Shown here: positions 1 through 64,000 of the stretch, piece after piece | Layout: each line of letters begins with the position of its first letter | Position numbering within the stretch: the stretch's first letter is position 1 | Source: an uncultured Methanomicrobiaceae archaeon | Lineage (GTDB): Archaea > Halobacteriota > Methanomicrobia > Methanomicrobiales > Methanoculleaceae | Length of the DNA: 64,000 nt | NCBI GenBank assembly: GCA_963826525.1 | Contig: CAWGXH010000004.1 | Coordinates: forward strand, 576,001-640,000 | Reading direction: 5' to 3' | Position numbers and translations under genes: made by a program | The notes under the pieces: generated by a model | Database searches by the model: none | What the model saw: the letters and a program-made list of their open reading frames with translations, nothing else | Told to the model about the DNA's origin: nothing

Positions 1-1304
1 CCCACTCGCACTCTGCAAAACTCCTTGCAGTGAGATCGGTCACGCAGAACCGGGGCGCACGTACCCCGGGAATCGACGGCGAACGCTGGACAGACCCCTC
101 TCAGAAAATGAGGGCTGCATTGAGTCTTACCAGTAACCAGTATCGCGCGCAACCACTAAAACGTATCTATATCCCAAAACCCGGGAAGGATACGAAACGC
201 CCGCTCTCCATTCCGATCATGCACGACCGGGCCATGCAGGCGCTCTACGCGCTGGCCCTACAGCCCGTAGCGGAGACCTGCGCCGACAAACGGTCATTCG
301 GGTTTCGGCTGTTTCGGAGCGCTCAGGATGCGGCACAATACGCATTCTTCTGCCTCCACCACCCGCAATCTGCTCCATGGATTCTGGAAGGAGACATCCT
401 GGGATGCTTTGACAACATTTCCCACGACTGGCTGAAGGTGAACATCCCTCTGGAGCAGTCAGTCATGACACAGTTCCTCAAGGCAGGGTTCGTGTTTGAA
501 CAGGCACTCTACCCGACGGACAAGGGAACTCCGCAAGGAGACCTGATATCCCCGATTCTGGCCAATATGGCTTTAGATGGGATTGAAGACACTCTTGATG
601 AGATGTTCCCGAAGATGAAGGTGCATTTCATTCGATACGCCGATGATTTTCTCATCACCGCTCCTTCGAAGGAGGTCGCAGAAGACATCCGCGAGCATGT
701 CAGGAAATTCCTTGCAGAAAGAGGCCTTGAACTCTCCGAATCGAAAACCGTGGTCACACATATCGATGAAGGGATCGATTTCCTCGGCTGGAATTTCCGG
801 AAGTACCAGGGAACGCTCCTCATCAAGCCCTCGCGGAAGTCTGTCGAGAAGATCACGGAACCGATCCGAGAGATCATTCACAAAGGCGCCGCCTGGACGC
901 AGGAAGACCTGATACGAGCACTGAACCCGGTCATCGTGGGATGGGCTAACTATCACCGGCACGTCGTGGCGAAACAGGCATACCAGCGGCTGGATGCCAT
1001 CCTCTGGAACATGCTCTGGAAATGGGCCAAACAAAGACATTCGAACAAGAGCCACACGTGGGTTGCACGGCGATACTGGCATTCCGAAGGCACGAACAAC
1101 TGGGTCTTCAAAACAGATGCTGCAAAACTCGTCCGATTTGCCGACACGAAGATTCGCAGACACTCCATGGTGAAACTCGATGCAAATCCTTACCTGGACA
1201 GAGGATACTTCCTCGCCAGAAAGGAGAGAATGAGAAAGCAGACGCCCGGGAGCCAGACGCGATTATCACTTTTCGCATACTGCCGCCCGATATTCGGGTT
1301 GTGA
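1..1304 (+). CDS. ltrA: Group II intron reverse transcriptase/maturase, 5'-truncated by the window edge, no HNH domain
   Basis: RT0 TPGIDG, RIYIPKPGK..RPLSIP, FGFR, GCFDNI, GTPQG, RYADDF, FLGW; maturase X domain LNPVIVGWANY; frame open from the window start. Confidence 0.93.
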   Translation, partial: HSHSAKLLAVRSVTQNRGARTPGIDGERWTDPSQKMRAALSLTSNQYRAQPLKRIYIPKPGKDTKRPLSIPIMHDRAMQALYALALQPVAETCADKRSFGFRLFRSAQDAAQYAFFCLHHPQSAPWILEGDILGCFDNISHDWLKVNIPLEQSVMTQFLKAGFVFEQALYPTDKGTPQGDLISPILANMALDGIEDTLDEMFPKMKVHFIRYADDFLITAPSKEVAEDIREHVRKFLAERGLELSESKTVVTHIDEGIDFLGWNFRKYQGTLLIKPSRKSVEKITEPIREIIHKGAAWTQEDLIRALNPVIVGWANYHRHVVAKQAYQRLDAILWNMLWKWAKQRHSNKSHTWVARRYWHSEGTNNWVFKTDAAKLVRFADTKIRRHSMVKLDANPYLDRGYFLARKERMRKQTPGSQTRLSLFAYCRPIFGL

Positions 1305-1311
1305 AGTGCTT

Positions 1312-1386
1312 GAGCGGAGTGCGGTGAAAGTCGCACGCTCCGTTCTGAGAAGGGGGCGTGGGAGGAATCCTACGTCCCTATTCGAC
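1312..1386 (+). ncRNA. Group II intron ribozyme domains V (1312-1345) and VI (about 1349-1383)
   Basis: GAGCGGAGTGCGGTGAAAGTCGCACGCTCCGTTC forms a 34-nt D5 with AGC triad and GAAA loop; D6 hairpin GAAGGGGGCGTGGGA-GGAA-TCCTACGTCCCT(A)TTC has a bulged A at 1380. Confidence 0.9.
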
Positions 1387-1605
1387 GTTATTCAAGAGAG
1401 CTGAGAACGCCCCATCGTTAACTTTATTAAAGACGAGACTGTGTTAACCTAACTTATTTAAACCACTCCAAATTAACAACGGTCTTATACTCCCCTGTTA
1501 AGAATTAACTCATTCTTCTGATGGCACCTATGCGAATGCGGGCACCCGGAGTGCCTATCCCGGAGAGGCTTCTTCGTGCATCTTTACAGGAGAGCGAGCA
1601 GTCTT

Positions 1606-4600
1606 ATGAGAGAATATGAGCATATTCAAAGCATAATACCGCAGAGACGGATGGCCGCCATACTGCTGGTTCTCGCAATCATCACCGTACCGGTCGCGGC
1701 AGCCGATATCGGCGGGATCACCCTCCCCGACTACAAGCACATCGACATCACGATGGCAAACGGCGGGGAGAAATACGTCAAGTTCGACGGCGGGGGGCTC
1801 AACGCCCTCCATATCACGACAGATCCGTCCGAGCCCTATGGACAGGTGACCGACACCGATACCCAGGCGGGCACTTTCTACTTCTCCGACACGGGCGGGC
1901 GCGGGTTCTTTGACGACCTCATCCTTATGGTGGCGGTGCAGGGGCAGGTCCCCGAGGACTTCAAGGTCCATGTCAGGGCAAGCGGGTACCAGTGGACGCC
2001 GACCGGCGAACTGAACCAGCCCCCGACAACGGATGAGATCGCATATGCCGAAAGCGCCACCGACAGGACCTTCACCAGATCGGACTTCATCTACGAGCCG
2101 CAGATCTGGAGACCCTGCCGGGAGGCGGACTACCCGATCTATTACGGCCAGGATATGAGCAGGAATAATCCGGAAGATCGGTTTCATATCATGTTCATCG
2201 ACCTCGGCATCGGTGCGATCGGCCAGAACAGTTACTTGAATGGACTGACCGACGAGGGGTGCGCAAGGATCGAGTACATCCTTTGAGAACCTGGAGACAT
2301 TCGCGGCATTCAACGTCTACGGCTGGTGCAACCAGTCCAACCAGGGAGAAGGAATATCGTGGTCCAATGACCTCACCAGCTTCTCGTCATCGGGCGTGAG
2401 CGGCTACTCGGTCAGGGGAACCCAGAGCGGCGGCGATACGGCAGGCTCCGGCGGCGGAAGCGGCAGCGCCGGGGGAAGCTCCGGGTCGTCCGGAGGGTCC
2501 GGCATCCGCGGCAGTAACCTGAACACATCGGTGACGGGCTCCATCAACGGCACCATCCAGGTATTTACCGTAGCAGGGCCCACAAATCCGTTAACGACAG
2601 GCTCCTCGGCAGACATTCGGATCCCGGTCACCATCCCCGAAGGCGCTACGATCGACCGCGGTCTCCTCTATGTCTATGTGAGCGACGCAGAGGAGACGGA
2701 GACGGGCACAGGAACGGAGGTCGAACCGGATTTCAGGTTTGACGGAAAGCCGGTCACGCCTGCAACCGTAGCCTGGGACCGGCAGGGAACCGGATCAGAC
2801 TCGATGGCCGGGACGTTCACCATGGAGATCCCGCCGGAGATGCTTACCAATGGCGACCACACAGTGACGATACAAGCAGAAGGGGAGCAGAGAGCGACAT
2901 ACCGGATGCCCGCCGCACTCCTGGTGCTCGTCGCCGGCGACCCCGCCAGATCAAGGATCGATTACTGGATTGCTGACGGGTGCGATGATGTCCTCGCGGA
3001 CCTCTGGGAGGGAACGACCAGCGAGGATGCCGCCACAGAGGTAAAGTTTGACGGAACCATCGATAGTGGTCAGGCTTCCGGGGCGTGGCTCTATGTTGCA
3101 AGCACGGCTGCGCCCGAAGAGGGCGGCAGAGGCGGCAACCGGGTGACGATGGACACCTGGGACTGGCTCAGCCCGCTGCAGGAGGGACCTTCCGGGGTCT
3201 TGACCACCGCCCTGGACGTCTTCTCGTTTATCCACGAATCAGGAAACACCGCACAGGTGCAGAGTTATCCGATCGGCGTTGCCGGAGACCACCTCCAGAA
3301 CCGAAACGCCATACTGGTAGTCCGATACGGAGCGGTGGAGGAGGGGGCCGCCCCCGGCATTGAGATATCCTCTGATACCAAGGCGGCTGCCGGGGAGGAT
3401 ATCGGGTCGTTCATAATGCCGTACGCGGCTACCGGGGTGCTGGAGGAGGAGTTCTGCTACCGCACGGCGGACGGCGCCCTGGCGCTCACGTTCCCGAAAG
3501 GAGGCCGGATGATCAACGGCACGGGTGCCGCGGTGACATCGGTGACGATCCGAGCAGTGCGGGATCTCCTCCCGGTTCCGGGTACGGCGATGGAGAGGGT
3601 CTACCGCATCGCTCCCGAAGATGCCACGGGGGAGGGGCCATTCTCCATCACGGCGCATCTTCAGGAGACGGCTCGTGATGCGATGTGGTACCGGTACGAT
3701 ACCGCTGTATCGGCCTGGCAACAGGTCAATACCTCCCTCGACCTCGCAAACGGAACGGTGACGGCATACCCTGAAACGTTCGGAATATACGGGGTAGCCA
3801 CACCGCTGCCGGCAACCCTCACCGTCGGTTCAAACCCCGCCGGCGCACGGATCTACCTCGACGGCGTGTATCTCGGGAAAGTCACCCCGGCCACAATCAG
3901 TCCCGCGGAATCTGGGAACCATACCGTCCGGCTGGAACTGGAGCAGTTTACGCCGTACGAAACAACAGTCACGATCCCGAACGATACGGCACTGTTCGCG
4001 GATCTCACCCCTGATGGCCCCCTGAGTCTCAATCGCCTGAAATTCGACGAACCGTGTACTGAGCCGGGACCGACCGGATCGGCGGAGTGTATGTCATGTC
4101 CCAACCTTCAGGGGCCTCTATCATCATCGACGGGAAGAGAATGAAATTCACGACGCCGCACATTATCCAGGGCATCAGGGAAGGAAGCCACACGGTGCAG
4201 GTGATAAAGGAAGGCCAGTCTTTCAACACCCCGACGAAGACGGTATGGATTGAGAACAACTGCATCACCCCTGTTTTGATTACCGCGCAAGACCAGGCCA
4301 TAGTCCGGAAGGTTTCTCTCTCATCCGACGAGTATGCGAGCGAAGGATGCACCGTCAACGGCAGGGGACCGGTCTTCAGGCTGCCCCGGACAGTCGAGGT
4401 GGCGGGGGCGGATCCGTTCATCACGATCAACGATGGCGACCGCTACCTCTCCCACCGGATCACAGTAACGGAGAACGGGCAGACGATCGCGATCGCACCC
4501 CGCGACTACACATTCTGCGGACTGCTCGTGGAGTCCAGCCCGGCAGGCGCTGAGATCCTGGTAGACGGCTTCGAGACCGGTTTCTGTACCCCCTACCTCA

Positions 4601-4950
4601 TCGGGAATATCTCGGACGGTCCGCACATCGTCTCCGTCACCCGCCCGGGATACCTCCCCGCGGAAGAGGAGATCTGGCTCACCGACGATAGGAACGCCGA
4701 CGTCGACAAGCGGCTTACGTTCCGTCTCGAACCCTACTCATACGGCAGCCTGAACGTGACGAGTGAACCTGCCGGCGCAGAGATCTACCTCTATAACCAG
4801 AACACCGGTGAGGTAACGCCGCACACTTTCCGGTATATGCCACTCGGGACGTATGAAGTGAAGGTCGTCGGGAACGCTACATTCCGGACGGCAGATGACC
4901 TCACTATCACCCCCTACGAGGTGGCCAGGCGCACGTTCAACCTGGTTTGA
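1606..4950 (+). CDS. Large secreted surface protein (conserved methanogen N-terminal domain, Gly/Ser linker, DUF3344-like region, several PEGA domains), split by 2 frameshifts
   Basis: Signal peptide AAILLVLAIITVPVAAA; reading continues across a 1-nt shift near 2277 (SFENLETFAAFNVYGWC) and near 4070; PEGA motifs SNPAGARIYLDG, SQPSGASIIIDG, SSPAGAEILVDG, SEPAGAEIYL; exact start uncertain. Confidence 0.75.
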
Positions 4951-5409
4951 GCGTAGCCACACCTCTTTTTACCGACCTCCCTTGAACGGATTGAGGCAGG
5001 TCTTTTATCGTCGAGAACACCCAAAGACGATCCTGAAACCCTGCGGGTTACAGGCTCACCTGGTGAACATCAATAACCCGACTTTCATCTCCGTATTCAA
5101 ATCGATTTTCAGGAGAACTCTATAGCAGGAAGGGGAGAAGATCCTCCCGCATCCCCCCTGGTGCAACAGCCCGGCCAATACCGGTATCCTTTCTGCCGAT
5201 AGGGCACATGAGCGTGCTTCGATCCGAACCGACCATTTCATTTCCGGGCACTTTTGGGGCGTGCTCGTCGGTGCATTGTTCACGCCCGGCCGGGTCAGAC
5301 AGCAGCAAGAGAGGAGAGCGCCGGCACACCGGGAATATCCAGCCTCTCCGGACGATGTGCGATGCACGGAGAGCCCGATTCGCCCGGGAACGGCAAAAAA
5401 GGTATGAGG

Positions 5410-5973
5410 TTATCGGCGATTTTGCCATGCCGTATAGGCAACAAGAGAGATGCAGAGCGCACCGATCGCACCGATAACCGAGAGCGGTGCCTCTGTCGTC
5501 GCCGCCGCCGTGGTCGCCGCCGCCGTGGTCGCGGCAGTCGTCTCCTCCAGGGTCACTTCGGTCGGCGTTGCGGTCACTGTCTGCCCGGATGTTGCCGGTG
5601 CGGGAGCAAAGCTGATCGAGTTTCTAATGACACCGTCCTTCGCGTTATAGGGGTAATAACGGCCGTAGTTACTCCCGAGGGTGTGGGAGTTAATCTGCAT
5701 GTAGGTGTCGTCGCTCACCGGGATGTTTTTGATAACCGGCATGGAGGGGTCGTCCATCTTGTATTGCCGGAGTTCCGTGATCGGGTTTAACGTCGACTGG
5801 TTGCGCAGGTCGACGAGTTCGAGGAGGGTCGTCTCCGAACCAATCTCAATGGTGTCCCCGGGTTTCACGTCCATGGGCACCGTGCTCTGCGCTGCCGCCG
5901 GGGAGGCGAACGCGAGAACGGCGAGCACCAGAATCAGAGGGAGCACCTTCAGCAGACTTCGATATTTTATCAT
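5410..5973 (-). CDS. Secreted protein with Thr/Ala-rich linker and C-terminal membrane anchor (DUF3821-like)
   Basis: Signal peptide, TTAAA repeats, C-terminal EAPLS + hydrophobic segment + RR. Confidence 0.75.
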   Translation of the reverse strand: MIKYRSLLKVLPLILVLAVLAFASPAAAQSTVPMDVKPGDTIEIGSETTLLELVDLRNQSTLNPITELRQYKMDDPSMPVIKNIPVSDDTYMQINSHTLGSNYGRYYPYNAKDGVIRNSISFAPAPATSGQTVTATPTEVTLEETTAATTAAATTAAATTEAPLSVIGAIGALCISLVAYTAWQNRR

Positions 5974-6099
5974 GAATCATCCTCTTTTGCCAGATATTTA
6001 TGTGTGTTGGAATTGTGCCGCATACACACTTCACCGGTATGCCGGGCACCTGGCCAACCGATATATACTCAGGGAAGGATCGGTGCCGCGGTGTTTTGG

Positions 6100-6400
6100 A
6101 TGGACAGATTCGAAGAGAATATGAAGAGTTTTAAGCAGGTTCCGCCGGAGAAGCAGGCGGAGACGATACAGCAGGAGAAAGAGATCTGCACCTGCCCGGA
6201 CTGCCCGACCTATACGGAGTGCACGAAGAATGCCGGCGAACGTCTCTTCTGCGCAATCGGCGGCAGCTTCCGGTGCATCACCACGCAGGAGACCTGCCTC
6301 TGCCCGACCTGCCCCGTGAGCGAGCAGTACCGGCCTGACTCATACCGCCTTCTGCGTCAGGGGTGCGGAGACGAATCAGCGGTATTTCGACCCGCTCTGA
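6100..6400 (+). CDS. DUF2769-like Cys-rich small protein, 1 frameshift near 6330
   Basis: CTCPDCPTY, LFC..G.S..CI, CLCPTCPV; corrected tail YGLTHTAFCVRG...DPL-stop at 6398-6400. Confidence 0.75.
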
Positions 6401-7487
6401 TCCGGCACCCTCCTACTCGCCGGCCGCCGCACCGTCGCCGAGGCTCCTTCCTCTCCGAGAGAGGGGCATCGTCAGAGGCTGTCCCGTGCAGCTCCTCGAC
6501 GAGGACGTGGTAGCCGCTGACGAGCAGCGCCATGAAGAGCGGGCCAAGGACGAACCCGATCAGCCCCATAACCCCGAGGCCGCCGATGAACCCGATCAGG
6601 ATGAGCACCGGATGGATGTCAACCCTTTTGCCCATCAGGATGGGGCGGAGGAAGAAGTCGGGGAAGGCGGAGAGAAGCGGGTAGCCGACGAAGGCGAGCA
6701 GGGCGAGCGCCCGGTAGTCGCCGGAGGCGAGGGCGTAGACCGCCAGGAAGACGACGAGGACAAGGGAGCCGACCGCCGGAATGAGCTGGAAGATGGCGGC
6801 GAGTGCTGCGTAGAAGAAGATGTCCCCAAAGCCCAGGATCGCGAAGAACGGGACGGCGAGGGCGAACGTGACCAGGGCGACGAGAACGTGCAGGACGTAG
6901 ACGGAGTAGATGGTATCCGTAAACGTGACCGTAAGCGCCTGAATTCCGCGCTGCGAGGGCTTTGGGAGTGCTGCCACGACCTCGCGGTAGATCTTATCGC
7001 CCCCGAGGATGGCGATATAGAGAGCCAGCGCAAAGACGATGATATCCACGAACATCAGCGGGACCTGGGGAATGATACCGAGCAGGCTCTGCTCGAGAAC
7101 CCCGACGATATCCTCAAGCCAGGCGTTTATGTCGAGGACAACTCCGGCGGCGTTCAGGTCGATATGCCGGCCGAGGAGCGATCCCGCCCATGTTACGATC
7201 GTCTGCAGCATCTCAAGAATTTCGTCCGTGTTCTCGAGCAGGACGGCCACCAGAAGGGCGAGCGTGGCGGCAAGCGCCGAGACGAGGCCCCCCGTCAGCA
7301 GGAACGCGGAGAGCCATGCGGGCATCCGGCGGCTGATCACCCGGTGAAGAGGCATCAGCACGACTGCAAATGTTCCGGCAACAAAGAGTGCTCCTGCGAG
7401 CGGCCAGAAGGCGAGGGCAGCTGCACCGGCGATCCCCGCAATGAGGAGGAACGTGAGCCTATCGATCCGCTTTCCACTTTCAGGCAT
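6357..7487 (-). CDS. AI-2E family transporter
   Basis: Multi-TM protein with QLIPAVGS, DFFLRPILMG, IHPVLILIGFIGG..G.IGFVLGP; the C-terminal tail may be artefactually extended. Confidence 0.88.
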   Translation of the reverse strand: MPESGKRIDRLTFLLIAGIAGAAALAFWPLAGALFVAGTFAVVLMPLHRVISRRMPAWLSAFLLTGGLVSALAATLALLVAVLLENTDEILEMLQTIVTWAGSLLGRHIDLNAAGVVLDINAWLEDIVGVLEQSLLGIIPQVPLMFVDIIVFALALYIAILGGDKIYREVVAALPKPSQRGIQALTVTFTDTIYSVYVLHVLVALVTFALAVPFFAILGFGDIFFYAALAAIFQLIPAVGSLVLVVFLAVYALASGDYRALALLAFVGYPLLSAFPDFFLRPILMGKRVDIHPVLILIGFIGGLGVMGLIGFVLGPLFMALLVSGYHVLVEELHGTASDDAPLSERKEPRRRCGGRRVGGCRIRAGRNTADSSPHP

Positions 7488-7610
7488 ATATAAGCAGGAG
7501 AACGCGTGCAGACGGTATAAAAAATGCGTTTTTAACTGGAGCAGGAGTGCCCGGCGGGCACGCAGAGCGACGCACCACCGGTCAGACCGGCGGTGCGCTG
7601 CATCCCGCCA

Positions 7611-8081
7611 TCACTCGATGATGACGTTTAGAGTAAACGTAGTCTCATTTCCGGTCGTTTGTTCCCAGGGGCGCTTGTACACCGCAGCGAACTCGCCAGT
7701 GCCCTTCTCTATGGCGCCGTACTGCCACTCGTGCAGGCCGCCGGCACCGGGGATCTGCTCCGCGGGCGGGATGTACTCGTCGCTGATGTACTGGAGCCCC
7801 ACGGACGAGGTTACGTTCCACATATACCCGGTCGTCGGGTTCTCGTCGAGCCTGATCGTGATGTTGCGTCCATTCGGAACGGTCACCGTCTGCCCGTTGT
7901 TCGTCTCGTTGTACACGAATTGATCGACAGGGGCTGCCGTGGTCTCCGCCGCAGTCGGCGTCTCCGTCACGGTCGGGGTCTCGTTCGCGCCGGGTCCGGT
8001 TCCTGTACAACCGGCTCCCACCATGCACGCCACAAGGATGAGGGCTGCTATAATGCCGTAGATTCTCTTCATCTGCACCAT
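7611..8081 (-). CDS. Chagasin/I42 family cysteine protease inhibitor lipoprotein
   Basis: Lipobox-like GAGC, ENPTTGYMW, GAGG, YKRPWE. Confidence 0.88.
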   Translation of the reverse strand: MVQMKRIYGIIAALILVACMVGAGCTGTGPGANETPTVTETPTAAETTAAPVDQFVYNETNNGQTVTVPNGRNITIRLDENPTTGYMWNVTSSVGLQYISDEYIPPAEQIPGAGGLHEWQYGAIEKGTGEFAAVYKRPWEQTTGNETTFTLNVIIE

Positions 8082-8148
8082 CAGACACTATAGCGACCCT
8101 ATAGATATAAATACTTCTCCAGGCCCCGGAGAAGCGTTGCCTGCCGGA

Positions 8149-8721
8149 TCAGGAGGATTCGGCAGGCCGGGCGAGGATGATGTAGTGGTAGATACCGGAC
8201 TCTGCCACCGACTCCACACAAAACCCCGCCTTCTCCATAAGCGAGATCGCATACTCCTCGCTGAACCGTTTTTCGAGGGGCGGGCCAAACGGTTGCGGCT
8301 CCTTCCGCCAGTCCAGATCCACCACGACCCCGGTAGGTTTGACCATCTCCCGTGCACGCTCGAGTACCCGGGCGGGATCGTCAAAGTCGTGCAGGTCGAT
8401 CCCGAAGAAGATGACATCGGCACAGACATTGCAGAGGATGATCTCCTCCGCAGGCCCATGGTGGAGGAAGATAGTGTCGAGACCTTCACCGATAGCCTTT
8501 CGGCGCAGCGCATCAAGGGCATCGGCATTGATATCGATCCCGATGACCCGGCCGAGAGGGCCGACGATCCTCGCTGCGGGCAGAGCGAAGAAGCCGTCGC
8601 CGCAACCGACATCGACGAACGTCTGGCCTGCTGCAAGCCCGATCTCGGCAAGGATCGACTCGGGGTTCTGCCATGCACGTCTCTGCCGTTCATCATGGTA
8701 GTGATGGCCGCCGGGGGTCAT
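8149..8721 (-). CDS. Class I SAM-dependent methyltransferase
   Basis: VDVGCGDG motif I, GIDI, VKPTG, DW. Confidence 0.88.
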   Translation of the reverse strand: MTPGGHHYHDERQRRAWQNPESILAEIGLAAGQTFVDVGCGDGFFALPAARIVGPLGRVIGIDINADALDALRRKAIGEGLDTIFLHHGPAEEIILCNVCADVIFFGIDLHDFDDPARVLERAREMVKPTGVVVDLDWRKEPQPFGPPLEKRFSEEYAISLMEKAGFCVESVAESGIYHYIILARPAESS

Positions 8722-9138
8722 GCGAGAGCATATGCCCGTCCCGCGTATTGAATGTTACACCAGGCCCGCATGCAGAAGAGCAGAGTACGGGGATACAGCA
8801 CCCCCGGCAGATCTCCGGACCTTACACCATGATTGCGGCGATAGAGCGTTGAGACTGAAATGGAGGACAAACCGCTGTTATTCGGAGTGACTGTGCAGGC
8901 GACGGTTGATCAGGCACTGGGTTCCCCGCTCCCTCGAGACTCCATTATAATTCAATCAATATAAAAATATCGCAGTATATATACTGGTCAATCGCACGAG
9001 CCGGGACGACTCCCCTTCCCGGTTGCCACAAACATTATATAAAGGATCTGCGGTATCTTCCCTGCCGACCGATTCAGGATACCGGAGTCCGAAGGAGGCA
9101 TTCCCGGATCGGAGACTCTGGTTTGCAGGAGGGGGATT

Positions 9139-10383
9139 ATGCGATTATGTGCACTACTGTTGACTGCTTTTCTTCTCATTTTACTCGTCATCCCGGGAAT
9201 TGCCACCGCCGATGAGCCTACGGTGAGCGTCTCGAACTACACGGTCACACCCGCCGTGGTGCAGCCGGGGGATATCGGGACTATCACCGTCGTGCTGACC
9301 AACACCGCAACGGCCGCAACCCGCACCGAGGCGGCCGTCGAGACCGTTCCGGGACAGGGGCAGGTGACCACCACGACCAATACCCAGATCAACGCGTTTA
9401 TCGAGGATGTCACCCTGCAAGGGGACGGGATTGATGTACTGACCGGAAGCTTCGGCCGGGTGGGCGCGCTAGGACCCGGGCAGTCCACCACACTCACGTT
9501 CCTCTTCCGTGCCCCTGCAGAAGACGGCATCTACTTTCCCGAGGTATGGGTCCGGGTCACCGGTGCGACAAGCGTGAAGTATCCCATTCCGGTAAACGTT
9601 AACTCGGCGTACTCGATCATAAAAAAACCGGCTATCCAGGTCGATCGGAGCGTTCCCGAGAGCGTAATCCCGGGACAGTCCTTCAATCTCACCCTCGTTC
9701 TCACCAACGACGGACAGGTGACGGCGAACGACATTACCGTCAACGCCAATGCAAGCACTTCTTCGATAACCGCCACCACCCCGCAGACATATTATATTCC
9801 CCAGCTCGCTCCGGGGGAGAATGTGTCCCGGGAACTGCGCTTCCTGACCGACACCGGAACAGCGCTCGGCCTGCAGCCGATCCTTATCACCGTCAGTTAC
9901 CAGAACACCAACGGGAACCTCTTCCATGATGCCTCGACCGTGGGTGTTCCGATCCAGGGAGAGGCCGAACTCGGGATCGCCTCGGTCAGTACCACGCCGA
10001 CCCGGATCACTCGCGGAGATGCGGTCGATCTCGTCATCAGGGTGGAGAACTCCGGCACCGGCGCTGCAAACTCGGTGCGGGCGACCATCGACGGTCTCCC
10101 CCTGGAAGGGAGCAGGGAGGCCTTCATGGGCACCATCGACCCGAACAACGATGCTCCGGCGGTCTTCAGCCTCACCGCGAATGCTACCGGGACGTTCGAT
10201 TATACGCTGATAATCTCATACACCGATGATTTCGGAACACATACGACGGAGGAGGCACTGCAGATCGCCGTCGCCAGATCGGACAACACCCTCCTGATCG
10301 CTGCCGTCGTACTCGTGCTCGTCGCGGCAGCCGTCGCCTTCTGGTGGTGGCGGAGAAGGCAGCGGGAAGAAGACACAGTATAG
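9139..10383 (+). CDS. COG1361/CARDB-like exported Ig-fold protein associated with an ABC exporter
   Basis: Signal peptide, repeated P..V.PG...L.L.L.N.G motifs, C-terminal TM + RRR; first gene of the ABC operon. Confidence 0.8.
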   Translation: MRLCALLLTAFLLILLVIPGIATADEPTVSVSNYTVTPAVVQPGDIGTITVVLTNTATAATRTEAAVETVPGQGQVTTTTNTQINAFIEDVTLQGDGIDVLTGSFGRVGALGPGQSTTLTFLFRAPAEDGIYFPEVWVRVTGATSVKYPIPVNVNSAYSIIKKPAIQVDRSVPESVIPGQSFNLTLVLTNDGQVTANDITVNANASTSSITATTPQTYYIPQLAPGENVSRELRFLTDTGTALGLQPILITVSYQNTNGNLFHDASTVGVPIQGEAELGIASVSTTPTRITRGDAVDLVIRVENSGTGAANSVRATIDGLPLEGSREAFMGTIDPNNDAPAVFSLTANATGTFDYTLIISYTDDFGTHTTEEALQIAVARSDNTLLIAAVVLVLVAAAVAFWWWRRRQREEDTV

Positions 10384-10393
10384 GAACCCCGGT

Positions 10394-11596
10394 ATGTTCG
10401 AGAATATCAAAGTGGCATCCTTCCTCGCATTCAAGCAGATCCAGCGGGGAAACAAAGGGACGCTGATCCTGACCATCATGATCATCGCTCTCATCTTCGT
10501 CAACCTGGTCTTTCTTCCCTCGATCATATCGGGGGTCGTCGAGACGTTCAACTCCCAGTCGATCAACTTCAACTACGGCAACCTGGTCATCGAGCCGCGG
10601 GAGGGCGATCAGTACATCAGCAACGTCGATACCCTGCAGAAGAAGGTCGAGCAGATCCCCGGTATCGTCGGCACCTCGCCCCGCATCTCCACCGGGGTCA
10701 CCTACTTCTACAAAGGCAGGAACGCCCGGAGCACGCTCTACGGCATCAACCCCACGGACGAACGATCGGTCACGACGATCGATCAGCATATGGTTTCCGG
10801 AGAGTTCTTAAGCGACGGCGATACCGACCAGATCGTCATGGGGCGGACACTCGCCGGGACCGAAGGAGAAGAGGGCGGCGGGCTCCCGTCGCTCCAGGGC
10901 GTGCAGGTCGGCGACTCCGTCGAGGTCGCCTTCCCGAACGGTGAGCGGCACACGTACCAGGTCAAGGGGATCTACGAGACGCAGTCCATCAGCGTCGACA
11001 GTTCGGCCTTTATCACCACCAAAGCGATGGACGCCGTCCTCGGTCTCGATAATCAGGCGTCGCAGATCCTCGTCAAGACCGCCGTGAACGGCGAGGAGGA
11101 GATGTTCCGGACCCGCCTTCTCGCCTACGGCGTCCAGCAGCAGGTCTTCACCTACGAGCAGAAGGCGGCCGGGTTCGTCAACCAGGCCATCCAGAGTTTC
11201 GAGATCATCAATGCCATCTCCACCCTGGTCAGCCTGATCATCACCATCGTAGTGGTCTTCATCGTCATCTTCATCAACACGGTGAACAAACGCCGACAGA
11301 TCGGGATCTTAAAAGCGATCGGGATCAACAAGCAGATCATCGTCAACTCGTACGTCATCCAGGTGCTCGTCATCACCTCCGCCGGGGCGGTGGTCGGGAT
11401 CATTCTCACGAGCGGCGTCATCACCTATCTCACGATCAATCCCCTCGTCTTTCCGGGAGGCCCGGTCTATCCGGTGGTCGAGACGATGACGATCGTACAG
11501 AGCGTCGCAAGCCTCTTTGCCGTATCGGTGATCGCCGGGTACATCCCGGCATGGCAGACCGCCAGGGAAGATATTCTGGACGCAATTCAGAGGTAG
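10394..11596 (+). CDS. FtsX/MacB-like ABC transporter permease
   Basis: N-terminal TM, large extracellular loop, RRQIGILKAIG, PAWQTAREDILDAI. Confidence 0.88.
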   Translation: MFENIKVASFLAFKQIQRGNKGTLILTIMIIALIFVNLVFLPSIISGVVETFNSQSINFNYGNLVIEPREGDQYISNVDTLQKKVEQIPGIVGTSPRISTGVTYFYKGRNARSTLYGINPTDERSVTTIDQHMVSGEFLSDGDTDQIVMGRTLAGTEGEEGGGLPSLQGVQVGDSVEVAFPNGERHTYQVKGIYETQSISVDSSAFITTKAMDAVLGLDNQASQILVKTAVNGEEEMFRTRLLAYGVQQQVFTYEQKAAGFVNQAIQSFEIINAISTLVSLIITIVVVFIVIFINTVNKRRQIGILKAIGINKQIIVNSYVIQVLVITSAGAVVGIILTSGVITYLTINPLVFPGGPVYPVVETMTIVQSVASLFAVSVIAGYIPAWQTAREDILDAIQR

Positions 11597-11601
11597 CAGG
11601 C

Positions 11602-12302
11602 ATGATCGTCGTCGAAGACGTCACGAGGATTTACAGACTGGGCAAGGTCGAGGTGCGGGCGCTGAAGGGAGTCTCCTTTACATCGAGGAAGGGGAGTTTG
11701 TCGGGATTACGGGCGCCAGCGGCAGCGGCAAATCGACGCTCCTGCATATCATGGGACTGCTTGATCGACCCACTTCGGGCAGAGTTCTCATCAACGGCCG
11801 TGACGTGCAGAAACTCTCCGACCGGCAGCAGACGCTCTTCCGGTTAAACCGACTCGGCTACGTCTTCCAGGACTACGCCCTGATCCCGGAGCTGACGGCT
11901 CTTGAGAATGTCTACGTGACGTCGCTTGCACGGGGGGTGCCGGAGGCCGAGTATATCCGGCGGGGAACCGAGGTGCTCAGGCAGGTCGGCCTCGGCGACC
12001 GGATCAATCACCGGCAGAGCGAGCTCTCGGGCGGCGAGCAGCAGCGGGTAGCGATCGCCCGGGCACTCGTGAACACGCCGAGCATTCTCCTCGCCGACGA
12101 GCCCTGCGCCAACCTCGACTCGGAGACCTCGAAGAGTATCCTCGACCTCTTCAAGCAGGTCAACGAGGAGCTGAACCAGACGATCATCATGGTATCGCAT
12201 GAAAAATGGCACGAACGCTACTTCTGCAGGATCATCAATCTCAAAGACGGTATGATCGAGCATATGCAGGAATGCGAATCCGGCGAGGAGCCCGCCGGGT
12301 GA
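11602..12302 (+). CDS. LolD/MacB-type ABC ATP-binding protein, 1 frameshift near 11680
   Basis: Walker A GASGSGKST after correction, GYVFQ, LSGGEQQRVAIARAL, LLADEP. Confidence 0.88.
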
Positions 12303-12314
12303 GAGGCGGCAGCT

Positions 12315-12905
12315 TCACCGCCTCTCTTCCGGCCGGAGTTCTTCGCGGATCTTCTGCAGGATGTCGTATGCCGCGTACCGGAACTCCCGTTCGACGTCCT
12401 CCCAGGTGATCCGCTCTTTCTCCTCGCGGGTAGGGTGCCGTTTCTCCCTGCAGGCCGGAACACCGGTGCGCGACGCGACGATGACCGGTCGAAGAATATG
12501 GATGTACCCAACAGTCAAAACCACGAAAAAGACGACAATCCCGAGCATCACCGCTACAGACGTTAGCGAGTGGGCGAAATCGACCCCGAAGAGATCGCCC
12601 GCAAGGAACGTGATCCGGAAGAGAAAGGCAACAAGGAAGAGACTCGCCGAGGCCGTCAGGACCGGGGAAGGGAGGTTCAGCGGGAACGGCAGCATCCGGA
12701 AGACCGCACCGATGAAGAAGAGGAACGAGAGGGTGAGGAGCAGCCAGATCGTTTCGTTCAGAAAATCTACGACGGAGTGGTATCCGGGGTCGGCGATCAC
12801 GAGCGTCAGGAGATTCATGACGGCGATCAGGGCAAAGAATGTCAGAATACCGGAATAGCGGATGAAGAGTCTCCAGTAGATTGACTGATCCGAATCTCTG
12901 GCCAT
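12315..12905 (-). CDS. Hypothetical 4-TM membrane protein
   Basis: Four hydrophobic segments and a charged C-terminal helix (ITWEDVEREFRYAAYD). Confidence 0.7.
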   Translation of the reverse strand: MARDSDQSIYWRLFIRYSGILTFFALIAVMNLLTLVIADPGYHSVVDFLNETIWLLLTLSFLFFIGAVFRMLPFPLNLPSPVLTASASLFLVAFLFRITFLAGDLFGVDFAHSLTSVAVMLGIVVFFVVLTVGYIHILRPVIVASRTGVPACREKRHPTREEKERITWEDVEREFRYAAYDILQKIREELRPEERR

Positions 12906-13147
12906 GGTAGCGTACTCCGTCGGGAATGCTCCTCTTACTCCTGACAGGATATAGCAATTTCCCGGTGCCGGTGCGTGACGAGCGAAGACCCATCCCCGAC
13001 CGCAACGGTGTTTGAGGAGACCTGAAGGGCTCCTCTGAAACCGCGGATGGGGACGGCCGGATCGGATCTCTCCCGGGATCTCGCACCATGAGATCCATCG
13101 TCACAATTTTATATTCCTCATGCCATAGCCCCCGGCCGGTGAGAGGC

Positions 13148-13324
13148 ATGAAACAAGTGGTGACCTACCGTTGTAAAGATCTCGGCCTCACGTGCGACTA
13201 TGAGGAGAAGGCCGAGAGTGAGAACGAGCTGATGAAGCGCGTCGAGGGGCATATCCAGACCGTACACCAGATGGATATACAGCAACCGGAGGTGCAGGAG
13301 AAGGTGAAGAAGGCGATGAAGTAG
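13148..13324 (+). CDS. DUF1059-like small metal-binding protein
   Basis: YRCKDLGLTCDYEEKAESENELMKRVEGHIQTVH pattern; GAGG upstream of ATG 13148. Confidence 0.8.
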   Translation: MKQVVTYRCKDLGLTCDYEEKAESENELMKRVEGHIQTVHQMDIQQPEVQEKVKKAMK

Positions 13325-13460
13325 GTATCTTCACGGAAACCTACCCTTTCTTCTCGATACGGCCGGATCGCTCTCGAAATCCCGGACCGGGGTGCACCTC
13401 CATGGAGGGAGCGCTGCCTTTATCCCTCACGACGCATATGGCCACTCGGCAAGGGGGTAA

Positions 13461-13664
13461 GTGATGGCTGAGACCGAATGGGTCGTGACGCTGAGCGTCA
13501 GAATGACCGTCCGCGGCGAGCGCTCGAAGGACGAGGCGGTTAAGGCCGCAATTGAGGCTATGCAGAAGAGTGTCAGGGATGGAGGAGAACTCTCGATGCA
13601 GGCGGTCGCACGGAGGACGACGAACCTCACCAACGAGGAACCGCTCTTTGGCATCACCTGGTAG
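13461..13664 (+). CDS. Small hypothetical protein
   Basis: 67-aa ORF with plausible composition and a purine-rich upstream sequence; no family recognised. Confidence 0.5.
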   Translation: MMAETEWVVTLSVRMTVRGERSKDEAVKAAIEAMQKSVRDGGELSMQAVARRTTNLTNEEPLFGITW

Positions 13665-13699
13665 GGACGGCAGGCCACGGAGAAAAAGGGGGGGCTACA

Positions 13700-13876
13700 T
13701 TCCCACCAGGGGCTGGTGAAGGGGAAATCCTCCGGCTTGGGGAGAATTCCCGCTTCACCGGTGGTCATCCCTCCGTCCGGAAATGCGGCGAGGAGTTCTT
13801 CGGGTGTCCTGAGCGAGAACTTCGCACCGGCGAGGGCGCCGGTGATCCGGGCACGGGTCTCTTCTTTGACGTTCAA
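13700..13876 (-). pseudogene. Degenerate MTH865-family gene
   Basis: VKEETRARITGALAGAKF.L.TPEELLAAFPDG..TT / GEAG.L.KPEDFPF matches the family, but a middle segment and the C-terminal helix appear to be missing. Confidence 0.6.
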
Positions 13877-14071
13877 CTGCTTCTCCTCCTGTACGTAACA
13901 ACCTCCAGGATGCCGGGATGATCCTGCAACGCCACGAGCGGGGGGACTATATCATCACCGGAAAGGGATATACGACCCTCAAGGGCATCGACACCCTCTC
14001 CGCCACCCTGCAGCCATAGACCCCGGGACCCCCGCAACTCTTTTATTATTCCCGCGGCCTTTCTCCCACCC

Positions 14072-14710
14072 ATGAGCATATTGCCCGATACCGTTGCAAT
14101 CGATATCGTCCTCATTCCGCCAGGCCCGGTGGTGGACGAGGCCATCCGGATAAACCAGGCGCTGATCATGGGGAACTCCGACGGCGAGATCGCCCTCTCC
14201 CGGGAGGGATCGATCCCCCATATCTCCGTAGCCATGGCCGCGGTGCGGCGAGACGATCTTCCGGCGGTCACCCGGGCGATCGAACGGATTGTACAGCACT
14301 GCACCCCCATGACCCTGACGATCGACGCGATCGAGCATCGGTCGGCTTCGAACGGCGATCGGGTCTCGGCGTTTCACGTTCTGCGGCCGGAGATCATCCA
14401 GCTCTTCCACAAGACCGTGATGAACGCCGTCTCCCGGTACGCGGTCTCCGGCGCGACGCCGGAGATGTTTGCGGACGAGCGTGTAGAAGAGTCGTCGGTC
14501 GACTATCTCCGCCGGTTCCCGGAGACATCGAGTTTTTCGCGGTATTCGCCCCACATCACCCTCGGCTTCGGGGAGATCGAACCGCTTCTCCCCGGCCTCG
14601 ACTTCCCGATCCGATTTGAGGCCACACGGGCGGCGATCTGCCGCCTCGGGAACCATTGCACCTGCCGGGAGATCCTCGCCGAGTTCGCGCTGACCCGAAA
14701 CAGGGTATAA
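14072..14710 (+). CDS. 2H phosphoesterase (2'-5' RNA ligase superfamily)
   Basis: Two HxS/T motifs: PHISV and PHITL. Confidence 0.8.
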   Translation: MSILPDTVAIDIVLIPPGPVVDEAIRINQALIMGNSDGEIALSREGSIPHISVAMAAVRRDDLPAVTRAIERIVQHCTPMTLTIDAIEHRSASNGDRVSAFHVLRPEIIQLFHKTVMNAVSRYAVSGATPEMFADERVEESSVDYLRRFPETSSFSRYSPHITLGFGEIEPLLPGLDFPIRFEATRAAICRLGNHCTCREILAEFALTRNRV

Positions 14711-14717
14711 ACTGACG

Positions 14718-15032
14718 CTACCAGTCCCGCCCGGCAAGCTCCCGGCTCCGGTAGAGCAGGCGGAGTTCTTCCCACCTCCCCCCGGAGGGCGGCCGGAACC
14801 GCCGGCCGGTGGGAGCAAGATCGAGGATCTGCTCCGGGCGGAAACACTGGAGGAGCGCCCGGTCGGTGTGAGCATAGCCGGCAAGCGAGGTTACGTCGTC
14901 CCCGTCGAATGCGATCGCATCGGGCTCGACCTCCCGGGATATGATCTCACCCTCCGGTGTGCGGTAGAGGAGCTGCACGACGACGTGCTCGACCGCCGCC
15001 TTCACCCAGGTATCAGGCAGGTTCAGAGACAT
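14718..15032 (-). CDS. Stand-alone WYL-like domain protein
   Basis: VQLLYRTPEGEIISREVEPDAI...LAGYAH...CFRPEQILDLAPTGRRFRPP follows the WYL pattern (Y...G..S.R.VEP...FR.xxI); no HTH. Confidence 0.65.
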   Translation of the reverse strand: MSLNLPDTWVKAAVEHVVVQLLYRTPEGEIISREVEPDAIAFDGDDVTSLAGYAHTDRALLQCFRPEQILDLAPTGRRFRPPSGGRWEELRLLYRSRELAGRDW

Positions 15033-15160
15033 TCTCTGGGATTTATAGTCTGGGATAAATAGATTGTGGGGGGGCAGGAAGGAGTGTGAGCAGCACACAT
15101 GTGCCCGCTCGCCCGCACGACTACCGAACAGCAGCGCTGCGGAGAGGGGCGGTCCGACCA

Positions 15161-16652
15161 TCACCGCATCCTATCCTCGTGATCACGGCCTGGTGAAACC
15201 CGAGTCCTGATTATCATCACCAGGGCGATTATCGGCACGATCTCCAGTCGTCCGGCCCACATAACGACAATGAACAGCCACTTCGCCGCCGGACTCATGG
15301 CTGGGCCGGCGTATCCCGTGCTGATGCCGACGTTGGAGATGGCAGAGACGACCTCAAAGATGACATCGCCCGAATTATAGTCTGCAGCCGGCCAGATGTG
15401 AAGGAGGAGAAGCGTCGCGGTCATCACCGCCAGTATGAACAGAATTGCGATGAGCAGGTTCTTCGAGACCTCATACTCTGCCAGGTGCTCCTGGATCGGT
15501 TTCCCGTCGTACCAGAGCGAGACCCGTCCCCGCCAGCCGATGAAAAGCCGCCGGAGCCACCACTGGAGCGTTTCGACGGCGAGAATGATCCTGGCGAGCT
15601 TGATCCCGCCGGCCGTGCTCCCGGCCGATCCGCCGATCAACATCAGGGCTGCAAGGAAGATGACCGTGACGCCCGGCCACTCAAGCGGATTCGCGTTCTG
15701 GAAACCCGTGCAGGTGATCCCGCTTACCACCATAAAGATTCCCTGCCGCAGGGCGGGCAGGAGCGGGATGCCGGAGAATGCGACCAGATCGTACGTCACG
15801 ACGGCGCAGCCGAGAAGGGTGAAGGCCGAAGAGGAGGAGCGCCTGCTGGTCGTCAAGGATGCCGAACCGCCGCCGGTGGACGAGGAGGTAGTAGAGCTTG
15901 AACGGCAGGGCGCCGGCGAGCATGATCGGGATGACGAGCATCTCGAGCAGCGGACTATCATAGTAGAGAATACCTGCCGAGTGGACTGAAAAGCCCCCGG
16001 TCGAGATCGCGGTCATGGCGATGTTCACCGCATCCCAGAGCGGGATGCCGGAGACGAGGACGAGCCCGGTGCCGAGGAGCGTGAGCACCACGTAGATCTT
16101 CCACATTTGGATCCCGGTGGCCACGACACTGGGCAGAAACGTCTCGCTCCGCCCCTCGGACCGGTAGAGCCGGAACCGCGTCAGCCCGGACCGGCTGGCC
16201 ATCGCCACCGTGAACGCGACAATCCCAAGCCCGCCCACCCACTGCATCAGCGACCGCCAGAAGAGGAGCGTGCGGGGAACGGTATCGACCGATACTATCA
16301 TCGAGAGGCCTGTCGACGTCCAGCCCGACATCGCCTCGAAGACACTGTCGGTGTAGGGCATCCCGAGCCCGAGGGCGAACGGGAGCGCCCCGATGAGGGC
16401 GGCGACGAGCCAGATCAGGGCGACCGCGGAGAGGGCGACACTGACACGCACCTCCCCCTCCACCCGCGGAACGGATGCCAGGAGAAGACCGATGACCATG
16501 AACCCGAAGGGAGCGGACGCCATCGGCAGCAGGCAGGCAGCCTCGTCGTACCAGAGACCGACCAGGAGCGGGAGGCAGGCGAAGAGGCCGATGAACAGGA
16601 AGAGCTGCCCTACGTCGGAAGCAATGATCGCTAGCTGCCGGTAGCGCATCAT
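15161..16652 (-). CDS. trkH: TrkH-family potassium uptake membrane protein, 1 frameshift near 15825
   Basis: FEAMSGWTSTG, QWVGGLG, AISTGGF, GITCTGF, GGSAGSTAGGIK, SAISNVG, MWAGRLEI. Confidence 0.9.
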
Positions 16653-17079
16653 CGCCGGGAACCGTCCGCCGGCGCCAGCATGAGACGGCGTATGGGCTGA
16701 TCGGTGCATACAGGGCACCTGGTGCGGAGATAGGTAAGGCAGAGTTCCGCACCGGCACTCTCGATCCGGTGGAATATCAAGGTGTTGGTCGATTCCCGGA
16801 TGCGCTCCTGGGGCCAGCGATGCCGAAGCCCTGACCTGCGCCGTCCGGAGGTCGAGTCCCCAGAACGACGCCACCCCCGCCATGGCTCTGGCGCCTCCGG
16901 CAGACGGTGTGCCGGCACCCGGATGAAGGGAGCGTTGCTCCCGATTCCATCCCTTTCGTTTCTGACGCTGCATGCCGGAAAAGGAACAGAATTTTCCTCG
17001 AAATCCTCGCTCTCCGGGTGAGAACGCCGGGTCATGGGGCTGCGTCGTACAGGGACAGGAGAATGCTTTATCGTGAATT

Positions 17080-17770
17080 GTGCGCGAACGAAGGAGGGCG
17101 GAAGAAGCACTCCGGCGCCGCACCGGCGAGCTGGACAGACTCCACCGGCAATTGGAGGCTGCGCACCGGGAGGCAAACCTCTACATGGATATTCTGGCGC
17201 ACGATATCCGGAACACCGAGAACGTCTCGAACCTGTATACAAACCTGCTCATGGGGACCGTGGACGGAGAGCGGCCGGGTCACGGAGAAACTGAAGCGCA
17301 GCATACAGAAGAGTATCGAGATCTTGGCGCCGTCTCCACCATTCGCCGGATCCATCAGGCACCATCGGGGCTCACAGGTAGACCTTGATACAGTGATCCG
17401 GGGGAGCGGACAGTTCTCCGACAGCATCGTCCGGTATGACGGTGTCGCCCACGGTACGTGCGGACGACCTCCTCCCAGAGGTCTTCGCAAACTCATCGGC
17501 AACGCCATGAAGTACAGAGGGGCCGGTCACCATCCGGATCGACGTAGGACGAAACCGTCAGGTCGCGAGCGGCCTGGGCGTCCCGGACGACGAGAAGGAT
17601 GCGATCTTCCCGGTACAGCAGAAGAAACGGGGCGTCGGCGAAGGGCTCGGGCTGTACCTCGTGCAGATCCTCGCCAAGCGCTACGGGGGAGAGATCTGGG
17701 TCGACGACCGGGTGCCTGGCCGGCCGGAGGAGGGGGCGGCGTTCCGGTTCACGCTCCGGCGGGCAGATCG
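17080..17770 (+). pseudogene. Decayed sensor histidine kinase
   Basis: H-box ANLYMDILAHDIRN, DDLLPEVFANLIGNAMKY and GEGLGL...YGGEIWVDDRVPGRPEEGAAFRFTL scattered over several frames with deletions; no sensor domain or clear start. Confidence 0.8.
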
Positions 17771-17862
17771 TCTCTGGGCGTCAAGGGATGCAGCGGGCAT
17801 TCCAGGGTTGCTCGACAGCATTTCCTGCAGTATTTATCGTTTCACCGCGAATCTGTGAAACA

Positions 17863-18831
17863 ATGACCAGAATGCCAGTCTCTCGAGTGCTCCCCGTAGT
17901 TGTGGCGCTCATCCTCCTCTTCACCTGCACCGCCGGGTGCACGGTCACCTTCCAGATGCCCGACCTCCCCGGTATGCCGGAGCCAACACCGCCCTCGCCG
18001 ACCGTCACTCCGACGCCGGTTCCGACCGAAATCCAGCCAGCGGCAAACGGCACTATCCGCATCGGCGCGTTCAACATTCAGGTCTTCGGCGTTACGAAGG
18101 CCGCGAAGCCCGACGTGATAGAGGTGCTCGCCCGAGTCATCAGGACCTATGATATTGTCGCCGTCCAGGAAGTCCGGGATAACTCCAGCACAGCACTGCC
18201 GATGCTTCTTGCGGCCGTGAATGCCGACGGCTCGAACTACACCTACATCGAGAGCGAGCGGCTCGGCCGGACGAGCAGCAAGGAACAGTACGCCTACTTC
18301 TACGACCGGCAGACCATCGAGCTGACGGCGGCCGGCGAGACGTACCCGGAGCCGGAAGGCACCGATCCCTTCCACCGCGACCCGTTCATCGCGCCGTTTA
18401 CGGTGCGGAACGGGTCGTTCGACGCGGTGTACATCGTCGTCCACACCGATCCCGATGAGGCAACCGGGGAGATCGACGCCCTCGATACTGTGGTGGCGTA
18501 TGCCCGGGGGGCATACCCCCTCGAGCAGGACTTCATCGTCATGGGCGACCTGAACGCCGACGGGTCGTACTTCAACGAGAGCGGCCCCTCGCCGCTCCGG
18601 GACGAAGGGTATACCTGGCTGATCACGAACGACCTCGACACCACCACGAAGAGCACCAACGCCACCTACGACCGGATCATCATCACCGGAGCGGCCGTTC
18701 CGGACTTCACCGGTGAGGCCGGGGTCTTCCGGTTCGATACCGCCTACGGGCTGAACCAGACGATGACCGAAGCGGTCTCGGATCACTACCCGGTCTACGC
18801 CATCTTCCGGACGGATCAGGATCAGGACTGA
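17863..18831 (+). CDS. DNase I-like (EEP family) secreted lipoprotein
   Basis: Lipobox-like TAGC, Pro/Thr linker, IGAFNIQVFG, YDIVAVQEVRD, LGRTSSKEQY, VHTDP, MGDLNADGSY, YDRII, SDHYPV. Confidence 0.9.
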   Translation: MTRMPVSRVLPVVVALILLFTCTAGCTVTFQMPDLPGMPEPTPPSPTVTPTPVPTEIQPAANGTIRIGAFNIQVFGVTKAAKPDVIEVLARVIRTYDIVAVQEVRDNSSTALPMLLAAVNADGSNYTYIESERLGRTSSKEQYAYFYDRQTIELTAAGETYPEPEGTDPFHRDPFIAPFTVRNGSFDAVYIVVHTDPDEATGEIDALDTVVAYARGAYPLEQDFIVMGDLNADGSYFNESGPSPLRDEGYTWLITNDLDTTTKSTNATYDRIIITGAAVPDFTGEAGVFRFDTAYGLNQTMTEAVSDHYPVYAIFRTDQDQD

Positions 18832-18871
18832 AAACCCAAAACCTATTTTTGTCCGGGGTCGGGAACGTTTC

Positions 18872-19297
18872 TTACGCTCCCGGCTCCAGCAGGAGGGCCC
18901 GCATGTACGGCCTCGGCCGGAGGACGCACCCGTATGTTTCCTGGACCGCGCCGCAGTCGAGCACCTCAACGGTCACGTCGCCGGTCGAGAAGCCCGGGTC
19001 ATGCTCCCGCACCGTCCGGAGGAAAAGGGGCAGCCGCATGAACGGGCGTGCCGCCTCCGGCACGATCCGAAAATCCTCGAGATCGTCCTTGAGAGTCGAT
19101 CTCCGGGCAAGGTACTCGTCGAAGTAGAGGTAGGTCTCAAACCCGTAACGTTCGTAGAGCGCTGCAAGGTCTGCAAGGCAGAGCCGCGCCCCCGGCTCAA
19201 TGCCGATCGCGAGAAATCGCTCCTTCGTTCCCTGGCCTGGAAGTCCCTCGAACGAAGGAGAGGACCCGCAGGTAATCCGATCGCTCTTGTCGTGCAT
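18872..19297 (-). CDS. Hypothetical protein
   Basis: Globular-looking ORF (LADLAALYERYGFETYLYFDEYLARRSTL); start uncertain. Confidence 0.6.
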   Translation of the reverse strand: MHDKSDRITCGSSPSFEGLPGQGTKERFLAIGIEPGARLCLADLAALYERYGFETYLYFDEYLARRSTLKDDLEDFRIVPEAARPFMRLPLFLRTVREHDPGFSTGDVTVEVLDCGAVQETYGCVLRPRPYMRALLLEPGA

Positions 19298-19353
19298 GCT
19301 CATCGTACTCATACACCAGAAAGAGAGAAAAACGTGAGGTTTCCCCCGATCCC

Positions 19354-22300
19354 TCATGCCCGGGTCAGGTTATTCCCCGCCTCTGCCGGCACCGGCGTAC
19401 CCGGAAGCACGACCACCGTCTCGTTTGCGGTGTCGCTCCCGGCAGGGCCGCTCACCGTCAGGGTCACGGTGTAGTTCCCGGCTTCACTGTAGGTATGGGT
19501 CACGTTCGGCGATGCCGATGCATTCCCGTCACCGAAGATCCAGAACCACTCGTCGATCACTCCCGTCGACCGATCCTGGAGCGTGACATTGAGCGGCACA
19601 GTGCCCGTCTCCGGATCGGCACTGAACGCTGCTTCCGGCATCGTGGTCTCCGGGGTCAGGTTCCCGGTCATGTTCTCCTCGGGCGGCGGCAGAACTGTAA
19701 CCGTCGCAGTATCGGTCGCGGTGCCGCCGGTCGCGTTCGTCACCGTCAGTGCCGCCGTGTAGGTGCCCGGGCCCGGATAGGTATATTGAACCGGCCCCTC
19801 ACCGGTGGCGTTCGCCCCGTCACCGAACTCCCACGACCAGGCGGTCGGGTCGCCGGCGGTCGTCGCGTTGAAGAGAACGGTCAGCGGCGCCGTGCCGTTC
19901 GTTACGTTCGCGGTGAGATTCGCGGCGAGCGGCGGGAGACCCGTTCCCGGCGTCTCGCCGGTCTCTACCGGCGAGGCAGGCAGCACACCGTCGATCGCGT
20001 ACAGGAAGATGTCCCAGTTTCCGTTCCGGTTGTCCTCCCAGACGATGTAGTTCCCGGAGATCGACGGATACATCTGATCACCGGGATCGTCGGTCACCTG
20101 CACAACCGTCCCGCGGGTCAGGTCATAGAGGAAGATGTCCCAGTTCCCGTTCCGGTTGTCCTGCCAGACGACGTAGTCCCCGGAGATATCAGGATACATC
20201 TGGTCGGCGGGATCGTCGGTGATCTGAGTCCGGTTCCCCGACTCGAGATCGCCGAGATAGATATCCCAGCTGCCATTCCGGTTATCCTGCCAGACAACGG
20301 AGAGACCGTCGATGGCAGGGAACTGCTGATCGCCAGCATCGACACAGACCGGCATCTCGTTGTTGCCGACATTCGACCAGTAGATGTCCCAGCTGCCGTT
20401 CCGGTTGTCCTGCCAGACCGTCGGGCCGTCAACCCCACCGAAGGCGATTGCAGGGTTCTCCTGGACGCTTCCCGGCATGCCGGCCGGAGAACCCGCCCCC
20501 TGTCCCGGGATCAGGTCGGCGACGTACGTCGTCCAGTTCCCGCTCCGGTTATCCTGCCAGCAGACATACTGGAAGGCGATCGAGGGATAGCGCTGGTCGC
20601 CGGGAGCCGTCGTCACCGGGTACTCCTCACCGCTGAAGGGGGAGTACCAGTAGATGTCCCAACTGCCGTTCCGGTTGTCCTCCCAGACGATCAGCCGCGA
20701 GATTCCCGAGACCGCCGGGTTCGCCTGGTCGGCGGGATCGGTCGTAATCTGTGTCACCGCCCCGTCGGTCAGGTTGTAGCGGAAGATATCGGAGTTGCCG
20801 CTCCGGTTGTCCTGCCAGACGACGAGGTCGCCCGAGATATCGGGGTTCACCTGATCGGCAGAATCGTTGGTGACCTGCAGGAAGGCGCCGGACGGCTGCT
20901 CTACGGACATGGTCGGGGTTGGCGTCGGCATCATCGTGGGCGTTTCATTCGGAGTCGGTGTGGGTGTCGGAGTAGTGGGAGTCACATTCGGTGCCATCGT
21001 CGGAGTCGATGTGGGTGTCGGTGTGGTGGGAGTCGCATTCGACGTGGGCGTCGGCGCCTCCGTCACCGCAAAGTCCAGCACCTCCTGGCGGACAATATCG
21101 CCGACGGTCGCTCCAACCTGCACCTGGTAGGCGCCAGCCTCGTTCGTGTTCGAGAACGTCCCGCTATAGGTGCCGTTGCCGGTTCCGTTCAGGAGCACCG
21201 TCTCGTTCGACCCGTCCGGCAGGGTGAAGAGCGCGTTCACGGTCGCATTCCCAATCCCGGCCGTATCGTTCCGGACCTCGGCGGTCACCGTGACCGGCTC
21301 GCCGCGTGCATACGCAAAGGCGTTGATGGAGGCCGAGAGTTCGATCGTAGCACTGACGGCAACGGTGCTCGAGTAATTGACCGTGACGTTCGCGCCGGTC
21401 GCATTAATAGCGTACATCCAGTTGCCGACAGGCGGGTTGTTCACCTGGTAGATCTGGTAGGTATCCGACGAGATGTAGGTGATATCCGGGCTTTCGGTGC
21501 CGGTCGGCGTTGCGGGATTGCGCTCGACCCGGGTCCCGTTCGGATAGTAGATGTAGTAGTTGATCGTCGTCTGCGGGCAGAGGCAGGTGAACTCGACGAC
21601 CTGCACGGACGTATCGATATTCACCGTGTTCTGGACGGTCTGGTTCACGGAGACGGTGCCGGTGCCGCTCGTGACCTGATCCTGTCCCTTGATCGTCTGT
21701 TTGATGCGGTTGTAGATATCCAGGAGTGCGCTGCTCGTAGGAGCGGAGTAGTAGCGCCCGCCCGTCTGCCTCGCGATCTCGCGCATGAGCGCTTCGTCTG
21801 CATAGTCGGTCAGTGCAACGGTGTAGACCGGCCAGCCCTGCTCGACGTAGAGGGGCACCACCGAGAGCGGATCCGTCCCGGTGTTATGCACCCCGTCGGT
21901 GAGGAGCACCGTAGCCTTGCCGTGGCCCGGGATACCCCGCTCGGCGAGCTGATCGAACGAGGCCAGGAGCCCGCCGCCGATGTTCGTCTCACCGGACGAG
22001 TCGACCAGATCGATCGCGGATTTCAGCTCCGTCCGGTTGTTCCGGACGAGCGAGAGCGGTTCAAGCACCGTCGCGGCTTGATCGAAATCGACAATAGCGA
22101 GCAGGTCGTCGTTCGCCGCGAGGTCGACGAAGAGGCGGGCGGCATCAAGCCGGAGGTTCTCCGGGTCGGTGTTCCGCATGCTTGCGGAACTGTCGATGGC
22201 AAGCGCCACATCGACGGCCCGGGTGCCGTTCGGTGCCTGCCCGCCCATCCCAGTCGTCACCGAGACGTCGGTCGTCGAGGTCACCGAGGTGTTGGTGGAT

Positions 22301-22419
22301 ACCGAGACATCGGTCGAGGACTGGCCGCCGGCAGGGATCTGTGCCGCAGCAGCAGCCGACGGGAGAAGTACCACGATACAGGCAAGAATAACAAGGCTTA
22401 TCAGCAGGATCTTTCTCAT
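19354..22419 (-). CDS. Cell-surface protein: vWA domain, Pro/Thr linker, methanogen beta-propeller repeats, 2 PKD domains
   Basis: Signal peptide; MIDAS DSSASM...TN...LLTDG; about 7 repeats of Q..P.ISG..VVWQDNRNGNWDI; PKD WSWEFGDG and WFWIFGDG. Confidence 0.9.
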   Translation of the reverse strand: MRKILLISLVILACIVVLLPSAAAAAQIPAGGQSSTDVSVSTNTSVTSTTDVSVTTGMGGQAPNGTRAVDVALAIDSSASMRNTDPENLRLDAARLFVDLAANDDLLAIVDFDQAATVLEPLSLVRNNRTELKSAIDLVDSSGETNIGGGLLASFDQLAERGIPGHGKATVLLTDGVHNTGTDPLSVVPLYVEQGWPVYTVALTDYADEALMREIARQTGGRYYSAPTSSALLDIYNRIKQTIKGQDQVTSGTGTVSVNQTVQNTVNIDTSVQVVEFTCLCPQTTINYYIYYPNGTRVERNPATPTGTESPDITYISSDTYQIYQVNNPPVGNWMYAINATGANVTVNYSSTVAVSATIELSASINAFAYARGEPVTVTAEVRNDTAGIGNATVNALFTLPDGSNETVLLNGTGNGTYSGTFSNTNEAGAYQVQVGATVGDIVRQEVLDFAVTEAPTPTSNATPTTPTPTSTPTMAPNVTPTTPTPTPTPNETPTMMPTPTPTMSVEQPSGAFLQVTNDSADQVNPDISGDLVVWQDNRSGNSDIFRYNLTDGAVTQITTDPADQANPAVSGISRLIVWEDNRNGSWDIYWYSPFSGEEYPVTTAPGDQRYPSIAFQYVCWQDNRSGNWTTYVADLIPGQGAGSPAGMPGSVQENPAIAFGGVDGPTVWQDNRNGSWDIYWSNVGNNEMPVCVDAGDQQFPAIDGLSVVWQDNRNGSWDIYLGDLESGNRTQITDDPADQMYPDISGDYVVWQDNRNGNWDIFLYDLTRGTVVQVTDDPGDQMYPSISGNYIVWEDNRNGNWDIFLYAIDGVLPASPVETGETPGTGLPPLAANLTANVTNGTAPLTVLFNATTAGDPTAWSWEFGDGANATGEGPVQYTYPGPGTYTAALTVTNATGGTATDTATVTVLPPPEENMTGNLTPETTMPEAAFSADPETGTVPLNVTLQDRSTGVIDEWFWIFGDGNASASPNVTHTYSEAGNYTVTLTVSGPAGSDTANETVVVLPGTPVPAEAGNNLTRA

Positions 22420-22559
22420 AGTGGTTCCTCCGGAAATACGATGCACCGGATCTCCCGGAAGCGAATAATGCCGGGTTCCGGCTGTCACGGGTTTCATATC
22501 GCTGTACCGGGATTACATTCTCCCAAATCGGAGCCCCGGCGCAGGGCGGAGATATAATC

Positions 22560-22583
22560 GGCATTAATTATATAATTTATGCC
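22560..22583. promoter_or_regulatory. 24-bp near-perfect palindrome centred on a TATA-like box
   Basis: GGCATTAATTATATAATTTATGCC (1 mismatch), about 140 bp upstream of the vWA/beta-propeller gene. Confidence 0.45.
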
Positions 22584-22729
22584 ATAAATATGGCGCCCGG
22601 TCGGGAACACGCCGCCGCACCGGAGAGGCGCTTCTCTGTGCCCTTGTTAGCGGGGCGAGGGGCACCCCTTTAATCTACGCTCATTTCTCCCGCATTTCGG
22701 TGCTCAAAAGGTATATCTAGCAGTTCTGC

Positions 22730-23005
22730 ATGATGACTACTATGCCTCCGCGACAGTTCGACAATGCCGAAACAGAGACGAACTACGGGTTCGTCTCGGG
22801 ATCAGGCAGTGCCCGTGCAGTCGCCCCCGGAATCCCCGACCACATCCGGCATTCCGCGCTCCCAGCCGGCGGCAGCGATCTCGCGGCGAGAGAGGCACGG
22901 CTGCCCGGAAATCTCGCCTCCGGATCGGAGAGGGCGATCGGTGATCCGGAGATCCATATCCGGGCAGAGTCGACGAAACTTGCGCAGCAGCGGTCGGAGG
23001 TCTGA
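22730..23005 (+). pseudogene. Possible degenerate KhtT-like (antiporter regulatory subunit) remnant
   Basis: Stop overlaps the antiporter start (TGATG); weak resemblance to KhtT N-termini (TNYGFVSGSG...LAAREARLPGNLASG); no RCK_C domain. Confidence 0.3.
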
Positions 23006-24147
23006 TGGAAGGCCTTGCCATCGGACTCGCTCTCTGCCTGGTCCTCGCCCTCGTCTCGCGCAGCCTCTCCCTCCCACCGATCCCGTTCTATATCCTTGGG
23101 GGTCTCGCCATAGGCAGATCCGGGCTCGCTCTCGTGGAACCTACCATACTTTCCGACTACTTCACCGAACTCGGCCTCATCTTCCTGCTCTTCTACATCG
23201 GCCTCGAACTGAAGCCCGGTGAGCTGCTGCGGCAGCGCGGATCGATCCTCCGGGTCGGATGGATCGATCTGCAGATCAACCTGGTCGTCGGCTTCATCGC
23301 CGCCCTTGCACTCGGGTTCTCTCCCTTCGAGTCATTCGTGGTAGGCGCAGCGTTCTATGTCAGCAGCTCCGCGATTGCGTTCGCCCATCTCATCGAGAAC
23401 CGGCGGTTCATCCTCCGCGAGACGGAGACGATCGTCTGGCTGATGCTCGTCGAGGACTTCGTCCTCGTCCTGATCATTATTATCCTCCACGCTGGCGAGA
23501 CGTCTCCGATCGCCATTCTTACCGGAACGGTCTTTCTTGCGGGGCTCTTCTTCGCCATCTCCCGGTGGGGAAAGGAGCTGATCGGCGGCGTGCTCGACCG
23601 TGACGACGAGGTACCGGTGCTCCTGACATTCTCCGCCGTCATCTGCTCCGCGTTCTTCGCGAGAGCAGTCGGCATCCCCGAGGCAGTGGTCGCCATCGCC
23701 CTCGGCGCCGCTCTCGCCACGACGAGCCCGACACTCCTCGAACGGCACGCAAAACCCTTCAGGGACGTCTTCCTCGCACTATTCTTCGTCTTCTTCGGTA
23801 TCTCGGTCGATTTTGCCGGGAGCCCCGGGATCGTACCCATTGCTGCCCTCGGTATCCTCGCCGTAGCCAGCAAACTCATCTCCGGGATGCTCATCGGACG
23901 GATGGTTTACGGGTCCTCCGTGGCCGGCATAGAGATAGGGAGCACCTCGATTGCACGAGGAGAGTTCTCGATCATCCTTGCCGCACTCTGTGGATCCGCC
24001 ATGGTATCGTCCACCATCGCGGCGCTGGTCATCATGACGTCCATCACCGGGCCGTTTGCTGCTCAGTACAGCCGCCTCCTCAAAAAGCACTGGATCCGGT
24101 TCCACTCCCGCCATGCCCTGACCGGCATCACATCGTTCCTTCCTTGA
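23005..24147 (+). CDS. CPA2 cation:proton antiporter (KhtU/Kef type, no RCK tail)
   Basis: ELGLIFLLFYIGLEL, SSSAI, LVED, PFRDVFLALFFVFFG, ARGEFS. Confidence 0.9.
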   Translation: MEGLAIGLALCLVLALVSRSLSLPPIPFYILGGLAIGRSGLALVEPTILSDYFTELGLIFLLFYIGLELKPGELLRQRGSILRVGWIDLQINLVVGFIAALALGFSPFESFVVGAAFYVSSSAIAFAHLIENRRFILRETETIVWLMLVEDFVLVLIIIILHAGETSPIAILTGTVFLAGLFFAISRWGKELIGGVLDRDDEVPVLLTFSAVICSAFFARAVGIPEAVVAIALGAALATTSPTLLERHAKPFRDVFLALFFVFFGISVDFAGSPGIVPIAALGILAVASKLISGMLIGRMVYGSSVAGIEIGSTSIARGEFSIILAALCGSAMVSSTIAALVIMTSITGPFAAQYSRLLKKHWIRFHSRHALTGITSFLP

Positions 24148-24198
24148 GAACATTTTTTATCCCCGCCGTTCCATCCCGATTGCGGCCGCGGGGGAGAG

Positions 24199-24650
24199 AT
24201 GAAGAAGATCAGATCCGAGATCGTCATCAACGCACGCCCGGAAGAGGTCTGGGCGATACTGATCGATTTTGGGGCATATCCTGACTGGAACCCGTTTATC
24301 AGGTCGATATCCGGCGAGGCAAGAACCGGGTCGTGCCTCGAGGTTCACATCCAGCCACCGGGGTGGAGAGAGATGATCCTCCGGCCGAAGGTTCTCCGGG
24401 CGGTCCAGAGCCATGAGCTGCGCTGGATCGGGCGCCTCCTGGTCGCGGGGCTCTTTGACGGGGAGCACCGGTTCACCCTTGAACCGCAGGGGGAGGAGAA
24501 GGTCAGGTTCATTCAGGCGGAGCTCTTCTCCGGACTGCTCGTTCCCATCTTCTCCAGAGTCATCGCAGATACGAAATGGGGATTTGTGGCGATGAACCAG
24601 GCGTTGAAAGAGCGTGCCGAGGCAGGCTCACCTGGCAGAGAGATAGGACG
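24199..24650 (+). CDS. SRPBCC/START-like domain protein; true stop probably lost through an indel
   Basis: IVINARPEEVWAILIDFGAYPDWNPFI...LFDGEHRF...FVAMNQALKERAE; downstream residues look non-coding. Confidence 0.8.
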
Positions 24651-24719
24651 GAACCTGCAGGAGACCGCCACGCTCATGTCAGCAGGGTTTATCCCTGTTC
24701 GCACACATTTTTGGTTATC

Positions 24720-25561
24720 ATGCAGCTCTCCGTGCTCGTCGACAATGCAACCCTCATCGATCGCTACTTCACCGCCGAACCCGGGCTCTCGTTCTATATC
24801 GAGGAAGGCGAAAAACGGGTGCTCTTCGATGCGGGCTACTCCGGAATTGTCATCGAGAACGCCCGGAAGATGGGGATCGATCTCCTCCGGCTCGACGACG
24901 TCGTCATCTCGCACGGTCACCTCGACCATACGTGGGGACTCGACGCACTTATCAGGCTGTATACCGAGGCGGCGTTCGAGGGGAGAGTACACGGAAAGCC
25001 GACGTTCATCGCCCACCCCGATGCCTTCCTGACGCGCAGCGTCGCCGGTATCGGGGAGATCGGGTGTCATCTCTCAGGTAGAGGAACTCTTCCGCCACGG
25101 CACGGTGCTTCTCACTGCCTCACCCCTCTGGCTTACGGAGAACCTGGTCTTCCTCGGCCAGATAGAGCAGCGGTTCGACTTCGAGGTATCACCCCCTATC
25201 GGCGAGATATATACAAGCGAGGGTGTGCAGGAGGACATGGTCGTCGACGACAGCGCGCTCGCCTGCAGGACGCAGGACGGTCTCGTCATTGTGACCGGCT
25301 GTGCGCATACCGGAATCTGCTCGACCGTCGAGCAGGCGAAGGAGATTCTGCGGCGACGACCGGATCGTCGACATCATCGGCGGATTCCACCTCCTCGACC
25401 CCTCCCCGGAGCGTCTCGCGGGCACCGTCGAGTATCTCCGCGATTGTGCGCCCCGGGCGGTGCACGCCTGCCACTGCACCGACCTTGCCTCGAAGGTCGC
25501 CCTTGCCCGGGTGGTGAACCTCAAAGAGACCGGCGTCGGGCTGCAGCTCTCCTGGTGGTGA
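24720..25561 (+). CDS. Metallo-beta-lactamase fold protein (COG1237 type), 2 frameshifts
   Basis: LSVLVDN, EPGLSF, LFDAG, SHGHLDHTWG, DDSAL, TGCAHTG, GGFHL, CHCT; shifts near 25078 and 25345. Confidence 0.85.
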
Positions 25562-25567
25562 CGGCGA

Positions 25568-28434
25568 TCAGGCGGAGAGAGCGGCGAGAGCCGGGATCTC
25601 CCCGTACTGCTCCTCATAGGCCATCACCGCCCGTGGCGCCCCGAGAAGGAGTCTCCGGGCCGAGTTATAGACGGACGGCGTCTTCTCCGGATCGAGGGTT
25701 GCAAGGAGATCGACGAGGATCCGCACCACCGGCACGTGGTAGCGCTCCTCCATCCGGTCGATGAACGCGAAGGCATCGAGCGCCCGGACGGTGCTGTACT
25801 CGTTGATCGGTGCGAGCCGGATCAGCACCTCCGTCAGGTACGCACGCCCCGCCGCGGTCTCGAGCGACTGCCGCCGGTTCAGGGCGAACCGGGCATAGAG
25901 TGCCCGTTGTTCGTTCGCCTGCTCGATGCGGAAGGCATCCGAGGTCTCGATCCGCCGGAGGAGCGCCACAAGATCCGCAGCGTCGCTTGCGGCCGTGGTG
26001 GCGAGAAACGTCTCCCAGGCAACGAGGTTCCGGCGTGACTCCTCGAAGAATGCGGTGAAGACATCCATTCGATCCGGTGCCGTGCTCTCGAGGTACAGGC
26101 GAAAGGCGACGAGCCGGTCGGTGGCGGCGGTCGCCTCCTCGAACTGCTCGCGGATGAGCCGGTGGCCCTCGGGGGTGTCGCGAGCGGCGAGCAACGCGAG
26201 GCCTGCATTCTTCACCTGGCGCCGCTTGATCGCCTCGATCTCGCGGTCACTGTACGAGCCGTCTTTTCGTGCCGGCTCCGCGTAGCGGCGGTATACCTCC
26301 AGCAGCGTCTCCCCGTGCCGTTCCGCGACCGCTCTATACAGGCGGCGGCGGGCGTCTGCAAGAGCACGGTAGCGGTGGGCGAACCGCTCGTCACCCACCG
26401 ACTCGAAGATCGTCATGAACTGCCCGCCGGCCTCGTCCATAAGGGCGGCATCGCCGATGAGGGTTACGTACAGGTCTGCAAACCTATCGGACGGGTGTGC
26501 CGCAGGGTCGATGATCGAGCTGCACCTTCTCCGCGTCGGCGAGCCGGGAGAAAGCGATGAACCGGTTCACCATATCGGAGTCCTTCACGGCCTGGAGGGC
26601 GAGCTCCTCGCCGTCCGCCGTATCCGCGACCGTTCCGTAGAAGGAGTAGCCCCGGTTCAGCGAAAGGAACGCAGGAACATCCACATCCTCGAGGACGACC
26701 CGCTCCTCTTCCCCGGTCACCCGGATAGTCCGCTCGACGATATCGCTCCCGTCCCACCCGACCAGGGCGAACCGGAAGGGAAACTCCCAGATCCGGCCGT
26801 TCGGCAAACGGCTCTGACGCAACGAAAGGGTGAACCGCCGGGCATCAGCGTCGTACGAAGAGGCCGCGGTGACGGTCGGATACCCGATCTCCTTCAGCCA
26901 GACCTCCGCCATTCCTGATAGGTCGAGCCCCGAGACCTCCTCCATGCACCTGACCCAGTCCGCACGGGATGCGTTGGCATGCCGGTAGCGGGTGTGGTAG
27001 CAGGCAAGCCCGACCGCGAAGGTCTCCTCGCCCATAAGCGTCTCGATCATCCTGACGACCTCGGGAGCCTTGACGTAGGTCACCCCCGTGATCAGGTCGT
27101 TCGGATCATTGAACCCGTCCGGCTCGATCGGCATGGAGCCTGCTCCCCGGTCAAGGACGAGCGTGCCGTCCTCCGGCGAGAGGAGGGTGAGCACGGTCGC
27201 AAGGCGTGTGTAGGCCTCGCCGAAGAGGAACGCGTGGTACTGCTCTTCAACGTGAACCGTGACCGCCTCGTTGAGCCAGATCTCAAACGGGCTCCTCCCG
27301 GTCACCTCCGAGCCGTTTAAGTTGTGGTAGAACTCGTGCACCTTCACCCGGATCATATAGTCAAACGCCGTATCGGTCATCTGCGCGAAAGGCATGATCC
27401 GGTTCGTGACGATCGTGGTATTCCCGACGTTCTCCATCCCGCCGAAGTCCGAGTTCTGCATCCCGATCTCCCGGTATACCGACCCGGTATAGGCGTACCC
27501 GGTGGTTATCACCGCCGCGCGTTCGGCAAGCACCGCCCGGCACCGTTCGAGTGCTTCCGGATCGTTTTCCGCCTCTTTGATCGAGTCGCGGCGCCGGACG
27601 AGATTCCAGATATCCCGCCGGCTCTCCCGATCCCGGTACTGTCCGGGACCGGTGAAGAGATGCACCCACATGATCGCATCGGCGAGGATCTCGAGCGCCC
27701 GCCCGGCAGGAACCGGATCTGACCCGGGCGGAACCAGCAGCTCGAGCATGAACTGCCGGCCGTCGGGATACTCGACCTCGCGGCGGAACGTAGCGTAGGT
27801 GCCGACCCCGAGGAAGAAGAGGTAGGGAGGCATCGGGGTCTTCATGTTCGCATACGCGACAGTGCTCCGGTTCAGCCCGAGATAGACCCGAGGACCGGCG
27901 GGATCGCCGTTCGTGATCATATTCGTATAGTTATAGTCGGCGACGATCGTCGTCGTATAGGTGCATTTTGCGGTCATATCGTCAAGGCAGGGGACGAGCC
28001 GCTGGAATCCCCACTGCTGGCACTGGGTGATCTGGGTAGGCGGGGCGCCGGGCGGGGTCTCGTCGTAGTAGAGCCCTTCGAGAACATGCCGGGTCGGGCG
28101 GCAGATCGTCTCGGTGGTGATCGTAAACCGGGTGCGGGGCGGCACCGGCGGCGCGAAGCCGACGGAGAGGGTGGCCCGCTCCCGGTCGTAGGCGTAGGTG
28201 ACACCATACCCCTCGGAGGCGACGCGGAGGATATCGAGATCCTTCGCGTTCAGGTCGAGCGTGGCGAGCGGCGTATCCAGTGTCTCCGCCGTCAGGTCGC
28301 GAGACGACGCGGGTATGCCCGTCGTAGATGTCGAATGTCAGATCCATATGCACGACGGTGACCGGAAGCACCCCGAAGTCACCCGGCCGGTACTTGAAGA
28401 GAGAGGTGGTGGTATCGGAATTCTGTTGGTTCAT
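25568..28434 (-). CDS. pepN: M1 aminopeptidase N, 2 frameshifts
   Basis: TQCQQWGF, PYLFFL, GGMEN, HEFYH...WLNEA, YVKAPEVVRM; shifts near 28300 and 26515. Confidence 0.88.
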
Positions 28435-28441
28435 TGCCGCT

Positions 28442-28997
28442 TCACGCTTCCGTTCCGGGACACTCGGACTCCCCGGTGATCTTCCGGAGGGCTGCCCGGG
28501 CAGCGTAGCGAACCTCCGGCTCGTCGTCTTCGAGCGCTGCCGTGAGCGGTTCTCTGGCACGCGGATCGCCGAGCTTCCCGAGCGCCTCGGCCGCCGCCAT
28601 CCGGACGTCCTTCTTCCGTTCGACGAGGAGCGGGATGACCGGCTCGACCGCCCGCCGATCGCCGATCTCGCCGAGCGCCCATGCCGCACCGCGCCGCACC
28701 CACCGTTCGGGGTCGGCCAGAAGAGCGATCAGCGGTTCCACCGCCCGCGGGTCCTGCAGTTTGCCGAGCGCGAGGGCGACGACCCACCGGACCTCATCGG
28801 AGGGATCCTGGAGGGCCCGTACCAGCGGTTCGACGCCAAGCGGGTCTCTGCACCTCCCGAGCGCTTCGGCCGCACGCAGGCGGTAGGGAACACTCTCGTC
28901 GTCGAAGCTGCCGGATCAGGATCTCAAAACTCTCCTTCTCCCGTCTCTCTTTCTCGGCGAGGACTCGTTTCGCCGGGCTCTCCCTATCCATCACCAA
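28442..28997 (-). CDS. HEAT/PBS-lyase repeat protein, 1 frameshift near 28905
   Basis: Repeats VRRGAAWALGEIGDRRAVEPVI and VRMAAAEALGKLGDPRAREPL. Confidence 0.85.
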
Positions 28998-29055
28998 TCA
29001 CCGTTCCTTCCCATATGCCGCTCATTACAAGGTAGTTGCGGTCTTGCCCGGCCGG

Positions 29056-29415
29056 TCATTCGTCGATCTCCTCGGCTTCGGAGATGACGTCGAAGGAGAG
29101 CAGGCGGAAGTTGTAGAATCGCCCGTCGTTCGTGTCGAACTCAAGAAACACCATCAGCCCGTACTCCTCGGAGATCCAGAGCGATGACATTCCATCCTCC
29201 CCGAAGGGATAGTACTCAAAGCCGAGCCTCTCGAGTTCGCCCTCGATGGCGGCATCGTGCTCCATATCCACCGCCATCTCGTAGGTCTTGCTCAGGGGAA
29301 AGTTACGCTCCTCCAGGGCAGAGACCTGAAACCGGGCAGACTGCTCCTGCAGGGCTGTCCCTTCAAGAACAGCCTGAATACGATGGATAACCTCATCCAC
29401 CTCATCAAACGGCAT
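29056..29415 (-). CDS. Acidic hypothetical protein
   Basis: 119-aa ORF with natural composition, co-oriented with the HEAT and pepN genes. Confidence 0.7.
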   Translation of the reverse strand: MPFDEVDEVIHRIQAVLEGTALQEQSARFQVSALEERNFPLSKTYEMAVDMEHDAAIEGELERLGFEYYPFGEDGMSSLWISEEYGLMVFLEFDTNDGRFYNFRLLSFDVISEAEEIDE

Positions 29416-29641
29416 CAGATCGTATTGGGCTGCACCGGTATATCTCTGTTAAGGGTTCACCGGTCGGCAGTCACGCCGTGAGAAACATTCTTTCCCGGAT
29501 ACCGGACAGAGGTCATCAAACACCCGTCCGGAACGCTGCCCTGCGGTGGAACGTTCCGCAGATACCGATAAGATTGAATCATCCGGATATTCTGACGCAA
29601 ATAACGAAACAATAAAAAATACGGGCGTCGATACCTCGCTA

Positions 29642-30124
29642 ATGGCACCAGGCAGGCTCAAGATCGTAGTCTTCGGCGGGTTCAACGCCGGCAAGTCGAC
29701 ATTCGTGCACGCACTCGATACCGAAGCTCGCCACATCGAGGCCAGGACCGAGGGAGGGACGACGACGGTGGCGTTCGACTTCGGCCGGCTCACGCTGCTC
29801 GGCCAGAGGATCTACGTCTTCGGGACGCCGGGGCAGGAGCGTTTTGAGTTTGTCCGGGAGATCCTCTCGCGCGGCATGGACGGAGCGATCATCGTGGTGG
29901 ATGCGACGGCGGGCATCGATGCAACGACGCTGCAGGTGTACACTTGGCTGAAGGAGAAGCAGATGCCTATCGCCGTCATGCTGAACAAATGCGACCTTCC
30001 GGGCGCAGCCCCCGACAGACTCATGGATGAACTCTCCGGGGAGACGGTCCACCGGATATCAGCACGGAGCGGGGAGAACGTTCATGCTGCAATGCATGCC
30101 TTCGTTGCCTCGCTGATCGCATAG
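29642..30124 (+). CDS. MglA-like small GTPase
   Basis: G1 GGFNAGKST, G2 TTTVAFDFG, G3 GTPGQERF, G4 NKCD, G5 SA. Confidence 0.88.
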   Translation: MAPGRLKIVVFGGFNAGKSTFVHALDTEARHIEARTEGGTTTVAFDFGRLTLLGQRIYVFGTPGQERFEFVREILSRGMDGAIIVVDATAGIDATTLQVYTWLKEKQMPIAVMLNKCDLPGAAPDRLMDELSGETVHRISARSGENVHAAMHAFVASLIA

Positions 30125-30180
30125 GAGCGATGATTATTACTGGTACCGGGTTCACCTTCTGAGGGCAGGATCTGGTGGCA

Positions 30181-31008
30181 ATGATCGGACAGAAGTATCT
30201 TCAGGATATATCCCGCTCCCTCTCCGTTTTCTTCGAGAGCGGAAGCGCAGACGACCTGATATCCTGCCTGGTCGGCGGCAGCAACCTCCCGGGAACCCGG
30301 GCAAACCTGGAGCTCGCCGGCGCCTTTGCAAAAACCGTCAGGGAGTATGCCGTGCACGATGCCGACGATCGGCGTATCCTCTGGAATCTCTGCGTGGAAC
30401 TTGCATCCATCGCCCCCGACGATGCACCGACAGGCGACCCGCACGAGTTCCTCTCGTTCTGCGGTATCCGCGGCATCGGGGCGATCGGCTCGATATCACC
30501 GGCGTTCGCCGACCTCGCACTCTCGCAGCTCCACGAAGCCTCCGCCGATCCCCGCTGGCGGGAGCGGGAGGCAGTGGCGATGGGACTTGCCGATATGATC
30601 GCGGCGGTCAGGGAAAAGACTCTTGCCGAGCTCGAGAACTGGGTTGAAAGCGGTGCCTGGCTCCCGATGCGGGCGGCGGCGGCAGGGGTCGCCGATCCGG
30701 AGCTCCTCAAAGACCCTGCGGTCACCGAGGCGGCGTTGAAGATCCACCGGAAGATCCTGATCCGGGTATACACTGCCGTGGATCCCTGCTCCGGGGAGTT
30801 CACCGTGCTTCGGAAGGGGCTCGGCTATACACTGAGCGTCGTCGTCAGCGCCCGGCCTGAGGAGGGATTCGAGTACCTCCGCCAGCTCGCGGAGCTTGAC
30901 AATACCGATATCAGGTGGATCGTAAAGGAGAATTTAAAGAAGAGCAGGCTTGCGAAGCAGTTCCCCAAAGAGACCGCCGCCATACGCGATATCCTCCTGC
31001 AGGGCTGA
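30181..31008 (+). CDS. Alpha-solenoid (HEAT/ARM-like) conserved hypothetical protein
   Basis: SNLPGTRANLELA, DPRWREREAVAMGL, LRKGLGYTLSV, IRWIVKENLKKSRL. Confidence 0.7.
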   Translation: MIGQKYLQDISRSLSVFFESGSADDLISCLVGGSNLPGTRANLELAGAFAKTVREYAVHDADDRRILWNLCVELASIAPDDAPTGDPHEFLSFCGIRGIGAIGSISPAFADLALSQLHEASADPRWREREAVAMGLADMIAAVREKTLAELENWVESGAWLPMRAAAAGVADPELLKDPAVTEAALKIHRKILIRVYTAVDPCSGEFTVLRKGLGYTLSVVVSARPEEGFEYLRQLAELDNTDIRWIVKENLKKSRLAKQFPKETAAIRDILLQG

Positions 31009-31039
31009 TCGGCTGCAGCTGAGAAGGGAGGCGGCAGGA

Positions 31040-31780
31040 TCATCCCACAATCGCCGATGCCTTCTCATCGAACGGGTTTGTCCGCATGGCAAGCGAGAAG
31101 AGGTAGGGGTAGTTCTTCTGCAGGTACTGCATGTAGTCGAGCCACTGGTGAACAAGGAGGCGGTAGACCCGGTCGATATCGCCGCAGAGGTGCGTAAGGT
31201 CGGTATCCGGCAGCAACTCGAATCCCTGGCGGCGCTCGAGCTCTTCGGTGAGGTGGAAGACGGCGCGGAGGAGTTCAGTGAAGGATTCGTGCTCGAGCAG
31301 CATCGGGTTCTCGAGCATACGCAGCATGAGATCCTCCCGTGAGGCGAGGAACTGCTTCAGCCCTGCGAGATCAATCCGGTCGATTGCAACGTCGTACGAG
31401 TAGGTGCGTAACTCCCTGTCCACCTTCCGGAACGTCTCCTCGGTCCAGTCGTCCGAGACGATCAGGCCGGTCTTGATCTCTGCAAGGTGCGGATCGTTAT
31501 CGGAGAGGTAAGTCAAAAGCTTCGTCCCGACCGCCGAAAAGAAGGTCCCGATGACCATATTCAGTTTTTCAAGCCTCTTGCGCCTGTCCCGGAGATCGAG
31601 CATCTGGTGGATGACGAGCGTCACCAGCAGCACCTCGAGAGGGACGAACGCGATATCGCCGAGCGTATAGATCCCGATATGATGGAGATCGTGGAATATG
31701 AGATAGTGGAGGCCGTAGAGCCCGATGGAGAGAGTGATGAGCCCTGCCGCAACGGCGATCAGCCAGTGAGAATCCTTCAT
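31040..31780 (-). CDS. Conserved hypothetical membrane protein
   Basis: Two N-terminal TMs, KLNMVIGTFFS.VG, LENPMLLEHESFTELL, YPYLFSLAMRTNPF. Confidence 0.75.
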   Translation of the reverse strand: MKDSHWLIAVAAGLITLSIGLYGLHYLIFHDLHHIGIYTLGDIAFVPLEVLLVTLVIHQMLDLRDRRKRLEKLNMVIGTFFSAVGTKLLTYLSDNDPHLAEIKTGLIVSDDWTEETFRKVDRELRTYSYDVAIDRIDLAGLKQFLASREDLMLRMLENPMLLEHESFTELLRAVFHLTEELERRQGFELLPDTDLTHLCGDIDRVYRLLVHQWLDYMQYLQKNYPYLFSLAMRTNPFDEKASAIVG

Positions 31781-31890
31781 CCTATGCCGATCTCGACTCG
31801 CCTCCCTCATTAAGGGTGCTACCTCCCTCCGCACTCCGGCACCGCAGGCCGCTCAAGCAGGAAGAGGAGATTTCCAGGCTGAATGGACTC

Positions 31891-32440
31891 CGACATACCC
31901 TCCACCAGAGCAGAGGAGGGAAGGCCTGGAGGCCTCTGGCGTTCGCGCAGGGTCCTCACCGGGGTATCGGTGCTCCCGTTGCACGCATCCCCATCGACGT
32001 GCAAGCGATCGACGCTGCATGATGCGGACGCGATATTGAACGCCGCGTTCACATCGGCGTGATCGGCGTGCCCGCAGTGCGGGCACTCAAATCGTTTTCG
32101 CTGTCTGGTGCCCATCTCTCCGCACCGGCTGCAGTGCTTTGACGTACATGCCGGGTTGACGTAGGCAACCTGCACGCCCACTTTTCGTGCCTTGGTCTCC
32201 ACCATCTTCTGGAGCTGGTAGAACAAGCCGTTATCGAGCGAAAACTCTATGGAGGCAGATTTCTTTCGCCTCCGGATCTGCCTTGTGCTGAAGAGCCTCC
32301 TTCAAAATACTGCGTTCACGGATCTTTGCCCGCCTGGCCTTCGTAGACTTCCTGAGCTTTCCGGTACCTCTCGAAGAGATTTCGGTACTTCGCGGCGGTG
32401 TGCGGAGCCTTCCTGCCAAGCTTCATCACCCTTGCCGCAG
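31891..32440 (-). mobile_element. tnpB: IS200/IS605-family TnpB remnant with right-end hairpin
   Basis: FYQLQKMVETKA...VNPACTSKHCSRCG...FECPHCGHADHADVNAAFNI; upstream fragments (VMKLGRKA) in broken frames; minus-strand CCCTCC-N11-GGAGGG-TATGTCG resembles an IS605 right end. Confidence 0.85.
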
Positions 32441-32508
32441 CACACCCTTCCTGCACACCCACCTTTCCACAACCTTCACCCCTCCCCGACTATGGTTCAC
32501 CCGTTTTT

Positions 32509-33180
32509 TCACAGATCGAAATACCTCCATGCTTCGTCGATAAACAACGCCTGCATCCCAAACTTCATCGGCGCGACGATATCGTTCTCATAACTGTCGC
32601 CGATGAAAAGCGTCTCTTCAGGCGCAATCTTCAGCCGTTCGAGCGCCATCATGAAGATACGCGGATTCGGTTTCTTACATCCCACATCGGAAGAAAAGAT
32701 CACAAAATCGAACCGATCGTAAAAGCCGAGCGCCCGCATTTCGAGCTCCGAGAAAACCCGCTGCCCATTCGAAACGACCCCTTTGGGAAGGTCCTGAAAG
32801 ATATCGAGCAGCCGATGGCTCTTGGTATGGGCATGCAGTCGACGGAGTGAAGCTGCCCGGAACGAACGGGCAAGCTGGACGCCAAGCTGCCTCCCGTCGA
32901 TCTCCCAGATGGCATGCTCCGCACAGATGGATGCGAAGATCTCTTCCACCCGGACATCCGGGTATCGCTCCCACGATGCCTCCATCTGCTCCTGCACGCG
33001 TTGCCTGTAGGTGTCACGCAATCGGTCGGGAGTTATCCGGACACCCTGGTAGATGAGCCAGTTACTCAGCACCTCGTAGGTCCAGGTACTCCCCTCATCG
33101 GTTTTGATGTCGATGAGGGTATCATAGCAGTCGAAGAGAACGCCCTTCACCTTTTTCACGTCAAACGGGACTTCAAGCAT
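32509..33180 (-). CDS. HAD-superfamily hydrolase
   Basis: Motif I FDCYDTL, SNG, KPNPRIF, FIGDSYEND. Confidence 0.88.
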   Translation of the reverse strand: MLEVPFDVKKVKGVLFDCYDTLIDIKTDEGSTWTYEVLSNWLIYQGVRITPDRLRDTYRQRVQEQMEASWERYPDVRVEEIFASICAEHAIWEIDGRQLGVQLARSFRAASLRRLHAHTKSHRLLDIFQDLPKGVVSNGQRVFSELEMRALGFYDRFDFVIFSSDVGCKKPNPRIFMMALERLKIAPEETLFIGDSYENDIVAPMKFGMQALFIDEAWRYFDL

Positions 33181-34103
33181 GCCTTTGCCTCCCTTATGAG
33201 ATACTCCCGATGAGAAGGCGCCCAACCGAGCCGTGCGATCCGCATATACCCAAAAGCCATAAAGAACGGCAGCACGTCAGTCACCCGGTGAAAATCAGCC
33301 TCACCTTTGCTATAGTGCCAGAGGAAATGACCGATATAGGGCTCGCTCAGTTCACCGTTGCCGAATCGAGACGCAAAGAAATGCTTCATCTCGGCACAGA
33401 GAACACCCGGATCATGGACCGGATGCGCATTCCTCCATCCGCTTTCAAAATCGATTGCATAGACCTTTCCGTCGGAAAAGAGGTAATTGGCCGGGGTTGC
33501 ATCCCCGTGAATCATAGAACCCCGGAAACCGTGAAGGAGCCCGGCATCCCACCACCTTCCAAGAAGGTGATCGAACTGCTCCCGTTGATCGCGATCCAGC
33601 CGATTCTGGGCGAGTACCCTATGAAATTGTTCGAATTCACGCTGAACGTTGCACGAACCACGAGTTCCGTCATGGAGCCTCCGGAGCAGCGCCGCAACCG
33701 ACGGGAGGCGATCATGGAGCTGATGCTCCCGCCGGAGATACTTCCGGAGCGCTACACCCTCGATGTAGTCGGTCACGACGACATTGTGAAAATTACTCCG
33801 GTACGCGATCGTCCGGGGGACAGGGATCACCTTTGAAGCCCGTTTGAGGCGCCGGTATTCGTTTTTCATCGCTTTTTCTTCATCATACCGTCTCATCACG
33901 CCTGTCGGCTCACCGAAAAACTTACCGACAACGCTGACACCCTCCCCGGAGAACGCATACCGACACACTGTATGGGATGCCGGGCTGATCCGATACACCC
34001 CTACCTTGCAGTCCGGGTTCCGTATCCTGTCGTCGAGCACCTCAATCAACCAGTCCCTGAAGCGATCGCCCGGTTTCAGCGTATTTACATACTGCTCCGC
34101 CAC
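33156..34103 (-). CDS. APH/choline-kinase-like phosphotransferase
   Basis: VVGKFF, NEY, IHGDATPANYL, AIDFE; probable GTG start near 34103; overlaps the HAD start. Confidence 0.85.
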   Translation of the reverse strand: MAEQYVNTLKPGDRFRDWLIEVLDDRIRNPDCKVGVYRISPASHTVCRYAFSGEGVSVVGKFFGEPTGVMRRYDEEKAMKNEYRRLKRASKVIPVPRTIAYRSNFHNVVVTDYIEGVALRKYLRREHQLHDRLPSVAALLRRLHDGTRGSCNVQREFEQFHRVLAQNRLDRDQREQFDHLLGRWWDAGLLHGFRGSMIHGDATPANYLFSDGKVYAIDFESGWRNAHPVHDPGVLCAEMKHFFASRFGNGELSEPYIGHFLWHYSKGEADFHRVTDVLPFFMAFGYMRIARLGWAPSHREYLIREAKACLKSRLT

Positions 34104-34570
34104 GTTCCAAAAACCTCCTCGTGATCCGTTCGCATATCGCACCCCGGTGGTCGGCAGTTTTTATTGACAGTTCCCGTCCTTCCGCCGTCCTCGGCACGAA
34201 GATGGGCGGATAGCAATGAATGCACGGCACGCATCACGCCGCAGCACCCGCATATGCAGAGCGGAGTTCTGAAGAAGAACGCACGTACCAGTCCTTGAAA
34301 ATTCGTTCCTCCCATGTTCCCCTCCTCCCGCTCACAGGAACCTTCCACCACATCAATCGACCAGGGAGTAAACCGATAACCCGGATGAGGTGTAAATACG
34401 TTTCGACCGCCGGAAGATACCGGCAACCTGCACCCGTACCGCCGGGGTGGAGCACAGAGAGGGAGAAGATGTGCCCGTGCCACCCACACATTATTAATTC
34501 ATGCTGGTATTCCTACACTACCGGTCACCCAGGAGAATATCTGACCGCCGACAGACGGGGATACAAGGCC

Positions 34571-35518
34571 ATGGACTATCACGTACTCTTTCACCTTGCA
34601 CGGGTCAAACCGCTGACAGGATGGAGCATCGGCGGATCCCTCATCGGGATCGGCGTCGCAGTCTGGCAGGTGGGGTATGCCGGCGTAGACTGGCCGCTCC
34701 TCCTTCTGGCCGTGAGCTGCGCCATTCTTCTGCAGTACGTGGCACACCCCCTCAATGATCTGATGGACCGCGACGTCGATGCAGCAGCAAAGATCCCGGA
34801 GACCGGGCGGGCCAAACCGCTCGTGGCGGGAACGGTGACAGAGGCGGAGCTGAAAGCATTCAGCGTCGTCCTGATCCTCATCGCCGTGCTGATCAGCGGA
34901 TATCTCATCCTCATACGGCCGCTTGCCCTGGGGTTTGCCCTCTTCGGGTTCTTCGCCCTCATCGGGTACAACACAGCCCCTCTGCGGCTCGCCTATCACC
35001 CCTACACCGAGTATTACCTGGCAGTTCCTGCAAACGCACTGGTCGTCGTAGCGGTGGCATATGTCGCTACGGAGAGCGTAACTCCGGTTGCAGTCGTCCT
35101 CGGCATCCTCCACGGCTTTGCAGCATCCGCATTCTTCGTCAGCATGATGTCGATGGATCTCCCCTCCGATATCCGGAACGGAAAGATCACCACTGTCGGA
35201 AGGCACCCCACCCTTCCATGGGGACTGATCTTCCCGGGGATCGGCCTGCTCATCGCTACAGCACTCATCGTCCTCGTTCTTCCCGGGGCGATGGGGAGCA
35301 GCGGCGCACTGCTGATCGCGGCGATCACCGTGCCGGTCTACCTTGTCCTCGCCGCCCTCGGCAGCCGGGTCGATGTCGTCCGCCGGGCGTATCTCCGGGG
35401 TGTCGAGGCAGCATTTGAAGAAAAAACCGGCAATCTCAGACTTTTGCAGCTTTACGTGAGCATCTTCTACTCGGTCGCCCTCCTGGCCGTCTGTGTGGGG
35501 GTGCAGCCCCATGGCTGA
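34571..35518 (+). CDS. UbiA-superfamily prenyltransferase, MenA-like
   Basis: About 9 TMs; NDLMDRDVD; GYNTAPLRLAY; DLPSDIRNGKITT. Confidence 0.85.
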   Translation: MDYHVLFHLARVKPLTGWSIGGSLIGIGVAVWQVGYAGVDWPLLLLAVSCAILLQYVAHPLNDLMDRDVDAAAKIPETGRAKPLVAGTVTEAELKAFSVVLILIAVLISGYLILIRPLALGFALFGFFALIGYNTAPLRLAYHPYTEYYLAVPANALVVVAVAYVATESVTPVAVVLGILHGFAASAFFVSMMSMDLPSDIRNGKITTVGRHPTLPWGLIFPGIGLLIATALIVLVLPGAMGSSGALLIAAITVPVYLVLAALGSRVDVVRRAYLRGVEAAFEEKTGNLRLLQLYVSIFYSVALLAVCVGVQPHG

Positions 35519-36506
35519 CGGAACGAACGGCATGATCCCATTTTCTGCGTTTCTCGCCGGAGTCAGGCCCGCTATCGACCGGCGTATCGAAGGGGTGGCA
35601 ACAGAAGACGGAACGCTTGACGAGGAGGTGATCCGCCTGCTCCTGAAGGGAAAGCGGATGCGGGCGGGGCTCCTCCTCTGCGTTCACCAGACACTCGCCA
35701 ACGGCGGCGGGGGATGGACCCGGGCGCTCGATCTTGCCTGTGCGGTGGAGCTCGCCCACGCATCGAGCCTCATCCTCGACGACATGCTCGACGAGGATAC
35801 GTCCCGCCGGGGGCTCGGCACCCTTCACCTCACACGGGGGCAGAAGCAGGCAATGCTGGATACCATCGGCGTTCTCTCCCTTCCCTATGCACTCGCCGCT
35901 CCGTACGGAGCAGAGTACGTCGCCATGCTCGCATCGACCCAGCGGAGCATGGCTTCCGGGGTGACGAAGGAGCTCTATCCCTCCCCGCACCTCCCGGCAC
36001 CGGCGCTCTACGATACCATCATCACCCAAAAAACCGGCCGTCTCTTCTCGCTCACCGCAGCCTGGGGCAGTATGGCTGCAGGTCAGAGCAGCAGTATGAC
36101 GGATGCGTTTGCCCGGTACGGCCTCCGGGTCGGGAGGGCGATGCAGATCGCCGACGATATTGCCGATCTGTCCCTGATCGTCTCGGGCAGGAAAGAGAGC
36201 GGGTTCGGGTCGGAGATCCTTCTCCTGCGCCGTGTCTGCGGCGACGGATACTGCACCGAACTTCTGCAGGAGAACAGGGGAAAACACCTCAAGCCCGTCC
36301 AGGTGCACCGTCTCTGGTCGACCGAGGGGATCGAACAGGCACTGACGGCGGCTCTTGACGCCGAGGTGACGGGATCGATGGAGAGCATCCGGCAGTTCCC
36401 GGAACGGGAGGTCTTTGTCCGGGCGGCCAGAGAGATCGTCGCCATGGTGCTTCGGGAGGAGACGCCCGGAGAACGGTTGCCGGAAACACTGGAAAACAGG
36501 ATATAA
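35511..36506 (+). CDS. trans-Polyprenyl diphosphate synthase
   Basis: GKRMR, VELAHASSLILDDMLD (FARM), RRG, KTG, QIADDIAD (SARM); overlaps the UbiA gene end by 8 nt. Confidence 0.88.
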   Translation: MADGTNGMIPFSAFLAGVRPAIDRRIEGVATEDGTLDEEVIRLLLKGKRMRAGLLLCVHQTLANGGGGWTRALDLACAVELAHASSLILDDMLDEDTSRRGLGTLHLTRGQKQAMLDTIGVLSLPYALAAPYGAEYVAMLASTQRSMASGVTKELYPSPHLPAPALYDTIITQKTGRLFSLTAAWGSMAAGQSSSMTDAFARYGLRVGRAMQIADDIADLSLIVSGRKESGFGSEILLLRRVCGDGYCTELLQENRGKHLKPVQVHRLWSTEGIEQALTAALDAEVTGSMESIRQFPEREVFVRAAREIVAMVLREETPGERLPETLENRI

Positions 36507-36539
36507 ATAACCATCCGATCAACGTGAGAAGGAGAAATT

Positions 36540-36725
36540 ATGCCTGTCGTAACCATACAGTTATCAAAGGGTCGGACGCTCGAACAGAAGCGGCAGCTGG
36601 CGGAAGAGATCACGAACACGATCGTGAATACCCTCGGGGTCGACCCGAGCTGGGTCACCATCCTGATCAACGAGCTCGATCGTGAGAACATTGCAAAATC
36701 CGGCAAGCTCCTCAGCGAGTCGTAA
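36540..36725 (+). CDS. 4-oxalocrotonate tautomerase family protein
   Basis: 61 aa, catalytic N-terminal Pro (MPVVTI), GRTLEQKRQL. Confidence 0.9.
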   Translation: MPVVTIQLSKGRTLEQKRQLAEEITNTIVNTLGVDPSWVTILINELDRENIAKSGKLLSES

Positions 36726-36825
36726 AACCGGGTTACCCCCTTTTTCCTGCAGACAGCGCACGGCAACGATAAAATAGCCCGGACGAGCATGATGAGATAC
36801 GGCACTCCGCCGCAGAAGGGATCCT

Positions 36826-37174
36826 ATGGCACGCGACCTTGACGAGAGAGACCTTGCGATACTCAGAAAACTCGCTCCCGAGTACCGAGGGAGTCCTCTG
36901 TCCCGAGTCGGGGCACGCATTCCACTCGATACTCCCCCCGGTCTCGAATCACATCGCAGAAGACGACGCAGACTTCGCCGGGCGGATAAGCCGCCTCTCT
37001 GAGGATGACTGGCACTACCTCACCGAGCAGATCCTGAAGGGGCGCGAGAGCCTCTCGTGCATGCCCGAAGAGGACGTCGATCTGGTACTCCGGCAGATCA
37101 CGACGCACGTCTCGGAAGAGACCGCCGATCGGGTCAGAAGACTCTACCACCTCTCTGAGTGCGGGATGCTGTAG
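36826..37174 (+). CDS. Conserved hypothetical protein, 1 frameshift near 36885
   Basis: MARDLDERDLAILRKLAPEY joins EGVLCPESGHAFHSILPPVSNH after removing one base. Confidence 0.65.
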
Positions 37175-37297
37175 TCCCGGAGCAGATCCCAAAATATCGG
37201 CCGATACCCGGCTGGAAGAACCTTCTTCGCAGGCGGAGCATCCCGATTCGGCTGCCCGGATGCAGAGATTTATAGGATAGCAGCCCCACCTGACCGT

Positions 37298-37780
37298 ATG
37301 GAACTATCTGAACAGCTCACGAGCGTGCCGGGAATCTTGCGGCCGTTCAAGGCGTTCATAACCGAGGCCGGTCTTGCCGATGGCGACCAGATCGCCTACT
37401 ACGGCTGCCCCGGTACCTGTACGCCGTTTATCGAACTGCTTGCTTTCTCTATCCGCGACCTGCTGCTCTCCCAGGTCTACGTACCCTACGTGGACGAACT
37501 CGGCGCCCGGAGCCTCAGGACGGTGACGGAGGTGGGGATGCAGGTGAGTGGGGAGCCTGCGACCGTCGATCCGGCCGTGATCGTCCTGATGGGGGGGTTG
37601 TCCATGCCGAACGTCCCCGTCTCCCGCGATCAGGTGTTGCAGGTCGTCGAGGCACACCAGCCATCTGCTCTGGTCGGCGTCTGCTTCATGAAGATGTTTG
37701 AAAAGATGGGATGGCTCGAGTCGTTCGACTTCGACCTCATCATCGACGCCACGATCGACCCGGTCAACATCTGGAGGTGA
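37298..37780 (+). CDS. DUF2124 family methanogen protein
   Basis: YYGCPGTCTPFIELLAFSIR, VLMGGLSMP, GVCFMKMFEK.GW, FDLIIDA. Confidence 0.85.
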   Translation: MELSEQLTSVPGILRPFKAFITEAGLADGDQIAYYGCPGTCTPFIELLAFSIRDLLLSQVYVPYVDELGARSLRTVTEVGMQVSGEPATVDPAVIVLMGGLSMPNVPVSRDQVLQVVEAHQPSALVGVCFMKMFEKMGWLESFDFDLIIDATIDPVNIWR

Positions 37781-39176
37781 CCGGAGCACCGGCGGTGCAC
37801 CGGGCTGCCGGCCGCCCTATCTTCCGCAGGGTGAACCGGAATGCTGCTCCCGCTTCCGGCCTGCCGGTCACCCGGTCGTCAGCCCGGATCGTGCCGCCGT
37901 ACCGCTCGACAAGCATCCTTGCGATGAAGAGGCCGAGCCCTTTGCCGCTCTTCGTCGTCCTCCCTCGTGTAAAACGGGAGAATATGCGTGACTTCATCGG
38001 ATTGGGGACACCGGGGCCGGTGTCCTCTACCGTGACCTCGACATCCTCGCCGTCCTCGGCGACCTTCACGGAGACCCGCACGTCCGGGGCACCGAACTTG
38101 AGGCTGTTTCCGATGAGGTTTGTGAAGACCTCCGGAAGGAGGTCATCCGCAGCAACCAGAACCGGAGTTCCGTCGTAGACGATATCTGCATCCGGATGGT
38201 GGCTGATCTCGGCTCTGATGATCTCGTCGAGGTCGACCGTCTGCAGGGTGCAGTCCTGCGACCGGAGACGCCGGATGGTGGAGACATTCTGGATTATCTC
38301 GATGCTCCGCTGTATGCCGGAGCGGAGCTTCCTGACCATATCCCGATCCTGACCGTTCAGGGTCTCGACGAGCAGGTCACTGTACCCGAGGGCGACGGCG
38401 TTGGCGTTGTTGATGTCGTGCGCCATGATATCCAGGTAGAGATTGGCGTCCTCGTTTGCGACCCGCAGCGCCTCCTCAGCCTGTATCCGGTCGGTAATAT
38501 CCTTCCCCGAGCAGAGGAAACCGGTGATCGCACCCGTTTCGTCACGAAGAGCGCTGTCCTGCCACAGGACGGTATACTCCTTCCCCTCCCGGGAGACGAT
38601 CGGCATCTCCTTCTGATCGAATGCCGACGCATCCCCCGCCATGATGCGGGCAAACGCCTGCCGGGCTTCTTCTCGGTGCCGCTCAGGAACGACAGTGTCG
38701 AACCAGTTCTTTTCGATAAGTTCGGCCTCGGAGAACCCGAGCAGTTCGGATCCGCGCCGGTTGACGAGCCCGATCGTCTGATCGGTGTTGATGATGACGA
38801 GAAGGACGCCTGCGGTATTGAGAATTGTCTGGATACGATCCTTCTCGCGCTGGATCGTCCTCTGCTGACCCTTGAGCTGGTCGCTCAAGGTGGCAACGAC
38901 GAATGCGATGACGATGAACATTAGTGCCCGGAAGTAGTCGTTGAGCGTCAGATCTTCCGGCCTGAAGAGGAGGCTGCTCGCGACGACGAGCCCCGCGAGG
39001 GACATGGCAACGAGGATACTCTTCTTTTCCCACCACAGGGCGCTGATAATGATGGGTATGTAGAAGAAGTGCGAGAAGACCGTGCCCAGCATCAGTACAG
39101 CATGGAAGTAATACGTCAGGAATACCGAAACGGTCAGCAGGACGGCCATGATTAGTACACGGTACTTCTCGTGCAT
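37764..39176 (-). CDS. Membrane PAS-domain sensor histidine kinase
   Basis: N-terminal TMs, PAS/PAC ending in DIT, H-box LYLDIMAHDINN, NLIGNS, DTGPG, GKGLGL. Confidence 0.9.
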   Translation of the reverse strand: MHEKYRVLIMAVLLTVSVFLTYYFHAVLMLGTVFSHFFYIPIIISALWWEKKSILVAMSLAGLVVASSLLFRPEDLTLNDYFRALMFIVIAFVVATLSDQLKGQQRTIQREKDRIQTILNTAGVLLVIINTDQTIGLVNRRGSELLGFSEAELIEKNWFDTVVPERHREEARQAFARIMAGDASAFDQKEMPIVSREGKEYTVLWQDSALRDETGAITGFLCSGKDITDRIQAEEALRVANEDANLYLDIMAHDINNANAVALGYSDLLVETLNGQDRDMVRKLRSGIQRSIEIIQNVSTIRRLRSQDCTLQTVDLDEIIRAEISHHPDADIVYDGTPVLVAADDLLPEVFTNLIGNSLKFGAPDVRVSVKVAEDGEDVEVTVEDTGPGVPNPMKSRIFSRFTRGRTTKSGKGLGLFIARMLVERYGGTIRADDRVTGRPEAGAAFRFTLRKIGRPAARCTAGAPVTSRC

Positions 39177-39928
39177 CGCAGATCTACCTCATCCCTATCT
39201 GTTCTTCGCCATATTTATAATTATTTCAATATAATAATGGTAGCATATACCAAGATAGGAAGTATTGCACAGGACGCAGGGCTGTGATCATGATTTCGGG
39301 TCATAGGGCAGTATGACCGCAATTCCCGTTGTCAGAGATCATGTTGAAAGCAGCCGGCACGCACGGCAGGCGCTCCGGAACGGAACCACCGAGGGGCAAT
39401 CTGCCCGCCGCTCCACCCACGTCACCCCCGCGCATGATCGGGGATCCCCGACACAGAACCGCATAGTACACCAGAAGCCCCCTCTCAGGCGAAGGAGAGC
39501 ATTCAGACGCTGAAAATATTTAGTACAGAAGTGCGAAATGTGCGAAGATGCGGTTTGGGATCTGACGTCCGGGACGGTCGAAGGATCTGCAGTACGGCTC
39601 GGGGAGAACCTCGCCAGGCATATCCCTAGGGAGCAGCACGGCTCGTTACGAATACCATCCGGAGGCTCAAGAGCCGGAAGAAGCAGATCACTTTTTAGAT
39701 CCCGCCCGGGCGTGAGGTCTCACGTCCCCCCCCTCCCCGATAGACAATCCCGATCTCGACAAAAGGGCAAATAGGTAACTCTAATCTGTTTTCAAAAGAA
39801 ACAATGGGATTGAAACAAACCGGCGGGACACCCGTATCCGCATAGCCCGCCGGTTCACGGAACAGATACCCGGGCCGACGTGAACGGCCGGACTAACTGA
39901 ACCGAAGAGAACTACTGGTGGAACAGCC

Positions 39929-42463
39929 GTGTCAGCAGACCTTATCAAAGCTTTGAAATCAATGTACTTTCCGGATACCGATATCCCGACACTTGCCGGA
40001 GCATTCCCCTCCTCCGTAACCGAGTATCTCAGGGAGTGCCCGGTTCCGGAGACCCGCGACATCATCGAGACACTCCTCTATGTTTACATCGCAGAGAACA
40101 GCTGCTACCGGAACGGCAAGGGGCAGGGTGTGGTCGAACAGAGCTGCTTCGCCTACACCTCAGGCCCGCTCTTCACCCTCAAACAGCTCGGCCTTGTCGA
40201 GGAAGGGAAATTCTATGGGATGACGGTCATCAGGACGACTTCCGCAGGAGAGCGGGTGGCCGCGCCGCTCATGAACAGCAGGCTGTCCGGGGTCGATATC
40301 GGGGAACTGGCGCGAAGCACCCACACCATCGTTCCGGTGCTGCTCGCCGGGACGGTAAAGGGGTCTGTACGTCAACAAGACATTTCCCGCATCGCTCCCG
40401 AAGAACGAACGGACGTTCATCAACTTCCTCTTGAATAACAATCCGTCGCTCTTCCGGGAGTGCGAAGGGTTCGCCGCCCGGCTGAAAGAGGCGGGGTGTG
40501 CGGCACTTGCATACGCTTACGACCTCGACGGCTGCCGGACCGAAGGGACGGCGTATACGTTCCCGCCCGAGTTCCCTTATATCCTGAAAGGGATCCTCGA
40601 ACGCATTGATCCCAATACCCGCGACCGGTACGAGGCGCTCCTCGACGACCTGTACCTCCCGGTACACGGTCCTCCGATACCTGGCGACGGGAGAGGAGCT
40701 CGACCGGGTGAAGGCTTCGTCCGCCCATCGGAGGGAGCTTCTCCGCACCCTCGAGGTACTTGGGGACGCCGTCTGCATCCTCGAGCACGCCCCGCTAAAC
40801 GACGAGGCAGGCCCCGTCAGGTGCCTCATCAGGGATCGCTCCGTCTACGAAAACCGCATTGCAGACCTCGGGCGGGCGCTCATGCGGGAGGTCGCGAGGG
40901 TGCTCGACGTCGAGGGGGCGGTGCCGAACACCGCTCCTGCCTGCGAGCCGCAGTTCGATCTGCACCCCATCTTCCCGGCACCGGAGGAGATGGGTCCACC
41001 GGACGAGGGCGAGGGCGCAGCATGCCCCGCACTGGAGGCTGCCATCGAGATCGAAGAGGTCCTGGATAGCCATCTCCGGGATAGTCTTATGTCTTCCGGA
41101 CCGGAGGATGTCGAAGAGAGCGAAGAGGCCTTCGATAGCCATCTCCAGGACAACCTTACGCCACCTGCACCGGAGGATGTCGAAGAGAGCGAAGAGACCC
41201 GGACACCGGCCAGGGGGGATGCGGAGGGGGAGGCCAAAGATGAAGAACCGGAAGAGAGGCCGCCCCTCCCCGCACCTGCTGCTGTCCTGAAGGAGAAACC
41301 GCAAAAGAAGGCAAAGAAACCCCGGAAGGGGGTGGAGCCACTCCCGGTACCGGAGCCGGGAGAGGACATGGATATCTTCCTCGGCCATACAGGGGGGGAA
41401 GATCAGGTATTCTGGTCCCCGGGAAAGCTGAACAACGGACATATGATCATCCTCGGGGGGTCCGGGGCGGGCAAGACCGAGACGATCCGGTGTATCGCGG
41501 GCGAACTCAGCGCCAGGAACCTGCCGGTCGTGCTGATCGACTTCCACGGCGATATGGCCTCGACTGCAGGGCCGCTGCGCTCCTATAAGATCCGGGAGGG
41601 AGGTTCGTATTACTTCAACCCCCTCGAACTCGACGCCGAGATCGACGAGATCAGTCCGCTGCGTGCGACGTCGGACTTCGTCGACGCCATCTCCATCAAT
41701 TTTCCGACATTGGGTATCCAGCAGCGCCGCAAGATCAAGACCATCATCAAGGATTGCTACCGGATGGGTGGGATCACCGGAGACACCGCGACCTGGTCAC
41801 GGACGCTCGACTTCGACGATATCGAAGCGGAGATCATGGAGTGCGAGGACGAGGCTATCCCGGCATACCTCGAGGATATCTTCGACTACAAACTCTTCTC
41901 GGGTGATGAGAAGATCGCAATCCCGACCATTCTCTCCGGCGGAGTAACCCATATCAACCTGAGTGCCCTCCCCGAGAGCCTCCGCTCCCTCTTCGCCGAC
42001 CTCTTCCTCCGCCGGATCTACTACACCCTGCAGGCGATGGGGGAGATCCCGCGGGGAACGGAGAACGAGCTGGAGAAGTTCCGCCTCTTCGTCATCGTCG
42101 ACGAGGCAAAGTCTCCTGGTAAGCCAGAAGAGCGGCTCGAAGGCGACGGTCAAGGCGGTCCTGAACAAGTACGCCACCGAGATGCGGAAGTTCGGTGTCT
42201 CCCTGATCCTCGCGTCCCAGCTGATCGCCCACTTCAACGAGGAGATCCTGGCCAACATTGCCGTGAAATTTTGCATGCGGGCAGAAAATAAGAAACAGGC
42301 GCAGGAGAATGCAAAGTTCTTCGAGGTGAGCGAAAAAGATCTCTTAAACTTCCAGCCGGGAGAGGGAATCCTCATCATCGGCTCCGAGAAGATGAACGTG
42401 CGGATCGTTCCGACCATGGGGCGGAACCTGCAAGCCGTGGACAACCCTTATGTAGAGGAGTGA
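39929..42463 (+). CDS. About 840-aa protein: unknown (wHTH-like) N-terminal region, acidic linker, HerA/FtsK-type (DUF87) ATPase; 3 frameshifts
   Basis: Walker A GGSGAGKT, IDFHGD, FNPL, Walker B VIVDEA, EMRKFG, LASQ; pieces join after 1-nt corrections near 40365, 40655 and 42112. Confidence 0.8.
41065..41196 (+). repeat. Imperfect tandem duplication with 69-bp period (23 aa) in the ATPase linker
   Basis: GATAGCCATCTCC...CCGGAGGATGTCGAAGAGAGCGAAGAG at 41065 and 41134. Confidence 0.9.
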
Positions 42464-42496
42464 CCACTCCCTGCACGAACCCGGGAGAGATACCGT

Positions 42497-43093
42497 ATGG
42501 CAGTCGACGATGCACTGAAGGAGTATCGGGAGCGGCGTAACTTCGACCGAACGCCAGAGCCGCCTCCCGAACCGGAGAAAACCGGGCGACAGTCTATCTT
42601 CGTCATCCAGAAGCACGATGCCCGAAATCTCCACTACGATTTCAGGCTGGAGGCGGACGGGGTGCTCAAATCCTGGGCGGTTCCGAAGGGTCTTTCCACC
42701 GACCCTGCAACGAAGCGCCTCGCCGTGCCCACCGAAGACCACCCGCTCGAGTACGCCGGGTTCGAGGGGATTATCCCGGCGGGGGAGTACGGGGCAGGCA
42801 CCGTGCTCGTCTGGGATAGGGGCATCTACCGGAATGAGACCGAACGGGACGGAACCCCGGTCTCCGTCCGCGAAGCCCTCGAGAGTGGCCATCTCTCCGT
42901 CTGGCTCGAGGGGGGGAAGCTCCGCGGCGGGTATGCCCTCACCCGCTTCAAGACCGGCAGGGACGAAGCCTGGCTTATCGTCAAGAAGAACGACGCCGGC
43001 GCGAACCCCCATCGAAACCCCGTCACCACCGAACCGCGATCCATCCTGACCGGCCGGACACTCGAGGAGATCGCAGCGGGCAGGCAGGCATGA
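42497..43093 (+). CDS. Stand-alone LigD 3'-phosphoesterase (PE) domain protein
   Basis: Y.ERRNFDRTPEP, FVIQKHDARNLHYDFRLE, KSWAVPKG, RLAVPTEDHPLEY, GEYGAG.V..WD.G. Confidence 0.92.
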   Translation: MAVDDALKEYRERRNFDRTPEPPPEPEKTGRQSIFVIQKHDARNLHYDFRLEADGVLKSWAVPKGLSTDPATKRLAVPTEDHPLEYAGFEGIIPAGEYGAGTVLVWDRGIYRNETERDGTPVSVREALESGHLSVWLEGGKLRGGYALTRFKTGRDEAWLIVKKNDAGANPHRNPVTTEPRSILTGRTLEEIAAGRQA

Positions 43094-43251
43094 GGCAGGA
43101 GCCGGGTCCACCCGACCGCCGTGCTCCCGGGGAGATCCCGCTGGAGATGGGAGAATACATCTGCCCCATCTGCGGCAGGATCTTCTCCACGCATGCCGAG
43201 CTCCACCGGCACGTCCTGAGAGAGCACGAAAGCCCGCCGGGACTCCGGTAA
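43090..43251 (+). CDS. 53-aa C2H2 zinc-finger microprotein, absent from the ORF track
   Basis: MRQEPGPPDRRAPGEIPLEMGEYICPICGRIFSTHAELHRHVLREHESPPGLR-stop; ATGA overlap with the PE gene stop. Confidence 0.7.
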   Translation: MRQEPGPPDRRAPGEIPLEMGEYICPICGRIFSTHAELHRHVLREHESPPGLR

Positions 43252-44130
43252 TACCAACAATTTCTACCCCCGAAGCGGGCAGGCATACCGCACACAGGAA
43301 CGTATGCGGCCCACCGCTCTGAAAAGTACCTGCTGCTCATCACGACTCGGCCCCCGACCAGCGTCCCGGGCATCTCACACACGGATGCAAGCGGCCCCGC
43401 CCGACATGAACACCTCCCAATGGCTCCCGATGCCTCCCCCGGAAAGGTGGCAGTCACCCCACCCGCATCCACCATCGGCGGACTCTCCGGCACAGACTGA
43501 TCGGAGGTGGATTTGTGTTGAAACGCAGGCATCTCATGCTGACCGCGATTCTGGCAGTTGCATGGATCTCGAGTACCGGGTGCGGCACCATGACGGCGGT
43601 GCCGCCGTAATCCAATATGAGGGTTTGCCCCGCTGCCCCGGGCAGAGGGAAATTGGACTGGCAGGGAGTGTCCGGGGGCATTCCGGTAGTCATCAAGCGC
43701 ATCCCGGGGTGTATCGTCCCCGGGCAATCTCCAAACCTGATCCGGCAAAAGAAGCAATTACAAAACCCAGATACCCGATGAATCGGTCGGAAGCCCGCCC
43801 AGGTAGTATCGAATGCAGGTGTCCTCGATCACCCAGAAAAGACCGGTGGGGGCATGAGAGAGAGAAAAAGGACTTTGGGCCATTAGCGCATACATAGTAA
43901 TAATAGATCAAAATTTTTACATACCAGAGTGCAAATAAACCGCGGAAAGTCATTTTTTTCTAATTAGGGCAAAAATTCGCATTTTATTTTGCAAGGCACA
44001 CGGGATACATCGAGGTATCCCGAAACAAACAGCGTATTATCATTAGCACGATAAAAAAATTTAAAACCTGAACCGTCGACAACTACTTAGATCATTTCGA
44101 TCGGATGGAATTTCTCACAGGTGAACAAAC

Positions 44131-44578
44131 ATGACAACCAATGTTATGGCAAACAGCGCCGTGGCTAACAACGCCGCGGCATCGATGGTAAGCGATCAGG
44201 AGATCATTGCGGAGTTCAAGCAGCGCCAGGCCTGGGGGCTCTACATGAGCGTCGACCTCAAGGAATGCGACCCCGCAGCAATCAGAGATGCAGAGAAGAT
44301 TCACCAGTTCGTCGTCGAACTCTGTGACCTGATTGACATGAAACGCTTCGGCGAGCCGCAGATCATCCACTTCGGCCCGAACGAGAGGGTTGCCGGCTAC
44401 TCCATGACCCAGCTGATCGAGACCTCGTGCATCACGGCACACTTCGCGAACGAGACGAACGGAGCATACCTCGACATCTTCAGCTGCAAGGAAGTACGGC
44501 CCTGCAAAGACCGCGGAGTTCTGCAAGACCTTCTTCGGCGCAAAGTCTGTTACCTACAACGTGCTTTTCAGAGACTAA
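44131..44578 (+). CDS. Pyruvoyl-dependent S-adenosylmethionine decarboxylase-family proenzyme, 1 frameshift near 44492
   Basis: WGLYMSVDLKEC, GYSMTQLIETSCITAHF, YLDIFSCK; corrected tail EYGPAKTAEFCKTFFGA...FRD-stop; AGGTGA RBS. Confidence 0.85.
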
Positions 44579-44768
44579 ACAGAGCATATTTTCACCCCGG
44601 ATGTATTAACCGAAGAAATATGTTGAGAGCATGGGCTCTCGTCCGGCGTGAAGGGTGGATTGTTCGCATCCATCCGATCGCATCTTTTTTCCCGCTGCGC
44701 AGAACGGAGCAGCGAAGCGTCGAAAGCCGGCAGCTCCGGAGAATGGCGGTTTTTAAGAAGGGAACTGC

Positions 44769-44779
44769 AAAAAAAGAGT
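44769..44779 (-). terminator. Oligo-T terminator candidate after frhB
   Basis: ACTCTTTTTTT on the minus strand just past the frhB stop. Confidence 0.4.
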
Positions 44780-44783
44780 GGTG

Positions 44784-45680
44784 TTAGGGAGTCTCGTACG
44801 GGTTCCGGAGAGCCTTCGGCGTTCCGTCCGACTTCAGACCGAACGTCTTGCGCTCGTCGACGTGCTTCTGGTTCTTCGTGATCTTCTCGGTTGCGAGTTT
44901 CTTCACGAGGTCGAGACCGGGCTTGACACCTGCCATGTCCTTGGTCTCGAAGAGTCCAGCCGCCATGGCGCCGTCCCAGACAGCGTTACCCTTCATCGAG
45001 CGGACGAAGACGGTGCTCCATCCGTCGGGGCTTCCGACGGAACCGGTCGAGATGTCGGCGAGGTTTGCAACGTAGTCGAGGCAGACGTGACACCCGGGCT
45101 GCACATACTTGTGGATGAGCTTTAAGGGCATCTGGCTGACTGCGCCGCGCTCGGTGTAGACCGTGAACTTGCCCTTGCCGATGTCCATCTTCTTGACGGA
45201 CTCCATCTTCTGGTTGCAGTGATCCTCGACGATCGCCTCGAGTGCCTGGTAGGAGAGGTTCTCCATACAGTAGATACCGAGGACGAGGGCGATCTTGCTG
45301 TCGACGTCACGCATGCCGATCGGGTAGAGCTGGCACTTCCGGGTTGCCTGCACCTGGCAGGGCGTCCCGACGATACCGACACGGTCAAGACCGTAGCTGC
45401 GGGTTGCCTCCTTGATCAGCTGCAGGTTCGGGCTGATGGTATACCGGGTTCCGGCTGCCGCCAGGAGTTCTTCCTTCGTGGTTACGACCGTGGGCTGAGG
45501 CTTCCAGGGCTCGTCGCTCGGGCCTGCAACGATGGCACCGTCGATGATGCCTTCCTCGAGTGCATAGGCAAAGAGCGTGGTGACAATACCTCCGTCCTGG
45601 GCCTTCTTCTGGATGTCCTTGTCTGCCGACCGTGCGGATATGACAGACTTGTAGTTGCCGAGTACGTCCATTTTGGTCAC
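44784..45680 (-). CDS. frhB: F420-reducing hydrogenase beta subunit
   Basis: AQDGGIVT, AAGTRYTISP, GTPCQ, GIYCMEN, GCHVCLDY..NLADISTGSVGS. Confidence 0.95.
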   Translation of the reverse strand: MTKMDVLGNYKSVISARSADKDIQKKAQDGGIVTTLFAYALEEGIIDGAIVAGPSDEPWKPQPTVVTTKEELLAAAGTRYTISPNLQLIKEATRSYGLDRVGIVGTPCQVQATRKCQLYPIGMRDVDSKIALVLGIYCMENLSYQALEAIVEDHCNQKMESVKKMDIGKGKFTVYTERGAVSQMPLKLIHKYVQPGCHVCLDYVANLADISTGSVGSPDGWSTVFVRSMKGNAVWDGAMAAGLFETKDMAGVKPGLDLVKKLATEKITKNQKHVDERKTFGLKSDGTPKALRNPYETP

Positions 45681-45681
45681 C

Positions 45682-46660
45682 TCACTTCATAGCTCCGTTG
45701 ATGGCATCGATGATACCCTCATAGTTGTTCATGACGTCGAAGTTGAACCAGCTCCTGGGGCACTGCGCGTAGCAGGCGCCGCACTTGATGCAGAGGTCGC
45801 GGTTCACGTTCGGCTTGCCGTACTCCATCGTGATGGCACGGACGGGGCAGGTGCCGGCGCAGGTACCGCATCCCATGCAGAGGGACTGGTTGATGACATC
45901 GTACATCAGGTCGCATCCGCAGGCCTCGTCACCGCGCTGTGCGAGCTGCATGAGCGGCTTTAGGTATGCGGTTGCGAGCTGCCTTCTGCTCGTCGTTGCC
46001 CTTTAAGAGCAGGTAGGCCATGACGGCGATGTTCCTGATTGCCTGGGGGCACGGGGGACAGGACGGCAGGTACAGGTCGACGTCCACCACTTCACTGATG
46101 GGGACGAAGGCTTCCTGACCAGGCTGGTTCCACTGGCCACCGCGGCAGAACCGGGTAATGTTGCCGTATGCCGCACAGGCACCGTAGGCGACCAGGACTG
46201 CCGACTTGGCTCTTGCCTGTTTGAGTTCTTCTACCGAGAGTTCGTCGTTCAGACAGCACGATCCCTCAACAAGGCACACGTCCATCTCGGGGACGTGGCG
46301 CACATCGACCAGCGTCAGGGCATAGACCAGTTCCGCATAGTCATCGAGCAGCTTGAAGAGACCCTCGTAGTTGTCTGCCAACGTCACGAGACATCCCGTA
46401 CATCCGCTCAGGTGTAATTCACCAATGGTTATCTTATCTGCCACAGGCTTTTCCTCCTTAAGTTCAATATCCACCTTTTGTTCGACACTCACATCAGAGG
46501 GCTTCACTGCAGGTTTCGTCTGCGGCAGGCTCGCTGCAGGCTTCTCCTCCGGCGTCTTCCCCGTCGGCACCGGATCCGGTTTTTTCACCGGTTCCTTCTG
46601 CTCCGGTTCGTCGCGGGGTTCCCCCATGATGATCCTTTTGATGGTTGATAGCAGCCCCAT
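45682..46660 (-). CDS. frhG: F420-reducing hydrogenase gamma subunit, 1 frameshift near 45980; alternative GTG start at 46444
   Basis: [21 protein letters not shown], ferredoxin motifs [12 protein letters not shown] and [12 protein letters not shown]. Confidence 0.93.
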
Positions 46661-47124
46661 AATTTACCCCAATCTCTTCGAGTACAGATCTGTACCGTTT
46701 TGGGAATGGCCTTTTCAACCTCCTCAGTGAGCCCTAACTCAAACTCATGGCTGACACGCTTCGGCTGGCATCCGATGATCGTGATATCGATCACATCCTT
46801 CAGTCGCTGCAGCGGTTCGGAGAGATCCCACGAATGGGCATCACGATAGGAGCCCGGCGGCAGGTCTTCCGGCCGTATCTTTGCGAGGTCACCGGGGTTT
46901 CCGCCGAAATCGGCGATATCCACGATGATTAACTTCTTGACCGGAACTTCCCCATCCTCCATCAGGGTGAAGAGGAAATGCGGGGCACCGAGCCCCGCAT
47001 CGATCACCTTGATATTGTCGGGCAGTTGCAGTTTCTGGAGTTCCTCCACTACGGCAGGTCCAAATCCGTCGTCTGCGAAGAGAGGGTTTCCGCACCCTGC
47101 TATCACGATCTCGCGGAATAGCAT
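46494..47124 (-). CDS. frhD: Hydrogenase maturation endopeptidase, 1 frameshift near 46686
   Basis: GCGNPLFADDGFG, VIDAG, IVDI, DAHSW, GCQP; position between frhA and frhG. Confidence 0.92.
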
Positions 47125-47134
47125 ACGTGTACAC

Positions 47135-48504
47135 TCACTGAATGAGTTTCTGGGCCACTATCCTCTTGTCCTCATCAACCACCAGCATGTGTGTGGCACA
47201 CGACACACAGGGGTCGTAGGCACGCACGATAACTTCCGCGAGACGCCAGGGTGCACCGGTCAGTGCACGGCTGCAAGTGGGGAAGTTCCAGGTGGTCGGA
47301 ACGAGCATCGAGTAGGTACTCGACGCGGCCGTCCTTGACCTGAGCCATGTGGACGTCCGTTCCGCGGGGGGCTTCGTTTGCCGCCCAGCCGAGCGAGCCG
47401 TCACCCTGCGGGATGTAGTCCGCAACGACATCGCCGGAAGTGTTCAGTGCATCACAGTGCCTCGATGATACCGTAGGCAGTCTCGGGGAACTCCATCTGC
47501 CGGGCAATCTGCAGGCCGATGGCACCCTTCTCATCGTAATTCTTGTACTGAACGAGACGGGCACGCGGTCCGACCTCGACGGGCTGGCCGTCGTAGAGCG
47601 GAACGCCGGTGCAGGCCTGCATCTGCGGCCAGGTCTTCGTACCTACGGGTGTGGTTCCACCGATGGGGTAGTTCGGGTCAGCCTCATCGACTTCCATCTC
47701 ACCCATGTACCAGTCCCAGGGGCGCACTTCGGTGAAGCGCTCGGGGTACCAGGATGGGTTGCAGTCCAGGCTCGAGCTGCCGTAGACGGGAGCCGTGGCC
47801 ATGTAGCCCTGGTTGTGGTAGCCGAGGTCCTTCGGGATCGGGACTTCGGTTCCGCCGACCTCAGCCCAGTCACGGTTCTGGAAGTTCCGGAGAACCGCGA
47901 TCATGAACTCCATCTGGTCCTGTGCAAGGACACGTGCCTCCTTGGCAAGGTCGTAGATCTTGGCCTTGGCACGGGGGGTGATGTTCGTGTACATACCGCC
48001 GACGCGGGGGTTGCTCGGGTGGATGGCCTCGCCGCCGACTATCTCGCCGATCGTCTGCCCGATCTCACGGAGCCGCTGGATCCGGAGCGCAACGCTGCGG
48101 ACGGGCTCTTCCTTGGTGAACGGGTTGATCTTGGTGTCGGTGCCGGGGATGTACATGTCCGGGAGCGTGAGAATATTGTGGATGGCGTGGCTGTGCATCC
48201 TGTTGGCACACTGCAGGATGTAACGCAGCAACTTTGCGTCCTCCGGGATCTCACACCCGATCGATGCTTCCATCGACTCAACGCCCGCAAGCGTGTGGGC
48301 AATCGGACAGATACCGCAGACCCTCGATGCTATCTTAGGGACCTGCTCCATCGTTTTGCCGATTGCGAGTTTCTCAACGCCCCTCACGGGCGTGATGCTG
48401 AGCCAGTCTCCGCGCTCGATAATACCTTCGTCATTGACCTTCAGGACGAGCTTGGAGTGGCCTTCGTGTCTCGTAGTTGGGGAAATCTCTACAACTTTCG
48501 ACAA
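47135..48504 (-). CDS. frhA: F420-reducing [NiFe] hydrogenase alpha subunit, 2 frameshifts
   Basis: PTTRHEGH, RVCGICPIAH, EVGPRAR, EAPRG, VPTTWN, DPCVSCATH; shifts near 47455 and 47315; TTG start. Confidence 0.95.
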
Positions 48505-48732
48505 TTATATCGCCTCATTCCGATATTTTGGTGTTCTGTTTGCTATACCGGGGTTACCACACAAATCTGTACAGTAATACGTACGAGGTACGTCAAAATG
48601 ACTTATGACGAAAACAGAGTTTATACCTTTCGTTTTAGCACAAAATGTGTTAGCACAAATCGCTAAAAAGGTAACACGGGATAGTATTATTCATTGACGA
48701 ATTATAAAAATTATTTAATACATACCCTGTTA

Positions 48733-49671
48733 TTACACATAGTCCCCAAGTTCTCCGACGAGCTCGGCAATAGTGGCCTTGCGCTCTGCGTACGCGTCGT
48801 GCTGGTGGATACTCTCCTCATTCGTCTGTTTTATCGTCACAACCGAGTCACCCGAGATCTGCCTGAACTGGACAATAACCTTCTTGGCCATCTCGCGCAC
48901 GCAGTCTTCCACGAATCGTGGGTTTTTATGCGCCTCCATGACGACGTAGCTCTCGTCCCCACGCTTGAGGAGTTCGTAGATACGCGCGCTCATCGAGTCT
49001 TTCAGGATCTTGATGATCTTCTCGAGGCTGACGTGCTGGTCGTCGTCGGTCTCGATGGCGAGGAAACCCTTCCCCCGCTGGTTGTGCGATGCCATCGGCA
49101 CCTCGGCGAGGAACCGGTCGATCGTCTCATCCCCGACGCCGAGCCCCGAGAGGACGTGCATCGCATGGTCCTTCATGATGTTCTGGGCACAGGGACAGGC
49201 GGTCATGCCGGTTACTTCCGCACCGATGCTCTTCCTGATGATCGGAGACCCATCGTTCCGCTGAGCGACGGCACTCGCGTGAACGTTCACCACTTCCTGG
49301 CAGTTCGTCTCGCTCACCGGCGTCTCGCGCCGGACCATAAACTGGCTCACCATCCAGACTTCGGTACGCTCCGCGTACTCGTGGCGGTCGAGCAGCCGCC
49401 GGGCGACGACGCTGCAGAGGTCTTCGATCTCCTTAACTTCACCGTCAGTAGCCTGTTGCAGCACCTCGTCGATGACCTCGAAGTTCCGCGAGAGGTTCGC
49501 ACCTTTCAGGCTCCCCGGCAGGTCGACGAAGACATCAAATGTGGATATGAATATAACCGGCCGTTTGCCGGGACGTGCAACCTCGACGAGTTTTTTGACG
49601 TTTTTAACGCCGACCCGTGTCAGATTAATTCGAACATCCGGGCAGGTCGATTGAACATCCGGTAATTCCAT
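48733..49671 (-). CDS. mptA: GTP cyclohydrolase MptA (methanopterin biosynthesis)
   Basis: LPDVQ, LTRVGV, KGANLSRN, GMTACPCAQ, ASHNQRG, NPRFVEDCVR, EESIHQHDA. Confidence 0.92.
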   Translation of the reverse strand: MELPDVQSTCPDVRINLTRVGVKNVKKLVEVARPGKRPVIFISTFDVFVDLPGSLKGANLSRNFEVIDEVLQQATDGEVKEIEDLCSVVARRLLDRHEYAERTEVWMVSQFMVRRETPVSETNCQEVVNVHASAVAQRNDGSPIIRKSIGAEVTGMTACPCAQNIMKDHAMHVLSGLGVGDETIDRFLAEVPMASHNQRGKGFLAIETDDDQHVSLEKIIKILKDSMSARIYELLKRGDESYVVMEAHKNPRFVEDCVREMAKKVIVQFRQISGDSVVTIKQTNEESIHQHDAYAERKATIAELVGELGDYV

Positions 49672-49794
49672 TGCAAATCCTCAATAGATTATCGATAAAC
49701 AGGTTCACAAGCATGAACCTTAAAATAATCTATTAAGAAAATCAACCGTCGTCTCATATAATATTTATCAACCTTGCTGCCGATATCATTCTGA

Positions 49795-50793
<999 letters not shown>

Positions 50794-51022
50794 GCACCCA
50801 TCCATCTCTTTTTCCCGGAGAATCCCGATACCCGGCAGCATTTTATACCAGGCCTGCCCATTCGTGCTGCCGGGCTCTCACCTGCCGACACTGCTCCGGT
50901 GCCCTGAAGTGAGTGTGACGGGCTATGGATCGGGTCAGATCCGAAAGATACCCCCGGGAGAGCGGGTCTGCCGGTTGTTCGCGGTCGATACCGGTAAATA
51001 CCTTCCGGGAATACCACCGGGT

Positions 51023-51511
51023 ATGGCCGTCTGCATCATTTATCACTCGGAGACCGGAAACACCCGGAACGTAGCCGAACGGGTTGCCCGGGAGACCGGT
51101 GCCGACCTCGTGGAAGTAAAGGATCTCACAGGCTACTCGAAGGCGGGGATGTACCTCAAAGGCGCCCCGAAAGCCATGCGAGGCGAGAAGGCCGACATAA
51201 ACCCCGCCACCATCGACGTTTCGGGCTACGAGACCGTCGTCCTCGGCAGTCCCGTCTGGGCGTTCAACCCAACACCGGCCGTCAACGCCGCCGTCGCTGC
51301 CCTGCAGGGGATCGAGGGGAAGACTGTAATCGTCTTCTGCACAGCGGGCGGAATGCCAGGCAAGACCCTCGAGGCGATGAAGGCGATGCTTACGGAACGG
51401 GGCGCCACCGTCCGTGGGGCGATCTCGTTCACGGAGCGGGATCTGCAGAAGGCAGAGGCAACGGATGCCCTGATCGACCTTATCAGGCCACGGGCAGCCA
51501 GCAGCACGTAA
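51023..51511 (+). CDS. Flavodoxin-like protein
   Basis: IIYHSETGNTR, LGSPVW, FCTAGG. Confidence 0.85.
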   Translation: MAVCIIYHSETGNTRNVAERVARETGADLVEVKDLTGYSKAGMYLKGAPKAMRGEKADINPATIDVSGYETVVLGSPVWAFNPTPAVNAAVAALQGIEGKTVIVFCTAGGMPGKTLEAMKAMLTERGATVRGAISFTERDLQKAEATDALIDLIRPRAASST

Positions 51512-51562
51512 CGTGCCAAAAGCGGCAGAACCATCTTCCTCCAGGACAGACGAGATGGCACT

Positions 51563-51940
51563 ATGCAGACCGAACTTGTGATCGAATGGAGACACCCTGC
51601 AGGCGATGCCGGGGCGACCTCGGTGCGGTGCGGCGAGCACGGGGTGGTGCTCCGAGGCGTCCTTGCAGAGATCGCCACGCTCCTCGAGATGGAGGGGATC
51701 ACCGTGACCGTCGTCGAGACGCCCCTCCCGAGCGCGGCGGGTGCAGGCATCCTCTTTAACGGAACGCCGCTCGAGGATCTCATCGCGGGAATGGAGATGC
51801 CCCCCGTCCCCTCATCACCCTGCGCCTCCTGCGCCGGATGCGAGGACGAGGGCGCGTGCCCCGGGGGCGAAGAGGGGGCGGTCATGGTTCCACCCGACCT
51901 CATCGGCCGGGCTGCGCTCAAGGCGCTCGGCCGGGAATGA
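51563..51940 (+). CDS. DUF2703-like protein
   Basis: LVIEWRH...T.VRCGE.G, ILFNGTPLEDL, C-terminal CASC..C; family assigned from memory of the pattern. Confidence 0.55.
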   Translation: MQTELVIEWRHPAGDAGATSVRCGEHGVVLRGVLAEIATLLEMEGITVTVVETPLPSAAGAGILFNGTPLEDLIAGMEMPPVPSSPCASCAGCEDEGACPGGEEGAVMVPPDLIGRAALKALGRE

Positions 51941-52006
51941 GCGAGGGCGACGAAAAGACTCACTCTTTTTTGCAGATTTTGAAGTGAACGGAAAAATAGG
52001 GGGCGG

Positions 52007-54082
52007 TCAGTACCCGCATGATCCGGGTCGTGGTCGAGAGCGCCGCCTCGAGCTCCTCCGGCGTTATGGCAAAACTCGTCCCGTTCCAGGTGACGGTAAG
52101 GGCGTCGCCGCCTGCCCGGCCGATGACACGGTGCTCGATGCCGGCGAGGGCGGAAGTGTCCCTGCAGGCGACCAGGAACCGGCCGTAGGTCTCGGAGAAG
52201 AGCTCCTCGATCGGATCGCCGGGAAGCTCCACCGTCGATCCCGGTGCAAGCTTCGCGAGGGCGGCAAGGAGACCGCCGCGGGAGAGATCGGTGGCGGCGG
52301 TCACGCTACCCGCCCGCACGAGATTCCGGACGGTTGCCACGATGCCCGGGTCGGCGAGAGCGGGCGCCATGCCGCCGCAACCCGTCACCGCGTCGAGGAC
52401 CGAGCCGCCGAAGTCGGGTTTAGTGGTGCCGATGAGGACGAGCAGGTCGCCGTCTCCCGCAGCCGCCCACCGCCGCACCTCATCGCTCCGCCCCGCCATA
52501 CCGAGGGATGGGGTGGGCTTGATCTGGGTCTCAAGCTCGTCGCTCTCATTGTAGAGCGAGACGTTGCCGCCGACGATCGGGATCGCCATCCGGCGTGCCA
52601 TATCCCCGAGCCCGATGACGGACTGCTCGAGCTGCCAGGCGATCTCCGGGTGGACGGGGCTTGCGAAGTTCAGACAGTTGACGATGCAGAGCGGATCCGC
52701 ACCGAGGCAGGCGAGGTTGCTTGCATTCTCGATGACCGCGTTCGCCGTCCCCTCGTAGGGTTTGAGATAGATGTGATGCGGGTTGCAGCCGCAGGAGAGG
52801 ACAAGCGCTTCTCCCTCGAGCCGGAGCACTGCGGCGTCGCCTCCGTGAGAGACTGTCCGGAGCTGGACGTCCTTATCATACTGTTCGGCCACCCAGTCCT
52901 TCCAGGCCACCTCCGGATGGGCGAGCACCCGGAGGGCGAGCTCTTTACCGGGGTTATCGGCCGGGCAAACGCAGTCTCTGCCTGATACGGCCGTGTCTCC
53001 CAGGCACAGAGGGGAGCGCCGGCGACCAGAAGGTCGATCGGAAGATCAGCGGCCGTCTCACCGTGGAACGTCACGATATACCGGGGCTCTTCGATCACCT
53101 CGCCGATATCGCTCCACCGGAGATCATACTTCTCGGCGATCGTGCCCATGAGGGCGACGTCGGCCGCCTCTACCTCAAGGAGCATCCGCTCCTGCGACTC
53201 GGCGAGCATGATCTCACGGGGCGTCATACCCGTCTCCCGGAGGTGCACGCGGTCGGCGTGGATAACGGCACCGAACGTGCTCGCCATCTCGCTTGATGCG
53301 CCGGCGAGCCCCGCCGCCCCGAGGTCGCGGCAGGCAAGCACCTTGCCGGTCTCCGCCATCTCGAGGATCGCCTCGATCAGCAGCTTCTCGGTGAAGGGAT
53401 CGCCGACCTGCACACTCGGCCGATCCTCCGCCTCGGCATCCTCCGAGAGATCCCGGGAAGCGAACGACGCCCCTCCAAGGCCGTCACGCCCGGTCGATGC
53501 CCCGACGAGGACGAGGTGGGCTCCCGGCTTCTTCACCCGGGCGGTCAGGAACCGATCGGGGCGGACGGTGCCGACACAGACGACGTTGACGAGCGGGTTT
53601 CCTGCATAGCAGGGATCGAACCCGAGCTCCCCCCGGACGACCGGAACGCCGATGCAGTTCCCGTAGTCGCCGATGCCGCTGACGACGTGCTCGAAGAGGT
53701 AGCGGTTCTTCTCCGCGTCGAGCGTCCCGAAGTAGAGCGGGTCCATAAGAGCGATCGGCCGGGCTCCCATTGAGAGGACGTCACGGACGATACCTCCGAC
53801 GCCTGTCGCAGATCCGTCGTAGGGGTCGACATAACTCGGGTGGTTGTGGCTCTCCATTCCGATGGCAATGGCACAGGTATCGCTGAACCGTACGATGGCG
53901 GCGTCGTCCCCAGGTCCGAGCAGCACCGCAGGTCCTTCCGTCGGCAGCGTCTTTAAGAGAGGACGGGTGGATCGGTAACTGCAGTGTTCACTCCAGAGGT
54001 TCTCAAAGCAGGCGATCTCGACCTCGGTCAGATCGCGCTGCAGGGTTGTTCGCAGCAGTTCAAGGTCCTGGGCCGGTAACAT
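52007..54082 (-). CDS. purL: Phosphoribosylformylglycinamidine synthase subunit PurL, frameshifts near 52940 and probably 52012
   Basis: [61 protein letters not shown]. Confidence 0.95.
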
Positions 54083-54174
54083 AGTGAAAAAAGGTGTGGC
54101 TGCTACCTACATAAGCATGTCCACGAGCACCGGCAGGCAACCTTTTATTGAGGTTTCACTGCCCATGTATACGT

Positions 54175-54792
54175 ATGACCGCCTCATACGAGGATCTTCT
54201 GAAGAAGGCCTATACCAATATCACCGAGCCGACCGCGACCGAGGAGCGGTTCACCATCCCCCCGCCGCGTGTCTTCATCGAAGGAAAGACAACCGTCCTT
54301 GAAAACTTCGCCGAGATAGCCGATACGCTCAGGCGCGACCAGGATCACCTCATGAAGCACCTCCTCTCCGAGCTCGGCACCGCCGGGAAGATCGACGGGA
54401 ACCGTGCCATATTCAGCGGAAAGTTCGAGCAGGAGCAGATCGGCACGATCATCAAGGGTTACGTAGACGATTACGTCATCTGTTCCGAGTGCGGGAAACC
54501 GGATACCCGACTCGTGAAGGATGCCCGGATTCTCATGCTCCGGTGCGACGCCTGCGGAGGGCACCGTCCGGTGCGGAAGCGGAGAGCCGCCGCCGATGCC
54601 TCGGAGTCGTCGAAACTGGCTGAAGGAGCCATTCTGGATGTCACCATCCAGTTCCTCTCGAAACGCGGCGACGGCGTGGTCAAGATGGATCGCTACACGA
54701 TGTACGTCGCGAACGCAAAACCGGGCCAGTCCGTCAAGGTCAAGATCACCAGGATCGCAGGCTCGATCGTCTTCACTGAGCGGGCCGAGTGA
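54175..54792 (+). CDS. eif2b: Translation initiation factor aIF-2 beta with C-terminal TRAM domain
   Basis: [38 protein letters not shown] segment KRGDGV. Confidence 0.93.
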
Positions 54793-55410
54793 TCAGGGTT
54801 TCCTGATCTCGACCCACCATCCTGCCTCTTCTTCCCGGATGCAGTACACGGCAACGCCGCTTTCTTCGAGTTCTTCCATAAGAAGGGACTCTGGCAGGCT
54901 GCCGCTCCGGCGCTGTATATCCTCATCCCAGCGCGGGTTTTTGCGCCGCATCTTTGCAAAGATCGCTTCGCGGAGCGGAGCGGATCCGAAGCTTCCCCCG
55001 ATGTAGGCGACGCCGCCGGGAGAGAGCAGCCGCTCGATCTCGGCAAATGCATGGGCCCGGTCGGCCCAGAAGAAGAGTGACCCGCGGCTGACGGCAAGGG
55101 CGATGGTGCCGGACTTCACCGGCATGGTGTGCACATCGGCGACGATCGGGTCGACGAGCGATTCTACCCCGCTCCCAGCAGTGTTCTCCCGGGTGAAGAG
55201 CGCCATCGCCGGGTCACTGTCGAGCGCGATGCAGGGCAGCCCGCTTTCCCGGGCAAGAGCGATGGCGAGGAGGCCCGGACCGCTGCCGATATCCATACAG
55301 CGGCCGCTCCGTATCCCCGACCAGCCAAGGAGGCGGTGGGCGATGACGGGGTAGATCGGGGCGAAGACCTCCCGGGCGATCCGGTTGAAGCCTTCGGCGC
55401 TCTTCTGCAT
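54793..55410 (-). CDS. Class I SAM-dependent methyltransferase
   Basis: MDIGSGPG, ADVHTMP, VSRGSLFFW, LSPGG. Confidence 0.88.
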   Translation of the reverse strand: MQKSAEGFNRIAREVFAPIYPVIAHRLLGWSGIRSGRCMDIGSGPGLLAIALARESGLPCIALDSDPAMALFTRENTAGSGVESLVDPIVADVHTMPVKSGTIALAVSRGSLFFWADRAHAFAEIERLLSPGGVAYIGGSFGSAPLREAIFAKMRRKNPRWDEDIQRRSGSLPESLLMEELEESGVAVYCIREEEAGWWVEIRKP

Positions 55411-55419
55411 ACGCCCGGA

Positions 55420-55704
55420 TTACTTGGCGTTGATCGCCGCGAGCTCGCGAAGCAGTCCTGAGGCATAGCCGGAGAGCCTTTTTGCAGCATCCTGCACCGC
55501 ATCGAGCGGAGCGCGATCACCCTTTGTGGTGACGATGAGTTCGGGGTCGGAGAACTTGAACGGCTGCTTGTACTGCGCTACGTCCACGGCAGGGTCTTTC
55601 AGCAGCTCGTCGGTGAGGGCATTCATATAGGTGTTGCCTTCGCCTTCGAAGAGAATCCGTGCCTTCTTCTCCTCTAGCTCCAGAACTTTGATCTTAATGG
55701 CCAT
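55420..55704 (-). CDS. rpoL: DNA-directed RNA polymerase subunit L (Rpo11)
   Basis: IKVLELEEKKARILFEGEGNTYMNALTDELL.DP.VDVA.Y, SDPELIVTT. Confidence 0.88.
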   Translation of the reverse strand: MAIKIKVLELEEKKARILFEGEGNTYMNALTDELLKDPAVDVAQYKQPFKFSDPELIVTTKGDRAPLDAVQDAAKRLSGYASGLLRELAAINAK

Positions 55705-55817
55705 ATGTACCCTAGGTATGGGGAGCGGAATTCCCATATACGTATGGGTCAGGCCCGCCGGGATGACAGGTCACCGTTTCCGGGGCGGGGCGACACCCGC
55801 ATCACCGGAAACTACCC

Positions 55818-56540
55818 CTACCACCGGAAGCATTCCATATCGTAGCCGGCATGGGGCATCCCGAACGGCACCAGGTGGCTCATATGGACGACCCGGTAGT
55901 CCCGGGCGCCGACCGATTCCGCGAGCCCGACGGCATCGGCGTAGTTCATGTGCTTGTGAATGGAGTAGCCGGCAGGGGCGATGCCGTCGACGAGGAGAAG
56001 GTCTACGCCGCAGAGGAGGTCGCGACTCTTCTCCGGGATATCGAGCCTGGTATCGGAGGTGTAGGCGATCCGAACGCTGTTGTGCTCAAGAAGGATGCCG
56101 ACGGTGTAGACCGACGGGTGGTTGACGGGAAAAAAGGTGCACCGGACGCCGAAGAGGTCGAAGGGAGTGTATGCCTCGACGGGATGCTGCGGAAGCGGGA
56201 GGAAGTGGAAAAACTGCGTGCAGTACCTCCATCACCGGCGGGGGAGCGTAGACGGGCGGCATCCCCTGCACCCGGTAGAACTCGCCGTAGCCGACGAAGT
56301 GGTCGTAGTGGCCGTGTGTCCAGACGACGGCGTCGATGTGAGGGGAGCATGCCCGCAGGAGCTGCTGGCGGAGGTCAGGCGAGGTGTCGATGAGGATATG
56401 TCTGCCCCCGACCTCGAGGAGCAGTGATGTCCGGAGGCGCGTCCTCCCCGACTCGAAGGCCGCACGGCAGGTCTCGCAGGCACACCCAATCTTCGGTGTC
56501 CCGATGGCGTCGCCGGTGCCGAGGAGCGTGAGGATCAGTA
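55818..56540 (-). CDS. PhnP-like metallo-beta-lactamase fold hydrolase, frameshifted
   Basis: LTLLGTGDAIGTP..GC.C..C, RLRTS, IDTSPDLR, THGHYDH, VNH, YTSDT, KHM, HMSH; shift near 56225; start ATG appears corrupted by an indel. Confidence 0.85.
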
Positions 56541-57835
56541 CGTACGCCGGGCCAGTGCCCCGGATCACATTCCGCTCCTCGACCCGGAGCAGCCCTTGTT
56601 CGATGTCGACGGGCTCGAATCCGGCGGCGGTGCTCCATCAGTGCGGAGATTATCGCTTCTTTCATCATCATCCGGAGGTCGGAGCCCGAGAAACCCTCAG
56701 TCCGTGCGGCGAGGTCGGAAAAGTCGCAGGTGCAGTCGACGGAGGAGCCGACCTTCTCGAGGATCTGCCGGCGCATCTCCTCGTCGGGGAGCGGGAACTC
56801 GACGATATCGTCGAAGCGCCGCCACGCCGCCTCGTCGAGCAGCCGGGGGTGGTTCGTTGCGCCGATTAAGAGGACGCCGTTCTTCACGAAACTGATCTGG
56901 TCGATGTTCTTGAGGAGCATATTGACCGCCCGCTTCATGGCACCGTGATCGTCGGAGATGCGGGTCTTTGCGACGAAGTCGAACTCGTCGATGAAGAGTA
57001 TGCAGGGCGAGAGTTTCCTGGCGAGTTCGAAGATCCGGTCAATGTTCTTCGAGGTCTCGCCGAGGTACTGGGAGGTGACCATGGCAAGCCGGACTTCGAG
57101 GAGGGGCATGTGGAGTTCGCGGGACATCGCAAGCGCGAGCGACGTCTTCCCGGTGCCGGGCGGGCCGACGAAGAGGAGCCTGCCGAACTCGTAGATCCCC
57201 CGCGCCCTGAGGAAGTCTCGATTCTCAAGGGCGATGCCGATCTTCTGGATGGCTTCCATCTGCCGGGGCGTGCAGACCAGCCTGTCGAGAGAGAACTCGA
57301 TCTCGTCGGGGGCGTTGATGATGATGAGGTCGCGCGCCTCCCGCATCTCCTCGCTCTCCCCGACAACCCGCGAAACCCGGGCATCTAAGTACTCCTTCGT
57401 ATCCTCGAACCGGAAGTTATGCTTCCGGACATCCTGATAACTGACGGAGATGGAGTCTTTTCCCTCAAAGAAGTATGCAAGAACCGGGTTCTTCTCTATC
57501 CGGGGGGCTCCTCCCTTCTTGATAAACCAGACGGTCGCAGGGTCGAGCGAGGTGACGGAGAGACGCTGCCCGAACTCTTCATACCCGACGAAAGGGTTCT
57601 TCCGGATCGCCTGGACGGCGGCATCGTCACCATCGAAGACCTTCCTGATCGCCCCTTCGCTCACGAGCAGGGGGCGCTTGACCTCCGGGCTGCCTCCGCT
57701 ACCGGCACCGAAAAATCGCCGGATCTGCGGGTTTAGATCGTTTATGTCGAGATCCTGGTTTTTATTGAAGATCTCCGCCGTGAGCAGAATCTCCATGATA
57801 CCAAGGACGTCGCTGCTTCTCTCTTGGCTGGACAT
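56536..57835 (-). CDS. AAA+ ATPase, 1 frameshift near 56618
   Basis: GPPGTGKT, LFIDEFD, GATNHP..LD.AAWRRFD, TEGFSGSDL. Confidence 0.9.
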
Positions 57836-57878
57836 AGGTCTGAACGAATATATGGGCGCGCGGGATCGATAAGCGTAG

Positions 57879-58754
57879 CTACCGGGTGGTGACGGTGCAT
57901 CCGTCTTCGATGACGATCAGGGTATGCTCCGCCTGCGAGACGAACGAGCCCGGTGTATCGTGGAGAACCGGGTAGGACTGGAGCGTCTGCGACCGCACAA
58001 GGCTCGCGAGGCCGATATCGACCTTATCCGTGTGCACCCAGCGGCGGGCGAACGGGAGGCCGCGGGACGACCTCGCCACCTCGAGGATGCGTTTTGCCGA
58101 GGGGAGCCGGGCGGGTTTCGTCGAGATCTGCCGGAAGATCTCGGCCCGCGCGCGTTCGGTGACCCGGCCGCTCCCGGTCGTAGCGAACGGTTCGATGGCG
58201 ACGACCATCCCCTCCTCAAGGACGGGGCCGCCGGCGGTGGCGATGTTCGGGATGTTCGAGCCTGCGTGGAGATCGAAGCGGCCAAGGCCGTGGCCGGTGA
58301 GGTTTGCAACCGGCTTATAGCCGAGCGCCTCTATCTCGCGCTGGATCGCGGCACCGATCTCGCCGGCGGTTATGCCCGGCCGTACCGTCGCGATCGCCGC
58401 ATCGAGGGCGTTTTTCGATGCCGCGACGAGCGATGCGTGGTTGCCGAGATCGACGGTCAGTGCCGTGTCGGCGATGTAGCCGTCGAGGTGCACCCCGAGG
58501 TCGACCTTGACGAGGTCACCCCGGGCGAAGAGACGCTCATCTCCCGGTGCGGCGGTGTCGTGGGCGGCATCCTCGTTGAAGGAGACGTTCAGGGGAAACG
58601 CAAGCGCTCCCCCCTCTTCGATCACCAGTCCTTCGACATGCTCAACCATCTCAAGGAGCCCCGCTCCCTCGCGCACCCTCTCCGCTCCGCGCCGGAGCGC
58701 CTTCGCTGCCAGCGCTCCTGCCTCTCTATACAGGTCATATTCCTCGCTCTTCAT
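57879..58754 (-). CDS. map: Type II methionine aminopeptidase
   Basis: AFPLNVS.NEDAAH, KVDLGVHLDGYIADTA, NLTGHG, AIEPFAT, SQAEHT. Confidence 0.95.
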   Translation of the reverse strand: MKSEEYDLYREAGALAAKALRRGAERVREGAGLLEMVEHVEGLVIEEGGALAFPLNVSFNEDAAHDTAAPGDERLFARGDLVKVDLGVHLDGYIADTALTVDLGNHASLVAASKNALDAAIATVRPGITAGEIGAAIQREIEALGYKPVANLTGHGLGRFDLHAGSNIPNIATAGGPVLEEGMVVAIEPFATTGSGRVTERARAEIFRQISTKPARLPSAKRILEVARSSRGLPFARRWVHTDKVDIGLASLVRSQTLQSYPVLHDTPGSFVSQAEHTLIVIEDGCTVTTR

Positions 58755-59879
58755 AGTATAAGCTCCATTGGATACCGCGTGAACCGGTCAAAACCGTCCG
58801 CGCTCACCGCCCCCATATCCTCGAGGCGTACACCGCCGATCCCTTTGTAGTAGAGACCGGGTTCGATCGTCACTACGTTGCCGGCGATAAGGGTCTCGCC
58901 CGTGGGCCCGAGAGAGGGCTGCTCGTGGACGTCGAGCCCGACGCCGTGACCGAGGCTGTGGATGAAACCCTGGGTGTCGGTCGCATACCCACGTTCACGG
59001 AAGAACTCGACCACCCGCTGATAGAGATCCCCACCGCCGGCGCCGGGTCGAACCAGAGACGATGCCATCTCATGAGCGTCACGCACCGCCTCGTACATCT
59101 CGCGGATCTCGGGGGAGGGCTCTCCCCATACCACTGTGCGGGTCATATCGGCGTGATACCCGCTCTTTTCGTCCTGCGGGAAGATATCGATGACGATCGG
59201 CTCTCCTGCAAGAAGCGGCCCGCTCCCGGTATGGTGAGGGGACGCGGTGTCGGGGCCGCAGGCGACGATCGTTTCCCTCGCCACGCACCCGAACCCGAAG
59301 AGCAGACAGTGCATCTCCGCCCTGACCCGCTCGGAGGTGAGCGGTTCGCCGCCGTGATGGAGGACGCCGTCCACGGGGCGGGCGCTCCTGATCAGGGTGA
59401 CCGCCCGGTCCATCGCGGCCTCGGTGGCACGCTGCACCGACCGGATACTGCTCAAGCTCCTCCGGAGATTTGACCGCACGCATCGCCTCGACCGTACCGG
59501 CATCGAGCATGACCGGCACAAACCTCTCGATCTCGCGGGCAAGCCCGAGCGGGAAGCGCTCCGGCACCAGCACCGCCCCTCCTGCCAGATCTCCAATCAT
59601 GCGGGCGGTCGCCTCAGTCCGGCTCGCCCCGTCTTTGAGGTATTCGAAGAATCCTGCGTCGGACCGGGTGAGGACCGCGGCGCCGGATTCGCGCACCGCC
59701 CGCTCGTACTCCATCTGCGGTACGATCAGCATTCCCCGCTCACCGGGCTTTTTGATGAAGACCACCGGGTCGGTCGTCGTAAATCGGGTCAGGTAGCGCA
59801 CGTTCGCATCCGCCGACGGTCCGTACGCGACGTATGCGCACGCCCCCGCATCTCTGATCGCCGTATCCAGCATAGTCAT
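58751..59879 (-). CDS. M24B Xaa-Pro peptidase, 1 frameshift near 59450
   Basis: Creatinase-like N-domain, PHH, IDIFP, YHADMTRT, HSLGHGVGLDVHEQP, TIEPGLY, GVRLED. Confidence 0.9.
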
Positions 59880-59935
59880 CCCATTCTCTCTTCCGGTGAA
59901 ACCACAAGTACTTTTACCATCATGTTCAAGTATGA

Positions 59936-60172
59936 ATGATGGATGAGGCAACCAAACAGGTCTTCAAAGGGAAGTTCGTCATCCTTACGGTGATGCTGAA
60001 TATTATCATCCTCTGTGTTGCGATGGGCGCCTTTATACTCTTCCGGTACTCGTCGAGCACCGCCGCGATCGCCCTCGGCGTCGTGCTGCTCGCCGTCGCG
60101 CTGGTCTCATTGCTCTCGTTCCGGAAACGCTACGGCGCGACGAAACTCTGGCTCGACGAGCACGCATCGTGA
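59936..60172 (+). CDS. Small 2-TM membrane protein
   Basis: Two hydrophobic helices, C-terminal Y..TK.WL.EH. Confidence 0.7.
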   Translation: MMDEATKQVFKGKFVILTVMLNIIILCVAMGAFILFRYSSSTAAIALGVVLLAVALVSLLSFRKRYGATKLWLDEHAS

Positions 60173-60178
60173 GGCGGC

Positions 60179-60514
60179 ATGGGGCAGAACGACAGCAGCG
60201 GGAGTCCGGCAGGTATGCTTGAGAAACTGAAGTCCGAGATTGAACTCGTAACCCGGCACCTGCAGGTGATACGGGCGGTCGCCGAGCACCAGCCGATCGG
60301 GATTATGAAACTCTCGGACATCCTCGACCTTCCCTATCACCGTGTCCGCTACTCGCTGCGTATCCTCGAGCAGGAAGGCTACATTCGCGCGTCGCCGGCA
60401 GGAGCGGTGGCGACCCCGCGTGCCGAAGAGTTGATCCGGGCTCTGGACGGTCAGGTCGACGACCTCATCGGGCTCCTGCAGACCCTCAGGGAGGAGAATT
60501 CCCGCAATCTTTAA
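60179..60514 (+). CDS. Winged-helix conserved archaeal protein
   Basis: RHLQVI..V.EHQPIGIMKLS, HRVRYSLRILEQEGYIRASPAGA. Confidence 0.8.
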   Translation: MGQNDSSGSPAGMLEKLKSEIELVTRHLQVIRAVAEHQPIGIMKLSDILDLPYHRVRYSLRILEQEGYIRASPAGAVATPRAEELIRALDGQVDDLIGLLQTLREENSRNL

Positions 60515-60551
60515 TAGGCTTGCCGCAGACCTTAATAGAGCACTTTGTTGT

Positions 60552-60624
60552 GCCGCCATAACTCAGTTGGTAGAGTGGCTGGCTGTTAACCAGCATGTCA
60601 CAGGTTCGAGTCCTGTTGGCGGCG
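60552..60624 (+). tRNA. tRNA-Asn (GTT), no intron, CCA not encoded
   Basis: Acceptor GCCGCCA/TGGCGGC, D-arm ACTCAGTTGGTAGAGT, anticodon loop CT-GTT-AA (GTT at 60585-60587), T-arm ACAGGTTCGAGTCCTGT. Confidence 0.97.
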
Positions 60625-60740
60625 TCCTGGAGTCGGATTCGATTCCTTTGCTTATTTTGTGTACTATTTCCCTGACGACCTTCCGTGCCCAGCGTAGCCT
60701 GGCCGCACCCGGAAGGCTATGAGGAGGCCCTGCTCCCCGG

Positions 60741-61778
60741 TCAGAGTTTCGGGACCGTGCATTCGGAGCAGAGCGGTATGGCCTGCCCGGAGAGCTTCGC
60801 TCTGCGGAAAGCCACGTATTTTTCGCCGTTCCAGATCTCTGAAAAATTCTCTTTCAGAATATTGCCGAAATTGAACTTCTCAGGGTCCGGATAGCACGAA
60901 CAGGGCACCGCATATCCATCGACGGTGATATAGCAGGATCTGAAGGCGTTTCTGCAGAGCCGCACGTCCTCGTGCAGATACGGGGGAATATCAGTGCCGA
61001 TAACTCCTCCATTCCGCAGGCCGAACCACTCAAACGGGATTCCATACTCTGTAGCCCGTCGTGCCGCCTCACGCAGAACGGTTCTGGTGCTCTCCGGATT
61101 CTCGCTCAACTTCAGGCCGGCCATGCGCTGATCCAGAACGTCTTCTCCAAAGACCAGGGCCTCCTGGGCAAACACGCGGTCAATCCCCCACTCGTGCGCC
61201 GTCGTAACAACATCCGGGAGATCGTGAATATTCTCTGTCGTCCCCGTGAACATAAATGCGAGCCGTGGTTTCCCGGGCTCCCGCCGATGCTCCATCAAAG
61301 TCTGCACGCTCCTACGGATGGTGTCAAAGCAGGAGCCCCTCCGTATCCTCTCAAAGGTGGAGGGAGAAGATGAATCGAAGGATACCGTCACCGAATCTAT
61401 CCCGGATGCAACCAGCTGACGAGCAACGGATTCATCGATAAGCATGGCATTCGTTGTTGTCCCGACGGCGATGCCGCGGCCTGTACAGTCGTGCACCATT
61501 TGCAAGAGATCCCTGCAGAGGAGCGGTTCCCCGATACCCTGGAGATGGATTCGCTTCAGATAGGGAAACTGCTCTACAATCTTCACGAAATCTGAAAACA
61601 GTAAGTCCATTCCTCCTCTGCTCCAGACAGAGTGCTCACAGAAAGGGCAGGAGAGATTGCACCGGGTTGTGGGTTCAATCTGAATTGTATCCGGTTGTGA
61701 AACCAGTCGTGTAAGCCCAAGTATCTGTTCGACCCTCCGGAGGAGGAGGTTGGTGAGATATGGTAATCGTCCATACAA
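60741..61778 (-). CDS. Radical SAM protein with C-terminal SPASM/twitch-like domain
   Basis: CNLSCPFC, GIGEPLL, TTNA, VSFD, C....SCYITVDG.AVPCSC, FGNI, IWN, CSEC. Confidence 0.88.
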   Translation of the reverse strand: MYGRLPYLTNLLLRRVEQILGLTRLVSQPDTIQIEPTTRCNLSCPFCEHSVWSRGGMDLLFSDFVKIVEQFPYLKRIHLQGIGEPLLCRDLLQMVHDCTGRGIAVGTTTNAMLIDESVARQLVASGIDSVTVSFDSSSPSTFERIRRGSCFDTIRRSVQTLMEHRREPGKPRLAFMFTGTTENIHDLPDVVTTAHEWGIDRVFAQEALVFGEDVLDQRMAGLKLSENPESTRTVLREAARRATEYGIPFEWFGLRNGGVIGTDIPPYLHEDVRLCRNAFRSCYITVDGYAVPCSCYPDPEKFNFGNILKENFSEIWNGEKYVAFRRAKLSGQAIPLCSECTVPKL

Positions 61779-61863
61779 AGCCAGACCCCCGGTGCTCCCA
61801 GTAAACCTGACTAAGAAACATATACTTTCCGATCACGCAAGCGGCACCCTGAGGGGGCAGGTG

Positions 61864-62506
61864 CTACCGCCCTGACGCCCGCTCTTCGTAGCAGGGGATG
61901 CAGACCCGCTCCCCGTCGAGCATGCGCATCTTCGCATCGGCGACCGGCTCACCGCAGCAGGCGCAGGCGATCGACGCGAAGATCCGCGCCGTCTGCGGCG
62001 GCTCGACGGAGACTTCCCGGACGGCAACGACGCTCTCTTCGGGCAGGGTGAGAATCTGCTCCGTCACCGCCTGCATCAGTTCGTAGAACCGCTTGCTGCT
62101 CGTCGTCGGTCGCGTTGTCGGAGAAGACCTTCTTGCGGAGGTCGTCCATCTCTGACCGCTCCGGAATATCCGGATTGCAGACCAGAACACGGACAGCCCG
62201 TCCGCTCTCCCGGCTGATGAAAGTGAAGACGTGCTTTCCGTAATCCCTGATGAACAGGTTGCCCTTTCCGGCGGTACAGCCGGTGACCATCTGGATGGCA
62301 TCGACGCCGCATGCGTCCGTCTCCGCGATCGCGACCAGTTCCTCATCATACGGCCTTGCGACCCCAAGCGCCTTCATCGCGGCAAGGGATGCCCGGTAGC
62401 CGGTGGCAAGGCCGGGACATGCATGACCGTGGAACGTTACGCACTCCTCGAAGGAGGGATAGGAAAATCCGGGTGATCCGGAATCATTCTGACACATAGA
62501 TAACAA
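61864..62506 (-). CDS. FmdE-family protein with C-terminal zinc finger, 1 frameshift near 62093
   Basis: FHGHACPGLATGYR, ETDACGVDAIQ..TGCT.GKGNL, CACCGE...CIPC; start uncertain. Confidence 0.88.
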
Positions 62507-62537
62507 CTCGTCGTTTCTGAATTTGAGTCTTATTCAA

Positions 62538-63302
62538 TCAGCTATTCCCAATCTCGGGGACGACGCATCGAACGCCACCGAGTTCGCCGATGATCACCGG
62601 CAGGCCGTAGACATCCCGGATAATATCGGAGGTGATCCCATCGTGCCCGCCGCAGTGGTGCACCTTCCCGTCCTTCAGGAAGATGAACCGGTCGGCAAAC
62701 CGGAGGGCCTGGTTGAGGTCGTGCATGGTCATCACCGCCGCGATGTTATGCTGTCGGACGACGTCCACGATCGTGGTCAGGATCTCGACCTGGTTCTTCA
62801 GGTCGAGGCTGCTCGTCGGTTCATCGAGGAGGAGGACCTTCGGTTCCTGCACCAGCGCCCGGCCGATAGCGATCTTCTGCAGTTCCCCACCGCTCATCTC
62901 GTCGATGTAGGCGAGGCGGAGGTGATTCATGGAGAGGCGGTGGAAAATGGCGTCCACGATCGCCAGGTCACGCTCGGTGACATCCCAGCCGATATGGGGG
63001 CGACGGCCGAGGAGGACCGCATCGAACGCGGTCAGCCTGCCGGTCTCGACCCGCTGGGGGACATAGCCGACCCGGCGTGCGATCTCCATGATATCCAGCG
63101 TGACCAGGTCCTCCTCACCCAGGTAGACGGTTCCTCTCCGGGGGTGAAGGATGCGATTGAGGCATTTTAAGAGCGTCGTCTTCCCCACGCCGTTCGGGCC
63201 GAGGATGGCCACGACCTGTCCCGGCTCGATGGTGAATGCGATCTCCTGGAGCACCTCCCGGTTCCGGTAGAGGAACTCGAGGTTCTCGACGGAGAGGATC
63301 AT
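62538..63302 (-). CDS. Iron-chelate/cobalamin-type ABC transporter ATP-binding protein
   Basis: GPNGVGKTT, GYVPQ, MSGGELQK, LLDEPT, MHDLN. Confidence 0.9.
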   Translation of the reverse strand: MILSVENLEFLYRNREVLQEIAFTIEPGQVVAILGPNGVGKTTLLKCLNRILHPRRGTVYLGEEDLVTLDIMEIARRVGYVPQRVETGRLTAFDAVLLGRRPHIGWDVTERDLAIVDAIFHRLSMNHLRLAYIDEMSGGELQKIAIGRALVQEPKVLLLDEPTSSLDLKNQVEILTTIVDVVRQHNIAAVMTMHDLNQALRFADRFIFLKDGKVHHCGGHDGITSDIIRDVYGLPVIIGELGGVRCVVPEIGNS

Positions 63303-64000
63303 CGCCGGTACCCCCGGAGGAGCAGGTAGATGAAGACCGGGGCGCCCATAAAAGCGGTCAGAACCGCCACGGGGAGCACGTACGGTGCCACGATGACCCG
63401 GGCGACGGTGTCGGAGGCGAGCAACAGGACGGCACCCATTACGCAGGAGCCGGGGATCAGGAATCGCTGGTCGTCCCCGATGATCCGCCTGACCATATGC
63501 GGGCAGACGAGCCCCACGAAGCCGATGACCCCGAGGAATGAGACGATCACCGCGGATACCAGCGCCGCAACGACCATTCCGATATTCCTGACCATCTCGA
63601 CGTTGACGCCAAGACCCTCGCGGTCTCGTCGCCGGCGTCGATGGAGTTGTAGTTCCAGCGGTTTGCGATGAAGAAGATGCACGCCGCTGCGACGACCACC
63701 GTCATGATCCCGAGTTCTTGCCAGTTGATACGGCCGACGTCGCCGAACGTCCAGAAGACGACCGCAGCGAGCTGGGCATCGCTGGCGAAGTACCTGGAGG
63801 AACATCGTGCCTGCGGTAAAGAGCGAGGAGAGCGCGACTCCCGCGAGCACCATCACCTCCGGCGACGCCCCCCGTACCCTCGAGATGAGCAGGATCACCG
63901 CGGTCGCAAGGAGGCAGAAGAAGAACGCTACCAGCGTCGTCAGGTAAGGATTGTTGATGGTGACGGCGTTCGCGACCGTCGACTGCATCTGTCCCGGTGC
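63299..64000 (-). CDS. FecCD/BtuC-family ABC permease, 5'-truncated by the window edge, 2 frameshifts
   Basis: MVLAGVAL, VFWTFGD after correction, GVIGFVGLVCPH, LLLASDTVAR, LPVAVLTAFMGAP. Confidence 0.88.
   Translation of the reverse strand, partial: APGQMQSTVANAVTINNPYLTTLVAFFFCLLATAVILLISRVRGASPEVMVLAGVALSSLFTAGTMFLQVLRQRCPARCGRLLDVRRRRPYQLARTRDHDGGRRSGVHLLHRKPLELQLHRRRRRDREGLGVNVEMVRNIGMVVAALVSAVIVSFLGVIGFVGLVCPHMVRRIIGDDQRFLIPGSCVMGAVLLLASDTVARVIVAPYVLPVAVLTAFMGAPVFIYLLLRGYRR

Follow-up and report, generated by a model that had tools for sequence, protein, structure and literature searches.

Why does a cytochrome-free methanogen carry, side by side, a membrane prenyltransferase and a prenyl diphosphate synthase that are not those of its core-lipid pathway? 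The pair lies in the window analysed here, a 64,000-nucleotide stretch of DNA from an uncultured Methanomicrobiaceae archaeon, and is followed by a small tautomerase gene. An earlier note on this DNA had read the three genes as a cluster for a prenylated aromatic of C25 or longer, such as a redox carrier or lipid. A comparable proposal exists for the Methanomassiliicoccales. There, a putative liposoluble electron transporter has been argued from a second synthase, whose residue at position −5 is small, together with a prenyl-transfer enzyme and no head-group genes, and the part of the supplement on which we draw confines long-chain-type prenyl synthases to archaea with membrane-soluble electron carriers (Borrel et al. 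2014, PMC4153887).

Organisation of the locus

The open reading frames and their translations place three genes on the forward strand, and the arrangement described in the earlier note (a prenyltransferase overlapping a synthase, with a tautomerase 33 bp further on) agrees with frames, translations and profile scores alike. The first gene, at 34571..35518, encodes a UbiA-superfamily membrane prenyltransferase of 315 aa (PF01040, 77.2 bits against a cut-off of 34.2). The second, a trans-isoprenyl diphosphate synthase paralogue (PF00348, 109.7 bits against 27), occupies an ORF at 35493..36506. The third, at 36540..36725, encodes a 61-aa protein of the 4-oxalocrotonate-tautomerase family (PF01361, 57.4 bits against 22; TIGR00013, 61.1 against 56.9), and exactly 33 nt separate its ATG from the synthase stop.

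The size of the overlap depends on where the synthase starts. Read from the GTG at 35493 it overlaps UbiA by 26 nt; read from the ATG at 35511, the start of the recorded 331-aa protein, it overlaps by 8 nt; and read from the ATG at 35532 it begins 13 nt after the end of UbiA. The true start is likely to be one of the two ATGs. For UbiA, the start at 34571 agrees with nine of ten aligned homologues. Reading the sequence by eye, we found an A/T-rich, TATA-like stretch (attattaatt, 34490..34499, forward strand) some 70 nt upstream of this ATG, inside the 428-nt gap between UbiA and a divergent kinase gene. It is possibly an archaeal promoter element of the operon, and the alternative UbiA starts (a longer ORF from 34220 and the recorded start at 34469) would cross it. 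A scan of the locus for sigma-70-type promoters returned no sites, which is uninformative given that the consensus is that of sigma-70 and the host is archaeal; a terminator scan gave three terminator-like sites against 1.8 expected, which is equally uninformative for an archaeon. No RNA dataset is listed for the locus. Three soil DNA runs, all from one study, contain small shares of its sequence words.

A prenyltransferase outside both MenA and DGGGPS

Both Asp-rich motifs of the window UbiA, N62-D63-x2-D66-x3-D70 and D196-x3-D200, are intact. Their residues N62, D63, D66, D70, D196 and D200 do not vary within the family alignment, in which the window copy retains all 62 family-invariant columns, and three of them (D66, D196, D200) stay invariant across 118 sequences. 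The closest intact homologue is 72% identical. The AF2 model (pLDDT 90.6) is an all-helical membrane UbiA fold, with Foldseek matches to AfUbiA (4tq4, TM 0.66–0.71), DGGGPS (6m31), UBIAD1 (8djk) and ApUbiA (4od4); for this model and that of the synthase, structure search confirms the fold and cannot resolve the subfamily. Sequence searches of the PDB with UbiA, by single sequence and by profile, gave no meaningful match, and no NCBIfam model scored above its cut-off. Eight representatives of the wider 118-row clade likewise had no NCBIfam match at 1e-20. The ESM Atlas label is merely 'UbiA / MenA-family'. Searched against 1.84 billion representatives, the family profile has just 34 matches at E≤1e-30.

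The protein had been described as MenA-like, and in part this stands. MenA is the nearest named branch, both by profile reach (the MenA model is matched by 90 of 118 family members and neighbours) and by hhalign, in which the family scores 178.9 (E 2.5e-25) against MenA-type proteins and 106.6 (E 9.1e-15) against DGGGPS-type proteins, the latter profile holding 4 rows only; several homologues are also named MenA by JGI, and the Asp-rich motifs are common to both. Identity with MenA does not stand, however. The scores are 25.1 bits against a cut-off of 102.15 for TIGR00751 and 19.8 against 277 for PRK06080.1-1, and in the tree the query falls in the 118-row clade (SH-aLRT 100) while E. coli MenA belongs to a separate clade of 40 rows. 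Nor is the protein a DGGGP synthase: its top DGGGPS-type match, PRK12884, reaches 28.9 against 269, and phmmer gives it a score of zero against the DGGGPS of its own genome. The earlier note had suggested a phylogeny against these two enzymes. The query clade meets MenA and DGGGPS in a polytomy, and neither tree nor hhalign groups the protein with DGGGPS. Sequence comparison places UbiA in a small clade that lacks a curated model, closer to MenA than to DGGGPS and outside both.

A synthase resembling, but distinct from, the Methanosarcina C25 enzyme

The synthase shows the motifs GKRMR, DDMLD (FARM) followed by RRG, KTG, and DDIAD (SARM), all invariant in a 39-row family alignment that includes members from Methanoculleus. 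Two strings quoted from it previously, HASSLILDDMLD and IVSGRKESGFGSEIL, are both found in the translation. The Ser reported five residues before the FARM is there too, as the first of a Ser-Ser pair at −5/−4 before DDMLD. The statement that core-lipid GGPP synthases have Phe at this position is also correct here: the genome's canonical synthase has F,T, as against S/A,S in the window family, A,S in Methanosarcina GFPPS and A,T in E. coli IspB. Small residues at −5/−4 also occur in some C20 enzymes, the type III GGPP synthases, so a chain longer than C20 is not proven by them.

Like Methanosarcina GFPPS (NF040627 GFPS_Meth; 3ipi), the window enzyme is a second, non-core trans-synthase of a methanogen, and the resemblance extends beyond the pocket residues. 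In its family and in the GFPPS clade the post-SARM loop is about five residues shorter than in canonical synthases, with a common K-ES-x-F-x-SE-x-L pattern; since the loops match, the likeness to the C25 enzyme suggested in the earlier note is confirmed by alignment. The sequences aligned for these residues and the loop were 12 GFPPS from Methanosarcinaceae genomes (7 of them above the equivalog cut-off) and 14 GFPPS-like sequences. The top PDB sequence match is 3ipi (77.8 bits, the runner-up scoring 59.2), which is ~90% identical to Methanosarcina GFPPS, and the best structural matches of the AF2 model (pLDDT 89.4) are mostly medium- and long-chain synthases.

The two enzymes are nevertheless not the same. 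Against NF040627 the window synthase scores 80.4 bits, the cut-off being 600, and it lies outside the 26-row GFPPS clade. It sits in a separate clade (SH-aLRT 99) on a very long stem (1.06 + 1.34 changes per site), its family has L, I, V or M in place of the His at −1 of the FARM, and its C-terminal part is longer (~330 aa in all, against 295 aa). Given the long stem and the missing His, its chemistry could differ from plain elongation. A quick PMSF tree splits the set three ways, and sisterhood with GFPPS depends on the root. The phylogeny against GGPPS and GFPPS that had been proposed thus puts the enzyme in a clade apart, outside that of GFPPS.

An addition to the core-lipid enzymes

The window's own genome, in an assembly that is 87.6% complete, has two PF00348 matches and eight PF01040 matches. 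Its DGGGPS (NF009521, 333.7 against a cut-off of 296) and an IdsA-like, Phe-type short-chain synthase both sit at other loci, so the UbiA/synthase pair stands in addition to the core-lipid set, which supports the reading in the earlier note. The other UbiA paralogues of the genome (L005–L010) are unrelated to the clade of the window UbiA.

A three-enzyme module in other lineages

Among 17 loci of named MAGs, most of them Methanomassiliicoccales, UbiA is followed directly by the synthase in 13, and two of the four misses are at a contig edge. Metagenomes yielded 66 loci with a window-type synthase, 28 of them of a cassette type; a gene like those for geranylgeranyl reductase (GGR) is present in 25 of the 28, and UbiA in 13 of the 16 that have at least 2.3 kb of upstream sequence. 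In other Methanomicrobiales, a member of the same flavoprotein family comes next after UbiA in 18 of 19 loci (pairwise identities 33%, 3e-46, and 32%, 1e-51), and one genome (G067) has the order UbiA, GGR-like gene, synthase. Recurrence with a GGR-like flavoprotein across Methanomassiliicoccales, Methanomicrobiales and metagenomes suggests that the real unit is UbiA, reductase and synthase; the earlier note missed this usual third partner. In families f3–f5, UbiA and the reductase are present and the window-type synthase is absent, so the synthase may be accessory to the module.

In P0135, one of two extra conserved genes of the named-MAG loci, a Rossmann GxGxxG and the motif YxWxFPx7GxG are visible, the latter being characteristic of the geranylgeranyl reductase family. 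The GGR_cat model PF22578 scores 21.7 and 18.3 bits on partner flavoproteins, under its cut-off of 27, and does not match P0135; Pfam as a whole matches neither P0135 nor the other extra gene, encoding membrane protein P0136. A GGR-like reductase was not found in the window's own genome, whose incompleteness makes this no proof of absence. The recurrent neighbours of the cassette, classified by Pfam, are a CDF transporter, a TPR/AAA regulator and small ORFs with no match; no ring-making, tailoring or head-group gene is conserved among them.

The module is patchily distributed, in Methanomicrobiales and environmental Methanomassiliicoccales; of the 301 genomes sampled across the phylum, 8 have the UbiA clade. 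A family-profile search found this clade in none of 37 sampled Methanosarcinaceae genomes (our family f7, taken as Methanosarcinaceae and containing GFPS_Meth equivalogs), a count that does not support UbiA as an orthologue from methanophenazine biosynthesis. Around GFPPS-clade genes in four genomes, Methanosarcina and relatives, there is no UbiA and no GGR-like gene within ~9 kb on each side; unlike GFPPS at these four loci, the window synthase family pairs with UbiA or the reductase. Our literature search, within the texts it covered, found no paper describing such a module in Methanomicrobiales. The nearest description is that for Methanomassiliicoccales. As far as the consulted part of that paper goes, the likeness lies in an extra small-(−5) synthase and a UbiA annotated as MenA, in a methanogen that lacks both cytochromes and head-group genes, whereas the genes it describes come from host-associated species and are a synthase next to Fpo-like genes and a ubiA next to ubiE (Borrel et al. 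2014, PMC4153887). The present module consists of UbiA-synthase, reductase and membrane protein, in environmental Methanomassiliicoccaceae, and the protein families of the two may differ.

Loss of the prenyltransferase in close relatives

Close relatives of the window's source are in the process of losing the UbiA prenyltransferase. One genome of the same genus (G110) encodes a 159-aa remnant, from which an in-frame deletion has removed residues ~105–260; in another (G166) a different in-frame deletion has removed residues ~49–257. UbiA was found in none of the 37 genomes of a neighbouring genus (g2), presumably Methanoculleus. The synthase is found in 32 of these 37 and in both other g1 genomes. 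Decay of the module within this lineage is a point that the earlier note missed.

The tautomerase

The tautomerase begins MPVV, with the Pro straight after the start Met; in this, and in passing TIGR00013, it resembles the 4-oxalocrotonate tautomerase family. It had been proposed as a member of the cluster, and here our results disagree. It follows the synthase in 14 of 17 loci from genomes of the same family and in 21 of 26 Methanoculleus-type contexts on metagenome contigs, but in none of the 20 cassette-type contexts on such contigs that have downstream sequence, and it had no match in the 17 named-MAG loci. Outside this family's synteny we found nothing that links it to the prenyl module. 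The synteny of the whole neighbourhood is conserved within the family, so the adjacency of tautomerase and kinase carries little functional weight. Given its restriction to Methanoculleus-type contexts, the tautomerase is probably a lineage-specific neighbour of the synthase, outside the prenyl module.

What the module may make

Our conclusion from these results is that the module is real, uncharacterised and eroding, and that a prenylated compound is its likely product. For the locus itself, we favour, with a probability of about 0.55, the reading that 34571–36506 is a two-gene operon, the reduced copy of an archaeal module that makes an accessory prenylated membrane compound and is being lost in this family. 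The module would comprise a MenA-like (non-MenA) UbiA, a flavoprotein similar to geranylgeranyl reductases and a GFPPS-like trans-prenyl diphosphate synthase dedicated to it. The synthase, with its condensation motifs kept and a deep-pocket signature, would make an all-trans prenyl diphosphate that exceeds C20 and probably has at least 25 carbons. UbiA, through its two Mg-binding Asp motifs, would move this chain, within the membrane, onto an acceptor that is produced in the cell in any case. A small aromatic acid or a phenol is the likeliest acceptor, a guess whose single basis is the remote resemblance to MenA. Where the module is complete, the flavoprotein would saturate at least one double bond. 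The product would be neither a core lipid nor an indispensable electron carrier, and the tautomerase, acquired in the family's synteny, would have no role in the pathway.

Three other explanations have to be weighed against this. The module might be a second ether-lipid set, making a variant core or minor lipid such as a C25-bearing 'extended' archaeol from a glycerol-phosphate-based acceptor. Its enzymes are of precisely the three kinds that assemble archaeal lipids (GGPP synthase, DGGGP synthase and geranylgeranyl reductase), no conserved head-group or ring-synthesis gene adjoins it, structural matches of UbiA include M. jannaschii DGGGPS (6m31/7bpu), and the GFPPS-like signature is compatible with C25 chains. 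The module's enzymes are, however, distant paralogues of the core-lipid trio, UbiA being closer to MenA-type than to DGGGPS-type profiles and scoring zero against a bona fide DGGGPS that the genome already has; patchy, dispensable and repeatedly lost, the module is unlike a core-lipid pathway. We know of no report of C25 ether lipids from these orders, and consider this reading unlikely. Improbable, too, is that the window UbiA is an intact relic without a working pathway, and that the synthase acts alone, as in the neighbouring genus. On this reading the synthase may provide other enzymes with a longer prenyl diphosphate, or may act together with the tautomerase or the divergent kinase/HAD pair. 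Consistent with this are the retention of the synthase in genomes where UbiA is absent or truncated, its invariant catalytic residues even in Methanoculleus, its conserved order with the tautomerase, and the reductase not found in the 87.6% complete genome. Yet the window UbiA, with every family-invariant residue in place, has no look of decay, its translational coupling to the synthase is preserved, and synteny across the whole family takes most of the weight from the tautomerase and kinase adjacency.

The reading offered in the earlier note, a lipophilic redox carrier of at least C25, quinone- or methanophenazine-like, in the membrane electron transport of cytochrome-free methanogens, is quite unlikely, and a redox-carrier role for the product is unsupported. 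It draws on the MenA-like UbiA, the GFPPS-like synthase and a partner reductase reminiscent of those that act on menaquinone side chains. The Methanomassiliicoccales argument runs parallel to it, with the carrier termed putative in the part of the paper used here (Borrel et al. 2014, PMC4153887). Against it, the UbiA clade was not found in the sampled Methanosarcinaceae and is rare in the phylum sample, and GFPPS has no such neighbours in the four genomes inspected. MqnA/D (PF02621) and MenB (TIGR01929) gave no matches in the window's own genome (87.6% complete), nor in any of five 99%-complete relatives carrying the UbiA, with controls positive. No substrate route for a MenA, whether the classical Men pathway by way of DHNA or the futalosine pathway, was found in the genome. 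No HdrE/NarI-type cytochrome b was found in the own genome either, with the M. acetivorans control positive. A UbiD homologue is present, but M. jannaschii has one too, and we take it to suit the archaeal mevalonate route and not quinone synthesis. UbiA is, moreover, dispensable, given two independent in-frame deletions within the genus and no match in the neighbouring one. We regard as doubtful a bolder proposal, in which the module makes an undescribed, partly saturated prenylated aromatic of at least C25 in cytochrome-free methanogens, serving as redox carrier or membrane antioxidant and possibly as the long-postulated carrier 'X' of the Fpo-like complex, the window copy being a late stage of loss.

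Should the product be found, it would be a further lipid or cofactor of methanogen membranes and would allow a concrete test of the old question of a lipophilic carrier in Methanomassiliicoccales. The occurrence of a long-chain-type synthase family in a genus without cytochromes, where 32 of the 37 genomes sampled have it, differs from the restriction to carrier-bearing archaea given in the supplement, as far as drawn on here, of Borrel et al. 2014 (PMC4153887). In other lineages this synthase goes together with a membrane prenyltransferase of its own and with a prenyl reductase, and curated models exist for none of these three enzymes. From full cassette, through UbiA with synthase and synthase alone, to in-frame deleted UbiA, these archaea present a natural series of module states, which makes comparative lipidomics easy to set up.

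Composition of the locus

The three adjacent genes claimed in the earlier note lie in the window on the same strand, the sequence strings it quoted are present in their ORFs and translations, and Pfam supports all three well above its cut-offs. A UbiA-family protein (34571–35518, 77.2 bits) is followed by a polyprenyl synthase ORF (35493–36506, 109.7 bits), whose likely start is ATG 35511, the start of the 331-residue protein on record, or ATG 35532. A 61-residue tautomerase (36540–36725, 57.4 bits) begins 33 nt after the synthase stop. We conclude that what the window holds is the decaying form of an uncharacterised module of UbiA, reductase and synthase.

The UbiA protein reached no NCBIfam equivalog (best PRK05951, 46.1 of 239; menA, 25.1 of 102). 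A family profile built from 11 members and searched against 1.84 billion representatives retrieved just 34 proteins at E≤1e-30, rising to 566 at E≤1e-3; the family is small. When the query and 117 full-length matches were assigned by model, 90 fitted MenA, 17 DGGGP synthase (DGGGPS) and four heme o synthase. A 165-row tree places the protein in a 118-row clade (SH-aLRT 100), separate from a 40-row clade containing E. coli MenA and from DGGGPS, UbiA and CyoE, and eight representatives of the 118-row clade gave no NCBIfam match at 1e-20. Profile–profile comparison scored 178.9 (E 2.5e-25) against MenA-type proteins and 106.6 (E 9.1e-15) against DGGGPS-type proteins, the alignment of the latter being thin. 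Judged by sequence, the protein is MenA-like, yet neither MenA nor DGGGPS.

For the synthase, the alignment is more telling than the tree. The window's protein carries Ser-Ser at positions −5/−4 ahead of DDMLD, the first Asp-rich motif (FARM), and aligned residues there are S/A,S in its family, A,S in the Methanosarcina geranylfarnesyl diphosphate synthase (GFPPS) and A,T in IspB; the genome's own canonical synthase has Phe-Thr. The loop after the second Asp-rich motif (SARM) falls about five residues short of the canonical length and bears a K-ES-x-F-x-SE-x-L pattern, both features common to this family and the GFPPS clade, so that the likeness to the Methanosarcina enzyme which the earlier note suggested is borne out. 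The family differs from the usual synthases in having L/I/V/M, not His, directly ahead of the FARM. Among solved structures, the closest in sequence is 3ipi (77.8 bits; next 59.2), which is ∼90% identical to Methanosarcina GFPPS, and the first matches to an AF2 model (pLDDT 89.4) are mostly medium- and long-chain synthases, with small margins. The predicted long-chain signature is thus, on alignment, real.

Alongside canonical archaeal synthases and the E. coli enzymes IspA and IspB, the 88-sequence tree included 12 GFPPS from Methanosarcinaceae genomes (7 of them above the NF040627 cut-off) and 14 GFPPS-like proteins. In it, the window's synthase falls in a clade of 52–53 rows with a very long stem (SH-aLRT 99), apart from the canonical clade and from the GFPPS clade (26 rows, SH-aLRT 99), and a quick site-heterogeneous tree gave the identical split. 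Because the split is three-way, whether GFPPS is the sister group hinges on where the tree is rooted. No NCBIfam equivalog was reached (best 85.1 of 450). Membership of the GFPPS family was rejected, given the separate clade and a score of 80.4 of 600 on the GFPPS model GFPS_Meth.

Gene company

The nearest relatives of the UbiA protein (39–47% identity) lie at 17 loci in named MAGs, 13 of them labelled Methanomassiliicoccales. The synthase is directly 3' of UbiA at 13 of the 17, and upstream lie genes for the flavoprotein P0135 (12 loci) and the membrane protein P0136 (9 loci). The UbiA clade occurs in 29 of 201 sampled Methanomicrobiales genomes, our own counted, and in other Methanomicrobiales UbiA is followed by a P0135-family flavoprotein at 18 of 19 loci examined; this flavoprotein has weak GGR_cat similarity and pairwise E values against P0135 of 3e-46 and 1e-51. 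One genome (G067) has UbiA, flavoprotein and synthase consecutively. The 66 metagenome loci with the synthase family divide into 28 cassette-type, 29 Methanoculleus-type and 9 too short to call. Of the 28 cassette-type loci, 25 have the flavoprotein, and UbiA occurs in 13 of the 16 with enough upstream sequence; the 29 Methanoculleus-type loci have neither. The gene company across MAGs, Methanomicrobiales and metagenomes therefore defines the conserved unit as UbiA, GGR-like flavoprotein and synthase. Our literature searches brought up no description of such a module in Methanomicrobiales.

The tautomerase probably does not belong to this unit. Of the Methanoculleus-type metagenome contexts, 21 of 26 have it 3' of the synthase, against 0 of 20 cassette contexts, and it lies there at 14 of 17 same-family genome loci but 0 of the 17 named-MAG loci. 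Given synteny across the entire neighbourhood in the family, its adjacency to the synthase says little about function, and a part for it in the pathway is not supported.

Nature of the product

The earlier note proposed a cluster for a C25-or-longer prenylated aromatic, such as a redox carrier or lipid. An extra gene pair, the long-chain signature and a UbiA that is not DGGGPS all stand; a methanophenazine- or menaquinone-type pathway and GFPPS membership are not supported. In our reading, the dedicated synthase would make a chain probably longer than C20 and feed it to the MenA-like membrane prenyltransferase, the acceptor probably being a small aromatic compound of a common kind; where the module is complete, the GGR-like enzyme would saturate the chain. 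The compound would be accessory, because the module is patchy and repeatedly lost.

A variant ether-lipid set would also employ a prenyltransferase, a reductase and a synthase, and we consider it unlikely. The genome (3.06 Mb, 16 contigs, 87.6% complete) encodes at other loci a second synthase (PF00348, 229 bits; best match IdsA_Meth, 314 bits) and a DGGGP synthase above its equivalog cut-off (NF009521, 333.7 against 296); the UbiA/synthase pair is extra to these core-lipid enzymes. A true redox carrier is a further rival. Borrel et al. 2014 (PMC4153887) argue along these lines for Methanomassiliicoccales, where they describe a second synthase whose −5 residue is small and a UbiA annotated as MenA, with no head-group genes, and they term the carrier putative. 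The supplement (Additional file 3) confines long-chain synthases to archaea with membrane-soluble carriers, a rule, as stated there, that a Methanoculleus-wide synthase does not fit. Methanophenazine, with five prenyl units, is specific to Methanosarcinales according to a review (PMC6770870), and its pathway is described as unidentified by Holmes et al. 2018 (PMC6315138). Searches for the MqnA/D and MenB families came back empty for our genome and for five Methanomicrobiales genomes, each 99% complete, with UbiA, and our genome yielded no HdrE/NarI-type cytochrome b, positive controls (for the latter, M. acetivorans) being detected. A UbiD homologue is present, as it is in M. jannaschii, and is expected for the archaeal mevalonate route. 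In a phylum sample of 301 genomes the UbiA clade was found in just 8; none of the 37 genomes from the family holding GFPPS gave a match, and in four genomes of the GFPPS clade neither a UbiA nor a GGR-like gene lies within ∼9 kb of GFPPS. The quinone-gene, cytochrome b, distribution and neighbour results therefore do not support a methanophenazine- or menaquinone-type pathway, and we regard a true redox carrier as quite unlikely.

The remaining alternative, that UbiA is a functionless relic beside a synthase working alone, draws on the module's erosion in this lineage. Both other genomes of the genus carry the synthase family, as do 32 of the 37 from a neighbouring genus (presumably Methanoculleus), and the family's named homologues are from Methanoculleus species; the UbiA clade was found in none of those 37, and at the three loci examined there nothing separates the kinase gene from the synthase. 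In two same-genus genomes UbiA survives as in-frame deletion remnants with different boundaries, one of 159 residues without residues ∼105–260 and the second Asp motif, the other without residues ∼49–257 and both motifs. Three queries found neither flavoprotein nor membrane protein in our genome, where a two-gene UbiA and synthase remnant of the module persists. The exceptions with intact UbiA are a 72% homologue and the window's copy, in which both Asp-rich motifs are preserved, as is every one of the 62 family-invariant columns, and which AF2 models (pLDDT 90.6) with a UbiA fold; we think a relic improbable.

Further observations

Elsewhere in the genome, two PF01040 matches with in-frame stops, at C3:251795–252286 (TAG) and C4:338756–339313 (TGA; weak MenA-type similarity, C-terminal part only), may be broken UbiA paralogues; both are unrelated to the window's UbiA clade.

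Divergent from the UbiA/synthase operon, on the minus strand, are an APH-family kinase-like gene (33156–34142) and a HAD hydrolase gene (32509–33225) overlapping it by 70 nt. The pair adjoins the synthase at nearly all same-family loci, UbiA present or not, and might be a candidate prenol-acting kinase/phosphatase pair. Further out (31819–32226, minus strand), a 135-residue ORF with two CxxC pairs, read directly from the sequence, resembles the zinc ribbon at the C-terminal end of a TnpB/OrfB-type transposase; related genomes keep it in the corresponding position at 53–87% identity, and it is therefore not a recent insertion. Throughout the family, the tautomerase is followed by a conserved 111-residue ORF with no Pfam match (36839–37174) and a DUF2124 gene (37298–37780, plus strand, 164 bits). 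A membrane PAS histidine kinase 1.2 kb downstream (37764–39176, minus strand) is likewise syntenic across the family, with or without UbiA, and histidine kinase-like genes lie within 6 kb at 5 of the 17 named-MAG loci; in the window, the association of the kinase with UbiA appears to be no more than synteny.

In Methanomassiliicoccales-type cassettes, P0136 (∼227 residues, no Pfam match) lies between the GGR-like gene and UbiA (L037:5100–5783 and 8 further loci); it also occurs at L181 and at L123 and L124, where it stands between reductase and synthase with no UbiA detected. One Methanomassiliicoccales MAG locus (L038:8700–10455) has an intact UbiA–synthase pair and a second, inverted copy of both in several tblastn fragments, which looks like a decayed cassette duplicate. 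A small ORF of 115–165 residues with no Pfam match is directly 3' of the synthase at 7 of 24 cassette loci (L169:4234–4728, L174:4965–5345, L185:5166–5543 and 4 more).
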